Of a stretch of DNA of 64,000 bases, positions 1-64,000 are shown piece by piece. Source of the stretch: an uncultured Candidatus Rokubacteria bacterium (GTDB taxonomy: Bacteria; Methylomirabilota; Methylomirabilia; Rokubacteriales; CSP1-6); contig CAWHBD010000001.1 of assembly GCA_963827505.1 (NCBI GenBank), positions 1,670,663-1,734,662 of the forward strand. The letters are read 5' to 3'. The position numbers and the translations under genes are program-made. Within the stretch, counting starts at the first letter, position 1; the number at the start of each line of letters is the position of its first letter. The notes below the pieces were generated by a model. The model saw only the letters and a program-made list of their open reading frames with translations. It was not told the DNA's origin and did not search any database.

Positions 1-3
1 GTG

Positions 4-2316
4 CTAGCGGGCGGCCAGTGCGAGCGCGATCCGCTCGGGCGTGAGCGGCGCCTCGGTGAGGCGGACGCCGGTCGCCTCGTGGATCGCGTTGGCGAGGGCG
101 GCCGGGGCCGGAACGATGGGCGGCTCACCGACGCCGCGGGCGCCGAACGGGCCGGCCGGCGCCGGGACCTCGACGATGATCGTCTCGATGTTGGGGAGAT
201 CGGCCGCCGTCAGCTTGCGGTAGTCGAGCAGGCTGGCGTTCATCAACCGGCCGTTGTCGTCGTACATGAACCCCTCGGTCAGCGCGATGCCGAGGCTCTG
301 CACGGCGCCGCCCTGCATCTGGCCCTCGACGCCGAGCGGGTTGATCGCCTTGCCGGCGTCCTGCACGACCACGAAGTCGTGCAGCGTCAGCTCGCCGGTG
401 TCGGGATCGACCTCGATGCGGGCCAGCTGGGCCGCGAAAGCCGGAGCCTGCACGGCGAAAGCCGGGTGGGCCACGCCGAGCACCGGCGGGACCTTGGACA
501 TGTAGAGGTTGCCTTTCTTGCCGATCGAGGCCAGCGTGACGCCCTTGTCGGGCACGCCGCGCACGACGACGCGGCCGTCCTCGATCTCGAGGTCCTCGAT
601 GGCCGCCTCCATCTCCTTGGCGGCGATCTCCAGCGTTTGCCGGCGGGCATCCTGGGCCGCCTGCAGCACGGCGGTGCCGACGGTGTAGATGGTCTTGCTG
701 CCGGCGCTGAGCCCGGTCATGGGCGCGGTGTCGGTGTCGCCGGTGGTGATCTTGACCCGGTCGATGTCGACGCCGTAGGCGGTCGCCGCGATCTGGGCCA
801 GCGCGATGTTGGTGCCGGCGATGTCGACCTGGCCGGTCAGCACCTGCAGCGAGCCGTCGGGATTGAGCCGCACGGTGGCGCCGGTCGGCTGCAGGCCGGG
901 GATCCAGCCGCCCACGGCCAGCCCGACACCGCGCAGCCCGTGGCCGTTCTTGCCGCCGCTGGCCTTCCACTCTGCCCGGCTCTTCCACAGCGGGTGCTCG
1001 GCCATCCGGGCCAGGCACTGCTTGGCGCCGTTGCTCTGCCACGGCTGCCCGTTGGCCATCGGGTCGCCTTCCTTCATCAGGTGGCGCATGCGGAAATCGA
1101 CGGAATCGAGGCCGAGCTCGCGCGCCATCTGCTCCATCTGGGAGTCGATGGCGAAGAAGGTCTGGGGGGCGGTCGGCGCCCGGTAGGCGGCGATCGACGG
1201 TTTGTGGGTCAGCACCTCGAAGGCACGCACCTCGAAGTTCGGGAACTGGTAGACGCTGGACACGAACACCGCGCTCATCGTGAGCACGGCCCCCGAGTAC
1301 GCGCCCGACTCGATGATCGTCTCGGCGTCGAGCGCCGTCAGCGAGCCGTCGCGCTTGGCGCCGGTCTTGAGCTTGATGATGACCTGGGGCGCCGGCATGC
1401 CGGCATCGAGCTCCTCGCGCCGGGTCATCACGTATCGCACCGGCCGCCGGGTGACGCGGGCCAGGATGGCCGTGATCGGCTCGCACAGCGCGCGGATCTT
1501 GCCGCCGAAGCCGCCGCCGCACTCCACCGGGATAACCTTGATCTGGTTCTCCTCGATGTGCAGCACGTCGGCCACTTCCGAGCGCGTGTTGAACGAGCCC
1601 TGGGTGCTCGAGTAGAGCGTGAGCTGGCCGTTGGTGTCCCACTGGGCCAGCACAGCGTGGGGCTCGAGGTAGCCCTGGTGCACCATCGGCACCCGGTAGG
1701 TCTTCTCGACGATCACGTCGGACTCGGCGAAGGCCTTGGCGACGTCGCCACGGCCGAGCTTGGCCTGCTGCGAGATGTTGACGGCCTTGGTCGGTGCCGC
1801 CTCCGTCTTGGCCACGGCCACGCCGGAGTGGGCGAGCGCCTCGCTGGTGTCGGCCTCGGTACCGGCATCGGCCACCGGGGGGGCGCCGACCTGCATCGCC
1901 TTGATCGGATCGACGGAGGCCGGCAGCACCTCGTACTGCACGTCGATGAGGTCACACGCCTCCTCGGCGATGGCCAGTTCGTCGGCGGCCACGGCCGCGA
2001 CCGGCTGGCCGACGAACACGACGCGATCGATCGCCAGCATGGCGTGGGCGCGGGTGGCGGCCTTGCGCTTGAGCTCGGGGATGTCGCGCGCGCTCAGCAC
2101 GGCCCGCACGCCCGGCAGCGCCTTGGCGCGCGTGGTGTCGATCTTCACGATGCGGGCGTGAGCGTGGGGGCTGCGTAGCAGCTTGGCGTGCAGCATCCCC
2201 TTGGGCTTGATGTCGGCGACGTACTGCACCTGGCCGGTCACCTTCTCCGGCCCGTCCGGCCGCGGAATGGCCAGGCCGATCCCCTTGATCTCACGCGTCG
2301 TCTTCATCACGGCCAT
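4..2316 (-). CDS. Xanthine dehydrogenase / CO dehydrogenase family molybdopterin-binding large subunit (CoxL / aldehyde oxidoreductase-like)
   Basis: 770-aa ORF with ATG at 2316 and TAG at 4-6. The N-terminus (IPRPDGPEKVTGQVQYVADIKPKGMLHAKLLRSPHAHARI) is the typical start of this family. It is the last gene of an M-S-L subunit operon, 4 nt downstream of the 2Fe-2S subunit. Confidence 0.9.
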   Translation of the reverse strand: MAVMKTTREIKGIGLAIPRPDGPEKVTGQVQYVADIKPKGMLHAKLLRSPHAHARIVKIDTTRAKALPGVRAVLSARDIPELKRKAATRAHAMLAIDRVVFVGQPVAAVAADELAIAEEACDLIDVQYEVLPASVDPIKAMQVGAPPVADAGTEADTSEALAHSGVAVAKTEAAPTKAVNISQQAKLGRGDVAKAFAESDVIVEKTYRVPMVHQGYLEPHAVLAQWDTNGQLTLYSSTQGSFNTRSEVADVLHIEENQIKVIPVECGGGFGGKIRALCEPITAILARVTRRPVRYVMTRREELDAGMPAPQVIIKLKTGAKRDGSLTALDAETIIESGAYSGAVLTMSAVFVSSVYQFPNFEVRAFEVLTHKPSIAAYRAPTAPQTFFAIDSQMEQMARELGLDSVDFRMRHLMKEGDPMANGQPWQSNGAKQCLARMAEHPLWKSRAEWKASGGKNGHGLRGVGLAVGGWIPGLQPTGATVRLNPDGSLQVLTGQVDIAGTNIALAQIAATAYGVDIDRVKITTGDTDTAPMTGLSAGSKTIYTVGTAVLQAAQDARRQTLEIAAKEMEAAIEDLEIEDGRVVVRGVPDKGVTLASIGKKGNLYMSKVPPVLGVAHPAFAVQAPAFAAQLARIEVDPDTGELTLHDFVVVQDAGKAINPLGVEGQMQGGAVQSLGIALTEGFMYDDNGRLMNASLLDYRKLTAADLPNIETIIVEVPAPAGPFGARGVGEPPIVPAPAALANAIHEATGVRLTEAPLTPERIALALAAR

Positions 2317-2320
2317 GGCG

Positions 2321-2803
2321 TCAGGCTCCCTTGGCGGGCGCAGCGCCCGCGACTTCGGTGATCGCCGCCAGCATCTTCGTGTAGCCCGTGCACCGGCACA
2401 GGTTGCCGGCGATGCCGTAGCGAATCTGTTCCTCGGTGGGGTGCGGGTTCTCGGCCAGCAGCGCGGTGGCCGCCATCAGCACGCCCGGGATACAGAAGCC
2501 GCACTGGGGCACGCCCAGGCGGACGAACGCCTCCTGCAGCGGGTGCAGGGTGCTGGAGTCGGCCAGCCCCTCGATGGTGCGGACGCGACGTCCGCGGACC
2601 TGCATGGCCAGCATCAGGCAGCTGGCGACCGGCTCGCCGTCCAGGTGGACGGTGCAGGCTCCGCAATCGCCGGTGCCGCAGCCTTCCTTCGGTCCGGTCA
2701 GCCCCAGGTCTTCGCGCAGGGCATCGAGCAGCGTCACGTACGGCTGCACGAGGACCTCCACGTTCTCGCCGTTGATGGTGCAGCTCAGGATTTGCTTCGG
2801 CAC
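2321..2803 (-). CDS. (2Fe-2S)-binding small subunit of the molybdenum hydroxylase (CoxS-like)
   Basis: 160 aa with a GTG start preceded by GGAGG. Both cluster motifs are present: CGTGDCGACTV and GFCIPG...CRCTGY. Confidence 0.92.
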   Translation of the reverse strand: MPKQILSCTINGENVEVLVQPYVTLLDALREDLGLTGPKEGCGTGDCGACTVHLDGEPVASCLMLAMQVRGRRVRTIEGLADSSTLHPLQEAFVRLGVPQCGFCIPGVLMAATALLAENPHPTEEQIRYGIAGNLCRCTGYTKMLAAITEVAGAAPAKGA

Positions 2804-2821
2804 GAGCGCTCCTCCCGGATA

Positions 2822-3686
2822 TCAGCCGCCCGCGCGTTCGAGCGCGGTGCGGAGTGTGCGACGAGTCAGGACACGAACCAGGTGCAGGCGGTAGTCGGAC
2901 GAGCCGCGCTGATCGCTGATGGGCTTGGCGGCGCCGATGGCCAGCTCGGCCGCCCGCTCGATCGCCTCCGGCGTGACGGGCTTGCCCTCCAGCGCTTGCT
3001 CGGCCGCCCGCGCCCGCAGCGGGGTCGGGGCCACCGCGGCCAGCGCGATGCGCGCCTTCGCGCACACGCCGTTGTTCAGCGTGAGCTGCGAGGCCACGCC
3101 CACCACGGCGATATCCAGCTCGCGCCGCGGCGTGTGTCGCAGGTAGTTGCCACCGCTGCGGGGACCCGGCGCCGGCACCGAGATCTCGACCAGCATCTCG
3201 CCGGGGCCGAGAACCGTGCGCCGCACCCCCATGAAGAAGTCGGCGAACGGCACCCGCCGCTCGCCGGCCGGCCCCACGATGACAGCCTCGGCGTCCAGGG
3301 CCAGCAGGGGTGGCGCCATGTCGGCCGACGGCGCCGCGTTGCAGAGGTTGCCGCCTAGCGTGGCCAGGTTGCGTACCTGCACGGAGCCGACCATCGCCGC
3401 GCTCTCCGAGAGCGAGGTGTAGGTGCCCCGGGCGGTGGCGTCCCGCTCGAGAGCGCGGGCGGAGACGGCGGCGCCGACCCGGAGACCACGGCCGTCGGCC
3501 TGCAATGTGTGGACGCGCTCCACACCGGACAGGTCCACGACACAGGCCGGCTTGAGCACGCCGTTCTTCATCTGGGGCAGCAGGTCGGTCCCGCCAGCCA
3601 GCAGCTTCGCGTCGGGACCACGGTCCTTCAGGATCTGCAAGAGCCTCGTCGAGACTGCGAGGCAGGGCTAGCTCGAATCGTCGCAC
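2822..3686 (-). pseudogene. FAD-binding medium subunit (CoxM-like), with a +1 frameshift about 15 codons into the gene (or an indel error)
   Basis: The body (LQILKDRGPDAKLLAGGTDLLPQMK...) runs in the frame ending at 3640. The conserved N-terminus MRRFELALPRSLDEAL is encoded from GTG 3686 in the neighbouring frame. The two join seamlessly if one base near 3638-3641 is removed. Confidence 0.8.
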
Positions 3687-3737
3687 TCGGACACTCCGGC
3701 GTCAGGGTGAACGGCTCGGTCCGTCGCGCCACTCTTA

Positions 3738-3757
3738 CTATGCTCATGCGAGCATAG
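3738..3757. promoter_or_regulatory. Candidate operator: inverted repeat CTATGCTC-ATGC-GAGCATAG
   Basis: Perfect 8-bp arms with a 4-bp spacer. It lies in the relatively AT-rich divergent intergenic region between the cox-like operon and the VOC operon. Confidence 0.3.
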
Positions 3758-3935
3758 TCAATTGCGTCACCGCGCACAGATCCTAGCACTTCTGGGCCGG
3801 TCCGTCTGGTGATGGTATCGTTGCCGGCGCCGAGGCGTCGTCGCCCGGTCCACGGAGGAACCCCGAAGAAGCCCTAGTCGACGAGCGGCGGCGGGCCCGG
3901 CGACAGCCGGCGCCGCCGCGGGAGAGGATGCCGCC

Positions 3936-4325
3936 ATGCTGGGAGACGTGATCGAGCTATCGGTCGTCGTGCGCGACCTGGACGAAGCCGTCGAGCGCTT
4001 CACGAAGCTGTTCGGCCTCAAGGTCCACCACCGCGGCGAATCGAAGGACTTCGGCTTCAAGAACGCGATCCTGCCGACCGGCATCGGCCACATCGAGCTG
4101 ATGCAGCCGACCGACCCCGACAAGGCCGTGGGGAAGTTCCTGGCCAAGAACGGCGAGGGCGTATACCTCGTCGGCTTCGAGTGCAAGGACGTGCCCGGCG
4201 CGGTCGCCAAGCTCCGGGGCGACGGCGTCCGCGTGGACAGCCCGCGCGCGGACCTCGCCTGGGTCCACCCTCGCGCTACCCATGGGCTGTTCGTCGAGCT
4301 CCGCCACCGCGAAACCTACGACTAG
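3936..4325 (+). CDS. VOC family protein (glyoxalase / methylmalonyl-CoA epimerase-like)
   Basis: 129 aa with ATG after GGGAGAGG. Shows a paired beta-alpha-beta-beta-beta style sequence (HIELMQPTDP...GEGVYLVGFECKD). Confidence 0.75.
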   Translation: MLGDVIELSVVVRDLDEAVERFTKLFGLKVHHRGESKDFGFKNAILPTGIGHIELMQPTDPDKAVGKFLAKNGEGVYLVGFECKDVPGAVAKLRGDGVRVDSPRADLAWVHPRATHGLFVELRHRETYD

Positions 4326-4336
4326 GAGGACACCAC

Positions 4337-5149
4337 GTGGCTCTCCAGATTCCGGACGACACGGGCCTGCGCGGCAAGGTAGCGGTGGTCACGGGCGGCG
4401 GCGCCGCCGGTGAGGGTATCGGCAACGGACGGGCGGCGGCGATCCTGCTGGCCAAGGCCGGCGCCCGCGTGGTGGTGGTCGACCGCGAGAAGGCTCTGGC
4501 CCAACGGACGGTGGCGCTGATCGAGGAGGCCGGCGGCGAGGCCGTCGCCGTCGAGGCCGACGTCACCCGCGCCGCCGACTGCGCGGCGGTGGTGCAGACC
4601 GCGCTCGACCGGTTCGGCCGCCTCGACCTGCTCGACAACAACGTGGGCATCGGCAGCCGCGGCACCGTCATCGACGAGACCGAGGAGAGCTGGCGACACG
4701 TCATGCAGGTCAACGTCGACAGCATGTTCCTGATGGCCAAGCACGCGATCCCCGCCATGCGGCGGGCGGGCGGCGGTGCCATCGTCAACGTGTCGTCGAT
4801 CTCGGCGCTGCGCCCGCGCGGCCTCACCGTCTACAGCGTCTCCAAGGGCGCCGTCATCGCGCTCACCCGCGCGATGGCCGTGGACCACGGGCGCGAGAAC
4901 ATCCGCGTGAACTGCGTGGCGCCGGGGCCGGTCTACACGCCGATGGTCTACGAGCGAGGCATGAGCCCGGTCGCCCGCGACCGCCGGCGCCAGGCCTCGG
5001 CCCTCGGCATCGAGGGCACCGGCTGGGACATCGGCCACGCCGTGCGCTTCCTGCTCTCCGACCACGCACGCTATGTCACCGGTCACGTGCTCGTCGTCGA
5101 CGGCGGCACCACGCTGTCCGCGCCCGAGCGCGACTCCTCATCGCATTGA
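4337..5149 (+). CDS. SDR family oxidoreductase
   Basis: GTG 4337 lies 7 nt after AGGAGG. Motifs VTGGGAAGEGIG (TGxxxGxG), NNVG and YSVSK (YxxxK) are present. The longer ORF from 4181 overlaps the VOC gene and its N-terminus is Arg-rich junk. Confidence 0.85.
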   Translation: MALQIPDDTGLRGKVAVVTGGGAAGEGIGNGRAAAILLAKAGARVVVVDREKALAQRTVALIEEAGGEAVAVEADVTRAADCAAVVQTALDRFGRLDLLDNNVGIGSRGTVIDETEESWRHVMQVNVDSMFLMAKHAIPAMRRAGGGAIVNVSSISALRPRGLTVYSVSKGAVIALTRAMAVDHGRENIRVNCVAPGPVYTPMVYERGMSPVARDRRRQASALGIEGTGWDIGHAVRFLLSDHARYVTGHVLVVDGGTTLSAPERDSSSH

Positions 5150-5153
5150 CGCC

Positions 5154-5993
5154 ATGGCCAAGACGATCGCGGCGCTGATCGAGGATCGCTTCGGGTTGCC
5201 GACCACGGTCGGCGCCGACCGGCCCGCCGAGGGGACGGTGGCGCAGCTGCTGGCCCACCGCACCCATCGTCGCTACAAGACCGACCCGGTGCCCGACGAC
5301 GTGCTGGAGATCGCGCTGGCGGCGGCGCTGTCGGCCCCGTCGAAGTCCGACCTCCAGCAGGTCGGCGTTGTCCTGGTGAAGGATCGGGCCAAGCAGGCCA
5401 CGATCGGCGGCTGGATCCCCGACATGCCGTGGATCGCCACGGCGCCGCTGTTCATGGTGTTCTGCGGCGACCACCGTCGCATCCGTCGGATCTCCGGCGA
5501 GCTGCGCCACCGCCCCTTCCCCAACGACACCCTCGACATGTTCATGAACGCCGCGGTCGACGCCGGCCTCGTGCTGCACGGGTTCATCACCGCCGCCGAG
5601 GCGCTGGGGCTCGGCTGCTGCCCCATCAGCGTCGTGCGTAACCACGTCGAGAAGCTGAGCGAGCTGCTGGAGCTGCCGGCCGGCGTGTTCCCCGTGGCCG
5701 GGTTGACGGTCGGCTATCCGAGCCAGCCTGGCTGGATCAGCCTGCGACTGCCGCCCGCGCTCACCGTCCACACCGATCGCTACGACGACGCCGACCTGCC
5801 CGCCGAGCTCGACGCCTACGACCGCCGCCGCGAGGGCCGCCACGCCACACCGCCGTCGGGCCAGCGTTTCGTGGAGCGCTTCGGCGTGGCCGAGCCGTAC
5901 GGCTGGTCGGAGGACAAGGCGCGCCAGTACTCGGTGCCCGAGCGCCACAACTTCGGCCCGTTCATCCGCGGCCACGGCTTCGGGCTGGCCTGA
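5154..5993 (+). CDS. Nitroreductase family protein
   Basis: Starts at ATG 5154 (MAKTIAALIE). The motif RTHRRYKTDPVPDDVLEIALAAALSAPSKSDLQQ is typical of the family. Confidence 0.78.
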   Translation: MAKTIAALIEDRFGLPTTVGADRPAEGTVAQLLAHRTHRRYKTDPVPDDVLEIALAAALSAPSKSDLQQVGVVLVKDRAKQATIGGWIPDMPWIATAPLFMVFCGDHRRIRRISGELRHRPFPNDTLDMFMNAAVDAGLVLHGFITAAEALGLGCCPISVVRNHVEKLSELLELPAGVFPVAGLTVGYPSQPGWISLRLPPALTVHTDRYDDADLPAELDAYDRRREGRHATPPSGQRFVERFGVAEPYGWSEDKARQYSVPERHNFGPFIRGHGFGLA

Positions 5994-5994
5994 C

Positions 5995-6546
5995 GTGGAC
6001 GAGGCTCGCATCGCCCCCCGCGAGCCTCCCTACCCGGAGGCGATCACCGCCGCGCTGGAGCGAATCATGCCGCCCGGCGTGGCGCCGCTCACCCTGTTCC
6101 GCACGCTGGCCGTGAACGAGCGGGTGTTCCTGCGGCTCATGGCCGGCGGCCTGCTTGACCGTGGCTCGATCACGCTACGGGAGCAGGAGATCGTCATCGA
6201 CCGCACCTGCTCCCGCTGCGGCGCCGAGTACGAGTGGGGCGTGCACGTCGCCTTCTTCGCCGAGCGGGTGGGCTTCACCGAGCGTGAGATTGCCGGGACG
6301 TGCGCGCCCGACCCGGCGACAAGCGGGTTCGACGCCCGCGAGCAGCAGCTGCTGCGGCTGGTCAACGAGCTCCACGACACGGCCCGAGTGAGCGATGGGC
6401 TGTGGCAGGCGCTGCGCGCCGCGTGGAGTGAGGAGCAGCTGATCGAGCTGCTGGCGCTGGCCGGTTTCTACCACCTGATCGCGTTCACCACCAACGCCTT
6501 CCGCATCCCGCTCGAGTCGTACGGCGCGCGCTTCCCGGCGCGCTGA
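5995..6546 (+). CDS. Carboxymuconolactone decarboxylase (AhpD-like) family protein
   Basis: 183 aa. GTG 5995 lies 1 nt after the upstream stop. The CMD-type core is CSRCGAEYEWGVHV. Confidence 0.75.
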   Translation: MDEARIAPREPPYPEAITAALERIMPPGVAPLTLFRTLAVNERVFLRLMAGGLLDRGSITLREQEIVIDRTCSRCGAEYEWGVHVAFFAERVGFTEREIAGTCAPDPATSGFDAREQQLLRLVNELHDTARVSDGLWQALRAAWSEEQLIELLALAGFYHLIAFTTNAFRIPLESYGARFPAR

Positions 6547-6549
6547 GCC

Positions 6550-8757
6550 TCAGCGGCCCTGACGACCGCGCTCGTCCTTGGCGCGCCCGTCGCCCGGCCG
6601 CGCCGGCGGCACGCGCGGAGCAGCGGCCGGCCGGTGCTGCGCCGCGGGATGCACGGCCTCGGGCCGTCGCCCGGCGTCCGGCGCCGCCGCCCGCCGCGGC
6701 GCCTCGACCCGTGGTGCCTCCGCGCGCGGCGGCTCCGGCCGGCGCATCTCCACCCGTGGGGCCTCTGACCGTCGCGGCTCGGGCCGCGGCGCCTCGACGC
6801 GCGGCGGCTCCACGCGCGGCACGTCCTGCCGTCGCGGCTCCGGACGCGGCGTATCCACCCGCGGAATCTCCGGCCGCCGCGGCTCGACATCCGGTGGGGT
6901 CTCCACGCGCCGTGGCGTGTCCACCCGCGGGACCTCGGGCCGCCGCGGCGTTTCCACGCGTGGCTCCGGGCGCGGCGCCTCCACCCGCGGAGTCTCCGGC
7001 CGCCGCGGCTCGACGACCCGTGGCGTCTCCACCCGCGGGGCGTCAACGCGCCGCGGCGTCTCCACCCGCGGCTCCGGCCGTGGCGTGTCCACCCGCGGGA
7101 CCTCGGGGCGGCGCGGCGCCTCCACTCGAGGCGCGACCCGCGGCGTGTCCACGCGCGGAGTCTCGGGCCGCCGCGGTGTTTCTACCCGTGGCTCCGGCCG
7201 CGGCGCGTCCACGCGCGGAGTCTCGGCGCGGGGCGTCTCCCGCCGCGGCCCTTCCACTCGTGGAGCGTCCGGGCGACGGTCGTCGCCTCGCGGCCGGTCG
7301 GCACGCGGCGTGTCGATGGTGCGCGGACGATCACCCGGTCGCGCGTCACGCTCACCGTCGCGCCCCACTCCCGGTCGCGCGTCACGCCGGTCGTCGCGCC
7401 CGACCGGCGGCTCCGGCCGTGCCGCCGGCGGCCGCGAGAACACCACGCGCCGCCGGACCTGGTCCTCGGGCGGGCGCTGGGCGTGGCCGCCGGCGCCGCG
7501 GAAGCTCACGGCGTCCGGCTTCACGTCGAGCCGGCCGTGCACGGGCCGCAGTCGCCCGACGTCGGGCCGCGCGATCCGGCCGTCGCGGACGGCGCCCCGG
7601 CCGAAGTGATCGGAGCGCACCACCACCACCGCATTGACGACGGTCACGTTGCGATGAACGGTCAACTGGTGCACTCGGGGACCGCCCCAGCCGCCCCACC
7701 ACGGCCGCCCGACGAACCCCGTCCGGCCCCACCAAGGAACGACCGGCTCGCCCCAGCCGAGGGCGACCCAGCCGATCGACGGGCCGCCGATCGCCGGTGA
7801 GCCGAAGAACGCCACGAGCGCGGGCGCGTACGCGGGTCGCACGACGATCGGGCCCGGCGCCCACGCCCACCGGCCGCCGAGCGACACCCAGCGACCGTAG
7901 TGGTACGGGGCCCAGCCCCACGACGCGGTGTCGAGCCACGTCCACCCGAAGCGCGGGTCCCAGATCCAGCGACCGCTGCTGTACGGCGCCCAGTCGGCGG
8001 CGACGCCGGCCGGCACCCACACCGAGCCGTAGGTCGGATCCGAGCGCCAGGCACCGTGGCGCTCCAGCTCGTCGGCGCCGTAGACCTGGGGCGGCACGTA
8101 ACGGGCACTGACCGGGGCCACCAGCGCCGCGGTGCGGGCGTCGTTCCAGCGATCCCACACGTCGGGCTCGGCGGCGGCGAGGCGGCGCACCGTGCCGCCC
8201 TCGAGGATCACGGCCTCCCCGGGTGCGATGGCGCCGCCGGGACCCTCCGCGGTCGTCAGGCTGGCCCGGCCCGAGCGCCGCGTGACGAACGAGGTGCGCT
8301 CGCCGGCGACATCCACACGGTAGTAGCCCGGCTGGTCGATCGTGAACGCGGCGGCAGGCGTGTCGATCTCCAGCACGTCGCCGGGATCGACGCTCCGGAG
8401 GTCGAGAGCGACGTGGCCGGCCGTCACCCGGAGCTGCACGAAGCTCGGGTCGTGCCGGGTCAGCGCGAGCTGGCTATCGCCCCAGGCACGCACGAAGGCC
8501 TGCCCGCCCACCTGGACCTCGAGATTTCCATCACGGCTGGTGTACAGCTCGTCGCCCTCGGCCAGCGGCGTGTTGACCTGAGCCGGCGCCCAGTCGTCAC
8601 CGCCCGGGCGCCAGAATGAGACGGAGCCGGTGGTGTAGCTCAGGCGGGGCGGCGTGGCGTCGGCCGCGGCCTCGCTCTCCGCGGAGGCCCCGGCGTGGCC
8701 GGCCAGCCCGAGCAGCGTGGCGAACACCATCACCGCGGCCAGGGTCCGTCTCAGCAT
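6550..8757 (-). CDS. Exported FecR-like / DUF6600-like protein with a C-terminal Pro-Arg-Val-Glu tandem-repeat tail
   Basis: ATG 8757 sits 7 nt after GGAGGA; an alternative ATG is at 8772. Signal peptide MLRRTLAAVMVFATLLGLAGHAGA. A FecR-like stretch (GDELYTSRDGNLEVQVGGQAFVRAW) is followed by a Trp-rich block (WGWAPYHYGRW) and then the repeat tail. Confidence 0.75.
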   Translation of the reverse strand: MLRRTLAAVMVFATLLGLAGHAGASAESEAAADATPPRLSYTTGSVSFWRPGGDDWAPAQVNTPLAEGDELYTSRDGNLEVQVGGQAFVRAWGDSQLALTRHDPSFVQLRVTAGHVALDLRSVDPGDVLEIDTPAAAFTIDQPGYYRVDVAGERTSFVTRRSGRASLTTAEGPGGAIAPGEAVILEGGTVRRLAAAEPDVWDRWNDARTAALVAPVSARYVPPQVYGADELERHGAWRSDPTYGSVWVPAGVAADWAPYSSGRWIWDPRFGWTWLDTASWGWAPYHYGRWVSLGGRWAWAPGPIVVRPAYAPALVAFFGSPAIGGPSIGWVALGWGEPVVPWWGRTGFVGRPWWGGWGGPRVHQLTVHRNVTVVNAVVVVRSDHFGRGAVRDGRIARPDVGRLRPVHGRLDVKPDAVSFRGAGGHAQRPPEDQVRRRVVFSRPPAARPEPPVGRDDRRDARPGVGRDGERDARPGDRPRTIDTPRADRPRGDDRRPDAPRVEGPRRETPRAETPRVDAPRPEPRVETPRRPETPRVDTPRVAPRVEAPRRPEVPRVDTPRPEPRVETPRRVDAPRVETPRVVEPRRPETPRVEAPRPEPRVETPRRPEVPRVDTPRRVETPPDVEPRRPEIPRVDTPRPEPRRQDVPRVEPPRVEAPRPEPRRSEAPRVEMRRPEPPRAEAPRVEAPRRAAAPDAGRRPEAVHPAAQHRPAAAPRVPPARPGDGRAKDERGRQGR
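6700..7265 (-). repeat. In-frame tandem repeat encoding about 30 degenerate P-R-[VR]-[ED]-[TA]-P units
   Basis: Translation reads PRVETPRRPETPRVDTPRVAPRVEAPRRPEVPRVDTPRPEPRVETPRRVDAPRVETPRVVEPRRPETPRVEAPRPEPRVETPRRPEVPRVDTPRR.... The same periodicity produces long spurious ORFs in the other frames. Confidence 0.85.
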
Positions 8758-8795
8758 GGCGACATCCTCCATGGGATCACGCCAATGAGACGAAC

Positions 8796-8831
8796 GGAGC
8801 CCCGGGATTCTTCATCGAACCCCGGGGCTCC
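8796..8831 (-). terminator. Hairpin downstream of the receiver gene (putative intrinsic terminator)
   Basis: Perfect 11-bp stem GGAGCCCCGGG / CCCGGGGCTCC with a 14-nt loop, 24 nt after the stop at 8855. On the transcribed strand it is followed by GTTCGTCTCATT. Confidence 0.4.
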
Positions 8832-8854
8832 GTGTCAGGAAGGGAACGCGAGGG

Positions 8855-9256
8855 TCAGGATGCGGTGCAGGTCCGTCCCGAGGCTAGCCGGGCCACCGTC
8901 GCGGAGAACTCGACGACCTGTACGGGCTTGGCAAGGTGGTCGTCGAAGCCGGCCTGGCAGACCCGCTCCTTCGAGTGACGGACCGGATCACCGGTGACCG
9001 CCAGCGCCGGGATGCGGTTACCAGGAAGCTCACGCAGCGCGCGGATGAGCCAGTAGCCGTCGTCGCCGGGCATCATGATGTCACTCACGACGGCGTCGGG
9101 CGTCTCCTCCTGCGCCATCAGCAGGGCGGCGCGGGCGGAGGTTGCGACCCGGACGCGGGCTCCGGCCAAGCTCAGAACTTCTCGGTAGAGCTCCAGTGGC
9201 CCTGGATCGTCGTCGACAACAAGGACGGTCAGCCCTTCGAGCTTCCGCGAAAGCAT
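8855..9256 (-). CDS. Single-domain response regulator (receiver only)
   Basis: 133 aa with LVVDDD, the phospho-acceptor context VVSDIMMPGDDG, and the conserved Lys in HLAKP. There is no output domain and no kinase gene nearby. Confidence 0.85.
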   Translation of the reverse strand: MLSRKLEGLTVLVVDDDPGPLELYREVLSLAGARVRVATSARAALLMAQEETPDAVVSDIMMPGDDGYWLIRALRELPGNRIPALAVTGDPVRHSKERVCQAGFDDHLAKPVQVVEFSATVARLASGRTCTAS

Positions 9257-9575
9257 ATCCCCTCCTCAGGGTGGCTCTGTCCGGAGGGCTCGGCTCGCTC
9301 GCCGCCCTCTTCTTCGGTAACCCGGCTGTCAGGCTCGGTTGCCCTGACCCGTGGCTTTGCGTCCCAGCCTCACGACTGGTTTGCCGTTGTCGGAAGAGTT
9401 CCGAGGTCTCCCGGGTGGCAAGAGGTGGGCCAGGACTCCATCCCCCCGGAAATACGGCCGAGGAAAGAAAACGACCGCACCGGGCACGGGCGTTTTCTGA
9501 CCGACCGGCGCCAGCCGATCCGGCCAGAAGGCGCCCAGCCTACCCCGGCCTGCCCCGTGACATCGCCCTGCGGAT

Positions 9576-9587
9576 GGACTATAGTCC
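9576..9587. promoter_or_regulatory. Perfect 12-bp palindrome GGACTATAGTCC just upstream of the thiolase-like gene
   Basis: Seen directly, 10 nt before ATG 9597, at the end of a 340-bp lower-GC intergenic region. It is a possible operator for the IclR regulator encoded in the cluster. Confidence 0.25.
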
Positions 9588-9596
9588 GCGTACCAA

Positions 9597-10816
9597 ATGC
9601 GGAACGCAATTCCGACATGGGAACGGGCGGCGGCGCCGCCGCGGAGCATCCGAGGCCGCGTTGCCGTGGCGGGCGTCGGCGAGACGACCTACTACAAGCA
9701 CGGCCAGGCGCCGGAGCCCGAGGTCAAGTTGGCGCTGCAGGCCATCCTCGCCGCCTGCGCCGATGCTGGCATCGAGCCGCGTGCCATCGACGGCTTCGCG
9801 TCCTACAGCAACGACCGCAACGATCCCTCACGACTGGCCGCCGCGCTCGGCATGCCGGAGCTGCGCTTCTCCAACATGCAGTGGGGCGGCGGCGGCGGCG
9901 GCGGCTCGGCCGCGGTGGGCAACGCGGCGGCGGCGATCGCCGCCGGCTACGCCGACTGCGTGGTCGTGTTCCGCGCGCTCGCTCAGGGCCAGTTCCAGCG
10001 CTTCGGGGCGGCGCCCCCGGCGCCCACCGCTTCCGGCGAGGCGGCGCTGACGTTTCCCTACGGGCTGATCTCACCGGCCCAGCGCTTCGCGATGCGGGTG
10101 ATGCGCTTCATGCACGACCACGGCATCGGCCCCGAGGCGCAGCGGGCGATCGCGCTGGCCTCCTATCACCACGCGCAGAACAACCCCCGCGCGGTCATGC
10201 ACGGGCGGCCGCTCACGCCCGAGGCGTACGACGCCTCGCGCTGGATCGTGGAGCCGTTCCGGCTCTTCGACTGCTGCATGGAGAACGACGGCGCCGCCGC
10301 GCTGATCCTGGTCGCGGCCGAGCGCGCGCGCGATCTGCGCCAGCGGCCGGCCTACCTGCTCGGCGTGGCCCAGGGCTCGGAGTACCGCAACGCCGCCCGC
10401 GGCCACAACGCGCCGACCTACGCCTCGGCCAGCTTCACCACGGTGGCCCCGCACCTGTACGCGATGGCCGGCGTCACCCCCAAGGACGTCGACGGTGGTG
10501 CAGAGCTACGAGAACTTCACGGGCGGCGTCCTCATGAGCCTGGTCGAGCACGATTTCTTCGAGCCGGACGAGGCCACCGACGTTCCTCACGCTCGACAAC
10601 CTGATCGCGCCGGGCGGGCGCCTGCCGCTCAACACGAGCGGCGGCAACCTCGCCGAGTGCTACATGCACGGGCTCGAGCTCCAGATCGAGGCGGTGCGCC
10701 AGCTCCGCGGCCAGTCGACCAACCCGGTGCCGGGGGCGCGCGTCGCCATGGTCATCTCGGGCCCGATGGTCACACCGGTGTCGAGCATGATCCTCGGCAC
10801 CGAGGACACGCTGTAG
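9597..10816 (+). pseudogene. Thiolase-like / SCP-x-type lipid-transfer protein, interrupted by two +1 frameshifts (or indel errors)
   Basis: Frame 0 (RVAVAGVGETTYYKHG...GVTPKDVD) continues in frame +1 at about 10494 (VVQSYENFTGGVLMSLVEH...EATD). It continues again in frame +2 at about 10582 (FLTLDNLIAPGGRLPLNTSGGNLAECYMHGLELQIEAVRQLRG...) to TAG 10814-10816. Confidence 0.8.
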
Positions 10817-11268
10817 TGCCCGCCGACGCGACGTACTACCTGCCGCCCGGGCTGCCGCGCCCGGTGCCGGAGCCCGACGGCCTCGACGCGCCGTACTGGG
10901 AGGGCACCCGGCGTGGCGAGCTGCGCGTGCAGCGCTGCCGCGCCTGCCACGGCTGGCAGTGGGGGCCGGAGTGGATCTGCCATCGCTGCCTGGCCTTCGA
11001 CCTGGAGTGGACGGTCGTGGAGCCGCGCGGCACGATCTACTCGTGGGAGCGGGCCTGGCACCCGGTGCACCCGGCCCTGCGCGGGCGGGGACCCTACGTG
11101 GTGATCCTGGTCGAGCTGCCCCACGCCGGGAGCGTGCGGATGATCGGCAATCTCCTCGGCGATCCGTTGCAGACGGTCACGATCGGGGCCGCGGTGGAGG
11201 CGGTGTTCGAGCCTCACGACGACGCGACCCCGCCGTTCACGCTGGTCCACTGGAGGACGACGGCATGA
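10816..11268 (+). CDS. Zn-ribbon OB-fold protein (DUF35 family), the usual partner of SCP-x-type thiolases
   Basis: GTG overlaps the upstream TAG. Contains CRACHGWQWGPEWICHRC (a 4-Cys ribbon) followed by an OB-fold-like C-terminus. Confidence 0.85.
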   Translation: MPADATYYLPPGLPRPVPEPDGLDAPYWEGTRRGELRVQRCRACHGWQWGPEWICHRCLAFDLEWTVVEPRGTIYSWERAWHPVHPALRGRGPYVVILVELPHAGSVRMIGNLLGDPLQTVTIGAAVEAVFEPHDDATPPFTLVHWRTTA

Positions 11269-12459
11269 GCACGAGCGAGCTGATGATCAACGAGCCCAAC
11301 GTGTGGCGCCTGCGCACACCCGGCCACGCGGGCTGGCCCCGCAGCGCCCGGCCCGGCGATCCCCGCAAGTACTTCATCGTCTCCGCCGACGCCCATGCCA
11401 ACGAGCCGGCCGACCTGTGGGCCACGCGCATCGACGCCAAGTATCGTGAGCGGATCCCGCGCGTGACCGTCGACGCCAACGGCGTGAAGTGGCGCGTCTC
11501 CGAGGGCCACCGGCCCGACCGGCTGCGCACCGACGAGCTGGAGGGCGAGGACCGGCTGCGGCAGCTGGCCGGCGCCGACCCCGAGCTGCGCCTGCGCGAT
11601 ATGGACCGCGACGGCATCGACGCCGAGGTGATCTTCCCCAACAAGGGGCTGTCGATGTGGGCCACGCCCGACCCCGCCCTGGCCATGGCCCAGTGCCGGG
11701 TCTACAACGAGTGGGCGTGGGAGACCTTCGCGGCGTACAACGACCGCATGTCGCCGGCGGCGGCGATCGCGACGGCCGACCTGGAGGCCTCGATCGCCGA
11801 GGTCCAGCGCGTGGCCAAGCTCGGCTTCCGGGCGCTCACCCTGCCCTGCAAGCCGGTGTGGGGCGCCCACGACGTCGATCATCCGAACTACAACCTGCCG
11901 GTGTTCGATCCGCTGTGGGCGGCCATCCAGGACGCCAACCTGCCGATCACCTTCCACGTCTCGACCGGCCGCGATCCGCGCGCCTCCCGCGGCAACGGCG
12001 GCGCCGTCATCAACTACGTCTCGCACTCGCTGTCGCCGACGATCGAGCCGGTCGCCAACCTCTGCGCCTCCGGCGTGCTCTCGCGCTTCCCGCGGCTGCG
12101 CTTCGCCACCATCGAGGCCGGCATCGGCTGGGTGGCGTGGCTGCTCGACGCCATGGACGAGGCCTACCGCAAGCATCACTTCTGGGTGCGGCCCAAGCTG
12201 GCCAAGCTGCCGAGCGAGTACTTCCGCGAGCACGGCTTCGCCTCGTTCCAGGAGGATCCGGCCGGTCTGGCCCTGGCCGAGTCGACGGGCCTGGCCGACA
12301 ACTTCATGTGGGGCAACGACTACCCGCACCACGAGGGCACGTGGCCGCACTCGGCCGAGGCCATCGAGCGCACGATGAGTCACCTGTCCGACGACAGCGC
12401 GGGCCAAGGTGCTCGGCCTCAACGCCGCCCGGCTGTTCGGCTTCGAGGTCCGCGGGTGA
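11265..12459 (+). pseudogene. Amidohydrolase-2 family metal-dependent hydrolase, +1 frameshift 20 codons before the stop (or an indel error)
   Basis: ATG 11265 overlaps the upstream TGA (ATGA). After HLSDDS (about 12399) the conserved tail RAKVLGLNAARLFGFEVRG* is in the next frame, ending at TGA 12457-12459. The shifted frame instead reads through into iclR. Confidence 0.8.
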
Positions 12460-13298
12460 AGGTGAAGTCCCCGACGGCCGGGCGGGCCCGGGGGAATCCT
12501 CTGACCTCCACCGGCCATCGCGCGGCCAACCGGGTGGTCGACATCCTGGAGCTGCTGGCCGCCAGCCGCGACGGCCTCGCCCTGCGCGAGGTCAGCGCCC
12601 AGCTGGAGGCGCCCAAGAGTAGCCTGCTGCCGCTGCTCCGCGCGCTGACGGCGCGCGGCTACCTGGAGCAGACGCGGGGCGGCGAGTATCGACTGGGCCC
12701 GGGCGTGCTCGAGCTGGGCGGCGCCAGCTCGGCCCAGCGGGAGCTGGCCGACGTGGCGCGGCCGGCGCTGCTCGAGCTGATGCACCGCACCCGCGAGACG
12801 GTGTTCCTCGGCACGCTCGCCGCCGACGGCGTGTCGGTGGTGTACGTCGACAAGGTCGACAGCGAGCAGATCATCCGCTACTCGGCCGGCGTCGGCGACC
12901 GCCGGCCGCTGCACGCGACGTCGACCGGCAAGGCCATCCTCGCGTTCCTGCCGCCCGCGCAACGGGAGGCGATGCTGGGCACCCTGCCGCTGCCCCGCCA
13001 CACCGATCGCACGGTGACGAGCCTCACCACGCTGCGCGACTCGCTCGACGAGATCCGCCGTACCGGCGTCTGCGTCAGCCTCGACGAGATGGTGCGGGGC
13101 GCCTCCGGCGTGGCGGCGCCGCTCTTCGACCGTCACGGCCGGGTGGCCGGCGCCTGCACGATCGGCGGCCCCACCGACCGGGTGCGGCCGCGCCTGCGCC
13201 AGCTCGCGGCCGAGGTGAAGGACACGGCGCGCGCGATCTCGTCGCTGCTCGGATATCGCCCCCACGACGACCGCAAACCGGCCGGGAGGACATCATGA
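12456..13298 (+). CDS. IclR family transcriptional regulator
   Basis: GTG 12456 overlaps the amidohydrolase stop (GTGA). Has the N-terminal wHTH (VVDILELLAASRDGLALREVSAQL) and the effector-domain motif PLHATSTGKAILAFL. Confidence 0.85.
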   Translation: MKVKSPTAGRARGNPLTSTGHRAANRVVDILELLAASRDGLALREVSAQLEAPKSSLLPLLRALTARGYLEQTRGGEYRLGPGVLELGGASSAQRELADVARPALLELMHRTRETVFLGTLAADGVSVVYVDKVDSEQIIRYSAGVGDRRPLHATSTGKAILAFLPPAQREAMLGTLPLPRHTDRTVTSLTTLRDSLDEIRRTGVCVSLDEMVRGASGVAAPLFDRHGRVAGACTIGGPTDRVRPRLRQLAAEVKDTARAISSLLGYRPHDDRKPAGRTS

Positions 13299-14443
13299 AA
13301 GTCGGCATCTCGCTGAACATGTTGACCAAGGAAGGGCGCTCGGACGCCTCGGTGTTCGCCGAGCACCTGGCACTGGGAGATCTGGCCGAGCCGCTCGGCT
13401 TCGACTCGATCTTCGCCCTCGAGCACCACTTCACCGGCTACGCCATGTCGCCGTCGCCGACGCAGCTGCTCAGCTACTTCGCCGGCCGGACCAAGCGGGT
13501 GGCGCTCGGCACTGCCGTCATCGTGCTGCCCTGGCACGACCCGGTGCGGGTGGCCGAGCAGATCGCACTCCTCGACATCCTCTCCCACGGCCGCTGCGTG
13601 TTCGGCTTCGGCCGGGGCGCCGCCACCGTGGAGTACGCCGGCTTCCGCATCCCCATGGAGGAGGCCCGGCCGCGCTTCGTGGAGGCGGCCAAGATCGTGG
13701 TCAAGGCCCTGACTCAGGAGGTCTTCGACTGGGACGGCGAGTTCTTCAAGATCCCGCCCACCTCGATCCGGCCCCGGCCGATCTCGCACCCCGAGCGGCG
13801 CTTCTACGCCTCGTCGGTGAGCCCGGAGTCGGCCGAGATCATGGCCAAGCTCGGCTTCGGCCTGCTCGTCATCATGCAGAACGAGTGGCCGAAGGCGGCC
13901 GAGGACATCCGGCGCTACCGCGACATCACCGCCAGCGTCGGCCACGCGCCGCGCCCGCCCATCATCTCCACCAACATCTCGGTGGCCGAGAGTCGCGAGG
14001 AGGCCCACGAGCGCGCGGCCCGGTACCTGGCCCGCAAGTGGGACTCGATCGACGCCCACTACCACTTCTCCGATGGCCACCTGGCCACCGTGAAGGGCTA
14101 CGAGTTCTACGGCGGCATGGCCAAGACGTACTCGAAGATGAAGGACGAGGGCTACCGCAAGAAGGCGACCGAGTTCTACGTCAAGATCCAGGTGGTGGGC
14201 ACGCCGGACGACTGCATCCAGCAGATCGGCGAGCTGCAGAAGCTGACCGGGCTCAGCCACCTGGTCGGCGAGTTCGGCTACGGCGGCATGCCGCACGAGG
14301 ACGCCCAGCTCAACATGCGGATGTTCGCGGACCGCGTCATGCCCGTGCTCCAGCGCGACCGGGCGTTCGCGGGCCCGGCCGCCGACGCCCCGGCCGCCGA
14401 CGCCGGCGTGCTCGGCTCGACCGGCATCTTCGCCCCGGCGTGA
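13295..14443 (+). CDS. LLM class flavin-dependent oxidoreductase (luciferase-like monooxygenase)
   Basis: 382 aa with an ATGA overlap onto iclR. Motifs FDSIFALEHHF and GRCVFGFGRG are present. Confidence 0.88.
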   Translation: MKVGISLNMLTKEGRSDASVFAEHLALGDLAEPLGFDSIFALEHHFTGYAMSPSPTQLLSYFAGRTKRVALGTAVIVLPWHDPVRVAEQIALLDILSHGRCVFGFGRGAATVEYAGFRIPMEEARPRFVEAAKIVVKALTQEVFDWDGEFFKIPPTSIRPRPISHPERRFYASSVSPESAEIMAKLGFGLLVIMQNEWPKAAEDIRRYRDITASVGHAPRPPIISTNISVAESREEAHERAARYLARKWDSIDAHYHFSDGHLATVKGYEFYGGMAKTYSKMKDEGYRKKATEFYVKIQVVGTPDDCIQQIGELQKLTGLSHLVGEFGYGGMPHEDAQLNMRMFADRVMPVLQRDRAFAGPAADAPAADAGVLGSTGIFAPA

Positions 14444-14536
14444 GGGTGATCCCCGAGCTCCGAGCGAGATAGCGGGGCCCGCACGCCCAGAGCTGGGGCT
14501 GGGCATCGACGTCGTCGCGTGTCGCAGGAGGAGAGC

Positions 14537-15700
14537 ATGATCACGAAGTTCGCCACGGTGTACGCGGGCCACATCGACCTGCCGGACATGGGCCAGATGG
14601 CCACGCCCGCCAACGAGCGCCGGTACTCCAACCCGCAGCTCGCCTCCGTCTTCGCCAAGACCGACGTCGTGGCCAAGACGATGGACGACCTCGGCTACCA
14701 CGCGATCTGGCTGGCCGAGCATCACTTCCAGCACGAGGGCTACGAGTGCATCCCCAACGTCCTCATGGCGGCGGTGCACCTGGCCCACGTCACCAAGCAG
14801 ATCCGCATCGGCTGCGGCTTCAACATCGCGCCCATGTGGCACCCGCTCCGGCTGGCCGAGGACTTCGCCACCGCCGACATCCTCACCAAGGGCCGCGTGA
14901 TCTTCGGGGTGGGCCGCGGCTACCACAGCCGCGAGGTGGAGACGTTCGGGGCGCCGATCCTCGACGGCGAGGCCAACCGCGAGCTGTTCGAGGAGCAGGT
15001 CGAGATCATCATGAAGGCCTTCACCCGGGAGTCGTTCTCCCACCACGGCAAGCACTACACGCTGCCGCCGGCGGTGCCGTATCGCGGCTACGAGCTGAAG
15101 GAGATCACGCTGGTGCCCCGCCCGGTCAACCAGCCGGTGGAGTGCTGGCAGCCCATCGTCAGCGCCAAGCCGCGCGCGCTCGACTTCATGGTCCGCCACG
15201 ACATCAAGGGCGTGATCGGCGGCGGGGCGGCCACCATGGCCGAGGGCCCCATCGCCGGCTATCGCGAGGCGGCCGCCCGGGCCGGCCGCGACCTGAAGCC
15301 CGGCCAGAACCTGTGCCTGGGCATCTTCATCCACCTGGCCGAGACGCGCGACAAGGCCGTGCGCGAGATCACGCCGTACTACGAGGAGCACGTGAAGATG
15401 TTCGGGCCGCTCGGCTTCGTGCCTGGCGCCACCCCCGCCCAGATCGAGGCCTCGTCCAAGCGCGGGGGCTGGGGCGCGGCCGGCGTGCCGCGGGTCGAGG
15501 ACTACATGAAGACGGGCGCGTGGTTCGCCGGCCCCCCCGAGGAGCTGATCGCCTACCTCAAGGATCTGGAGTCACGCTACCCCGGCCTCGAGCACGTGAA
15601 CGTCAGCATCAGCATGGGGACCCCGCAGAGCGTGATGGTCGAGCAGCTCACGGCGTTCGGCCAGGAGGTCATGCCGAAGTTCACGCAGCGCTCGGCCTGA
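14537..15700 (+). CDS. LLM class flavin-dependent oxidoreductase
   Basis: ATG 14537 follows AGGAGGAG. Motifs YHAIWLAEHHF and GRVIFGVGRGY are present. It is paired with the preceding LLM gene. Confidence 0.88.
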   Translation: MITKFATVYAGHIDLPDMGQMATPANERRYSNPQLASVFAKTDVVAKTMDDLGYHAIWLAEHHFQHEGYECIPNVLMAAVHLAHVTKQIRIGCGFNIAPMWHPLRLAEDFATADILTKGRVIFGVGRGYHSREVETFGAPILDGEANRELFEEQVEIIMKAFTRESFSHHGKHYTLPPAVPYRGYELKEITLVPRPVNQPVECWQPIVSAKPRALDFMVRHDIKGVIGGGAATMAEGPIAGYREAAARAGRDLKPGQNLCLGIFIHLAETRDKAVREITPYYEEHVKMFGPLGFVPGATPAQIEASSKRGGWGAAGVPRVEDYMKTGAWFAGPPEELIAYLKDLESRYPGLEHVNVSISMGTPQSVMVEQLTAFGQEVMPKFTQRSA

Positions 15701-15716
15701 ACCCGGCGGCCTCGAG

Positions 15717-16220
15717 ATGCTCACCCGGGTCCTCACCGAGACGGACGTGCCGGCCTTCTACGAGGTTCGACGCCGTGCGCTCCACGGTGAGCCCGAGGCG
15801 TTCGGAATGGCGCCCGAGGAGATGTCGTCGGTCGAGGCGCTCACCCAGCAGTTCAGGGCCCAGGCGAGCGGGCAGGACGCCTTCATCATGGGGGCGTTCA
15901 CCCCCGAGCTCGTGGGGACCGTCGGGTGCATGCGGGAACCCCGCGTCAAGCGCCGTCACGTGGCCCTGATTTGGGGCGTCTACGTCTTGCCGGAGTCGCG
16001 GGGCGGCGGACTCGGCCGGCGGCTCCTGCTCGACACCATCGCGCGGGCGAGAGCGTGGCCGGATCTCGAGCAGCTCCGGCTCGACGTGACCGCCACCAAC
16101 CTGGCGGCCCGAAGAATCTACCTGTCGTGTGGCTTCCAGGTCATCGGTCTCCGGCGGGGAACGCTGAAGGTCGAGGGCCGCTACTACGACGAGGAGATGA
16201 TGGCCCTCGACCTCCGCTGA
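15717..16220 (+). CDS. GNAT family N-acetyltransferase
   Basis: 167 aa with the acetyl-CoA motif RGGGLGRRLL. Confidence 0.85.
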   Translation: MLTRVLTETDVPAFYEVRRRALHGEPEAFGMAPEEMSSVEALTQQFRAQASGQDAFIMGAFTPELVGTVGCMREPRVKRRHVALIWGVYVLPESRGGGLGRRLLLDTIARARAWPDLEQLRLDVTATNLAARRIYLSCGFQVIGLRRGTLKVEGRYYDEEMMALDLR

Positions 16221-16261
16221 CTCGTTGCGGCACCGGATGGTGCGGCCTATACTGCCGCCCG

Positions 16262-18322
16262 GTGGCACTCCGGATCGGCGTCGACATCGGCGGGACCTTC
16301 ACGGACCTCGTTGCGCTGGACGAGGCGACCGGTGCGCTGCGCAACACCAAGGCGCTCAGCACCCCTCAGGCGCTGCTCGACGGCGTGATCCGCTGCGTCG
16401 ACCAGGCCGGGGCCCACCTGGAGGACTGCCGGCTCGTCATCCACGGCACCACCATCGGCATCAATGCCCTGCTCGAGGGCAAGGGGGCCCGTACCGGCCT
16501 GCTCACCACCGCCGGGTTCCGCGACGTGCTGGAGATCGGCCGCGCCAACTACCTGAGGATGTACGACGTCCTCTACAAGCGACCGGCACCGCTGGTCCCG
16601 CGCGGGCGCTGCCTGGAGGCGCCGGAGCGGCTGAGCGCCCGCGGCGATGTCCTGCTGCCGCTGGACGAGAGCGCGGTGCGGGCGGCGGCGCGACGCCTGG
16701 CCTCCGAGGGCGTGCAAGCGGTGGCGGTCACGTTCCTGTTCTCCTACCGCAACCCGGCCCACGAGCAGCGGGCCGCCGAGATCCTCGCCGAGGAGCTGCC
16801 CGGCGTGGCCCTCTCCGTCTCCCACCGGCTGACCCAGGAGTGGCGCGAGTACGAGCGGACGAGCACCACCGTCGTCAACGCCTACGTACTGCCGATCGTC
16901 GGTCGCTATCTCGGCACCTTCGGAACTCGCCTGGGTGAGCGCGGCTTCCGCGGCCAGATCCTCATCACCCAGTCCAACGGCGGCGCCTTCTCGCTGGAGG
17001 CCGCGCGGGCCAAGCCGGTGCACACGATCGAGTCGGGGCCGGCGGCGGGCGCGGTCGGCTGCGCGAGCCTGGCCGGCGTGCTCGGCCTCGACCGGCTGAT
17101 CTCCTTCGACATGGGCGGCACCACCGCCAAGTGCGCCATCGTCGACGGCGGCATGGTGCAGACGACCGACGAGTACCACGTCGACGGCCGGCCCCTGCGC
17201 ATCCCGGTGATCGACATCCGCGAGGTGAGCGCGGGCGGCGGCACCATCGCGTGGATCGACGCCGGCGGCGCCCTCACGCTGGGGCCGCAGAGCGCGGGGG
17301 CCGAGCCCGGCCCCGTGTGCTACCGGCTGGGCGGCGCCGAGCCGACCGTGACCGACGCCAACGTCGTGCTCGGCCGCATCGACGGCTCGCGGTTCCTGGG
17401 CGGCACCATGCCGCTGGATACCGCCGCCGCGGTCCGGGCCGTCGACGACCGGCTGGCCGGCCCGCTGGGCCTGTCCGGGCTTGCCGCCGCCGCCGGCGTC
17501 ATCCGGCTGGCCGAGGTGAAGATGGCCCTGGCCGTGCGCAGCATCACCGCCGCTCGCGGCCTCGATCCGCGCGACTACGTGCTGGCCGCCTACGGTGGCG
17601 GCGGCCCGCTGCACGCCGTCGCCATCGCGCGCGAGCTGGGCATCCCCCGCGTGGTCATCCCGCCGGCGCCGTCGACGTTCTCGGCGTGGGGGATGCTGGC
17701 CACCGATCTGCGCCACGATCTCGTGCGCACCGTGCTGGAGCCGCTCGAGCAGACCGACGCCGCCTGGGCTCAGGCCCGCTACGCGGAGATGCAGGGCGAG
17801 ATCGCCGCGATCCTCCCGGGCGACGGCGCGCCGGTCACCCATCGCGCGGTGGACATGCGCTACTTCGGCCAGGAGCACACGGTGACCGTGGCGCTCGCTG
17901 AGCTCGACGACTGGGCCAATCTCCGCAAGCAGTTCGACGACGCCCACGAGCGTGCCTACGGCTACGCCGCCCCCGACGTCGAGGTCCAGCTCCTCAACCT
18001 CCGCCTCGCCATCGTCTACCCGATCGCGCGCCCCCACCTCCCCGCCCTCGAGCCCCGCACGTCGGGCGCACCGCCGTTCACAACGCGGATGGTCTACTCG
18101 ATGCGCTCGGGCGGACAGGCAGCGTTCCGTGTCTACCAGCGGGATGATCTTCGTCCCGGGGACGCGATCGAGGGGCCGGCCGCCGTGGAGGAGCCAGGGA
18201 CGACGACCATCGTCGACACCGGCGACAATCTTTCGGTCGAGAACCACGGCTGCCTCATGATCCAGCTGAACGCCTCCGAGGCGCTGGGGGGTGTCGGGGG
18301 GAGCGAGCATCGCTCCCCCTGA
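16262..18322 (+). CDS. hyuA: Hydantoinase/oxoprolinase family protein, A subunit
   Basis: Starts at GTG 16262 (VALRIGVDIGGTFTDLV). About 686 aa, with the ATPase-fold motif DMGGTTAK. Confidence 0.9.
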   Translation: MALRIGVDIGGTFTDLVALDEATGALRNTKALSTPQALLDGVIRCVDQAGAHLEDCRLVIHGTTIGINALLEGKGARTGLLTTAGFRDVLEIGRANYLRMYDVLYKRPAPLVPRGRCLEAPERLSARGDVLLPLDESAVRAAARRLASEGVQAVAVTFLFSYRNPAHEQRAAEILAEELPGVALSVSHRLTQEWREYERTSTTVVNAYVLPIVGRYLGTFGTRLGERGFRGQILITQSNGGAFSLEAARAKPVHTIESGPAAGAVGCASLAGVLGLDRLISFDMGGTTAKCAIVDGGMVQTTDEYHVDGRPLRIPVIDIREVSAGGGTIAWIDAGGALTLGPQSAGAEPGPVCYRLGGAEPTVTDANVVLGRIDGSRFLGGTMPLDTAAAVRAVDDRLAGPLGLSGLAAAAGVIRLAEVKMALAVRSITAARGLDPRDYVLAAYGGGGPLHAVAIARELGIPRVVIPPAPSTFSAWGMLATDLRHDLVRTVLEPLEQTDAAWAQARYAEMQGEIAAILPGDGAPVTHRAVDMRYFGQEHTVTVALAELDDWANLRKQFDDAHERAYGYAAPDVEVQLLNLRLAIVYPIARPHLPALEPRTSGAPPFTTRMVYSMRSGGQAAFRVYQRDDLRPGDAIEGPAAVEEPGTTTIVDTGDNLSVENHGCLMIQLNASEALGGVGGSEHRSP

Positions 18323-18336
18323 CATGACAAAATCAC

Positions 18337-20025
18337 GTGGCCACGCTCGATCCCATCACCGTCCAGGTCATTCGCGCCGCCCTCAACGCCGCCGCCGAGC
18401 GCATGCGCATCACCATGATCAAGACGGCGTACAACCACATCATCAGCGAGAGCCTCGACTTCGGCTGCGCCATCTTCGATCCCGACGGTGCAGATGATCG
18501 CCCAGGGCATCGGGCTGCCCGTCTTCCAGGGCCACCTGGGTTTTCCGATCGAAGCCACGATTCAAGACCGGGGGATGGACGCGTTCCGCGAGGGCGATAT
18601 TTTCATCCACAACGATCCCTACGCGGGCAACGGCAACCATCTGAACGACGTGGCCATGACGGCGCCCGTCTTCTGGGAGGGGCGGCTGGCCGGCTTCGTC
18701 TCGGTGAAGGCCCACTGGAGCGACGTGGGCGGCCCGGTGCCGAGCAGCATGCAGGTGGGCTCGCGCGAGTTCCGGCAGGAGGGGCTGCGCTTCCAGTCCG
18801 TGCGTCTGTTCAGCCGCGGCGAGATCAACGAGGAAGTCATGCGGATGATCCGCGGCAACATCCGCACCGAGAGCGGCACCCTCAAGGACGTCCAGGCCAT
18901 GATCGCCGTGTGCCGCACCGGCGAGGCCTCGTTCCACGAGATCCTCGCCCGGTACGGTCGTGAGACCGTGCTGCGAGGCCGCGGGCATCTTCATGGAGCA
19001 GTCCGAGCGTCGCACGCGAGCAGCGCTGGCCGCGATCCCGACCGGCACCTACGAGGCGGCTGGCACACTTCGACAACGACGGCATCACGCTCGACCGGCC
19101 CGTGCGGGTGGCCATGGCCATCACCGTCGCCGACGGCGGCATGACCGTCGATTTCACGGGTTCCGACGCCCAGGTGGCGGGGCCGTTCAACTGCGGGGAC
19201 GCCATCACGATCAGCGCCTGCCGGCTGCTGATCAAGTGCCTGACCACGCCCCACGATCCGGTCGACGAGGGGTGCTTCCGCCCGCTGCGCGTCGTCATCC
19301 CGCCCCGCTCGGTGCTGGCGGCCGAGGAGCCGGCCCCGACGGCGCGCTACTACGTGCCGATCAACCTCCTCATCGAGCTGGGGCTGCGCGCGCTGGCGCC
19401 GGCCATACCGGACCAGGTGCCGGCCGGCGCCTACGGCGACCAGATGCCGACCATCGCCTTCGGCACCCACCCGCAGACCGGCCGACTCTACATCCAGGGT
19501 GACCTGAACGCCGGCGGCGCCGGCGCCCGTCCCGCCGCCGACGGCGAGTCGGCGCTGATCATCTTCGCCGGCTCGACGGCGCGCAACAATCCGGTGGAGG
19601 TCGTCGAGTCCCGGGTGCCGACGATGCGGATCGAGACGTACGGCCTCCGCCAGGACTCGGGCGGCGCTGGCACCTACCGCGGCGGCCTCGGCATCGAGCG
19701 CGTCTACCGGTTCCTCGCTGACGCCTTCATCACCTTCAGCCTCGAGCGCAAGGCCACCCCGCCGTGGGGGCTGGGCGGCGGCGCCGCCGGCGCCGTCAAC
19801 GGCGTCGAGATCACCTCCCCCGACGGCGCCGTGCGCCACGTCCGCAAGGCCACCCAGCATCCGATCGCTGCCGGCGAGGTGGTGCGCATCATGACGGGCG
19901 GCGGCGGGGGCTGGGGCCCGCCGGCCGGGCGCGACCCGGAGGCGGTGCGGCGCGACGTCCACGAGGGCTACGTCTCCGCCGCGGCGGCGCAGCGCGACTA
20001 CGGCGTCACGGTCAACGGCGGCTGA
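18337..20025 (+). pseudogene. hyuB: Hydantoinase B/oxoprolinase family protein, interrupted by three +1 frameshifts (or indel errors)
   Basis: Four consecutive frame segments join seamlessly. Segment 1 ends ...GCAIFDPDG at about 18490. Segment 2 runs QMIAQGIGLPVF...DPYAGNGNHLNDV...ARYGRETVL to about 18974. Segment 3 runs EAAGIFMEQSERRTRAALAAIPTGTYEAAG to about 19065. Segment 4 runs HFDNDGITLDRPVRVAMAITV... to TGA 20025. Confidence 0.85.
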
Positions 20026-20026
20026 C

Positions 20027-21209
20027 GTGACCGCCCGGGCGATTCGCTGCGGCACGCTCTTCGACGGCACCGGTGCTGCCCCCGTTCGCAACGCCGTGGT
20101 CACCGTGCAGGACGGCCGGATCACTGCCATCGGCCCCACGAGCCCCGGCCGGGGCCGAGGTGCTCGACCTCGGCGACCGGTTCGTGATGCCCGGGTTGAT
20201 CGACTGCCACAGCCACGCCTCGATCGTGCCGGGCGACGGCGACCAGCTCGGCCAGCTCTGCCGCGGCCCGGTGCCGCAGGCGCTGGCCGCGACGCGGAAT
20301 CTCCGCAAGGATCTCGCCGCCGGAACGACCACGATGCGGATCATGGGCGAGGAGCACTTCGTCGACGTCGACGTGCGCGAGGGCATCGAGGCCGGCGTCA
20401 TCACCGGTCCGCGCCTGCTGGTGGCGGGCCGGGGCCTCGCGGCCAACAACGGCCACGGCCGCGCGCTCACCAGCTACGACGGCGTGGACGACGTGCGGCG
20501 CGGCGCCCGCGAGAACCTGCGGCGCGGGGCCAACCACGTGAAGATCTTCGTGACGGGCGGCGTCAGCTCGCCCGGAACCACACCGACCTCCAGCGCCTAC
20601 ACGCGCGAGGAGATCCGGGCGGCGGTGGAGGAGGCCGATCGCGTCGGCAGCTACGCGGCCGCTCACGCCCACGGCGGCCCCGGGCTGCGGCTGGCCGTGC
20701 AGGAGGGCGTGGGCACCATCGAGCACGGCGCGCTCGCCACCGACGAGGACATCGCGCTCATGATCGAGCGGCGCGTGTGGCTGATCTGCACGTTCGGGAT
20801 CTTCCTGCACCCGACCGGGATCGAGGGCGGCGACGGCCAGCGCCCGGCCATCATGGACAAGCTGCAGTGGACGCGCCGGGTCGTGGCCGAGAACTTCCCC
20901 CGCCACCTCGCCTCCGGCGTCCGCTTCGCGGTCGGGACCGACGCCGTGCACGGCTGCCTGCCGTTCGAGCTGCAGACGCTGGTGCGGCTGGGAGTCTCGC
21001 CGGCCGACGCGCTGCTGGCCGGGACGCGCTGGGGAGCCGAGGCCTGCCGTGTCGACGCCGAGGTCGGCACGCTGCAGGCGGGCAAGCGCGCCGACCTGAT
21101 CGCGGTGGACGGCGACCCGCTGAAGGACATGGGTGCGCTGGACCGCGTGACCACCGTGATGAAGGCCGGGACCATCTACGACGGAGTCTTCGGGAGGAGC
21201 CAGCGATGA
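20027..21209 (+). pseudogene. Amidohydrolase family protein (imidazolonepropionase / prolidase-like), with one +1 frameshift (or an indel error)
   Basis: From GTG 20027 the sequence reads VTARAIRCGTLFDGTGAAPVRNAVVTVQDGRITAIGPTSP. From about 20147, in a CCCC run, the next frame reads AGAEVLDLGDRFVMPGLIDCHSH... Confidence 0.8.
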
Positions 21210-22774
21210 GCGAGATCAACGGGACCCATCGACCGGACGCACCCATCGGCCTCAGCCGCCGCGAGTGGCTGGCCGGGGCCGCGGCGGGCGTCGGTACCAT
21301 CACCGCGCCCGGTGTGCGCACGGCCTTCGCCCAGGGCACGCCCAAGCGGGGTGGCACCCTGCGCGTGGCCACCGTCGACAAGCCGGTGAACATGGACCCC
21401 GGCTACGCCCAGCTCTACTCGTCGCTGCAGATCTACCAGAACGTCTACAACAAGCTGGTCTACGTCGACGAGTCGGGGCAGTTCGTCCCCGGTCTGGCCA
21501 AGTCCTGGAAGCAGGAGAACGACAAGGCCTGGCTGTTCGACCTCGTCGACAACGCCGTCTTCCACAACGGCGAGCCGCTGACCGCCCAGGACGTCGTCTT
21601 CACCTTCACGCGGCTGCTCGACGCCAAGAACAAGCTGCCCATGCGCATCTTCTTCTCGCCGGTCGAGGCCGTGGAGGCGGTGGGAACCCACCAGGTGCGC
21701 TTCCACCTCACCAAGCCGTTCGGGCCGCTGCTCGCCATGCTGTCGCAGGCCACCGAGGTCGTGAACGAGAAGGCGCTGAAGGAGAAGGACCCCAAGCTGT
21801 TCCCGGTCGGCACCGGGCCCTTCAAGTTCGTCGAGTGGGTGAAGGACGACCACGTCACGCTGGAACGGTGGGACAAGTATTACCGACCCGGCCGTCCCTA
21901 CCTCGACCGGATCATCTTCTATGCGCCGGCCGACGACACCGTGCGGCTCACCGGGCTGCAGACCGGCCGCTACAACTGGATCCAGACCGTCCCGCCCCAG
22001 CGCATCCCCGAGCTGGAGCGCGGCCGTGATCCGAAGACCTCGCCGGGCCGGCCGTACCTGCCCTTCTATCTCAACCTGAACGCCAGCAAGCCGCCGTTCA
22101 ACGACAAGCGGATGCGGCAGGCGATCGCGTGGGCGATCGACCGCGCGGAGATCGTCAAGCTCGTCTACTTCGGCAGCCACGTCGTCACCGCCGAGCCGAC
22201 ACCGGAGCCGAGCCCGTGGGCGACCGGCGTCAACGCCCACAAGGGCGGCCCCGACCTGGCCAAGGCCCGGCAGCTGATGGCCGAGGCCGGCGTCACCGGT
22301 GGCCTCACGCTGACCTACCTGGTGAAGTCGCAGGTACCGGTGCTGGTGAAGACCGGCGAGATCCTGCGCGAGCAGCTCAAGAAGATCGGCATCACGCTCG
22401 AGGTGCAGCCGCTGGAGTCCGGCCAGTACTTCGAGGCGATGGTCGGCAAGAAGTTCGACATCGTGGGCGGCTGGTGGAGCGTCACCGTCGATCCCGACAT
22501 GTTCTACTCGCCCCTGCAGCACTCGACCTCGCCCTGGAACTTCTCGGGCTTCAAGTCCGAGGAGGCCGACAAGCGGATCGACGCCTTCCGCTTCACCACC
22601 AGCCCGGCCGCCCGCAAGAAGATGTACCCCGAGCTGGTCCGCTGGTTCCAGGAGGAGGGCTCGATCGTCGTCTTCAGCAACGAGATCCAGCGCTACTGGA
22701 TGAAGCCCAACGTCAACGGCTCGGTGCCGCTCGGCTCCCTCGAGCTGAGGTTCGAAGACACCTGGATCGCCTGA
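21206..22774 (+). CDS. ABC transporter substrate-binding protein, family 5 (peptide/nickel type), Tat-exported
   Basis: ATGA overlap with the upstream gene. Has a twin-arginine signal (SRREWLAGAAAG) and the family-5 core (GTGPFKFVEWVKDDHVTLERW). Confidence 0.9.
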   Translation: MSEINGTHRPDAPIGLSRREWLAGAAAGVGTITAPGVRTAFAQGTPKRGGTLRVATVDKPVNMDPGYAQLYSSLQIYQNVYNKLVYVDESGQFVPGLAKSWKQENDKAWLFDLVDNAVFHNGEPLTAQDVVFTFTRLLDAKNKLPMRIFFSPVEAVEAVGTHQVRFHLTKPFGPLLAMLSQATEVVNEKALKEKDPKLFPVGTGPFKFVEWVKDDHVTLERWDKYYRPGRPYLDRIIFYAPADDTVRLTGLQTGRYNWIQTVPPQRIPELERGRDPKTSPGRPYLPFYLNLNASKPPFNDKRMRQAIAWAIDRAEIVKLVYFGSHVVTAEPTPEPSPWATGVNAHKGGPDLAKARQLMAEAGVTGGLTLTYLVKSQVPVLVKTGEILREQLKKIGITLEVQPLESGQYFEAMVGKKFDIVGGWWSVTVDPDMFYSPLQHSTSPWNFSGFKSEEADKRIDAFRFTTSPAARKKMYPELVRWFQEEGSIVVFSNEIQRYWMKPNVNGSVPLGSLELRFEDTWIA

Positions 22775-23721
22775 CCGCCGGGAGCTACGCGGCGCGCCGG
22801 CTGCTGCTCGCGGTGCCGCTGCTCCTCGGCATGAGCCTGCTGGTGTTCGGGCTCATGCGGCTGGTGCCGGGGGACCCGGCGATCGCCGTGCTCGGCTACA
22901 AGGCGACGCCGGAGGGGGTCCGCGCGCTGCGCGAGGCCTTCCACCTCGACGAGCCGGTGCTGCAGCAGTACCTGCGCTGGCTCGGGGGCGCCGCCCGCGG
23001 CGACTTCGGCCTCGACTTCCGCCAGAACGAGCCGATCGGTCGCATGATCCTCGACCGCCTCCCCGTCACCCTCGAGCTCACGCTGCTGGCCACCGCCTGC
23101 GCCGCGCTCATCGGGATCCCGCTCGGTCTGCTCGGCGGCGGCCGCCGCGGGAGCGTGGCCGATCGGGCCGCCCAGGCCGTCGGCCTGCTCGGCATCTCCA
23201 TCCCCGACTTCTGGCTCGGCATCATGCTGATCCTCGGGCTCTCGCTCGGCGCCGGTCTGCTGCCCTCGGCGGGCTTCGTGCCGCTCACCGAGAGCCCCGT
23301 CGACAACCTGCTGCACCTCGTGCTGCCCGCGCTCACCCTGGCCCTGAGCCGGGCAGCGGTCCTGGGGCGGCTGACGCGAGCGGCCGTGCTCGACGTCGTG
23401 CCCCGCGCCTTCGTGCAGTTCGCGCGGGCCAAGGGGCTGACCGAGGGGGCCGTGCTCTTTCGTCACGTGCTGCCCAACGCCGCCATCCCCATCGTCACCG
23501 TCCTCGGGCTGCAGGTCGGCTACATGCTGGGCGGCGCCATCGTGGTCGAGATGATCTTCACGCTGCCCGGCGTGGGTCGGCTGACGCTCGACGCCGTCCT
23601 CGAGCGCAACTACCCGGTGGTGCAGAGCGCGGTGCTGGTCATCGGCGCCATGTTCATGCTGGTCAACCTCGCTACCGACATCGTCTACGGCCTGATCGAC
23701 CCGCGGGTGCGGCGCCGATGA
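22771..23721 (+). CDS. ABC transporter permease (DppB/OppB-like)
   Basis: Homology starts at LTAGSYAARRLLLAVPLLLGMSLLVFGLMRLVPGDPA. No ATG, GTG or TTG is available in frame there, so CTG 22771 (overlapping the upstream TGA) is the best guess. The start is uncertain. Confidence 0.8.
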   Translation: MTAGSYAARRLLLAVPLLLGMSLLVFGLMRLVPGDPAIAVLGYKATPEGVRALREAFHLDEPVLQQYLRWLGGAARGDFGLDFRQNEPIGRMILDRLPVTLELTLLATACAALIGIPLGLLGGGRRGSVADRAAQAVGLLGISIPDFWLGIMLILGLSLGAGLLPSAGFVPLTESPVDNLLHLVLPALTLALSRAAVLGRLTRAAVLDVVPRAFVQFARAKGLTEGAVLFRHVLPNAAIPIVTVLGLQVGYMLGGAIVVEMIFTLPGVGRLTLDAVLERNYPVVQSAVLVIGAMFMLVNLATDIVYGLIDPRVRRR

Positions 23722-24521
23722 GGCACGGCCGGGTGGCGTTGACCGGCCTCTGCCTCGTGGCCGCCCTGGCGACGGCGGCAGCGATCGCCCCGGCCTTGCC
23801 CATCGGCAGCCCTACCGAGATCTCGAAGGACCGTGCACTGGCCGGCCCCACGGCAGCGGAGCCGTTCGGCATGGACGACCTCGGACGCAGCGTGCTGAGC
23901 CGCGTGATCCACGCCTACCGCGTCTCCCTCGGCGTCGCCGTGACCGCCGCCCTCCTGGCGTTGGCGATCGGGGGACCGCTCGGCCTGATCGCCGGCTACG
24001 CCGAGGGGCTCGCCGAGCACCTCATCATGCGGCCGCTCGACGTGCTGATGGCCTTCCCGGCCATCCTGCTGGCCATCGCGCTCATGAGCGTGTTCGGCAC
24101 CGGCGCCGTGCTCGTCGCGGTCGCCCTGGCCGTCGTCTACACACCCATCGTAGCCCGCGTGGTGCGCGCCGCCGTGCTCGCCACCAAGGTGGAGGTCTAC
24201 GTCGACGGCGCCCGCGCCCTCGGCGCCTCCGTCCCGCGGCTGGTGCTCGCCCACATCGTGCCCAACGCGGCCACGCCGGTGCTGGTGCAGGCCTCGGTTC
24301 TGATGGCGCTCGGCATCCTGGTCGAGGCGGCGCTCTCGTTCCTGGGCGTCGGCGTCCGCCCGCCTACCCCCTCGCTCGGCCTGATGCTCGCCGACGGCCG
24401 CGGCTTCATGCTCCAGGCTCCGTGGATGGTCGTCTTCCCCGGCCTGGCCATCATGCTGGCTGTGCTTGGCTTCAACATGCTCGCCGACGGCCTGCGCGAC
24501 TGGCTCGATCGAGGACGCTGA
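23718..24521 (+). CDS. ABC transporter permease (DppC/OppC-like)
   Basis: 267 aa with an ATGA overlap. The EAA-type loop region reads DGARALGASVPRLVLAHIVPNA. Confidence 0.88.
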   Translation: MRHGRVALTGLCLVAALATAAAIAPALPIGSPTEISKDRALAGPTAAEPFGMDDLGRSVLSRVIHAYRVSLGVAVTAALLALAIGGPLGLIAGYAEGLAEHLIMRPLDVLMAFPAILLAIALMSVFGTGAVLVAVALAVVYTPIVARVVRAAVLATKVEVYVDGARALGASVPRLVLAHIVPNAATPVLVQASVLMALGILVEAALSFLGVGVRPPTPSLGLMLADGRGFMLQAPWMVVFPGLAIMLAVLGFNMLADGLRDWLDRGR

Positions 24522-24639
24522 GAGCGCCGGGGTGACACTCCGCGTCGGGGCGGCGTCGCCACGACGCCCACGCTCGTCCTAAGCCCGCATCGCGGCTGAC
24601 CCCCGACCGTGGCACGGGCGCTGCACTCCCGCCCCCGCC

Positions 24640-26289
24640 ATGCGACCTCTCACCGGGCTCCTCGCCGCGCTGCTCATCCTCGGCGGCGCCGGTGTCACCC
24701 ACGCCGCGCCGCTGCGCACGCTGTACGTGGCCACGACCGGCAACGACGCCAACGACGGCTCACTGGGCGCGCCCTGGCGCACGCTACAGCGCGCCGCCAA
24801 CCTCGTGCGGGCCGGTGACCAGGTGATCGTACGCCCGGGCAGCTACGCCGGTTTCAATCTCACCACCAGCGGCACCGCCGCCAATCCGATCCTGTTCAGC
24901 GCCGAGCCGGGCGTGATCGTCAACGCGCCGAACACGGTGCGGACGCAGGACGGCATCAACCTGGAGGGAGCCAGCTGGATCGTGATCGAAGGGTTCACCG
25001 TGATCGGGATGCCGCGCACCGGCATCCGGGCGGTCCTGAACCACCACGTGACGATCCGCCGCAACATCGGTGACGCCAACGGGCGCTGGGGCATCCTGAC
25101 CGGCTTCAGCGACGACCTGCTGATCGAGGACAACGTGATGTCGCGCTCCGCGGTCGAGCACGGCATCTACGTGAGCAACAGCGGCGACCGTCCCGTCATC
25201 CGGCGCAACTACGTGTGGGGCAACTCCGCCAACGGCATCCACATGAACGGCGACCTCAGCCAGGGCGGCGACGGCATCATCACGGGCGCGGTCGTCGAGG
25301 CCAACGTCATCCACGGCAACGGCCGCACCGGCGGTTCCGGCATCAACGGCGACGGCGTGCAGGCCTCCCGCATCGTCAACAACATCCTCTACGACAACCA
25401 CGCCAGCGGGATCTCCCTCTACCAGATCGACGGCGGCGCCCCCTCGCGCAACAACCTGATCGCCCACAACACGATCGTGCAGGCCGCCGACGGCCGCTGG
25501 GCCGTCAACATCCAGGACGCCAGCACCGGCAATCACGTGGTGAACAACATCTTGCTCACGCTGCACAGCTTCCGCGGCGTCATCGACATCTCGGCCGACA
25601 GCCTGCCCGGCTTCGTGAGCGACGCCAACGCCGTGACCGCACGCTTCACGATGAACGGCGGCAACTCCGTGCTGAGCCTGAGCGCGTGGCGCCAGGCCAC
25701 CGGCCAGGACCTGCACTCCTTCGCCACCACGCCGGCTGCGGTGTTCGTGGACGTCACCGGCGGCGACTATCACCTGAGCGCCGGCGCGCCGGCCCGTGAC
25801 ACCGCGCTGGTGACGACCGACGTGACCACCGACTTCGACGGCAAGGCGCGACCGATCGGCGGCGCCGCCGACATCGGCGCCGACGAGTGGGGCGACGTGG
25901 CCGCCCCGCCCCCACCGCCGGCCCCGGCCGATCTCGTCGTCACCGCCGTCTCCAGACCGCCGGCCAGCGTGCGGCGTGGCGGTCACTTCACGGTGACCGA
26001 CACGGTGCGCAACACCGGGGGCACAGCCGCGGCCGCGTCGACGACGCGCTACTTCCTGTCGACGGATCCGGTGAAGAGCGCGGCCGACCGGGCCCTCGAC
26101 AACCGGCGTCAGGTGCCGGGGCTCGCGCCGGGCGCGGCCTCGACCGGCAGCCTCAGCGTGCTGGTGCCGGCCAGCCTCCCGCGCGGCACCTACTTCCTGC
26201 TGGCCTGCGCCGACCAGGCGGCGGCGGTGGTGGAAGGCAGCGAGACGAACAACTGCCGGACGGCCACGACCTCGGTGAGCGTGCGGTAG
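24640..26289 (+). CDS. Secreted right-handed parallel beta-helix protein with a C-terminal CARDB-like domain
   Basis: Signal peptide MRPLTGLLAALLILGGAGVTHA. Shows repeated N-x-I/V-x-x-N beta-helix rungs, a PPPPPAP linker, and then a CARDB-like segment (DLVVTAVS...FTVTDTVRNTG...YFLLACAD...ETNNC). Confidence 0.75.
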   Translation: MRPLTGLLAALLILGGAGVTHAAPLRTLYVATTGNDANDGSLGAPWRTLQRAANLVRAGDQVIVRPGSYAGFNLTTSGTAANPILFSAEPGVIVNAPNTVRTQDGINLEGASWIVIEGFTVIGMPRTGIRAVLNHHVTIRRNIGDANGRWGILTGFSDDLLIEDNVMSRSAVEHGIYVSNSGDRPVIRRNYVWGNSANGIHMNGDLSQGGDGIITGAVVEANVIHGNGRTGGSGINGDGVQASRIVNNILYDNHASGISLYQIDGGAPSRNNLIAHNTIVQAADGRWAVNIQDASTGNHVVNNILLTLHSFRGVIDISADSLPGFVSDANAVTARFTMNGGNSVLSLSAWRQATGQDLHSFATTPAAVFVDVTGGDYHLSAGAPARDTALVTTDVTTDFDGKARPIGGAADIGADEWGDVAAPPPPPAPADLVVTAVSRPPASVRRGGHFTVTDTVRNTGGTAAAASTTRYFLSTDPVKSAADRALDNRRQVPGLAPGAASTGSLSVLVPASLPRGTYFLLACADQAAAVVEGSETNNCRTATTSVSVR

Positions 26290-26298
26290 CTACCGCAC
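26281..26298. other. Perfect 18-bp palindrome GTGCGGTAGCTACCGCAC spanning both stop codons of two abutting convergent genes
   Basis: Seen directly. The plus-strand gene ends GTG CGG TAG at 26289 and the minus-strand gene ends GTG CGG TAG at 26290. There is no intergenic spacer. Confidence 0.6.
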
Positions 26299-26853
26299 GG
26301 CCGGCGGCGATGCGCCGGGCGACTTCGTGCGGTCCAGCGCCGGCCACCGCTGGGCAACCTCCGGCAGCGGCGTCTCCTTGCCGGTCAGGCGCTCGATGGT
26401 GAGAACGTACAGCGTGATCTCACCCAGCCGCGGGAAGAACTCGCGGGGCCGCTCCCACGCCGGATCGCCGTACTTGCGCATCAGCTCGGCGAAGAAGCGG
26501 GCGCGGGCCGCCTCGGACTCGACGACGCGCAGGATCCCGAAGGCCACGACGCTGCGGTAGGCCACCGAGGTGTCGCACTCGAACCGCCCGTAGGCGAACA
26601 CGTCGCCCGCCTCGTCCACCTCGAAGCACACGCGCGACTCGTGGTCGACGTTGCGGCGCAGGTGGCCGGGCGCCCGGGCATTGTGCAGCCACACCTGGCC
26701 GTCCAGCCACACGTACAGCAACGGCACCACGTACGGCCAGCCGTCAGGCCCCACGGTGCCCAGCCGCCCGCAGAAGCCCCCGGCCAGCGTCTCCCGAGCC
26801 CGCTCATCGGACATCAGCTTGTCGACGCGGCGCACCTGCGGCGGCCCGCTCAT
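26290..26853 (-). CDS. Pyridoxamine 5'-phosphate oxidase family (FMN-binding split-barrel) protein
   Basis: ATG 26853 (MSGPPQVRRVDKLMSDERARETLAGGFCGRLGTVGPDGWPYVVPL). The part of the ORF upstream of that ATG is Arg/Pro junk. Confidence 0.78.
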   Translation of the reverse strand: MSGPPQVRRVDKLMSDERARETLAGGFCGRLGTVGPDGWPYVVPLLYVWLDGQVWLHNARAPGHLRRNVDHESRVCFEVDEAGDVFAYGRFECDTSVAYRSVVAFGILRVVESEAARARFFAELMRKYGDPAWERPREFFPRLGEITLYVLTIERLTGKETPLPEVAQRWPALDRTKSPGASPPAVR

Positions 26854-26863
26854 CCGCCGCTCC

Positions 26864-27283
26864 TCAGCGCGTGGGGCCGGGCGGCGGCGGGGGCGGCGTG
26901 GCCGGGGGTGGTGTCGGCGTGCTCCGCGGTGGCGCGGGCGTGGCGGCCGGGGGTGGCGGCGGGGGCGATCCCGGCGGAGGTGGCGGCGCGCCGGGCGGGA
27001 GCGCACTGGCCGGCGGGCACCGGAAGACCTGTGCATACACCCTCGACATGTCCTCGATGCCGAAGGTGAGCTGGGCGGTGTCGCCACCCAGTCGCACGAT
27101 CTTGCGGCGGAGGTCCTTGATCGAGTCGTCGCTGGCCGAGCCCACCAGCGTACAGCCTCGCGTCACGGCCGGGTCGGTCGTGAGCCGCACCCGGGCCATC
27201 GCGATGCGCTCGAGATCCTGGGCGGTGGCGGTCGAGGCCGTCGCGAGCAGCAGCACCATCAGGCATCCCACGCGGGTCGTCAT
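26864..27283 (-). CDS. Hypothetical exported protein (possibly DUF4156-like) with a polyproline tail
   Basis: 139 aa with a signal peptide (MTTRVGCLMVLLLATASTATA). A roughly 75-aa globular part ends VFRC, followed by PPGAPPPPPGSPPPPPPAATPAPP.... Codon third positions are GC-rich, as in neighbouring genes. Confidence 0.55.
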   Translation of the reverse strand: MTTRVGCLMVLLLATASTATAQDLERIAMARVRLTTDPAVTRGCTLVGSASDDSIKDLRRKIVRLGGDTAQLTFGIEDMSRVYAQVFRCPPASALPPGAPPPPPGSPPPPPPAATPAPPRSTPTPPPATPPPPPPGPTR

Positions 27284-27287
27284 GCCG

Positions 27288-28904
27288 TTACTGTAGCCTC
27301 CTCGCGGCTTCCTCGCGCAGCTTCACCTTCTGGATCTTGCCGGAGCTGGTCATCGGAAAGTCGTCGACGAGCAGGACGTGGCGGGGGATCTTGAAGCTGG
27401 CGATGCGGCCCCGGCAGTAGGCCACGACCTCCGCCGCGGTCACCTGCTGGCCCGGCTCGCAGCGCACGAACGCCACGCCGACCTCGGTCAGTCGCGCATC
27501 GGGAACGCCGACCACCGCCGCCAGGTTGATGGCCGGATGGCCCATGAGATAGGCCTCCACCTCCATCGGATCGACGTTCTCACCGCCAATCTTCAGCATG
27601 TCCTTGTAGCGCCCGACGAAGCGTAGGTGGCCGTCGGCCCGCAGCAGTCCCATGTCACCGGTGTGCATCCAGCCCTCGGCATCGATGGCGGCGGCCGAAG
27701 CCTCCGGCTTGTCGTAGTAGCCGCGGGTGACGGTGTAGCCGCGTACCCAGATCTCGCCGGCGACGCCGGTCGGCTGGCCGCGCGCCGTGGCGGGATCGAC
27801 GATGCGGATCTCGTAGCCGGGCGCCGGGTAGCCGGAGGCCTCGCACGACTGCTCCTCGGTGGAGTCGAGGCTGCCGATGGCGACGCCCACGCCGAACTCA
27901 CTCATGCCGTAGCCGGACACCAGCGGGCCGAACAGCGCGCGGGCCCGCCGGGCCACCGGAGTGGAGCTGGCCATGCCGGCAGCGAAGATACCGGTGCGCA
28001 CCGCGGACACGTCGCGCGCCTTCCGTCCGTGGGCCTCGATGAGCTCCTTGTAGTGGGTGTCGAAGCCGTGCAGCACGGTGGCCCGCTCGCTCTCGATGAG
28101 CGCGAGGCTCTCGTCGGGGTCGAACCCCTCGGTCAGCACCTGACGGGCGCCGGACACCATCGAGGTCAGCATGCCCTCGGAGAAGGCGAAGAGGTGGAAC
28201 AGCGGCAGGTACATCATGATGGCGTCGTGCTCGGTGATGGCCAGCCGGAAGGCCCGGTCAGTCACGTTGCGAATCATCCGATGGCTGTGCATCACGCCCT
28301 TGGGAAAGCCCGTCGTCCCCGAGGTGTACATGAGGAAGGCGAGGTCCTCGGGATCGACCGCCTCCGCGGGCGCGGCCAGCGCCGCCGGGGCCACCGCCGC
28401 CGCGCGCTCGAGCAGGTCGGCCCAGGCCACCGTTCCGGGCGGGCATTCGTCGCCGAGCACGACGACACTTCTGAGCTGCGGCAACCGGCTCGCCCGGCCG
28501 TCCACCGGTACCAGCTCGCGCACCATCGCGAGATAGTCGATGGGGCCGGAGCGCTCGGCCAGGATCACCGTGGTGGCGGTGGACTGCTCGAGGATGTAGG
28601 CGACGTCGTCGGTTCGCAGGCGGGTATTGACCGGGACCAGCACGGCGCCGATGCGCATCACCGCGAAGGCGATCTCGATCCACTCCGGACGGTTGAGCAG
28701 CCACAGGGCGACCTTGTCGCCGGGCCGGACGCCGAGGGACAGCAGCCCCCGAGCGGCCCGCTCGACACCAGCCTCGACCTGCGCGAAGGTCCATCGTCGG
28801 CCGCGGAAGCACAGCGCCTCCCGCTCGCCCCAGCGGCGTGCGGCCCGGGCGGGCAGTGCCCCCAGCGTCGACCCCGCGTTCGGCTTCAGTTGGCGCTCCT
28901 CCAC
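27288..28904 (-). CDS. AMP-dependent synthetase/ligase (acyl-CoA synthetase family)
   Basis: Best start is GTG 28904. Has the AMP-binding motif MYTSGTTGFPKGV, plus GDMG and the terminal SGKIQK. Confidence 0.88.
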   Translation of the reverse strand: MEERQLKPNAGSTLGALPARAARRWGEREALCFRGRRWTFAQVEAGVERAARGLLSLGVRPGDKVALWLLNRPEWIEIAFAVMRIGAVLVPVNTRLRTDDVAYILEQSTATTVILAERSGPIDYLAMVRELVPVDGRASRLPQLRSVVVLGDECPPGTVAWADLLERAAAVAPAALAAPAEAVDPEDLAFLMYTSGTTGFPKGVMHSHRMIRNVTDRAFRLAITEHDAIMMYLPLFHLFAFSEGMLTSMVSGARQVLTEGFDPDESLALIESERATVLHGFDTHYKELIEAHGRKARDVSAVRTGIFAAGMASSTPVARRARALFGPLVSGYGMSEFGVGVAIGSLDSTEEQSCEASGYPAPGYEIRIVDPATARGQPTGVAGEIWVRGYTVTRGYYDKPEASAAAIDAEGWMHTGDMGLLRADGHLRFVGRYKDMLKIGGENVDPMEVEAYLMGHPAINLAAVVGVPDARLTEVGVAFVRCEPGQQVTAAEVVAYCRGRIASFKIPRHVLLVDDFPMTSSGKIQKVKLREEAARRLQ

Positions 28905-29515
28905 GAAAACGGAGCGAAGTGGCCGTTGTTGCCGCCGGAGGTCTCGTCCCAGTCGATGCCGAAGGCGTGCATGTGGCTGTGCGAGGCCCGGGCCAGCGCC
29001 AGCTTGGTCGCGGCCGGGTGGCCGACGTTGTCGAGGTAGATCGGCTCGTCGGGCCGGGCCCCGGGGATACCCTCGATGGCCAGGTCGAGCAGCCCTGGAA
29101 TCACGACCGAGCGTCGCATTCCGCTGCCCTCGATCGTGATCGTGCGGGCCTCGGCGCCGCCGAAGCGCCCGATCAGCGGGGCCAGCGCAGCCATCGGTCC
29201 GCCGCTGCGGCCGCTGGCGATCGCCGTCAGCGCCTCGCGCTGGGCCGGCGAGGCCTGGACGTCCACGATCACGCCGACCGTCCAGTTCCCCTGGATCATC
29301 GGACCCGGCGTATGAAGCAGGACCGCGAAGGTCAGGCCGTCGAGCCGGGTGCCGTCGTACTCTCCGCGCTCTACACGAAACACGAGGCCGGCGTCGCAGT
29401 GCCCCTTCGTCGGCACCGCCGCCAGCCCCGAGGTGGGACAGGGACAGACGGAATCGCAGCTGCACGCCTCGAAGTACTCACCGCTGACCTGCCATCGGGC
29501 CGTTGCCGTTGCCAT
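28886..29515 (-). CDS. DUF1326 domain-containing protein
   Basis: ATG 29515 (MATATARWQVSGEYFEACSCDSVCPCP). It follows a DUF2182 gene, the usual pairing for this family. Confidence 0.75.
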   Translation of the reverse strand: MATATARWQVSGEYFEACSCDSVCPCPTSGLAAVPTKGHCDAGLVFRVERGEYDGTRLDGLTFAVLLHTPGPMIQGNWTVGVIVDVQASPAQREALTAIASGRSGGPMAALAPLIGRFGGAEARTITIEGSGMRRSVVIPGLLDLAIEGIPGARPDEPIYLDNVGHPAATKLALARASHSHMHAFGIDWDETSGGNNGHFAPFSWRSAN

Positions 29516-29540
29516 GGCCCCCTCCTGTTTGCTGCTCTTG

Positions 29541-30308
29541 TCACGGCGTCGGGGCGACGCCGCGCAGCGCCAGCGCCAGCCCTGGCCGGACCGCGACGGC
29601 CACGCCCAGCAGCACCAGCCCGACGCCGGTCGCCCGCGCGATCCATTCTCCACCCGTCAGCACCTTCTCCGCAGCCACCACGGCGGCGACGAGCAGGACC
29701 CAGGCGAGCCCCATCGCTCCCGCCCCCACCAGCACCAGCATGAGCGCCCAGCAGCAGCCCAGACAGTAGAGCGCGTGCGACCAGCCAAGCGCCAGGCTCC
29801 CTCGCCAGCCCTCACGCCAGTGCCCGAGCAGGAAGCCCAGAGGGCTGCGGCAGCGCCGCAGGCAGACGCGCTTGAGCGCCGAGAGCTGGAAAGCACCGGC
29901 CACGATCAGCATCACGGCGATGGCGTAGGCGCGCGCCGGCGCCGCGACGCCGCTCAGCGCCACGCTCACGAGGTACATCGGCACGCCCGTCGCCGCCCAC
30001 AGGGCCAGGTAGACCAGCGTGAACAGCCCCACCGGCGCCGCGCGGCGCTCGCCCCGCTGGGTGGCCGCATACAGCGCGATCATGGGCAGTGCGCTGGGCA
30101 GCATCATCGCGGCCATCATGATCGCCCATGCCGCCACGAACGCCAGCCCGTCAGCCAGCGTGGGCGTCAAGACCATGTCCATGCCGGCCATATCGTCCGT
30201 CAGCATCGTCCACAGCACGTGGGCCCACGCCACCGCCGTGATCAGCAGCAGCACTGCGTAGGTCGCGATCCCCAGGCGAGCGCGCCGCTCCGTCGAATCC
30301 GTCGCCAC
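29541..30308 (-). CDS. DUF2182 domain-containing integral membrane protein (putative metal-binding)
   Basis: Starts at GTG 30308. Has about 6 TM segments, with WAIMMAAMMLPSALP and a Cys-rich stretch (CLRRCRSP...YCLGCCWALM). Confidence 0.75.
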   Translation of the reverse strand: MATDSTERRARLGIATYAVLLLITAVAWAHVLWTMLTDDMAGMDMVLTPTLADGLAFVAAWAIMMAAMMLPSALPMIALYAATQRGERRAAPVGLFTLVYLALWAATGVPMYLVSVALSGVAAPARAYAIAVMLIVAGAFQLSALKRVCLRRCRSPLGFLLGHWREGWRGSLALGWSHALYCLGCCWALMLVLVGAGAMGLAWVLLVAAVVAAEKVLTGGEWIARATGVGLVLLGVAVAVRPGLALALRGVAPTP

Positions 30309-30309
30309 G

Positions 30310-31212
30310 CTAGCTCGCTTCCCGGCGCGCGCCGACGGTCGTGGGAATCGGACGCGGGGCACCGAGCAGGCCCGCCCGGCTCGCGGTGACGAGCAGCACA
30401 CCGGCCAGAGTGGCCACACCACCGGCGATCTCGGTAGCCGTGGGCCGGCCGCCGAAGAGGGTCGTCGACCACAGCCACGTCACGACCGGCGTGAGCGTGA
30501 GCACGATGGTCAGGAAGCTCATGTCCAGCCGCCGCAGCGCCAGGTAATAGACGCCGCGACTGAGCACGACGTTCACGGCCGCGGCCACCACCAGCCAGCC
30601 CCAGGCGACCGGCGAGGGCCACACCACCGCCCCCTGGGCCAGGGCCAGTCCCACCAGCACCGCCGCCACCGAGGCCACCCGGAAGAACATGAACTCGCCG
30701 AACGGGATCTCGCCGCCGAAGCGCTTCACGAGCGCCGAGTGCAGAGCATAGAGCGCGGTCGAGGAGACCACAATGATCGAGCCCCAGCGCAGGTAGTCGC
30801 CGGGCTGGAAGCTGATGAGTAGCACGCCGAGCACGGCGATCGCCGCGCCGATCACCTCGAGCCTCGCCAGCCGCTCACCCAGCCACGCCACGCCCAGCCC
30901 GACCCCGAACAGGATCGAGGTGCGCGACAGCAGTGAGGCCGTGCCGGGATCGACATACCGCACCGCCACGAAGCCCATGTTGGTGTTCACTCCCACCAGG
31001 AGCCCAATGGCCAGGAACAGCCAGCGGTGGCGCCACACGACCGCCCAGTCGAGCCGGCCCCGCATGAGTACGGCGATCTGCACCGCCCCGAGAACCATCA
31101 TGTACATCGCTCCCGCCGCCGGCGGGAGCAGTGGCAGCAACAGGCGCGCGAAGATGTAGTACAGGCTGTCGACGAGCACCAGCCCGGCGACGAGGACACG
31201 AGGATCGGTCAA
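30310..31212 (-). CDS. EamA/DMT family transporter
   Basis: TTG 31212 overlaps the upstream TGA (TTGA). About 300 aa with 10 predicted hydrophobic segments in two EamA-like halves. Confidence 0.78.
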   Translation of the reverse strand: MTDPRVLVAGLVLVDSLYYIFARLLLPLLPPAAGAMYMMVLGAVQIAVLMRGRLDWAVVWRHRWLFLAIGLLVGVNTNMGFVAVRYVDPGTASLLSRTSILFGVGLGVAWLGERLARLEVIGAAIAVLGVLLISFQPGDYLRWGSIIVVSSTALYALHSALVKRFGGEIPFGEFMFFRVASVAAVLVGLALAQGAVVWPSPVAWGWLVVAAAVNVVLSRGVYYLALRRLDMSFLTIVLTLTPVVTWLWSTTLFGGRPTATEIAGGVATLAGVLLVTASRAGLLGAPRPIPTTVGARREAS

Positions 31213-32000
31213 TCGCCCATCACGAGACCACCGTCGACCTTGATCGCCTGTCCGGTCATGTAGTCGGAGTCGGGTCCGGCCAGGAAGGCCACGACCCCGG
31301 CGACGTCCTCGGGCTGCTCGGGACGGCCGAGCGGGATGCCGGCGATGCGCTTCTTCCACGCCTCGCGCGGGGCCAGGCCGTGGAGGGCGGCCAGCTCGGT
31401 GTCGAGCTGCGCCCACATCGCGGTGTCGACGGCACCGGGGCACACGCAGTTGGACGTGATCCGGTCGCGGGCCAGCGCCTGGGCGGCCGACCGGGTCAGG
31501 CTGATCACGCCGGCCTTGGAGGCGGAGTACGGCGTGGTCAGGTGATTGCCGCCGCGGTAGCCGGCGATCGAGGCGGTCTGGATGAGCTTGCCGCGCAGCT
31601 CGGAGCCAGCCATTTGCGCCTGCGCCTGCATCCGCCGGGCGGCGGCCTGCAGCACGAAGAACACCGCCTTGAGGTTCACGGTCATCACGCGGTCCCACTC
31701 CGCCTCGTCGACGTCGAGCAGCGGCTGCACGCGAATGACGCCGGCGTTGTTGAAGAGCACGTCCAGCCGTCCGAAGCGCTGGTAGGGCTCCTCCACCATC
31801 CGCGCGACGTCGGCGGCGCGCGTGACGTCGGCCGCCACGGCGACGCCGCCCAGCTCGGCGGCGAGCTTCTCGACGCCCGCCTTGTCCAGATCGGCGAGGA
31901 CGAGCCGGGCGCCATCGGCGGCGAGGCGACGGGCGGTGGCAGCGCCGATGCCGCGCGCGGCACCGGTGATCAGGACGATGCGGCCGTCGAGCTGGGCCAT
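31209..32000 (-). CDS. SDR family oxidoreductase
   Basis: 263 aa with ITGAARGIG, NNAG and YSASK. Confidence 0.9.
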   Translation of the reverse strand: MAQLDGRIVLITGAARGIGAATARRLAADGARLVLADLDKAGVEKLAAELGGVAVAADVTRAADVARMVEEPYQRFGRLDVLFNNAGVIRVQPLLDVDEAEWDRVMTVNLKAVFFVLQAAARRMQAQAQMAGSELRGKLIQTASIAGYRGGNHLTTPYSASKAGVISLTRSAAQALARDRITSNCVCPGAVDTAMWAQLDTELAALHGLAPREAWKKRIAGIPLGRPEQPEDVAGVVAFLAGPDSDYMTGQAIKVDGGLVMGD

Positions 32001-32022
32001 GGGTCTCCTCCGCGCCGGCCGG

Positions 32023-32913
32023 TCAGCCGAGGCGCGCGCGCACGAATGTGCCGATGCCCTCGATGGCCCGCTCGGCCTCGGCCAGCATCGGCAGGAACCA
32101 GTGCCAGACGTGGATCATCGCCGGCCATTCCTCGAGGGCGACCTCGACGCCGGCCGCCCGAGCCCGGGCGCCGAGGCCGAGGGCGTCGTCGAGCAGGACC
32201 TCGTCACTGCCGACCTGGATCAGCAGCGGCGGCAGATCGCGCAGGTTCGCGTACAGCGGCGAGAGCAGCGGGCCCTTGGGGTCGCCGACACCCGCGTAGG
32301 CCTGGGCCATCATCGTGACGCTCTCGCGCGTGACGATCGGATCGACGGCAGCCTTGGTCGCATAGCTGGTACCGCTGCACAGCAGGTCGACCCAGGGCGA
32401 GATGCAGACGCCGCCGCCGGCCTGCGGCATCCCGCGGTCGCGCAGCGCCAGCAGGGTGGCGACGGTGAGCCCGCCGCCCGCCGAGTCGCCGGCCACGACG
32501 ACACGCTCCGGCGCGATGCCCCGGGCGAGGAGCCACTCGTAGGCCGCCACCGCGTCTTCCAGCGCAGCCGGGAACGGGTGCTCGGGGGCCAGCCGGTAGT
32601 CGATAAGCAGCGCCGCGGTGCCGGCCGCGCGGGCGATCGCCGCGGCCAGGTGGCGATGAGAGCGTGGCGAGCCGATCACGTAGCCGCCCCCGTGCAGGTA
32701 GAGGACGGCGGCGTCGGCTCGCACGCCGGGCGGGCGCAGCCACTCGGCCGGTCGCTCCGGCGCCTCCACCGCGTCGATGGTCACGTCGGCGGGGGTGGGG
32801 AACACTCGCTCGGCCCGGTCGTACTGGGCGCGCCGCTCGGCCACGGTGAGCGTGGCCGAGGGGGGCAGCGTGGCCAGGTGCGCGCGAACGACGTCGATGC
32901 CGCGAGCCGTCAT
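32023..32913 (-). CDS. Alpha/beta hydrolase (hormone-sensitive-lipase-type esterase)
   Basis: Starts at ATG 32913. Has the oxyanion motif LHGGGY and the nucleophile elbow GDSAGG. Confidence 0.88.
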   Translation of the reverse strand: MTARGIDVVRAHLATLPPSATLTVAERRAQYDRAERVFPTPADVTIDAVEAPERPAEWLRPPGVRADAAVLYLHGGGYVIGSPRSHRHLAAAIARAAGTAALLIDYRLAPEHPFPAALEDAVAAYEWLLARGIAPERVVVAGDSAGGGLTVATLLALRDRGMPQAGGGVCISPWVDLLCSGTSYATKAAVDPIVTRESVTMMAQAYAGVGDPKGPLLSPLYANLRDLPPLLIQVGSDEVLLDDALGLGARARAAGVEVALEEWPAMIHVWHWFLPMLAEAERAIEGIGTFVRARLG

Positions 32914-32918
32914 GGTCG

Positions 32919-33785
32919 TCAACTCCTCGGGGCGACCAGGAATCGCCAGGCCGGGCCGTGGCGCACGATTCGCCCCGCGGTCGGATGGTGAAAGTGCGTG
33001 CCGAGCACGGCCACGCCGCTGTCGGCGTAACGCTCGCAGAAGGCGCGCCGCGTCTTGCGTCCCTGCTCGACGTCGCTGTCGAAGTGACTCGCCCACTCGG
33101 GCTCGGCCACCTGCACCGGACAGTGCATGAGGTCGCCGGTGATGACGGCCTCGCCGTCGCCCGCCCGCAGGCGCACGCTGACGTGGCCCGGCGTGTGACC
33201 GGGTGTGGGCTCGAGCCAGATCTCGTCAGAGACGCGATGGTCCATGTCGACGAGGTCGGCCAGGCCGGCGTCGAGCACCGGCGTGACGCTGTCGGCCATG
33301 ATGCGCTGCGTGTCCTCCTCGCGCTCGGCCGACCAGTGCTCCCACTCTCGCCGTGCGAACAGGTGCCGGGCCCGCGGGAAGGTCGGCACCCAGCGTTCGT
33401 TCTCCAGCCGCGTGTTCCAGCCGACGTGATCCACGTGCAGGTGGGTGCAGATCACCACGTCGACCGACTCCGGTGCGACGCCCGCCGCGCGCAGGTCGTC
33501 GAGGAACGTGGTGCGCATCATGTGGAACGGCGCCCGCCCGCCGCGGTCCTTGTCGTTGCCCACGCAGGTGTCGACGAGCACGGTGAGGCCCGGGGCCTGC
33601 ACCACGAAGGTGTGGATCGACTGCAGGAAACGGCCCTTGTCGTCGAGGAAGTGGGGCGCCAGCCACTCGCGGTGGCGCTCGACGGCCTCCGGCGTCGCGT
33701 CGGGCAGGAGCCAGGTCGGCCGCGTCGGCCCCGCCCGCTCGACGACGGCGTTGACGCGGAGGCGACCGAGGCCGAGCGGGATCAT
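32919..33785 (-). CDS. MBL fold metallo-hydrolase (lactonase-like)
   Basis: 288 aa with the HxHxDH motif (THLHVDHVG). Confidence 0.85.
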   Translation of the reverse strand: MIPLGLGRLRVNAVVERAGPTRPTWLLPDATPEAVERHREWLAPHFLDDKGRFLQSIHTFVVQAPGLTVLVDTCVGNDKDRGGRAPFHMMRTTFLDDLRAAGVAPESVDVVICTHLHVDHVGWNTRLENERWVPTFPRARHLFARREWEHWSAEREEDTQRIMADSVTPVLDAGLADLVDMDHRVSDEIWLEPTPGHTPGHVSVRLRAGDGEAVITGDLMHCPVQVAEPEWASHFDSDVEQGRKTRRAFCERYADSGVAVLGTHFHHPTAGRIVRHGPAWRFLVAPRS

Positions 33786-34534
33786 ACCGCCAGGTAGCCG
33801 CCGTCGACGACCAGCTCGGTCCCGGTGATGTACGAGGCCTCATCCGAGGCCAGGAACAGCACCGCGTGGGCGACCTCCTCCACGCGGCCCTCCCGCTTCA
33901 TCGGCACCGCCTTGAGCATCTTCGCCCGCCACTCGGGATCGGCCGAGGTCTTGGACGTCCGCATGGGCGGCAGGAAGCCGGGGTGCACGGAGTTGACGCG
34001 GATGCCGGCCCCGGCGAACTGTACGGCCGCGGTCTTGGTCATGATCCGCACCGCGCCCTTGGAGGCGTTGTAGCCCATGTGCACGCCGCTCTGCCCCACG
34101 AAGCCGGAGATCGACGAGATGTTCACGATGGCGCCGCCGCCGGTCTTCTGCATGACCGGGATCGCCGTCTTCATGCCCAGGAAGACGCCCTTGGCGTTGA
34201 CGTTCATGAGGTTGTCCCAGGCCGAGGTGCTGAGCATGTCCTGGTCGAAGGTGCCGCTGATGCCGGCGTTGTTCACCAGGATGTCGAGCTTGCCGAAGGC
34301 CGCCACGGTCGCGTCGATCGCGGTCTTCCACTCGGTCTCGCTCGTGACGTCGAGCTTGACGAACTGCGCCTGGCCGCCGGCCCCGACGATCTTGTCGACG
34401 GTCTGCCGGCCCTCGACCTCGAGCCGATCCGCCACGACCACCCGCGCGCCCTCCCGCGCGAAGATCGTGGCCTCGCTCTGCCCCATGCCGCTGGCGCCCC
34501 CGGTGACGAGCGCGACCTTTCCCGTGAGTCTCAT
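33782..34534 (-). CDS. SDR family oxidoreductase
   Basis: Starts at ATG 34534. Has TGGASGMG, NNAG and YNASK. Its stop overlaps the MBL gene start. Confidence 0.9.
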   Translation of the reverse strand: MRLTGKVALVTGGASGMGQSEATIFAREGARVVVADRLEVEGRQTVDKIVGAGGQAQFVKLDVTSETEWKTAIDATVAAFGKLDILVNNAGISGTFDQDMLSTSAWDNLMNVNAKGVFLGMKTAIPVMQKTGGGAIVNISSISGFVGQSGVHMGYNASKGAVRIMTKTAAVQFAGAGIRVNSVHPGFLPPMRTSKTSADPEWRAKMLKAVPMKREGRVEEVAHAVLFLASDEASYITGTELVVDGGYLAV

Positions 34535-34634
34535 GGCGCCTCCTCGCGTGATCGTGTCCGCCACGTATAGCATTACCCGGCGGGTAATTGAAGGGCGTCG
34601 CGCCGTCGGCCAGGATGGCCGCAGGAGGTGCGAG

Positions 34635-35000
34635 ATGAGCGACGTCACCAGCACGGTCGACACGTATCTGGAGATGTGGAACGAGACCGACCCCGCCCGC
34701 CGGGCCCAGCACATCGCCCGGGCCTGGACCGACGATGGGCACTATGTGGATCCGCAGCTACAGGCCGAGGGGCACGCGGCGCTGGGCGAGATGGTGAGTG
34801 CCGTGCAGGCGAAATTTCCCCACCACCGCTTCCGGCGCGTGAGCGGCGTCGACGTCCATCACGACCAGCTTCGCTTCGCCTGGGAGCTCGCCGCCCCCAA
34901 CGGCACCATCCTGGTCGCCGGCCTCGACGTCGGCGTCATAGCCGACGACGGCCGCCTCCAGCGCATCACCGGCTTCTTCGGCGACCTCCCGGCAAAGTAA
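34635..35000 (+). CDS. NTF2 / SnoaL-like family protein
   Basis: ATG 34635 follows AGGAGG. 121 aa (VDTYLEMWNETDPARR...). Confidence 0.7.
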   Translation: MSDVTSTVDTYLEMWNETDPARRAQHIARAWTDDGHYVDPQLQAEGHAALGEMVSAVQAKFPHHRFRRVSGVDVHHDQLRFAWELAAPNGTILVAGLDVGVIADDGRLQRITGFFGDLPAK

Positions 35001-35286
35001 GCCGAGTAGCAAGAGGAGATCGTCAAACGGCGATTCCGACCATCCGATAGCCCACGGCGCCGGCTCGCGGAGCGGGCAGCGGGGCGTGGTGGGGCGAACG
35101 GGGTCTCCTGCGGTTCCGTTGGCTTCGATCGTGTAGGGCCACACGTAGGACAGGCTTCGGCCATGCCTTCGCGCACCGGCCAGTCTCTCGCGGAACCGCA
35201 GGGGACCCTGTTCGCCCCACCACGCCCCGCCGCCCGCCCCGCGAGCCGCAGCGCGCGCACGACCAGATGGGAAGAGAGGTTACGGC

Positions 35287-35316
35287 GAGGGCTCCGCCGA
35301 GCTGCACGGAGCCCTC
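35287..35316 (-). terminator. Hairpin downstream of the OmpA-like gene
   Basis: Perfect 10-bp stem GAGGGCTCCG / CGGAGCCCTC with a 10-nt loop, 19 nt after the stop at 35335. The downstream U-tract is weak. Confidence 0.4.
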
Positions 35317-35334
35317 AGCCGAAAGACGGGATGT

Positions 35335-36012
35335 CTAGGTCTGGGGAGCGAGCAGGCGCATCTCGACGCGCCGAGCCTTGGCGTACGTGTCCTTGTTCCC
35401 CTTCTCGCCCGCGGCCAGGGTAGCCTTGCCCATGCCCACAGCGTGGATGCGGCGCAGGTCGATGCCGTGGCGCTGCACCAGGTAGCGGGTGACAGCGTCG
35501 ACGCGGTCGCGGGTGAGCTGGTAGTTGTACTTGTCGGCCCCGCGCTGATCGGCGAAGCCCTGCAGCTCGAGGACTGCGTTGGGATCGGCCTTGAGAGCCT
35601 TGGCCACGTCCTCGAGGTCGATCATGCCCTCGTCACGGAGATCAGATTTGTTGAAGTCGAAGTAGACCAGCTTGGTCTCGACCATCGCGTACTTGTTGCG
35701 ATTGGCAAACCGCTGGTTGAACACCGACTCCGACTCACGCTGGGCGGCCGCGACCGTCGCTGCATCCTTCTTGGCATCGCTGGCGAGCGTACCCACCTCG
35801 GTGATTCGCCCGTCGAGACCCTGGATCTTCTGGCCGGCGGTCTCGACAGCCTGCGTCGTCTCCTTGAGTCGGGTCTCATTGGTGTCGACGCGCTGGCTGA
35901 TACGGGTCTCCGTGGAGCCGACCTGCTCCCGGACGAAGCCCTTGGTCGCGCAGGCCGAGGCAAGCACGGCCACGCCACCGCAGAGGACAATTGCAGCGAA
36001 CTGTCGGTTCAT
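35335..36012 (-). CDS. OmpA family lipoprotein (peptidoglycan-associated)
   Basis: Starts at ATG 36012. Has a lipobox (LASAC), a coiled-coil-like middle region, and an OmpA C-terminal domain (YFDFNKSDL...GFADQRG...RRVEM). Confidence 0.85.
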   Translation of the reverse strand: MNRQFAAIVLCGGVAVLASACATKGFVREQVGSTETRISQRVDTNETRLKETTQAVETAGQKIQGLDGRITEVGTLASDAKKDAATVAAAQRESESVFNQRFANRNKYAMVETKLVYFDFNKSDLRDEGMIDLEDVAKALKADPNAVLELQGFADQRGADKYNYQLTRDRVDAVTRYLVQRHGIDLRRIHAVGMGKATLAAGEKGNKDTYAKARRVEMRLLAPQT

Positions 36013-36085
36013 ATATGGCCCCTCCTGCAGATAGACTCGCACGGAGATCAAGTTCTGGCGCACAAATGAAGAACAGGAGGACCGC

Positions 36086-36580
36086 ATGAAGGCCCCCGTT
36101 ACCCTGATCATCGCGCTCGTCGCGCTGGCCGGCTGTGCCAGCACGTCCCTACCCTATCAGCCCGACCCCCAGCCGTCCGGGGCCAAGATCTCAGCGGGCT
36201 ACCAGCTGGCCGGCGATCGACTGCGGATCGAGGTCAACACCGATGGCCGCCAGCTCGAGGAGGCAAAGATCCTCAAGGCCAACGGGGCCGAGGTCCCCGC
36301 GATGGCGATCGACAACCCGCCCACGGTCGTCTCCCCCGGCTCCCCGGTCGGCGTCGGCATCGGCGTCGGGGGCGGCAGCTTCGGGGGCCGAAGCGGCGTA
36401 GGTGTCGGAACCGGCGTCAGTGTCGGCATCCCGGTCGGCGGTGGCTCGACATCAGTGGAGGGAAATACATTCGTCTGGTTTCCGCTCGACCAGGCCGGGC
36501 CCGCACCATGGCGTGTCTACGTCAAGCTCGTTGGCCTTTCGCCGACGGTCATCCTCGTCGGCGGTCCGACCTCTCGATAG
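36086..36580 (+). CDS. Lipoprotein with a glycine-zipper segment
   Basis: ATG follows AGGAGG. Has a lipobox (LAGC) and the stretch GVGIGVGGGSFGGRSGVGVGTGVSVGIPVGGG. It is divergent from the OmpA-like gene. Confidence 0.6.
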   Translation: MKAPVTLIIALVALAGCASTSLPYQPDPQPSGAKISAGYQLAGDRLRIEVNTDGRQLEEAKILKANGAEVPAMAIDNPPTVVSPGSPVGVGIGVGGGSFGGRSGVGVGTGVSVGIPVGGGSTSVEGNTFVWFPLDQAGPAPWRVYVKLVGLSPTVILVGGPTSR

Positions 36581-36611
36581 CGCTGGCGGACGGACCGATC
36601 CAGGAGCGGCG

Positions 36612-37460
36612 CTACATCGCCCGAGTCAGGGCGGCGCAGCGGTCCAGGACGGGGAGGACCTCGTCGGTCTTGGCCGCGGGGAGGTTGAAGACGAGGCGGG
36701 CGACGCCGGCATCGCGGTAGCGCTTCATCAGGTCGGCGTCCTCGGCCACGCCGAAGACGGTGACGGGAACCGAGGCCGGGGCGCGCCCGGCCTCGGCGGT
36801 CATGGCGTGAAACTGGGGCAGCAGCCCCAGGACGTCGCCGTAAGCCGGCCGGCGCGCATGCGGTACCCAGCCGTCACCGTACGCCAGCGCCCGGCGAGCC
36901 CCGTGGGGGAACGCGCCGCCGACGATCACAGGGGGATGCGGCTTCTGCACCGGCTTGGGCCACGTCATCATCGGGGGGAAGCGGACGAACTCGCCGCTGT
37001 ACTCGGGCTTCGACTTGGTCCAGATCGCCCGCATCGCCTCGACCCGCTCGCGCATGACCTTGAAGCGGGCCGTGAACTCGGTACCGTGATCGGCCATCTC
37101 TTCGGCATTCCATCCGGCTCCGATGCCGAACAGGAACCGCCCACCCGACACCTGGTCGAGGGTGGCCACGGCCTTGGCGGTCTGGATCGGGTCCCGCTGC
37201 ACGACCAGGCAAATGCCGGTAGCGACCTTCAGTCGGCTCGTGACAGCGGCGGCCGCCGCCAGTGTCACGAACGGATCCATCACGTCGTAGTACTTCTTGG
37301 GCAGATCACCGCCCTGGGGGAAGGGCGACCGGCGCGACAGCGGAATGTGGGAGTGCTCGGGCGCCCACAGCGACTCGAACCCCCGCTCCTCCAGCGCCCG
37401 GCCGAGCTCGCCCGGCCCCATCGAGTAGTCAGTGAAGAAGATCGCCGCGCCGACGTCCAT
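36612..37460 (-). CDS. LLM class F420-dependent oxidoreductase
   Basis: ATG 37460 (MDVGAAIFFTDYSMGPGELGRALEERGFESLWAPEHSHIP). Confidence 0.85.
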   Translation of the reverse strand: MDVGAAIFFTDYSMGPGELGRALEERGFESLWAPEHSHIPLSRRSPFPQGGDLPKKYYDVMDPFVTLAAAAAVTSRLKVATGICLVVQRDPIQTAKAVATLDQVSGGRFLFGIGAGWNAEEMADHGTEFTARFKVMRERVEAMRAIWTKSKPEYSGEFVRFPPMMTWPKPVQKPHPPVIVGGAFPHGARRALAYGDGWVPHARRPAYGDVLGLLPQFHAMTAEAGRAPASVPVTVFGVAEDADLMKRYRDAGVARLVFNLPAAKTDEVLPVLDRCAALTRAM

Positions 37461-37570
37461 GTCCGCCCCCTCTCGGGTCTGCGCCCGGCCGCCAGGATAC
37501 TCGCAGTGGTGTCGGGGATCGAGGGAGGCGTCGCGCGGGGGCCCCCTTGGGCGGCCCCCGCGCCGTTCTG

Positions 37571-38602
37571 CTACTGCGGGATCGCGACGCGCTCCAGCAG
37601 GGGCAGATCGTCCAGCAGCGCGCCGATGCCGAGCGCCACGCACGACAGCGGGTTCTCGGCGATCTTCACCGGCAGGTAGGTCTCCTTGCGGATGATGTCG
37701 TCGAGGCCGGCCAGCAGCGATCCGCCGCCGGTCAGCACGATGCCGTTGTCGACCATGTCGGCCGCGATCTCGGGTGGGATGCGCTCGAGGCAGACGCGCA
37801 CGGTCTCGACGATCGTGCCCACGCAGTCGTAGAGCGCCTCGCGCACCTCGTCCTCGTTGATCGTGATGGTCTTGGGCACGCGGGCGACGATGTCGCTGCC
37901 CTTGACCTCGACCGTGCGCGGCCCCTGGCCGGCCGCCCGCGCGGTGCCCAGGGCCAGCTTGAACTCCTCGACCCGGCGCTCACCGACCAGCAGGTTGTAG
38001 TGCTTACGGATGTACTGGGTGATTGCGTCGTTCATGTCGTCGCCGGCCGTGCGAGCCGACTGGCAGAACACGATTCCGGAGAGCGAGATGACGGCCACCT
38101 CGGTGGTCCCGCCGCCGATGTCGACCACCAGGTGCCCGCCCGGCTCCTGGATGGGCAGACCGGCACCGATGGCCGCGGCCATCGGCTCCTCGACCAGGTA
38201 GACCGCGTGGGCCCCGGCCTGCATGGCCGCCTCCCGCACCGCACGGCGCTCGACCTGGGTCGTGCAGGAGCTGACCCCGATCACGATGCGCGGTCGGAAA
38301 AGCCGACTGCGAGGCTGCACGCGCCCGATGAGCTCCTTCAGCAGCGTCTGGGCGACCTCGAAGTCCGCGATCACACCGTTGCGGAGGGGCCGGATCACCT
38401 CGATGTTGCCGGGCGTCCGGCCCAGCATCGCCTGCGCGGCCTGGCCGACGGCGATCACCGTGTGCCTGACCCGGTCCAGGGCCACGATGGACGGCTCGGA
38501 GACCACGATGCCCTGGCCGCGGACGAACAGGAGGGTGTTGGCGGTGCCGAGATCGATCCCGATGTCGCTCGAGAACATCCCGGAGGGCAGACGTAGCTTC
38601 AT
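37571..38602 (-). CDS. mreB: Rod shape-determining protein MreB (actin-like ATPase)
   Basis: Starts at ATG 38602. Contains DIGIDLGTANT, VVDIGGGTTEVAV and IVLTGGGSLL. Confidence 0.92.
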   Translation of the reverse strand: MKLRLPSGMFSSDIGIDLGTANTLLFVRGQGIVVSEPSIVALDRVRHTVIAVGQAAQAMLGRTPGNIEVIRPLRNGVIADFEVAQTLLKELIGRVQPRSRLFRPRIVIGVSSCTTQVERRAVREAAMQAGAHAVYLVEEPMAAAIGAGLPIQEPGGHLVVDIGGGTTEVAVISLSGIVFCQSARTAGDDMNDAITQYIRKHYNLLVGERRVEEFKLALGTARAAGQGPRTVEVKGSDIVARVPKTITINEDEVREALYDCVGTIVETVRVCLERIPPEIAADMVDNGIVLTGGGSLLAGLDDIIRKETYLPVKIAENPLSCVALGIGALLDDLPLLERVAIPQ

Positions 38603-38750
38603 GCGCGATTCCTCCCGGCCGATGGGGCCGGTCCAGGGGTTTGTCCACGGCCGCACGGTGACAGATTGGTGCCCGCGCGCGGAAAGCAAAGCACGAGCCG
38701 CGCCGTCGTGGTACGGAAAGGTCGCCGTTTTCTCACGCTAGGTATACGTG

Positions 38751-38772
38751 ACGTGTCGACGGGTCGACACGT
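38751..38772. promoter_or_regulatory. Perfect inverted repeat ACGTGTCGAC-GG-GTCGACACGT upstream of mreB
   Basis: 10-bp arms with a 2-bp spacer, in the lower-GC 289-bp gap between the phosphodiesterase stop (38892) and the mreB start (38602). Confidence 0.3.
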
Positions 38773-38891
38773 GAGGCGGACAGTGTCCAGCGGTTGGCGG
38801 GCTAGATCTACAAATTTCAGAGCAGTTCTCGGCACACGCCTGACCCAGACACTGCCGGTTGTGGGGAAACATTCCCGGGGCCCCAATTCGA

Positions 38892-40394
38892 CTAGATGCG
38901 CCAGCTTTTGTCCACGTAACGTCGGCCCTCGACCACCGAGACCTGGATTGCGGCGCGGTAGGCGCCCGCCGTCACCGTGTGGACACGGGTCTCGACCTCG
39001 ACCCGCTCGGGGTCGGGGCCGCCGGCGAGAGCCTCGGAGAGAATCCGGCCGTCGAGGCCGTCACGCGCCTCCACCCCGAGCAGGGCCAGAATGGTCGGAG
39101 TCACGTCCACGGTGCCAGCCGGAGCCGGGACACGGACGCCCGACTTGAAGCCCGCGCCCCAGCCGATCAGGGTGTTGCGCACGTTCCACGGGCTCATGCT
39201 GCCGTGGTCGCTCGGCAGCGGCGTGCCGCCGGCGGTGACGTTGGCGAGGTCGGTCCCGGGCACGCCGAAGGCGTTCGGCTCCGAGGTCCACGGAAACGTG
39301 AACAGCAGATCGGCGCCGCGCTCGGCGTTGACCGCGTTGATCAGCTCCAGCGCGAAGGTGCCCTCCGCCGTGCCGCGAGGATCGCCGGCGGCAACGCCCC
39401 GCGTGAACACGACGCCGCCCCACGTCTGCGACTGCACGAAGGCGGCGAGCCGGGCGACGCGGCCGGCGTCGTGGTCGGCGACGTGGAGAGCGACGGCCTG
39501 ACCGCTGCTCGCCAGCACGACGTCCGTGGAGGCGGGCGAGGCCTTGAGCCCGGCCGCGATCAGCTCGGTCGCCACGTCGATGCCGGCCGTGTTGGTGCTG
39601 AATCCGTGATCGGAGGTGACGACGACGCTGGTCGAGCTCGTGAGGCCAAGGCCATCGACCGCCGCCAGCACCTCGGCAATCTCGCGGTCGTCGCTCTGCA
39701 GGGCGGCGCGCGCCGCCGGCGAGCCGACGCCCTGGTGGTGCTGGCTGTGGTCGGGCTCGGTCAGCCAGTTGACCACCACGGTGGGGCGGAGCTCGGGCAG
39801 CACGTACTCGCGCAGCACCCGCTGCGTCCACGCCACCGCGGCGTCGTAGCGGGCCGCGCCGCCGCCCTTCGGCGGCGCCGGACCGAATTTCGCCAGGATC
39901 GCCTCGCTGACCTCGTCCGGCCACGCCACCCGTGCGCCGGGCTCGAGGTAGCCGTTGACGAGAGCGCCGATGCCGGCCGGCGCCCGGGGATTGGTCAGCA
40001 GCGCGCTGCCGGTCGAGCCCGAGCTGACGGCGGCGAGACGATGGCCACTCGCGTGCAGGTGCTCGGCGAGCGTCCGCCCCTGCACGAGCCGCCCGTCCGA
40101 CGCCCGGTCAAGCGCGAGCAGGCGGCGATGATCATCGGTCCCGAACGCGCGCGTTGGCTCCACGGCCGGCACGTACATCTGGTTGCCGACGATCCCGCTG
40201 GAGCCGGGCTGCAGGCCGGTGACGAGCGCCGTCGCGTTCACGCGGGTCACCGTCGGGAACACCGCGTGGCTGTCGAGGAAATCCACGCCCTCGGCGCGCA
40301 GCCGGCAGAGTGTCGGCGTGTCGGCGGGCCCGATCGAGTCCGGTCGCAGGCCGTCGACCACGAAGACGAGGACGAGGCGGACAGGCGTCTCCAT
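38892..40394 (-). CDS. Alkaline-phosphatase superfamily nucleotide pyrophosphatase/phosphodiesterase (NPP-like)
   Basis: Starts at ATG 40394. Has metal and nucleophile motifs VVDGLRPD, FPTVTRVN, EPDHSQH and SDHGF. Confidence 0.85.
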   Translation of the reverse strand: METPVRLVLVFVVDGLRPDSIGPADTPTLCRLRAEGVDFLDSHAVFPTVTRVNATALVTGLQPGSSGIVGNQMYVPAVEPTRAFGTDDHRRLLALDRASDGRLVQGRTLAEHLHASGHRLAAVSSGSTGSALLTNPRAPAGIGALVNGYLEPGARVAWPDEVSEAILAKFGPAPPKGGGAARYDAAVAWTQRVLREYVLPELRPTVVVNWLTEPDHSQHHQGVGSPAARAALQSDDREIAEVLAAVDGLGLTSSTSVVVTSDHGFSTNTAGIDVATELIAAGLKASPASTDVVLASSGQAVALHVADHDAGRVARLAAFVQSQTWGGVVFTRGVAAGDPRGTAEGTFALELINAVNAERGADLLFTFPWTSEPNAFGVPGTDLANVTAGGTPLPSDHGSMSPWNVRNTLIGWGAGFKSGVRVPAPAGTVDVTPTILALLGVEARDGLDGRILSEALAGGPDPERVEVETRVHTVTAGAYRAAIQVSVVEGRRYVDKSWRI

Positions 40395-40458
40395 GACTCG
40401 GCCTTGTATCACTCTCGAGGGCGCGGCGTCCAGGCCCGACGCGCGGTACACTCGCGCC

Positions 40459-41070
40459 GTGATCTTCCTCATCCGTCACGGCGAGACCGTCGGCAACGCC
40501 TCCCGCATCGTCCAGCTCCCCGACAGCCCGCTGTCGCCCCGCGGGGTCGCCCAGGCCGAGCGGCTCGCCCGCCGCCTGGTCCGTGAGGGCGTCGCCCGCA
40601 TCCTCTCCAGCGACCTGGCTCGGGCCATGACCACGGCCGAGGCGTTGAAGCGAGCCACCGGGGCGCCGCTGTCGTTCGACCCGCTCCTGCACGAGCGCAA
40701 CTTCGGTGACATCCGCGGCACGGCGTACGCCGACCTCGGCTTCGACATGTTCGAGCCCGACTATGCCCCGCCCAATGGCGAGAGCTGGCCGGTGTTCCAC
40801 CGTCGCGTCGATCAGGCGTGGGCGCGCGTGCGGGCGCTGGCGACGGCGACGGCCGGCCACCTGGCCGTCGTCACGCATGGCCTCGTGTGCCGCTCGCTCG
40901 CCACCCGTCACCTCCGGCTCGCCGACGGCATCGAGGCGCCGGAGCGCTGGGAGAACACCTCGCTCACGATCGTGGAGAGCGCCGCACCGTGGGAAGTGCG
41001 CCTGCTCAACTGCATCGCTCACCTGGACGATCTCGACGCCGCCCCGCCGGCCGACGCGGGGGCCGTCTGA
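40459..41070 (+). CDS. Histidine phosphatase family protein (phosphoglycerate-mutase-like)
   Basis: Starts at GTG 40459. RHG motif (LIRHGET). 203 aa. Confidence 0.85.
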   Translation: MIFLIRHGETVGNASRIVQLPDSPLSPRGVAQAERLARRLVREGVARILSSDLARAMTTAEALKRATGAPLSFDPLLHERNFGDIRGTAYADLGFDMFEPDYAPPNGESWPVFHRRVDQAWARVRALATATAGHLAVVTHGLVCRSLATRHLRLADGIEAPERWENTSLTIVESAAPWEVRLLNCIAHLDDLDAAPPADAGAV

Positions 41071-41283
41071 GTGGGTCGGCACCTGCCGCTCGCCGAGGTG
41101 GCGGCGTGGACCGCTCTGGCCTTCACGCTGTGGCTGCTGCTCATCCCGGCACTGGGCCGGCTCCGGGCGCCGGCGCCCGCGATCGTCGGCGCGCTGCTGA
41201 GCTGGCTGCTCGCGCGCTTCCTCGTCACCGGCGTGCCGGAGGTCATGCGATGGGCGGCCGACGTCCTTCACATGACGAGCTAG
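41071..41283 (+). CDS. Hypothetical small membrane protein
   Basis: 70 aa with GTG directly after the upstream TGA. Has two hydrophobic segments and GC-rich third codon positions. No recognisable family. Confidence 0.4.
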   Translation: MGRHLPLAEVAAWTALAFTLWLLLIPALGRLRAPAPAIVGALLSWLLARFLVTGVPEVMRWAADVLHMTS

Positions 41284-41392
41284 GCGCCGCCCGCCACCCG
41301 AGCGGAAGCTGCCCGCGCCCCGCCCCCGCCCCGCAACCCTGATCGCGCGTGCGCTGCGCGGGCGCTGTCCGGTCTGCGGCGGCAGTCGCGTC

Positions 41393-41707
41393 ATGCGGTC
41401 GTGGCTGGCGATGCACGAGCGCTGCCCGGCGTGCGGACTGCGCTTCGATCGCGGGCGCGACGAGGAGGAGGACTACTGGCTCGGCGCCTTCACGCTGAAC
41501 TTCATCGTGACGGAGGGGATCTTCGGCCTGGCGCTGCTGCTCGTGCTCCTGGTGACGTGGCCCGATCCGCCGTGGACGTGGCTGCTCTACGGCGGCGGTG
41601 TGCTCATGGTGCTGGCGCCGATCGCCTTCTACCCGTGCGCGAAGGCGCTGTGGCTGGCGCTCGATCTCGTCTTCCGACCCGCCCAGCCCGAGGACTTCGA
41701 GGCGTGA
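41393..41707 (+). CDS. DUF983 domain-containing membrane protein (start probably further upstream)
   Basis: The first ATG is at 41393. However, the in-frame upstream sequence encodes LIARALRGRCPVCGGSRV, the first CxxC of the family's zinc ribbon. There is no ATG, GTG or TTG between the in-frame stop at 41273 and 41393; CTG 41339 is a candidate start. Confidence 0.7.
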   Translation: MRSWLAMHERCPACGLRFDRGRDEEEDYWLGAFTLNFIVTEGIFGLALLLVLLVTWPDPPWTWLLYGGGVLMVLAPIAFYPCAKALWLALDLVFRPAQPEDFEA

Positions 41708-41726
41708 GCCCCGCCGTCACGTCCCG

Positions 41727-42953
41727 TCACGCGCGGCGGCTGGGGGCGGCGCGCGCCGGCGCGGCTGGCCGATCGCCGGCGAGGTCGGCCGGGCGCAGCC
41801 AGACGAAGGCCACCGCGCCCAGTCCGAGCGCGACCGTGACGTGGCCGAAGGCCAGTCCCCATCCGAGCACGCTGTCGCTGCCGGCGAGGTCGAGCGTCGC
41901 GCCGAGCGCGAGCGGGCCGAGGAAGCCGCCGGCGTAGCCCAGCGTCGAGTGCACGGCCAGCGTGGCGCCCCGCCGCCCCGGCTCGGCGCTGCCGGCGCTG
42001 CCGGCGGTGAGCGACGAGGAGTCCGACCAGATCAGCATCGCGTAGACGAGCACGAGCGCCGCGGTGGCGGCATAAGGCAGGCCGGCGCCGAAGCCGATCA
42101 CGCCGGCCATCGCGGCCGAGGCGAGCATCGTGCCGAGGATGAACCGGCGGCGACCGAACCGGATGGCGAGCTCGTTACCCCACACGCTGGCCCACACGCC
42201 CAGCAAGCCCATCACGCTGGCCACGGTAGCGGGTGCCAGCGGCGTCCACGCCCCCGCTCCGCGGGCGGCCGCGAACGCGAGAAAGGTGACGACCCATGCT
42301 CGCAGCGCCGACATCTCCCACGTGTGCACGCAGTACGCGAGCGAGTAGGCGAGCGCGGAGCGGTTGCGCAGGATCGGACGGAAATCGAGCAGCGCGCCGC
42401 GCGGCCCCACCGCCGGCCGGGGCGGACGGGCCGGCAGGCCCACCAGCACCAGGACGAAGGCCAGGGCTGCGCCGACGGCGCCGGGTACGAGCGCCCAGCG
42501 CCAGCCGAGCCAGGCGTTCACCGCGCCCGTTACGCCGAAGGACAGCGCGCCGCTCACGCCGACCGCGGCGGCGTGGCCGGCCACGGCCCGCGACTGCCGT
42601 GGCCCCTCGGCGAGATCGCTGAGCGCCTTGAGTCCCGGCATGTAGCAGCCGGCCCACCCGACGCCCATGAGCGCCCGGAACGCCAGCGCCGCCCAGAAAC
42701 CCGTCGCCGCCCAGGCGAACCCGGCGAAGGCGAAAGCCGTGAGCGCGACCGAGGCGAGGTAGACGCGGCGGGGATCGACGCGGTCGGTGAGTGATGAGAG
42801 CAGCGGAACCACGAGGGTGTAGGCGGCGTAGTAGATGCCGCCCAGCCAACCCGCCTCGGTGTTGGTGAGCGACCACGCCGGGATCAGCGTCGGCAGCAGC
42901 GCGGCGACACCGAAGGCGCCGATCTGCGCGCACGCCTGGGCCGCGCACATCAC
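41727..42953 (-). CDS. MFS transporter, last gene of the ars string
   Basis: Starts at GTG 42953 or ATG 42950. About 408 aa with 12 hydrophobic segments. Begins 20 nt after the acetyltransferase stop. Confidence 0.85.
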   Translation of the reverse strand: MMCAAQACAQIGAFGVAALLPTLIPAWSLTNTEAGWLGGIYYAAYTLVVPLLSSLTDRVDPRRVYLASVALTAFAFAGFAWAATGFWAALAFRALMGVGWAGCYMPGLKALSDLAEGPRQSRAVAGHAAAVGVSGALSFGVTGAVNAWLGWRWALVPGAVGAALAFVLVLVGLPARPPRPAVGPRGALLDFRPILRNRSALAYSLAYCVHTWEMSALRAWVVTFLAFAAARGAGAWTPLAPATVASVMGLLGVWASVWGNELAIRFGRRRFILGTMLASAAMAGVIGFGAGLPYAATAALVLVYAMLIWSDSSSLTAGSAGSAEPGRRGATLAVHSTLGYAGGFLGPLALGATLDLAGSDSVLGWGLAFGHVTVALGLGAVAFVWLRPADLAGDRPAAPARAAPSRRA

Positions 42954-42973
42954 GACGACGCCGCGGGGAACGC

Positions 42974-43486
42974 TCAGGGCTTCCCCGCCTCGTCGAGCAG
43001 GCGCTCGACGATGACGCAATCGCGCCACTGGCCGTCGAGCCGGCCGTGCCGCCGGTAGACGCCGACCACACGGAAGCCGCACCGCTCGTGCAGAGCCAGG
43101 CTGGCGCTGTTCTCCGGAAAGATGCGGGAGACGATCTTCCAGAACCCGCGCTCGGCGTACACGCGGCAGAGGCCATCGAGGGCGGCGCGGCCGGCCCCGG
43201 TGCCCCGCGCCGCGCGCGCGACATAGACGGAGTGCTCGGCCACGCCCGCGTAGGCCGGCCGGGCGCGGTAGGCGCCGGCCCCCGCCCACGCCACGACCGT
43301 GCCGTTGCGCTCGACGACGATGGTGGGGAAACGATCGCCCTTGTCACCCAGCGCCGCCGCCACCTGCTCCGGCGTGCGCGGCTCGGTCTCGAAGGTCGCC
43401 ACCCGATCGGCGATGCCTTCGTTGTAGATCCCGGCGATGGCCCCGGCGTCGGCCGCCGTCGCGAGCCGCACGACGAGATCGCTCAC
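42974..43486 (-). CDS. Phosphinothricin-N-acetyltransferase family GNAT (ArsN1-like by context)
   Basis: GTG 43486 overlaps the aquaporin stop (GTGA). PAT-type sequence: IAGIYNEGIADRVATFETEPRT...AEHSVYVARAARGTGAGRAAL...ASLALHERCGFRVVG. Confidence 0.82.
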   Translation of the reverse strand: MSDLVVRLATAADAGAIAGIYNEGIADRVATFETEPRTPEQVAAALGDKGDRFPTIVVERNGTVVAWAGAGAYRARPAYAGVAEHSVYVARAARGTGAGRAALDGLCRVYAERGFWKIVSRIFPENSASLALHERCGFRVVGVYRRHGRLDGQWRDCVIVERLLDEAGKP

Positions 43487-44169
43487 GCCGCCCCCCGTCC
43501 GAGCCAGCGCGAGAGGCCGGTGGCGGCGCCGGCACCGAAGAGCTGGGCCAGGATGAAGCCGGGGGCGTCGGCCGGGCGGATGCCGGCGAAGGTGTCGCTG
43601 GCCGCACGGGCCAGCGTCACCGCCGGATTCGCGAACGACGTGGAAGCCGTGAACCAGTACGCCGCGGTGATGTACGCGGCCACCGCGAACGGCCCTGCCG
43701 AGACCCGACCGCGCGAGCACTCCCGGATCACCGTGAGGAGCCCGAAGGTGGCCACGAACTCGCTCACGAGCTGGGGCAGGCCGTGGCGGGCGTGTCGGGA
43801 GGCGGAGAAGAGCGGCTCGCCGAACATGACGTGGGCGATCGCCACGCCGGCGAACGCCCCCGCAACCTGGGCGATCACGTATACCGGCACCGCCGGCCAC
43901 GCCAGCCGCCCGACCACGGCGTCGGCGACGCTCACGGCGGGATTGAAGTGAGCGCCCGAGGTCGGCCCGAACGTGAGGATGAGCGCCACCAGCGCGGCCC
44001 CGGTGGCCAGCGTGTTGGCCAGCAGCGCGACAGCGACGTTTCCACCGGCCAGCCGCTCGCCCATGATGCCCGATCCCACCACCGCGGCGAGCAACATCGC
44101 GGTGCCGACCGCCTCCGCCACGGCCCGCCGGCGCAGGTCCGGTCGGGCCAGCACCGTCGTGTGGCTCAC
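43483..44169 (-). CDS. MIP family channel (aquaglyceroporin; AqpS-like arsenite channel by context)
   Basis: Starts at GTG 44169. Has two NPA boxes (HFNPAVS, FANPAVT). 228 aa. Confidence 0.88.
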   Translation of the reverse strand: MSHTTVLARPDLRRRAVAEAVGTAMLLAAVVGSGIMGERLAGGNVAVALLANTLATGAALVALILTFGPTSGAHFNPAVSVADAVVGRLAWPAVPVYVIAQVAGAFAGVAIAHVMFGEPLFSASRHARHGLPQLVSEFVATFGLLTVIRECSRGRVSAGPFAVAAYITAAYWFTASTSFANPAVTLARAASDTFAGIRPADAPGFILAQLFGAGAATGLSRWLGRGAA

Positions 44170-44198
44170 GACGACGGCCTCACGCGCACGGATCGACG

Positions 44199-44624
44199 TC
44201 ACGCGGGGGTCCGCTCGGCGGCCCAAGCTCGCAGCCGCGTCGCAATGGCGTCGCGGATCCGGCGGAAGGCCGCGAGCCGCTCCTCCTCGCTGCCCATCAC
44301 CGCCGCCGGGTCCTCGAAGCTCCAGTGCAGACGATGGCCCCCGCTCGGAAAGACCGGGCATCGCTCGGCCGCGGCGTCGCACACCGTGATGACGTGGTCC
44401 CAGGGCTCACCGAGGAAGCGATCGAGCGTCTTGGAGTGGTGGCCCCGCAAGTCGACGCCGACTTCGTCCATCGCCCGGATGGCGAGCGGATGCACCCGCG
44501 TGGCCTCGGTTCCGGCGCTGGCGACCTCGAAGCGATCGGGGCCGAGCGCGCGCAGCAGTCCTTCCGCCATCTGGCTGCGGGCAGAGTTGTGCGTGCAGAG
44601 CAGCAGCACACGCTCCCTTGTCAT
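44199..44624 (-). CDS. arsC: Arsenate reductase, LMW-PTPase / thioredoxin-coupled type
   Basis: ATG 44624 overlaps the upstream stop (ATGA). Has the P-loop CTHNSARS plus a downstream Cys pair (VCDAAAERCP). Confidence 0.9.
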   Translation of the reverse strand: MTRERVLLLCTHNSARSQMAEGLLRALGPDRFEVASAGTEATRVHPLAIRAMDEVGVDLRGHHSKTLDRFLGEPWDHVITVCDAAAERCPVFPSGGHRLHWSFEDPAAVMGSEEERLAAFRRIRDAIATRLRAWAAERTPA

Positions 44625-46912
44625 CGAAGCGGCTTGCGGGCCCGGATGAACGCGCTCATGAACTTGCCCTCGATGGCCGGCGCGATGGCCTCGGCGTCGA
44701 GGCCGGCCGTGGCCAGCGCGGTACGCGCGTCGTCGGCCCGGTAGATCCGGGTCGGCTCGACGTCCACCGCCTCGAACCCCGCCCGGCCCAGCTTCGCCCG
44801 GTAGTCGGATTCTTCCAGCGCGCCCGCCACGCAGCCGATCCACAGCTCGACGCTGCGGCGGATGGCTGCCGGGACCTCGCCGCGCACGACCACGTCGGAG
44901 ACAGCCAGGCGACCGCCGGGCTTCAGGACGCGGAACGCCTCGGCGAGCACGGCGTCCTTGTCGGCGGAGAGATTGATGACGCAGTTGGAGATGATGACGT
45001 CCACCTCGGCGTCGGGCAGCGGGATGCGCTCGATCTCGCCCCGGAGGAACTCCACGTTGTCCACACCAGCCCGGTGCTGGTTCTCGCGCGCGAGCGCCAG
45101 CATCTCGTCGGTCATGTCCAGCCCGTAGGCCTTGCCCGTGGGCCCGACCCGCCGGGCCGACAGGAGCACGTCGATGCCGCCTCCGGAGCCGAGATCCAGC
45201 ACCACCTCGCCCGCCCGCAGCTCGGCCAGGGCCGTCGGATTGCCGCAGCCCAGCGAGGCGGCGACCGCCTCGGCCGGCAGCTCGGCGGCCTCGACACCGT
45301 AGAGGTCGGCGGTGATGGGATCGCGGCCCGCGCGCGCCGATGTCGAGCCGCAGCAGGAGCCACCGCTGCTCACCCGTCGCGCCACCGCGCCGTATTTCGC
45401 CTTCACGACGTCCTTGATGCCATCCGCAGGTGCGGGATCACTGACGCGAGGCCGCCCCGGCGTGCCGATCATGATTGGCGCCGGCTCGCAGCAGCCGCCG
45501 GCGGCCTCGACCGACGCGGTCGCGGCGCTGCCGCAGCAGGCGCTCGCGGGCTCGACCGGAGTCAACGAGGTGGCATCGCAGCAGCCGCTCGCGGCGGCGA
45601 CCAGCGCCGCCGAGGGCACGAGTGCCGCCTCGCAGCACGCGCTCGCGGCAGTCTCGGCAGCCGCAGGTGTGGCGGAGCACACGCCGGTCGGCGGCAACGT
45701 CAGCTCCACGCGCCGGGCCGCCTCCAGGTCGCCGGTGAGCTCGGCGACCACGGAGCGGACCTGCTCGTAGCCGGTCAGCATCAGGAACGTCGGCGCCCGA
45801 CCGTAGCTCTTCATGCCGACCACGTAGAGACCGGGCTCGGGATGGCGCAGCTCGGCCGCGCCGTGCGGGGGCACGGTGCCACAGCTGTGAACGTTGGGAT
45901 CGATCAGCGAGGCCAGCGCACGCGGGCTCTCGACGGCGGCGTCGAGATCCAGGCGGAGCTCGCCCAGCATCGCGAGATCCGGACGGAACCCGGTGACGGC
46001 CACGATCTCGTCGAAGGGCCCGAGGGCGCGGCCGCCGGCGTCGACGACGGTGACGCCGCCGCCGTCCTCGCGCAGCTCGGCGGTTCGGAAGCCGGTGACC
46101 AGCCGGACGTGCTGCGACTCCACCAGCGCACGCAGGCGCGCACCGAGGCTGCCCCGCGCCGGCAGCGCGTCGGCCGCGCCGCCACCGTACATGGCGCCGA
46201 CCTCGCCCCGGCGCACCGCCCAGGCCAGCGTTGTGCCCGGGGCGCCGGCAGCCAGCGCGGCCAGATCCAGCAGCACGTTGAAGGCGGAGTGCCCGCTGCC
46301 CACCACCAGGGTTCGCCGGCCCGCGTAGCGCTCCCGCTGCAGGCCCAGCACGTCGGGGATCCCGTAGAACACGCGGCGGCGGCACCGCGTCTCGCCGATG
46401 GCCAGCAGCCCGCTGGCGCCGAGCGGATTCGGCGTGCCGTAGGTCCCGGAGGCATCGATGACGGCATCGGCCAGCAGCGTCTCCTCACCGACCGCGGACC
46501 GCACGTGAAGCTCGAAGGGCGCCGATTCCCGCCCGGCCGTCTTCATCTTGTCGAAGCCGGCCCGCACGACCGCGACCACCCGTGCGCCCACCCGGATGCG
46601 CGGCGCGAGCTGAGGCAGCGCCGACAGCGGGCGAAGGTACTCGGCGACCAGATCGGCACCGGTCGGCAGCGTGTCGAGATCCGGCTCCTTCCAGCCTGCC
46701 GCGCGGAGCATGGCGCCGGCCACCGGATCGATGTTGTAACGCCACGGCGAGAAAACCTGCACGTGGCCCCAGGCGAGCACGTGGGCGCCGACGGACTCAC
46801 CGGCTTCCAGCACGACGGGCGCGCCTCCCCGGTCGACGAGATGCGCCGCCGCCGCCAGGCCGATGGGGCCACCGCCGATGATCGCGATGCTCCGCTGGCT
46901 GCCGTCACTCAT
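44621..46912 (-). CDS. arsM: Fusion protein: N-terminal FAD/NAD(P)-binding flavoprotein (ArsO/CzcO-like) + CC-repeat linker + C-terminal arsenite S-adenosylmethionine methyltransferase
   Basis: A 763-aa uninterrupted ORF. The N-domain has [15 protein letters not shown] and a second Rossmann motif, [10 protein letters not shown]. The linker has 4 vicinal CC pairs. The C-domain has the SAM motif VLDLGSGGG and the ArsM cysteine contexts [20 protein letters not shown] and WIGCVAGA. Confidence 0.88.
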
Positions 46913-46966
46913 CGTCGAAGTCTCCTCGGATCAAGGATGCTTGATTCATCGGGGCAAAAAAGGGGG

Positions 46967-47287
46967 TCACGAGCAGGCGCGCGTCGCGCGCACGGCGAGC
47001 CGTGAGGGCCTGAGCTCGGCGAGAGCGCGATCGAGTATCACGAAGGCGCTCGCGTTGATCGCGTAGTAGACCCACCGTCCGTCGCGGCGATCGGTGACGA
47101 GGCCGGCGTCCTTGAGAATCTTCAGATGAAAGGACAGGCGGGACTGGCTGGCCTCGAGCTCGTCGGTGAGGTCACAGACACACTGCTCACCGGCGTGTAG
47201 CTGCGCCAGCAAACGTAGGCGGGTCTCGTCACCGAGGGCCCGGAACAGCCGGAGCGTGGTCTCGATGTCCGCCGTGGCGATCGCCAT
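46967..47287 (-). CDS. arsR: ArsR/SmtB family metalloregulator
   Basis: 106 aa with the As(III)-binding CVCDL motif next to the wHTH (SQSRLSFHLKILKDAGLV). Confidence 0.9.
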   Translation of the reverse strand: MAIATADIETTLRLFRALGDETRLRLLAQLHAGEQCVCDLTDELEASQSRLSFHLKILKDAGLVTDRRDGRWVYYAINASAFVILDRALAELRPSRLAVRATRACS

Positions 47288-47320
47288 GGCGGAGATGATC
47301 CATCAAGCACTCCTGATGTG

Positions 47321-47572
47321 TCAAGCCGTGACCTTCTTGATGGGGGCCACCGGCCACAGGCGGCGGCACACACCGTAGGAACTGCGCACGGCCAGCAGGA
47401 AGGTGGCGACGATGACAGCCTTGTGAAGCAGATCGGACCAGTCGCCCGCCCGTGCGAACAGCGCCGGCAGGATGAGACCCAGCACCATCGTCACCACGGT
47501 GAAGATGGCGTGCACGACTACCGGGAACGCGACCAGCACGATGATGACCTTGGCGGCGATTGCCCCGTTCAA
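47321..47572 (-). CDS. Hypothetical small two-TM membrane protein upstream of arsR
   Basis: TTG 47572 lies 6 nt after GGGAGGG and overlaps (TTGA) the stop of an upstream small ORF. 83 aa, hydrophobic (AIAAKVIIVLVAFPVVVHAIFTVVTMVLGLILPALF), with GC-rich third positions. Confidence 0.45.
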   Translation of the reverse strand: MNGAIAAKVIIVLVAFPVVVHAIFTVVTMVLGLILPALFARAGDWSDLLHKAVIVATFLLAVRSSYGVCRRLWPVAPIKKVTA

Positions 47573-47967
47573 CCTCGGCCCTCCCGACGAACGATCGAGC
47601 GGCCCCGACGGCCGAACAGCGTGATCACGCCCACGTGCGCGCGCCACACGTACAGCGATCGCCAAGCTTGGGAGGCCGGGTCCACACGTGGACCTGGTGC
47701 CCGTCGAACTCGTAGGCGATCTCCGTCTCGGCGGCGGCGCGCTTGAGCGCCTCCCAATCGTGACAGAGGACATCCGGGTGCGGAACTGACTTTGCCACGA
47801 TTGGATCGGATGCAGCAAGCCGAGGACCACACCCCTAAGCTCTTGTCTTATATGAGGTTGTTGCACCAGGGACCCTCGGTGTCGGTCACTTCCTTACCGC
47901 CGGAGGCGGTCACAAACCCGCCGCCGTCCGCGATCGAGCCCATTCCGCCTTATCGCCGTCTGTTATC

Positions 47968-49029
47968 GTGAGCGCGCCTCGAGCCATGGCGGGACACGAC
48001 ACGACGCCCACGTCGGCGGCGGCCGAGCTCTACCACACCTACTTCACGGGGCTCATCCTCACCGTCGCCTCGCGCCGCGGGGGCGGCGACGCCGCCGAGT
48101 GGGTCTTCCGCGTCTTCCGCCACCAGCATCACGAGAAGTTCCTGTCGAGCTTCGACAAGCTCGGCCTCGGCGGCCTGCCCCACGCGGTCGCCTGCGCGGC
48201 GTACCACTACCTGTCCAACGCCGTCGGCGGCGTCGACGTCGAGTTCATGCGCGAGAGCGATACCAAGGCGTGGGTGCGATTCGTGCCGCCGCGCTGGATC
48301 TACCCGGGGGCGGCCATCTGCGCAGTGCCGACCGAGGTCTCGCGCGCGATGCTCCGCGGCTGGTACGCGCAGAATGGGGTCACCCTGGGCAACGCCCGGC
48401 TGGGCTTCGTGTGCACGGCGCAGACCGTGGACGGGCAGCACGGCCTCGCCGGCTACTTCCTCGAACACGCGCACGACCTCGCCCCCGACGAGCGCCTGCA
48501 GTTTCGGCCCGGCGAGCTGCCGCCGCCCTTCGATCCGGCCCGCGCGCCCGTGCTGCCCGAGGGCCAGTGGCCGCCCGAGCGGCTTGCCAAGGCCAACCGC
48601 AACTACGCGATGGAGTACGTGCGCTCGGGGCTCCCGCGGCTGGTCGAGCTGTTCGGGCCGGCGGACGCCGGCCATCTCGGACGTGTGACCGGCCAGCTCG
48701 TTGGCGCCCAGTGCTACCGCGCCACCGCCGCGGCCCTCGGCGTCCGGGGCGATTCGGCGGACGCCTTCGCGGACTGGCTCGTGGCGCTGGCCGCGGCCGA
48801 GGGCGACGCGGCCGAGCGTCGGGCGCACGGCGAGTCGGTGCACGTCACCCGGGCCTCGTGGCGGCTCATGCGCGGCCTCGCCAACCTTTCGCCGGCGGTG
48901 TTCGAGGCGTGGAACGGACTGCTGGAAGGCGCGCTGGCCGTGCACAATCGCTTCCTGGTGCTGGAGGTGCTGCGCCGGCTCGACTACGGCGACGGCGCCT
49001 TCGAGTGGCGGATCCGCGCGCGCGGCTAG
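47968..49029 (+). CDS. Hypothetical protein (no family recognised)
   Basis: 353 aa, not low-complexity, with coding-like codon bias. GTG 47968; an alternative ATG is at 47986. Confidence 0.6.
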   Translation: MSAPRAMAGHDTTPTSAAAELYHTYFTGLILTVASRRGGGDAAEWVFRVFRHQHHEKFLSSFDKLGLGGLPHAVACAAYHYLSNAVGGVDVEFMRESDTKAWVRFVPPRWIYPGAAICAVPTEVSRAMLRGWYAQNGVTLGNARLGFVCTAQTVDGQHGLAGYFLEHAHDLAPDERLQFRPGELPPPFDPARAPVLPEGQWPPERLAKANRNYAMEYVRSGLPRLVELFGPADAGHLGRVTGQLVGAQCYRATAAALGVRGDSADAFADWLVALAAAEGDAAERRAHGESVHVTRASWRLMRGLANLSPAVFEAWNGLLEGALAVHNRFLVLEVLRRLDYGDGAFEWRIRARG

Positions 49030-50255
49030 GCGGGTCGGGCCGAGGCCTCGCGGTGGTCGGCGACCAGCCGGCCGCCCTTGAACACCAGCTGCAGCGTGCG
49101 GACGTGGTCGATGTCGTCCAGCGGATTGTCGCGGACGACGATGAGGTCGGCGAGCTTGCCGGCCTCGACGGTGCCGAGGTCGGCGCCCCGCCCCGAGACC
49201 TCGGCCGCGTGCTTCGTGGCCGCCTGCAGCGTCTGCCACGGCGTGGCGCCCGATTTCACCCACAGCCCCAGCTCCAGCAGCGCGCCCTCGCGCACGGGGC
49301 GCACGTCGGACCCGAGCGCCATCTTGAGGCCGGCCGCCAGCGCGCGACGGAACCACCCGCGGTGCTCGTCCACCGCCTCCTCCGCGCGCCTGATCAGGTC
49401 GGGGGTCAGCGCGCGCTGCTCCACCCACTGCTTCTCCCACCGGGTCGTGGCCTGGCCGGGGGTGAGATGCGTGATGCCGAGCGTGGGGACGTACCAGGCG
49501 GCGCGCTCACGGAAGAGGGCGAGACACTCGTCGTCCATGATGTAGCCGTGCTCGATCGAGTGGGCGCCCAGACGTAGCGCGGCTTTCACGGCATCGGCGC
49601 TCGCCGCGTGCGCCATCACCTTGAGACCGCGCTGGTGACAGATGGCGAAGGCCGCCTGCAGCTCCTCGGGCGTGAAGAACGAGTGCCAGTGGCGGTCCCA
49701 GGCCGGCCCCATGATGCCGCCGGTGAGGTTGAGCTTGACGTGGTCGACGCCGGCCTGGATGTGCTCGCGGATCGTGCGCACGAAGCCCTCGGGCCCGTCG
49801 CACGGCAGGGCGAAGCCGGTGCCCAGCGCGTGGCCGCCGGTGGTCGTGAGAAACCAGCCGCAGGTGACGAGCCGGGGGCCCACGTGCTGGCCAGTATCGA
49901 ACGCGTGCTTGAGGGCGACGTCGATGAAGTGGGGCGTGCCCGCCATGCGCAGGCCCGTCACGCCCCCCTCGAGCAGGGCGCGCTGCGCGTTGGCGAGGTA
50001 CTGCGCGGTCAGCTCGGGTACGCCGGCCTGCGGCACGCGGGGCCACTCGAGATGCACGTGGGCGTCCCAGAGTCCGGGGAGCAGGTAGGCGCCGCGCAGG
50101 TCGACGACCCGGGCGCCGCCCGTGACCGGCGATCGGCGTCCGTCGAGCACCTCGACGATGCGCTCGCCCTCGATGGTGACGCTGGCGCCCGCGGTGACGC
50201 CCGGCGTGACCGCGTCGATGAGACTCGCGTTGGTCAGGACGAGCGACGGCGTCAC
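49026..50255 (-). CDS. Amidohydrolase family protein
   Basis: GTG 50255 overlaps the upstream stop (GTGA). Contains LPGLWDAHVHL and the later metal ligands (MAHAAS..., IEHG). Confidence 0.85.
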   Translation of the reverse strand: MTPSLVLTNASLIDAVTPGVTAGASVTIEGERIVEVLDGRRSPVTGGARVVDLRGAYLLPGLWDAHVHLEWPRVPQAGVPELTAQYLANAQRALLEGGVTGLRMAGTPHFIDVALKHAFDTGQHVGPRLVTCGWFLTTTGGHALGTGFALPCDGPEGFVRTIREHIQAGVDHVKLNLTGGIMGPAWDRHWHSFFTPEELQAAFAICHQRGLKVMAHAASADAVKAALRLGAHSIEHGYIMDDECLALFRERAAWYVPTLGITHLTPGQATTRWEKQWVEQRALTPDLIRRAEEAVDEHRGWFRRALAAGLKMALGSDVRPVREGALLELGLWVKSGATPWQTLQAATKHAAEVSGRGADLGTVEAGKLADLIVVRDNPLDDIDHVRTLQLVFKGGRLVADHREASARPA

Positions 50256-51346
50256 GACACCTGGTCGGGCGGGGCGCCGAAGGCCGGCCGCACGTGCTCG
50301 CCGAAGCGGCGCATCGACGCCAGGATCTTGTCGTGGGCCAGGTAGCCGAAGCTCATCTGGCACAGCAGGTGGCGCACGCCGGCCGCGCGGAGCGCGGCCA
50401 CCTGCTCGGCCACGCGAGCGGCGGTGCCACACAGCGCGCCGGTCTCGAGTGACCACCGCACGGCCTCAGCGTCGGCCACGTCCGGGTCGTTGAACGGGTT
50501 GAGCAGCGCCGGCGCGATGTGAAAGTCGTCCGGATTGTAGGCGGCGCGGGCGTGCAGCATGTGCCGGCGGGTGTGCAGCACGGCGGCGGCCAGATCGTCC
50601 TCCGCCTCCGCCTGGCTGTCACCGACGTAGACGTGGCGCCACACGGCCACGTCGCGGCGCAGGCGCGTCCGCGTTGCTTCCGGGTGGCCGCCGGCGCGCA
50701 GGCCGTCCTCGTAGAGCGCGAGCCGCTCGGGCAGGACGGCGAGCGGCACCCGCGCGGTCAGGATGGGCACGCCCAGCCGCCCGCACTCGGTGAACGAGCG
50801 CGGCGTGACCACGCTGCGCCAGAGCGGAGGATGCGGGCGCTGGTAGGGACGCGGACGGAGCTCGGGCAGCCGGACCTGGTAGTACTTGCCCGCGAAGCGA
50901 AACGGCGCCTCCGTCCACGCGCGCGTCATCACCTCGATGGCCTCGGCGCTTCGCTCGGGCCCGTCGTCGCTGCGGAGCCCGTAGCCCACGTACTCGTACT
51001 CGTTGTAGAGCGAGCCTCGGCCCACGCCGACGTCGATGCGCCCGTGGCTCAGGTTGTCGAGCAGGGCCAGCTGCACGGCCAGCCGGATCGGGTGGCGCAG
51101 CGCCATCTGGATCACGGCGAAGCCGATGCGCACGCGCGTGGTGCGGGCGGCCACCGCGCTGGCGAACGGGATCGGGTCGCAGTAGACGGCCTCGCCGGTG
51201 AAGTTGTGCTCGGTGAGCCACACGCCGTCGAACCCGACCGTCTCCGCATAGCAGGCCTGGATCAGCTGCTCGTCGATGGCCGCCTGATCCGCCTCCGGCG
51301 AGGGCGAGTGAGCGAGGGTCAGCCAGCCGAACCGCATACCGTCCAT
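50252..51346 (-). CDS. LLM class flavin-dependent oxidoreductase
   Basis: 364 aa with FDGVWLTEHNF and GRIDVGVGRG. Confidence 0.88.
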   Translation of the reverse strand: MDGMRFGWLTLAHSPSPEADQAAIDEQLIQACYAETVGFDGVWLTEHNFTGEAVYCDPIPFASAVAARTTRVRIGFAVIQMALRHPIRLAVQLALLDNLSHGRIDVGVGRGSLYNEYEYVGYGLRSDDGPERSAEAIEVMTRAWTEAPFRFAGKYYQVRLPELRPRPYQRPHPPLWRSVVTPRSFTECGRLGVPILTARVPLAVLPERLALYEDGLRAGGHPEATRTRLRRDVAVWRHVYVGDSQAEAEDDLAAAVLHTRRHMLHARAAYNPDDFHIAPALLNPFNDPDVADAEAVRWSLETGALCGTAARVAEQVAALRAAGVRHLLCQMSFGYLAHDKILASMRRFGEHVRPAFGAPPDQVS

Positions 51347-51355
51347 TGAGTCGGC

Positions 51356-51709
51356 TCAGCAGCGCGCGTCGTCGGTGATGGTGAGGCTGACGGTGCCCGT
51401 GGCCGGGTCGTACTCGAAGTCGTTCCCGGCGCACTGCAGCTTCGGTGGGCCCATCAGCAGGCCGAGCACGGCGGCCTTGTCGGGCGGCCACTGGCCCTTC
51501 TCGGCCTGATAGCTCCGCACCAGGCCCTGCAGCGTGCCCAGGGTGGCGCGATCGGCGGCGAGCCGGCTGCGGTCGATCGGCCGGTCCTTCTGGAGCTGCT
51601 CGACGCTCTTCGCCGAGGAGGTGACGTATTGCATGAGGAAGTAGCCGCCGAGCGCGATCACGGCCACCACGATGAGGATCTCGATGAGGCCGAAGCCGCG
51701 GTGGTTCAT
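51356..51709 (-). CDS. Prepilin-type N-terminal cleavage/methylation domain protein (pilin / pseudopilin-like)
   Basis: ATG 51709 (MNHRGFGLIEILIVVAVIALGGYFL). 117 aa with C-terminal Cys residues (QCAG...DDARC). Confidence 0.72.
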   Translation of the reverse strand: MNHRGFGLIEILIVVAVIALGGYFLMQYVTSSAKSVEQLQKDRPIDRSRLAADRATLGTLQGLVRSYQAEKGQWPPDKAAVLGLLMGPPKLQCAGNDFEYDPATGTVSLTITDDARC

Positions 51710-51732
51710 GGAGGAGATCCTAGCACTCCGGG

Positions 51733-52081
51733 TTGCCTTGTCGTCGCCACGATGGTAAGTCTGCCGTCGTGTTCGTGATCGACCCCGGCCGGACCGACCT
51801 CGCCCTCGAGTTCCGGCACCGGCCGTTCGGGCCCCACAGCCCCGAGTTGCAGGCGGTGCTGAACGTGCTGCGGTCCTCGCAGCACTGCCAAAACCTCCTG
51901 CTCGATCTGCACGCGGCCCCACGCCGAGTGGGTGCTCGCCGAGAAGCAGCCCGGCGGCCGACCCCCTCGCCTCCTGCCCGGGCTCGTGTTCACGAGCGTC
52001 GAGGCCGCCGAGTGGCACGCGTTCCAGCTGCGCTGGGAGGCGGTCACCGGCCGGCCGCTGCCGCCGCTCGATCGCGAGTGA
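51733..52081 (+). pseudogene. Small protein preceding the DMFase-like gene (possible DmfA1-like small subunit), with at least one +1 frameshift
   Basis: The first frame reads ...VVFVIDPGRTDLALEFRHRPFGPHSPELQAVLNVLRSSQHCQNLLLD. From about 51908 the next frame reads TRPHAEWVLAEKQPGGRPPRLLPGLVFTSVEAAEWHAFQLRWEAVTGRPLPPLDRE*, to TGA 52079-52081. The start is uncertain (TTG 51733 or GTG 51769). The family assignment rests mainly on gene order and size. Confidence 0.4.
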
Positions 52082-52107
52082 GCGCTCCCGCGAACGTGAA
52101 CGTCCCG

Positions 52108-54342
52108 ATGCCGCGCGTGCTCGGCTACGCCGAGCCGCTCAGCGTCGAGCCGGGCGAGGAGATTCGCTTCATGGTCGGGACCCTCGACGGGCCCCGCCGC
52201 TATCGCGCCGAGGTCGTGCGGATGATCTGCGGCGACACGGGCCATCCCGGCCCGGCCTCCGGACCGTTCGCGTCCCGACGCCCATCGACGGCGAGCACGA
52301 GGGCACGCCCCAGGCCATCGACGCCGGTTCCTACGTCGATCGTCGAGCGCCCTGAAGCGTTCGCGGTCTCGTGCGCTTCACGCTGCAGGCCTTCATACAG
52401 CCCACCCGGGTGCCGGTCCGGCCGGCGCCGCGCCGGCAGGTCATCATGGGGACGTGGGCGGCGGACCAAGGCGACGGCTTCGCGCTGATGCTCGACGAGA
52501 CCGGCGCGCTCGCGGTCCTCGTCGGCACCGGCCCAGGTCGTCGACGGGCGCGCCCGCTCACCGCTCGCCGCTGGTACCACGTGGCGGCCGCGGTCGACCT
52601 GGCGGCGGGGACAGTGACGCTGCGCCAGACGCCGCTGGCGCGACCACACGCCGAGCCTCGAGCAGCCGGTGGTCGTGACGGCGACGGTCCGCGCGACGCC
52701 GGCGCCCGCCGCCGACTTCTTCCTCGGCGCCGCCCGCCACGCCATCGAGGACGGTCGGCTGCGCACGACGTGGCACTTCAACGGCAAGATCGACCGCCCG
52801 ACCCTGGCCCGGCGCGCACTCGCGGTGGACGAGCTGGCGGCCGCGGCGACGGCGCGCACCACCGTCGCTCGACGCCGCTGACGCGCTCGGGCTGTGGGAT
52901 CTCGCCGCCGACATGGCCACCGATCGCGTGAGCGATCGCTCGCCCAACCACTTGCACGGTCGCACCGTGAACGCGCCCAAGCGCGCCGTCACCGGCCACA
53001 ACTGGGACGGCACCGAGATGGACTGGCGCCGGGCGCCCGCACCAGTACGGCGCGATCCACTTCCACGACGACGACCTCTACGACGCCGGCTGGCGCCCGA
53101 GCCTGACGCTGACCGTGCCGGCCGACGTCCGCAGCGGCGTGTACGCGCTTCGGCTGCGACGCGGCCGGCGGCCCCGAGTTCTGGGTCGTGTTCTACGTGC
53201 GTCCGCCGCGCCGCGGCCCCCGAGCGCCGCGTGGCCTTCCTCGCCTCCACCGCGACCTACCTCGCCTACTCGAACTACCGCGCGCGCATGCGGCCGGGGC
53301 CGGCCGAGCTCTACATCGGCGCCCTGCCCATCGTGGACACGACCGACCTGCTGCTCATGCACCACCCGAGCTGGGCGGCTCCACCTACGACACCCACTCC
53401 GACGGCTCCGGCGTCTGCCACGTCTCGCGCCGGCGGCCCATCGTCAACGTGCGCCCGACCGGCCGCCTCTGGAACCTGTTCCTCGACTTGTGCCTGCTCG
53501 ACTGGCTGGAGGCCCACGACCAGCCGTACGACGTCGTCACCGACGACGATCTGCACGCCGAGGGGCTGACGCTCCTCGACGGCTACACCGTGGTCCTGAC
53601 CGGCTGCCATCCCGAGTACTACTCGCGCGAGATGCTGGACGCGCTCGCCGCCTATCTCGGCCGGGGCGGACGGCTCATGTACATGGGCGGCAACGGATTC
53701 TACTGGCGCGTGTCGTACCCGTCCGCGCATCCCGGGATGATCGAGATGCGCCGGGCCGAGGACGGTACCCGAGCGTGGGTGGAAGCGGTCGGCGAGTACT
53801 ATCACAGCTCAACCGGCGAGTACGGCGGACTCTGGCGACGGCAGGGCCGCGCGCCCAACGCACTGGTCGGGGTGGGGTTCGTGGCTCAGGGTTTCGACCG
53901 CTCGTCCTACTACCGGCGCACGGCGGCCAGCCGCGACCCCCGCGCCCGCTTCATCTTCGAGGGTGTCGCCGGCGAGATCCTCGGCGACTTCGGCACGGCC
54001 TGGGACGGGGCCGCCGGCCTCGAGCTGGACGCCTTCAACCCGAGCCTCGGCTCGCCGCCGTGGGCCCTGGTCGTCGCCTCGTCCGAGAATCACTCGAACG
54101 CCTTCCAGCTCGTCAACGAGGAGATGAACGTGTCGTTCGCCGGCGCCGACGGCCAGTTCTCGCCCGCGGTCCGGGCCGACATGGTGTTCTACGAGCATCC
54201 GGGCGGCGGGGCCGTCTTCTCGACGGGGTCCATCGCCTACGTCGGCAGCCTGGCCCACGCCGACTACGCCAACGACATCTCGCGCCTCACCCTGAACGTC
54301 CTGCGGCGGTTCCTCGACCCCGCGCCCTTCACCGCGCCGTGA
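52108..54342 (+). pseudogene. N,N-dimethylformamidase large-subunit (DmfA2)-like protein, broken by about nine single-nucleotide frameshifts
   Basis: Conserved blocks are spread over all three frames. They include MPRVLGYAEPLSVEPGEEIRF...ICGDTGHPGP, GLRTVRVPTPIDGEHEGTPQAIDAGSYV, IVERPEAFAVS, VRFTLQAFIQPT...RRWYHVAAAVD, LEQPVVVTATV...WHFNGKIDRP and ADALGLWDL...GHNWDGTEMDW. They continue with HQYGAIHFHDDDLYDAGW, EFWVVFYVRPP, RVAFLASTATYLAYSNY and ELGGSTYDTHSDGSGVCHVSRRRPIVNVRP, then run to the C-terminus at 54342. Confidence 0.8.
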
Positions 54343-54358
54343 CCGGCGCCTTCGAAGC

Positions 54359-55744
54359 TCAGGCCTTGCCGGGGACCACCGCGACGTAGAGCGCGACGTC
54401 CCCCCGCTCGAGGCGGACGTTCAGCCGCTCGCCCTTCCGGGCCTCGCGGGTGGCGCGCTCGAAGTCGGCGAGCGTCCGCACCGGCTGGCGGTTCACCTCC
54501 ACGATGACGTCGCCGCGCTGGATCCCGGCCTCGGCGGCGGCCGTGCCCTCGTCCACCCGGGTGACGACGACGCCCTCGGACGAGCGCCGATTGAGCTCAC
54601 GCGCGACGTCCGGCGTGAGCGGGCGCACCTCGAATCCGAAGCGAGAGGGGTGTCGCTCGCCCGGAGTCTCGCCGAGGACGGCATCGACCGTCCGCGCGGC
54701 GTTGTCGCGCCACAGCGTGATCTTCGTCCGGCGGCCGGGGGCGCCCAGGCCCACCGCGCGGGCCACGTCGGCGGCGTGCTCGATCTTGCGGCCGGCGACC
54801 TCGAGGACGACGTCGCCGGGCTTGAGCCCGGCCCGGGCAGCGGGACTGTCGGGCATCACCTCGGTCACGAGCACGCCCTTGCCGGGCAAGGCGGCCAGCT
54901 CCGGCGTAAGCGGCTGGAGCACGACCCCCAACCAGCCGCGCGTCACTTTGCCGTGCTCGACGAGCTGGGCCGCCACCCGCCGGGCCATGCTGGCCGGGAT
55001 GGCGAACCCGATGCCGGAGCCGCCACGCACGACCGCGCTGTTGATGCCGATCACCTCGCCGCGCATGTTGACCAGCGGCCCCCCGGAGTTGCCAGGGTTG
55101 ATGGCGGCGTCGGTCTGCAGGAAGTCGTCGTAGGGCCCGGCGCCGATCTGGCGGGCCTTGGCGCTGACGATGCCGGAGGTCACGGTCGCCTGCAGCCCGA
55201 AGGGCGAGCCGATCGCGAGCACCCAGTCACCCACCTGCACGTCGTTGGAGTCGCCGAGGGGCAGGAACGGAACACGCTTGCCGTTGACGTCCAGGCGAAG
55301 CACGGCCAGATCGGTCTTCTTGTCCGCACCGACGATCCGAGCCCGGTGCTTGGTGCCGTCGAGCATCGTCACCTCGATCTGGCTGGCGCCGTCGACGACG
55401 TGGGCGTTGGTCAGGGCGAGACCGGACGGGTCGATGATCACCCCGGAGCCCAGGCCGCGGCGGGGCAGGCGCTCGGGGGCGTCGCCATAGAACCGCCTGA
55501 AGTACTCCTCGCCGTAGAACTCCTCCAGCTGGGAGCGCCCGGCGCCCCGACGCTCGGTGTTGATGTTGACGACGGCGGGCTTCACCGCCTCGGCGAGCTT
55601 GGCGAAGGTGCCGGCGTCCAGCCGGAGCTGGACGGGGGTGAAGGCCGGTGCCGCCGTCGAGGTGGTGAGGTTGCTGCCGAGCAAGCCAGCCGACAGACCG
55701 AGGGTCAGGCCGAGGACGAGACCGGTCAGGGGACGGTTCTTCAT
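54359..55744 (-). CDS. Do/DegP/HtrA family periplasmic serine protease with two PDZ domains
   Basis: ATG 55744 follows GAGGAG. Has a signal/TM segment and the catalytic triad contexts TNAHVV, DLAVLRL and GNSGGPL. Confidence 0.9.
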   Translation of the reverse strand: MKNRPLTGLVLGLTLGLSAGLLGSNLTTSTAAPAFTPVQLRLDAGTFAKLAEAVKPAVVNINTERRGAGRSQLEEFYGEEYFRRFYGDAPERLPRRGLGSGVIIDPSGLALTNAHVVDGASQIEVTMLDGTKHRARIVGADKKTDLAVLRLDVNGKRVPFLPLGDSNDVQVGDWVLAIGSPFGLQATVTSGIVSAKARQIGAGPYDDFLQTDAAINPGNSGGPLVNMRGEVIGINSAVVRGGSGIGFAIPASMARRVAAQLVEHGKVTRGWLGVVLQPLTPELAALPGKGVLVTEVMPDSPAARAGLKPGDVVLEVAGRKIEHAADVARAVGLGAPGRRTKITLWRDNAARTVDAVLGETPGERHPSRFGFEVRPLTPDVARELNRRSSEGVVVTRVDEGTAAAEAGIQRGDVIVEVNRQPVRTLADFERATREARKGERLNVRLERGDVALYVAVVPGKA

Positions 55745-55952
55745 CGGAATGTGCTCCTCTGCAGGTGGGGGGCTGGTCAGACTGCGAACGCTCATGGCCG
55801 TGGTCCTTCGACGGCCTCGGGCGGTCCTTCATTCACGAGCCGGCGGGCGCTTCCCTGGTAGTCTGAGGCGCCGACCCTGGGGCCGCGGCCGGCCCGGACG
55901 CGAATACCACGAGGGCGCCGCCGTCTAACTCTCGTCCCCTGAAGGAGATCGC

Positions 55953-58820
55953 ATGCATCGTGTGGTCGCCCTCGCCCTGTTGCTGCTGCTCGCCGCCCCG
56001 GCGCTGGAGGCCGTCGCCCAGCCGGCGGACGGGGGCCGGCTGCCGTCCGATCCGCGCCTGGTCACCGGGCGGCTCGACAACGGGCTCAACTACGTCATCC
56101 GGCGGCACCCGACCGCCGAGCGCCGTATCGGCATCTGGCTGCACGTCGCCTCCGGCTCGCTGAACGAGACCGAGGCCACCCGCGGCCTCGCCCACTACCT
56201 GGAGCACATGGCGTTCAACGGCTCCACCAACTTCCCACCCGGTGCGCTGGTGCCCTTCTTCGAGTCGCTCGGTCTCACCTTCGGGCGGGACCAGAACGCC
56301 TTCACGAGCTTCGACCAGACGACGTACCAGATCGTGGTGCCGGCCGCCCGCCCCGACATCCTGGACAAGGCCTTGCTGTTCATGGCCGACGTGGCCGGTC
56401 GCCTCGATCTGGCGCCGGCGGAGATCGATCGCGAGCGCCGGGTCATCCTGGAGGAGAAGCGAGCGCGGGCGGGCGCGGCGCAGCGCGTGAGCGACATCGT
56501 GCTCGAGCGGCTCGCGCCGGAGTCGACGCTGGGCCGTCGCCTGCCGATCGGCACCGAGGCGGCGATCCGGGCGGTGGCGCCGGCCGACTTCCGGGAGTAC
56601 TACCGGCGCTGGTACGTTCCCTCGAACATGACGCTGATCGTCGTCGGCGACGCCGAGGCGGCCGACGTGCGCGGGCGCATCGAGCGCCAGTTCGGCGGGC
56701 TCCCGGCCGCGCCGCACCCCCAACCGCGTCCCGCCGGCGTGCAACCCACCACGGGCACGCGTGCAATCGTGGCGGTCGATCCGGAGCTGACGCGGGCCGA
56801 GGTCTCGCTCGTGCGGGTAACGCCCCCGCGCCCGCCGTCGACCACCCTGGCCGACGCCCGGCGCGATCTCGTCGAGTGGATCGGGCCGTGGGCACTCGGC
56901 CGCCGGCTCGACGCCGACGCCGCCACCGGTCGCGCACGTTTCGAGGACGGCGCGGCCGACCTCGATCAGTGGGCCGGGGCGATCCGGACGGCCACGGTCC
57001 GCGCCTCGGGGCTCCCTACCGCCTGGCGCGACATGCTGACCGACCTGGGCGACGCGCTCCAGCGCGCGCGGCTGCACGGCTTCACCGCCAGCGAGGTCGA
57101 CGCCGCGCGCCGGGCCCTCCTGGCCGAGGCGCGCGACGCCGTGGCGCGCGACGGCACCGCGCCGCTGCGCTCGGTGCTGGGAGCGATCAATCGCGCGGTG
57201 ACCGAGGACGAGCCCATCCTGGCCCCCACTCAGCGGCTGGCACTTCTCGAGCAGCTGCTGCCGGGGATCAACGCCACCGAGGTGTCGGCGGCGTTCGCGG
57301 CGGCGTTCGATCCCTCCGCCGTCGTCGCCATCGCCAAGCTGCCGGCCGGCACCGGGGTGCCGGCCGAGGCCGACCTGGCGCGTGCCGCCCGCTCGGCCGT
57401 CGATATCCGTCCGGCCACGGCGCCGGAGCGGGCGGTGCCGACCGCGCTGCTCCCCACGCTACCCGGCGCCGGCGTCGTGGCGGAAGAGACCATCGACGCG
57501 CCGACCGCGGTCACCTCGTTCTGGCTCGGCAACGGCGTCCGCGGCCACCACCGGCTCATGGAGCAGCGCAAGGGCGAGGTCATCGTCACGGTCACCCTGG
57601 CCGGTGGCACCATCGAGGAGACCGCAGCCACCCGCGGCTTCACCGAGGCCGCGCTGCAGGGGTGGGCGCAGCCGGCGACGAGCCGGCTGACGAGTACCGA
57701 CGTGCGGGACCTGCTCGTCGGCAAACGCGTCCGCGCGGAGCCGGACGCCGGCGACGACGCCGCCACCCTCACCGTGCGGACGACGCCGCAGGACCTCGAG
57801 ACGGCCCTGCAGCTCGTCCATCTCCTCCTGACCGACCCGGTCGTCGAGCCGGTGGCCCTGTCGCGCTGGCAGGAGAGTACGCGACGACGCATCGCCCGGC
57901 GCGATCTCGACCCGCAGGCCGCGCTGCAGTTCGCCGCCGCCGAGGCCCTGTCGCCGAGCACCGAGGCGCGCATGCGGCCGCTGAGCCGTGACGAAGTCTC
58001 CGCGGTCACGCGCGACGGGGCCCAGGCCTGGCTGCGCCGGCTCGTCACCACCGCCGCGGTCGAGGTGGCCATCGTCGGCGAAGTGGCCCGAGCCGATGCC
58101 GTGCGCCTGACCGCGCAGTACCTGGGCACGCTGGGCGCGCGGGCCCGCATCGGTGACGGCACCCTGACCGGGCTCCGCCGCGTGCAGCCGCCGGCGGGGC
58201 CCATTCGCGTCGCCCGCCTGCTGACGACGCGCACGCCCCAGGCGGTCGTGATGGCCGGGTTCCGAGGCGCGGACGCCAGCAATCGTCCGGACGCACGGTT
58301 GCTCGCGATGGCTGCCCGCGTGCTCAGCAGTCGGATGTACCGGACGCTGCGCGAGGAGCGCCAGCTGGTGTACAGCATCGGCGCCGCGTCCCGCCCCGGG
58401 ATCGCCTATCCGGGGTTCGGGCTATTCGCCGCCCAGGCCCCGACCGATCCCGTGCGGGCCGAGGCGCTCGCACAAAACATCGAGGCGATGTACGAGCACT
58501 TCGCCGTCGAGGGGCCGACCGAGTCGGAGGTCGCGGTGGCGCGGCGTCAGATCGTGGCCCAGGTGGACGAGCAGGTCGAGCGGCCGGAGTTCTGGGCCGA
58601 GCGGCTCGCCACCAACGACTACCGGGGCCGGACGCCGCGCGAGGCACTCGATGCGCGCGGCTACTACGAACGCGCCAGCGCGACCGACGTCCACGACGCC
58701 TTCCGCCGCTACTGGAAGCCGGAGTCGCGCTTCACCATCCGTGTTGGCCCCGAACCGCACGCTGCCCCGGCGCCCGCGGTCCCGGCCATGCCGCAGGAGG
58801 CTCCGCGACCCTCTCCCTAG
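55953..58820 (+). CDS. M16 family (pitrilysin/insulinase-like) zinc peptidase, double-length, secreted
   Basis: 955 aa with ATG after GAAGGAG. Signal peptide present. Inverted zinc motif HxxEH (HYLEHMAFNG). Confidence 0.9.
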   Translation: MHRVVALALLLLLAAPALEAVAQPADGGRLPSDPRLVTGRLDNGLNYVIRRHPTAERRIGIWLHVASGSLNETEATRGLAHYLEHMAFNGSTNFPPGALVPFFESLGLTFGRDQNAFTSFDQTTYQIVVPAARPDILDKALLFMADVAGRLDLAPAEIDRERRVILEEKRARAGAAQRVSDIVLERLAPESTLGRRLPIGTEAAIRAVAPADFREYYRRWYVPSNMTLIVVGDAEAADVRGRIERQFGGLPAAPHPQPRPAGVQPTTGTRAIVAVDPELTRAEVSLVRVTPPRPPSTTLADARRDLVEWIGPWALGRRLDADAATGRARFEDGAADLDQWAGAIRTATVRASGLPTAWRDMLTDLGDALQRARLHGFTASEVDAARRALLAEARDAVARDGTAPLRSVLGAINRAVTEDEPILAPTQRLALLEQLLPGINATEVSAAFAAAFDPSAVVAIAKLPAGTGVPAEADLARAARSAVDIRPATAPERAVPTALLPTLPGAGVVAEETIDAPTAVTSFWLGNGVRGHHRLMEQRKGEVIVTVTLAGGTIEETAATRGFTEAALQGWAQPATSRLTSTDVRDLLVGKRVRAEPDAGDDAATLTVRTTPQDLETALQLVHLLLTDPVVEPVALSRWQESTRRRIARRDLDPQAALQFAAAEALSPSTEARMRPLSRDEVSAVTRDGAQAWLRRLVTTAAVEVAIVGEVARADAVRLTAQYLGTLGARARIGDGTLTGLRRVQPPAGPIRVARLLTTRTPQAVVMAGFRGADASNRPDARLLAMAARVLSSRMYRTLREERQLVYSIGAASRPGIAYPGFGLFAAQAPTDPVRAEALAQNIEAMYEHFAVEGPTESEVAVARRQIVAQVDEQVERPEFWAERLATNDYRGRTPREALDARGYYERASATDVHDAFRRYWKPESRFTIRVGPEPHAAPAPAVPAMPQEAPRPSP

Positions 58821-59105
58821 CGCCGGCCGCCATCCCGACCACCTCACCGCTCGGGCAGCCTGTCAGGCAGTGGACCGTCGCGCTGACATCTGCCCCTACC
58901 CCCCGGAGCACTCTCCGCCTGCCTCGCTGGGACCTGATCATCGTCACGGTGAGGCTCATCTGTTCGGGACAAGACGGTCATGGGCCACAATCTGACACCT
59001 GCGTTGGACCCGCTCACTTCTCGGTCTCACGAAACTTCGGGTACTTCTCGCTGGTTGTGCGTAGTTCGTGGCCTGGCATGGAGCTCGCTTCTGCGGCGCC
59101 CGACG

Positions 59106-59354
59106 ATGTCCGCTCCCGAGTCGCCGGCACGTAGGCACGGGCCCGTCCCGCTGCACGAGGCTCTGCACCTGTTCAAGCGGCGGCTCCTCGAGACGCTCGC
59201 CAGCCACGAGGGCAATCGCAGTCGGGCCGCCGCCGCGCTGATGATCGAGCGGACGTCGTTGCTGCGGTTGATCCGTGAGCTCGGCATCACGGAGGTGCCG
59301 AACGGCCACCGCGGGCGCCCTCTGTCCTCGCCGTCCTCCCGCAAGCGATCCTGA
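59106..59354 (+). CDS. Fis-type helix-turn-helix mini-protein
   Basis: 82 aa from ATG 59106. The C-terminal part (LFKRRLLETLASHEGNRSRAAAALMIERTSLLRLIRELGI) matches the Fis/NtrC-type HTH. There is no AAA+ or receiver part, and only 285 nt are available upstream. Confidence 0.55.
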   Translation: MSAPESPARRHGPVPLHEALHLFKRRLLETLASHEGNRSRAAAALMIERTSLLRLIRELGITEVPNGHRGRPLSSPSSRKRS

Positions 59355-59473
59355 CGACGCTCGCCGGGGCCCCGGCCGGGGCTGATGTCGAAACCGTGTC
59401 CCAGATGTCACATTGCGGGGGATGTCATCAATTCTTACAGTGACCCGACGTTCAGAACTGGCCACGCTGATTC

Positions 59474-59503
59474 AGAGAAAAGAAGGAAAAGGAAAGAAGG
59501 AGG
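59474..59503 (+). promoter_or_regulatory. Purine-only leader and strong Shine-Dalgarno in front of the peroxidase gene
   Basis: AGAGAAAAGAAGGAAAAGGAAAGAAGGAGG is 30 consecutive purines, ending 5 nt before ATG 59509. This is striking in a 70% GC background. Confidence 0.5.
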
Positions 59504-59508
59504 TCGGC

Positions 59509-61470
59509 ATGCGTGTAGCCCTCGCACGCTGCAGTGCACTCATCGTCCTGGGCTGGCTGGGCGTTATTCTCGGCGCCGGCGATGCGGCAGGCCAGGTTCC
59601 AGCGCTGTCGACCGTTCCCGTCCCGCGTCCGGACCTGAGCGAGTACATCCGCGACGCCGAGGCGGCTAGGGTCCTCGGCAAAGCGCTCTTCTGGGACATG
59701 CAGGTGGGCAGCGACGGGGTACAGGCGTGCGCGACCTGCCACTTCCGCGCCGGGGCGGACCCTCGCAAGAAGAACCAGGTCAGTCCGGGCCTGCTGCGGG
59801 TCACCTTCGGGCCAGACGGGACGGTCGTCCCCGCGGCGGACCTCACCTTCGCCAAACAGGGCCCGAACGACACGCTCGACGCCTACGACTTCCCCCTCCG
59901 CAAGCTCATTGATCCAATGAATCGCGAGTCGGCCATCTACTCTGACAGCAACAACGTGGTCTCGTCGCAGGGTGTGCACTACGCGATCTTCGGCGCCGGC
60001 GGCCGCCCGGCGCCCGACCCGGACGGCTTCCGGGTCGGCCAGGGCTCCCAGGCCGCTAACGTCCGCCGCGTCGAGCCGCGCAACACGCCGACGATGATCA
60101 ACGCCGTGTTCAACCATCGCAACTTCTGGGACATGCGAGCTCAGGACGTCTTCAACGGGGTCACCCCTTTCGGCGACCGTGACCCCGACGCATTCCTCTA
60201 CGTCGTCGAGAGCATTGGGAACCTAGTACCGGTCGAGATCAGCATCCCGCTGTCCAGCCTGGCCTCGCAGGCGGTCGGTCCGCCCACGAACAAGTTTGAA
60301 ATGTCCGCTGACGGGCGGCCGTTTCCCATCGTCGGTCGGGAGCTCACCCTCGAGCTCCGGAAGCGGCATCGGTTCCTGGCCAGGCGTCTGCGGACCGCCG
60401 TACCGCTCGCCGGCCAGCTCGTGCACCCCAATGACAGCGTGCTCGGCCCCTACAGCCGCTGGCCGCAGCGCGGTCTGAAGGTCGACTACGAGACCTTGAT
60501 TCATCGGGCCTTCAAGCCCAAGTGGTGGGCCGCGGCCAAGCTGATCCGCGTCGCCGAGGACGGCAAGACCACGGTCGTGACCCGACCCGACGGCAACCCG
60601 CTCACTAACGAGTACCGGCTGATCGAGTTCAACTTCTCGCTCTTCTTCGGTCTCGCCGTGCAGGAGTACGAGTCCACGCTAGTGTCCGACGACACGCCCT
60701 TCGACCGCTTCCTGGCGAACCCGACCCGGGCGCCGCTCTCGGCCGCCGCCGAGCGGGGACGCCAGATCTTCTTCAACGTGAACGCGAATCCCAATCCGCG
60801 GGGTGCGTGTCTCTTCTGCCACTCCGGCTCGCTGCTCACCGAGGCCACGGTTGCGGCGGTTGTGAGCAACAACGGATCGGTGGTCCGGGTCTTTGGTGGA
60901 CAGGCCAGCGATCTCGGCACCCGTAACATCGGTGTCAGGGAGACGACCGACGACCTCGGCAATGGCGGTCTCGACCCGTTCGATGATTCGCTGTCCGCTG
61001 CGGTCCTCCAGCCGCCGCCGGGGACAGTCCCGGCCGCCGACGGGACGTTCAAGATCCCCGGGCTCCGCAACGTCGAGCTGACGGCGCCATACTTCCACAA
61101 CGGCGGCGAACGCACGCTCACCGACGTGGTCAACTTCTACGCACGCGGCGGCAATCGAGGCGGCGCGACGAACCCGATCCAGACCCGTAACGGCACCGTC
61201 ATCGGAGGCCTGGCGGTTCTCAATTTCAACTCGGAGAACAACCCAGGGGCAGTGGCCGATCTCGTCGCGTTCCTCAAGTCACTCACCGACGAGCGGGTGC
61301 GGCGCGCGGCGGCCCCGTTCGACCACCCGCAGCTGTTCGTGCCCAATGGCCATCCGGGTAACAGCCAGACCGTCCAGCACCGAAATGGACAGGCCCTGGA
61401 CTCCCTGCTCGAGATCCCGGCTACCGGCCGCAACGGCGGCCCCCCGCTGCCCGGCTTCCTCGAAGACTGA
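59509..61470 (+). CDS. Large di-haem cytochrome c peroxidase / MauG-family protein, exported
   Basis: Starts at ATG 59509. Signal peptide present. Two CxxCH haem sites (CATCHF, CLFCHSG) and the CCP-like block FKIPGLRNVELTAPYFHNGG. About 653 aa, roughly twice the size of canonical CCPs. Confidence 0.85.
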   Translation: MRVALARCSALIVLGWLGVILGAGDAAGQVPALSTVPVPRPDLSEYIRDAEAARVLGKALFWDMQVGSDGVQACATCHFRAGADPRKKNQVSPGLLRVTFGPDGTVVPAADLTFAKQGPNDTLDAYDFPLRKLIDPMNRESAIYSDSNNVVSSQGVHYAIFGAGGRPAPDPDGFRVGQGSQAANVRRVEPRNTPTMINAVFNHRNFWDMRAQDVFNGVTPFGDRDPDAFLYVVESIGNLVPVEISIPLSSLASQAVGPPTNKFEMSADGRPFPIVGRELTLELRKRHRFLARRLRTAVPLAGQLVHPNDSVLGPYSRWPQRGLKVDYETLIHRAFKPKWWAAAKLIRVAEDGKTTVVTRPDGNPLTNEYRLIEFNFSLFFGLAVQEYESTLVSDDTPFDRFLANPTRAPLSAAAERGRQIFFNVNANPNPRGACLFCHSGSLLTEATVAAVVSNNGSVVRVFGGQASDLGTRNIGVRETTDDLGNGGLDPFDDSLSAAVLQPPPGTVPAADGTFKIPGLRNVELTAPYFHNGGERTLTDVVNFYARGGNRGGATNPIQTRNGTVIGGLAVLNFNSENNPGAVADLVAFLKSLTDERVRRAAAPFDHPQLFVPNGHPGNSQTVQHRNGQALDSLLEIPATGRNGGPPLPGFLED

Positions 61471-61478
61471 CCTCTTTC

Positions 61479-61517
61479 CGGCGCGGCGGCTGGCCTCGAT
61501 GGCCGATCGCCGCGCCG
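61479..61517 (+). terminator. Hairpin after the peroxidase gene
   Basis: Perfect 10-bp GC stem CGGCGCGGCG / CGCCGCGCCG with a 19-nt loop, starting 9 nt after TGA 61470. It is followed by CGTTCTCT, so the U-tract is weak. Confidence 0.35.
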
Positions 61518-61697
61518 CGTTCTCTGGTCCATCCCTGCCGGCAATCTTGGGCCGCTCGGCCCGCCCTAAGCTCCTGGAAATGCGGCTCCTCGTCTCCGGT
61601 TCGTCTCTCCAGCGGTTCCCCCCCCGGGTCGGTGGTGACGTCCTTGCACCACCTGCTTGGCGGCACCGAACACAGTCCTGGATAGGGGCCCGACGAC

Positions 61698-62138
61698 ATG
61701 ACGACACTGGACCGCCGAATGACCGAGGAAGAGCAGGTCCGCGCGGTGATGGACGACCGGGCCGAGGGGCTTCGCACCAAGAACGCCGGCGGCGTGATCC
61801 GACACCACGCTGGAGACTTTGTTCTGTTCTCGCTGGCCCCGCCACTGGTCTCGCGGACCGATCCTAGAGACCTGGAGGCATGGTTTGCGACGTGGCGAGG
61901 CCCGATCGGCTACGAGATCCGCGCCCGGACCATCGCCGTGGGCGGTGACGTCGCCTTCTGCCACAGCCTCAACAAGATGGCCGGAACGAAGCGCGATGGC
62001 GAGGCGGTCGAGCTCTGGTTCCGCCAGACCCTCGGCCTTCGCAAGACGGCGGCCGGATGGAAGATCACGCACGCCCACGAGTCGGTCCCCTTCCACATGG
62101 ACGGGAGCTTCAAGGCGGCGACCGATCTCGAGCCGTAA
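61698..62138 (+). CDS. SnoaL-like / DUF4440-like NTF2 fold protein
   Basis: 146 aa (...AGWKITHAHESVPF, a typical C-terminus for the fold). Confidence 0.7.
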   Translation: MTTLDRRMTEEEQVRAVMDDRAEGLRTKNAGGVIRHHAGDFVLFSLAPPLVSRTDPRDLEAWFATWRGPIGYEIRARTIAVGGDVAFCHSLNKMAGTKRDGEAVELWFRQTLGLRKTAAGWKITHAHESVPFHMDGSFKAATDLEP

Positions 62139-62168
62139 CGCAGGGCGCAGCTCCCAGTTGGTGCATCC

Positions 62169-62465
62169 ATGCCCTTGATCGATGTGAGCGTCGCCCACGG
62201 TCAGACGCTGGACGAGGCGCAGCGCCGCCTGGAGAGGGTGGCGCAGGAAGCCTCCAGTCGCCTCGGGCTCCGACAAGTCGAGTGGTCGGCCGACCGTCGC
62301 CGCGTCCAGCTCCAGGGCCTGGGTGCTCGAGTGGACATGTGGGTCGACGCCCAGGTGATCCATGTGACGGGCGACCTGCCCGGCCTGGGCGGGCTGCTTG
62401 GCGGGCCGCTGGCCTCCGGTCTGAGGCAGCTCGTCGAGCGGACGTTCCGGAAGCAGCTACCCTGA
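62169..62465 (+). CDS. Polyhydroxyalkanoic acid system family protein-like small protein
   Basis: 98 aa. The pattern MPLIDVSVAHGQTLDEAQRRLERVAQEASSRLGL...WSADRRRVQLQG...V resembles that small family. The assignment was made by eye only. Confidence 0.5.
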   Translation: MPLIDVSVAHGQTLDEAQRRLERVAQEASSRLGLRQVEWSADRRRVQLQGLGARVDMWVDAQVIHVTGDLPGLGGLLGGPLASGLRQLVERTFRKQLP

Positions 62466-62477
62466 CGGCGCCCTGCC

Positions 62478-63146
62478 GTGGAGCTGATTCAGCCGCACCT
62501 CGAGTTTCTGCTTCGCCACGTGCTGACCGTCGTCTTTGCCGCCTTCATCATCGAGGCGGCCGGCGTGCCGTTTCCAAGTCGCATCGTCCTCCTGATCGCC
62601 GCGGCCGTGGCCCCCGACCTCCGCCACGTCGGGACACTCGTCCTGGTCAGCACGGCCGGCTCGCTGATCGGCGATCACGTGCCGTACCTCGCCGGCGCCC
62701 TGACCGGCCCGCGCATCCTGGCATTCTATTGCTGGATCACGCTCGGCTCGGCGGCGTGCGTTGAAAAGACGGTCGGCTACTTCCAGCGCTTCGGGGCGGC
62801 GGCGGTGCTCTTCAGTCGCTTCTCGGCCAGCGTTCGGCTCTTCGCCTCCGCCCTGTCGGGCTGCGGCCACATCCGCTACGAGCGGTTCATCGTCCTGGAT
62901 GCTCTCGGCACGGTGCTCTACACCTCGATCTGGACCACAGTGGGATACCTCGTTGGGGAGCGAGCGATCGAGATCCTCGGTCGCCACCGCAGCCTCCGGC
63001 TGCTCGCGCTGGTGGGCCCGGTAGCGCTGGCGACAGTGGTTGGCTATCGCCTGTGGCGCCGCCTCCGCTACGGCTCGGCGCAGGCCGACCTCGTCATCGC
63101 CGAGTCGTCCTGTGTGGAGGGCCCGGTACGGCGGCGGATCCCTTGA
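62478..63146 (+). CDS. DedA family membrane protein
   Basis: Starts at GTG 62478. Contains FIIEAAGVPFPS and SRFSASVRLFASALSG. Confidence 0.85.
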   Translation: MELIQPHLEFLLRHVLTVVFAAFIIEAAGVPFPSRIVLLIAAAVAPDLRHVGTLVLVSTAGSLIGDHVPYLAGALTGPRILAFYCWITLGSAACVEKTVGYFQRFGAAAVLFSRFSASVRLFASALSGCGHIRYERFIVLDALGTVLYTSIWTTVGYLVGERAIEILGRHRSLRLLALVGPVALATVVGYRLWRRLRYGSAQADLVIAESSCVEGPVRRRIP

Positions 63147-63230
63147 CTCTCACCATGGGAAGGGCCATCCTCCCACCCCAGACACAAGTAGGCGTCACCT
63201 GCTCAACGGAGAACAAGGAGAGCCGCTGCC

Positions 63231-64000
63231 ATGAAGCCGGGAAAAAAAGGGACCAGTGGAGTAGCTCACGTGTCGCGACGCAGCTTTCTCCAGGCTGGGG
63301 CCCTGGGGGTGACGGGACTGGCGGCGATAGGGCCCCGGGCGGCGTGGGCCCAGGACCGGAGCGAGGCCAAGCGAGGCGGCACCCTGGTCGTGCGGAGCGG
63401 GCCCGTCCGCGGCATCGACCCGCACCTGGAGACCTGGGGGGCCGCCCTTCAGGTGATCCACCAGACCTACAACGCCCTCCTGAAGTTCAATCACGACGGC
63501 ACGAAGATTCTGCCGGACCTGGCCGAGAGCTGGGAACAGAAGGACGACCTCACGTACTCGTTCCGCCTGCGGCAGGGGGTCAAGTTCCACAACGTGCCGC
63601 CGGTGAACGGACGGGAGCTCACGTCGGAAGACGTCAAGTACAGCATCGAGCGCCAGATGACCGACCAGCCGGGCAAGTTCCAGCACGCCTACTTCTTCCT
63701 CGGGAAGCTGGCCAGCATCCAGACCCCGGACAAGTACACGGTGGTCTTCAAGACCAAGGAGCCGTACGCGCCGTTCCTGAACTACATCGCGAACCCATGG
63801 ACGGTGATCGTGGCGCGGGAGGTCGTGGAGAAGCACGGCGACCTGCAGCGCCACGCCATCGGCACCGGCCCCTTCATCATGCAGGAGTACCGGCGCGAGC
63901 AGGAGGCGGTGTTCGTCAAGAACCCCAACTACTTCAAGAAGGGGTTGCCGTACGTGGACGAGGTCCAGCTGCAGTACGTCATCGATCCCACCGCGGCCAC
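63231..64000 (+). CDS. ABC transporter substrate-binding protein, family 5, Tat-exported (3' end beyond the window)
   Basis: ATG 63231 follows AAGGAG. Has a twin-arginine signal (SRRSFLQAGALG) and GTGPFIMQEY. The frame stays open to the window end. It is not in the supplied ORF track because it has no stop. Confidence 0.88.
   Translation, partial: MKPGKKGTSGVAHVSRRSFLQAGALGVTGLAAIGPRAAWAQDRSEAKRGGTLVVRSGPVRGIDPHLETWGAALQVIHQTYNALLKFNHDGTKILPDLAESWEQKDDLTYSFRLRQGVKFHNVPPVNGRELTSEDVKYSIERQMTDQPGKFQHAYFFLGKLASIQTPDKYTVVFKTKEPYAPFLNYIANPWTVIVAREVVEKHGDLQRHAIGTGPFIMQEYRREQEAVFVKNPNYFKKGLPYVDEVQLQYVIDPTAA

Follow-up and report, generated by a model that had tools for sequence, protein, structure and literature searches.

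A two-gene locus resembling dimethylformamidase (DMFase) in the genome of an uncultured soil bacterium can be read only by changing reading frame again and again, which raises the question of whether these frame breaks belong to the organism or to its assembly. The locus lies in a 64-kb stretch of the assembly (G000:C1:1670663-1734662), referred to here as the window, and all positions are counted along it unless another contig is named. The assembly comprises 7.0 Mb in 4 contigs, with a GC content of ~72% and a completeness of 62.9%. The first gene of the pair, on the plus strand at 51765-52081, is a small-subunit-like ORF of ~104 amino acids that may start either with the GTG at 51765 or with the TTG at 51733. 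It is followed on the same strand by a DMFase-large-subunit-like amidohydrolase gene at 52108-54342, whose orthologue encodes 740 amino acids and which is here divided into 13 segments in alternating frames. The neighboring genes are on the minus strand and encode a luciferase-like monooxygenase (50252-51346), a small protein with a prepilin N-methylation motif (51356-51703), and an HtrA-type protease (54359-55795). A first-pass annotation of the window had listed nine frame switches in the large gene and one in the small gene, and had left two readings standing: either the gene is a pseudogene that began to decay very recently and mainly through indels, or the consensus is corrupted at this place, through low coverage or collapsed strain variants.

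To define the frame breaks, we aligned window positions 51690-54345 with the orthologous stretches of five genomes of the same genus (G003, G006, G007, G011, and G016) using MAFFT, and compared the window by blastn with G006 and with a metagenome contig, L068, described below. The alignments confirmed that the breaks are present in the deposited sequence. Thirteen indels private to the window were found across both genes from 51903 to 53365, a hot spot to which no strand is assigned, and all 13 were absent from the five related genomes. Eleven of these events added bases and two removed a single base. The small ORF is split by a +1 insertion at 51903. Within the large gene, single bases were inserted at 52336, 52530, 52539, 52556, 52639, 52862, 53035, 53157, and 53226, and single bases were lost at 52364 and 53365. 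The remaining event, at 52239-52252, is composite: it amounts to +5 relative to L068, G006, and G011 and to -1 relative to G007, G016, and G003, and breaks the frame either way. None of the insertions between 51903 and 53365 extended a homopolymer of three or more bases. No stop codon was found within its own frame in any of the 13 segments, all of which matched the G006 protein. Downstream of the last event, the 3' part of the large gene (53366-54342, plus strand; 325 codons and a stop) is undamaged, forming a single open frame without gaps relative to the relatives or to the two metagenome contigs introduced below. A further difference at 51712 (+1 relative to G006) was considered as an error and rejected; L068 has it as well, and it falls between genes, upstream of the pilin-like gene. 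G003 and G016, which are contiguous but incomplete bins, were found to carry their own, different private 1-nt indels in the DMFase gene.

All ten switches listed in the first-pass annotation were matched by a real indel within a few bases, and its observation that the segments are free of stops held for 13 out of 13. The list was incomplete, as it overlooked a group of three +1 events (52530, 52539, and 52556), which sum to +3 so that the frame is regained after 26 nt. An insertion it had placed in a C5 run at 53217-53221 is a genuine +1 event, but the real site is 53226, 5 nt past the run. Its estimate of about one indel per 250 nt was too low, the density across 51903-53365 being one per ~113 nt, while its claim of zero net shift for the large gene agrees with the net of +12 (0 modulo 3). 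The 31 kb upstream, described as free of indels, is nearly so, with one window-private +1 at 32019. Other breaks in the window were located at 10492, 10580, 18486, and 20141.

Using the 324 undamaged C-terminal amino acids of the large protein as query, we then searched metagenome contigs from JGI and other sources. This search uncovered two contigs from two samples, L068 (Ga0247825_10012619) and L069 (Ga0247830_10043500), with 99% amino-acid identity to the query. L068, from a soil metagenome, spans window positions 50355-54832 with 34 mismatches (99.2% identity), which makes it a near relative and not provably the same clone. Gaps between L068 and the window occurred solely at the 13 events, with none in the flanking 3 kb. 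L068 encodes an uninterrupted large protein of 740 amino acids and an intact small ORF of ~104 amino acids. L069, from the second sample, likewise lacks the four events that fall within its span. Mismatches to L068 occurred at a density of 0.96% within the hot part, compared with 0.67% in the remainder of the aligned stretch. A hot part that is a strain-variable stretch may explain the clustering of the indels, although the excess in mismatch density relative to L068 is slight.

If the locus were a real and very recent pseudogene, with decay biased towards indels, relaxed selection might be visible in its substitutions. We polarized the substitutions in the hot part of the gene with the other relatives and assigned 35 to the window branch (7, 8, and 20 at the first, second, and third codon positions), compared with 45 on the G006 branch (6, 7, and 32). 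Third positions dominate on both branches, and neither relaxed selection nor an excess of substitutions was seen on the window lineage. From these comparisons, the indels at 51903-53365 appear to be unaccompanied by extra substitutions. Some observations are compatible with decay: the indels do stand in the deposited sequence, a search of the genome found no second copy of the gene, and the enzyme is plausibly dispensable. Against this, an intact allele of 99.2% identity exists and the events are missing from two independent samples, the segments contain no stops, and, among the changes assigned to the window branch, indels and substitutions stand at ~1:3 within the hot part and at 0:22 over the remainder of the gene. 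In addition, single-base insertions predominate at the locus, while decay is expected to give deletions of varied length.

To determine how far such frame breaks extend beyond this locus, we scanned the whole genome. Briefly, a three-periodic nucleotide model was trained on long ORFs with high GC3 and used in a 7-state Viterbi frame tracker, and a change of frame on the same strand was counted as an event if no in-frame stop occurred within 45 nt. At least 1,927 switches were found in G000, a rate of 2.75 per 10 kb; +1 switches made up 1,581 (82%) of them. This count is a lower bound, as just 3 of the 13 indels at the DMFase locus were caught by the scan, and the false-positive rate of the scan in clean assemblies is ~0.07 per 10 kb. 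The switches are strongly clustered (variance-to-mean ratio of 2.4), forming 256 clusters of at least three and 107 clusters of at least five. The first-pass annotation had treated the problem as a local one, but it extends across the genome, and the DMFase locus is only one among 256 or more clusters. The window belongs to the cleaner parts of the genome, with 7 scan events compared with 14 in the median 64-kb stretch. Six of these seven proved to be true indels relative to G006. The seventh, at 27023, was rejected as a false positive; it reflects a Pro-rich C-terminal tail followed by the next gene and is shared with G006.

We applied the same scan to relatives of the same genus. Only 2 switches were found in 304 kb of the fragmented assemblies G011, G001, and G005, compared with 70 in 320 kb of the contiguous relative G007 and 15 in 176 kb of the contiguous relative G006. 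The rate of frame switching thus tracks the type of assembly and not the lineage, ranging from 0.85 to 2.8 per 10 kb in contiguous assemblies and being close to zero in fragmented ones. The contiguous assemblies, including G000, are presumably long-read assemblies. The genome-wide count also bears on whether the cell itself could decode the locus, by programmed frameshifting or another form of recoding. The segments do run on seamlessly in the next frame with their motifs intact, as would be expected if the gene were recoded. Recoding would nevertheless have to accommodate twelve frame-changing events in one gene with no slippery motif in common, events that are absent from all orthologues, including the 99.2%-identical allele, and ~1,900 such events across the genome. 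The existence of that intact, nearly identical allele already refutes recoding, the probability of which we consider to be negligible.

The breaks also affect essential genes. The match of an rpoB model to G000 was broken into six or more collinear pieces, with the frame changing at least five times, and rpoC matched in at least four pieces; the region containing both genes (C3:207-216 kb) holds 15 scan events. When rpoB of G000 was aligned with four relatives, 21 private inserted bases were identified in 3.57 kb, compared with none in G006, G007, or G005. An rpoB gene spread over six frames is incompatible with a living cell, and the breaks in rpoB and rpoC are therefore not real mutations. 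Damage to rpoB and rpoC equal to that at the DMFase locus would be intolerable for a living cell, and this, together with the intact allele and the lack of relaxed substitution, makes the pseudogene reading of the locus very unlikely. The other reading given in the first-pass annotation, a corrupted consensus, is the one that stands, and of the two causes named there the evidence points to collapsed strain variants.

We next analyzed the inserted bases themselves. At the DMFase locus, in 8 out of 11 insertion events the inserted base was the allele that relatives carry at the adjoining polymorphic site and differed from the window's own base there (random placement gives 0.21; binomial P = 3e-4). 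For example, CG stands in the window at 51903, 52639, and 53157, at sites for which the relatives carry either C or G, and TC stands at 52336, for which they carry either T or C. Both deletions removed exactly a polymorphic third-codon base. The same test in rpoB gave 13 out of 21 compared with a null of 0.097 (P = 6e-9). With the relatives available, the allele signature was absent for 3 of the 11 inserted bases at the locus and for 8 of the 21 in rpoB. Judged from these alignments, the duplication of alleles appears to be the signature of a consensus built from collapsed strain variants, that is, from two haplotypes.

These observations suggest a mechanism. Reads of two or more closely related strains would have been collapsed into a single consensus. 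At a single-base difference between the strains, the consensus would emit both alleles in tandem, producing an apparent +1, and would occasionally emit neither, producing an apparent -1. Errors would then cluster where the co-assembled strains differ, and the stretches on which they agree would remain clean. Because the indels are private to the assembly, absent from a near-identical sequence, spread across the genome including essential genes, and allele-duplicating, we conclude from these sequence comparisons that the frame breaks are very probably consensus errors of a mixed-strain metagenome assembly of long-read style and not mutations of the organism or signs of a decaying gene. How the sample was sequenced, and which step of consensus building or polishing introduced the errors, are inferred.

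An assembly artefact could also arise with no mixture of strains, through generic long-read errors, random or in homopolymers, left where coverage was low or polishing had failed. Such errors would likewise be genome-wide, clustered, and confined to contiguous assemblies, and they would account for the inserted bases that lack an allele signature. The homopolymer form of this explanation was rejected, since no insertion at the locus extends a run of three or more bases. GC bias or unpolished patches of high GC were rejected too: across the genome, the GC content around events equals the genome average (0.705 compared with 0.704 at random positions), which gives no sign that short-read polishing had failed in a GC-dependent manner. 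The neighboring alternative allele was moreover matched above chance both at the locus and in rpoB, at the P values given above, which generic errors would not be expected to do. We regard generic errors as an unlikely source of the breaks. It is also conceivable that the clustered +1 events at polymorphic sites are real in part of the population, for instance as scars of faulty heteroduplex repair in tracts of recombination between strains. This is highly improbable; if true, the scars would represent a new in-vivo process generating indels and not a consensus artefact.

The proposed collapse of strain variants into one consensus has counterparts in the literature. Collapsed alleles have been reported to introduce indel errors and apparent frameshifts into a long-read consensus assembly of Trypanosoma brucei (PMC8445201), and long-read metagenome bins with frameshifted genes have been described in the proovframe preprint (10.1101/2021.08.23.457338) and in a benchmarking of Nanopore MAGs (PMC9262707). 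As in long-read and collapsed-haplotype assemblies, the indels found here are single-base and assembly-private and split conserved genes throughout the genome. They also adjoin allelic variants and vanish in independent or phased sequence. In contrast to the T. brucei case, the "alleles" would be those of co-occurring bacterial strains in a soil metagenome and not of homologous chromosomes. The errors also differ from the known cases in kind, most being +1 insertions outside homopolymers in which a SNP is written out twice, once for each allele.

The frame breaks at the locus are thus not a biological feature, and the finding has consequences for the use of the assembly. G000 carries thousands of artificial frameshifts, and G003, G006, G007, and G016 are affected to a lesser degree. 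Calls of "pseudogene", "gene fusion", or "split gene" made on G000 are unreliable, and its completeness estimate of 62.9% has probably been depressed by frame errors. The signature of both alleles in tandem allows this class of error to be recognized without reads, from a handful of related genomes.

To characterize the gene pair beneath the errors, we analyzed its fragments together with its intact orthologues. The intact C-terminal ORF of the window (53188-54342) matched the Pfam domain DMFA2_C (PF20254) with an E value of 1e-65, confirming the family to which the first-pass annotation had assigned it; the window's fragments had no matches in NCBIfam. The G006 orthologue matched PF20254 (E 4e-94) and also Laminin_G_3, a concanavalin-like domain, and over its full length its best match in the PDB was 8HUY (E 1e-138), with 6LVB at E 9e-127. 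In the DMFase of Paracoccus, Y399, Y440, and E521 are the iron ligands of a 2-Tyr-1-Glu site, accompanied by H519 and N547 (PMC7686228). The residues aligned to all five are conserved in the orthologue, in the motifs TYLAYSNY, GSTYD, CHPEY, and GGNGFYW. The same catalytic-residue motifs were found within the window's segments, which bears out the first-pass statement that the family hallmarks are intact.

The small ORF is intact in G006, G007, and L068. It is conserved, at identities as low as 42%, in over 30 metagenome loci, where it lies immediately upstream of the large gene. Sequence searches with it were empty: phmmer against the PDB (E up to 10) returned only a chance-level match (E 1.2), and Pfam returned none. 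Its AlphaFold model (pLDDT 87.3, pTM 0.79) was compared with known structures using Foldseek, which matched the DMFase small subunit in 6LVB_B and 6LVV_B with a TM score of 0.73-0.74, an rmsd of 2.0 Å, 26% identity, and a probability of 1.00; the next match had a TM score of 0.24. It was thus the comparison of folds, and no other search, that identified the ORF as a DMFase small-subunit-like protein, and the predicted fold supports the label of a DMFase-like two-gene locus given in the first-pass annotation. Beneath the errors, the locus is thus predicted, from its sequence and the structural model, to code for an intact two-subunit DMFase-type iron amidohydrolase consisting of a large subunit and a DmfA1-like small subunit.

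The closest known system is the N,N-dimethylformamidase of Paracoccus sp. DMF (DmfA1/DmfA2; 6LVB; PMC7686228), which has the same two-gene order with the small gene directly upstream. The large subunit aligns with it over the full length and keeps the five catalytic residues, and the small-ORF model superposes on chain B. The locus differs from the Paracoccus system in its moderate sequence identity, in a small ORF that sequence searches do not detect, and in its host, an uncultured soil bacterium. The best sequence match of the large subunit is to N-acetyl-(R)-beta-phenylalanine acylase (PDB 8HUY and 8I59); those entries show the large chain alone, present as both chain A and chain B, whereas a conserved small-subunit partner accompanies the large gene in the window. 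Since DMF is a synthetic solvent, the native substrate is probably an amide other than DMF. The pair represents a DMFase-type amidase with a small subunit recognizable only by its fold, and it is conserved in many soil metagenome contigs. This conservation in soil points to a natural amide substrate for a family known mainly from the degradation of a synthetic solvent.

Outside the DMFase-like pair, five window-private +1 frame breaks were identified relative to the same-genus genome G006, at positions 10492, 10580, 18486, 20141 and 32019. The last of these lies within the 31 kb upstream of the pair that the first-pass annotation had judged to be free of indels, a judgement that nearly holds, with this single private +1 as the exception. 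The frame scan, which counts stop-less same-strand frame switches by GC3 periodicity, also reported a switch within 26290-27322 in both the window's own assembly (G000) and G006. This call was rejected as a false positive of the method. A small secreted-looking protein encoded on the minus strand (26864-27322) has a long proline-rich tail and overlaps the stop-to-stop frame of the downstream gene (26290-27162, minus strand), and the call is common to G006.

The contiguous assemblies of the relatives carry private frame-breaking indels of their own and are therefore not usable as error-free references. Those private to G006 fall at the window equivalents of 6300, 15491, 40583, 41047, 46962, 59887, 61016 and 61177, while G003 and G016 each have them inside the DMFase gene and G007 shows event clusters reaching 17 per 15 kb (L027). 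G006 also contains two rpoB copies (C12:179917-183171 and C4:779728-783273), one 96% and the other about 79% identical to that of G000, which suggests a mixed bin or contamination. Between rpoB and rpoC of G000 (C3, about 211310-211390; L057:271-346), a stretch of ~75 nt has dozens of 75-87% matches dispersed across the genomes of G001, G005, G006, G007 and G011, and is probably a dispersed hairpin repeat of the lineage.

Immediately 5' of the DMFase-like pair, and transcribed divergently from it, is a small 115-aa ORF (51356-51703, minus strand). Its N-terminus carries a methylation motif of the prepilin type, for which the Pfam N_methyl match falls just under the cut-off (E 2.5e-4). At the equivalent of 51346/51347, G006 has an extra 2.3 kb (C11, about 93342-95477) encoding a 711-aa repeat-rich, Ig-like, secreted-looking protein. 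Because this segment is absent not only from the window but also from L068, an independent soil-metagenome contig 99.2% identical to positions 50355-54832, the window arrangement is genuine strain or species variation.
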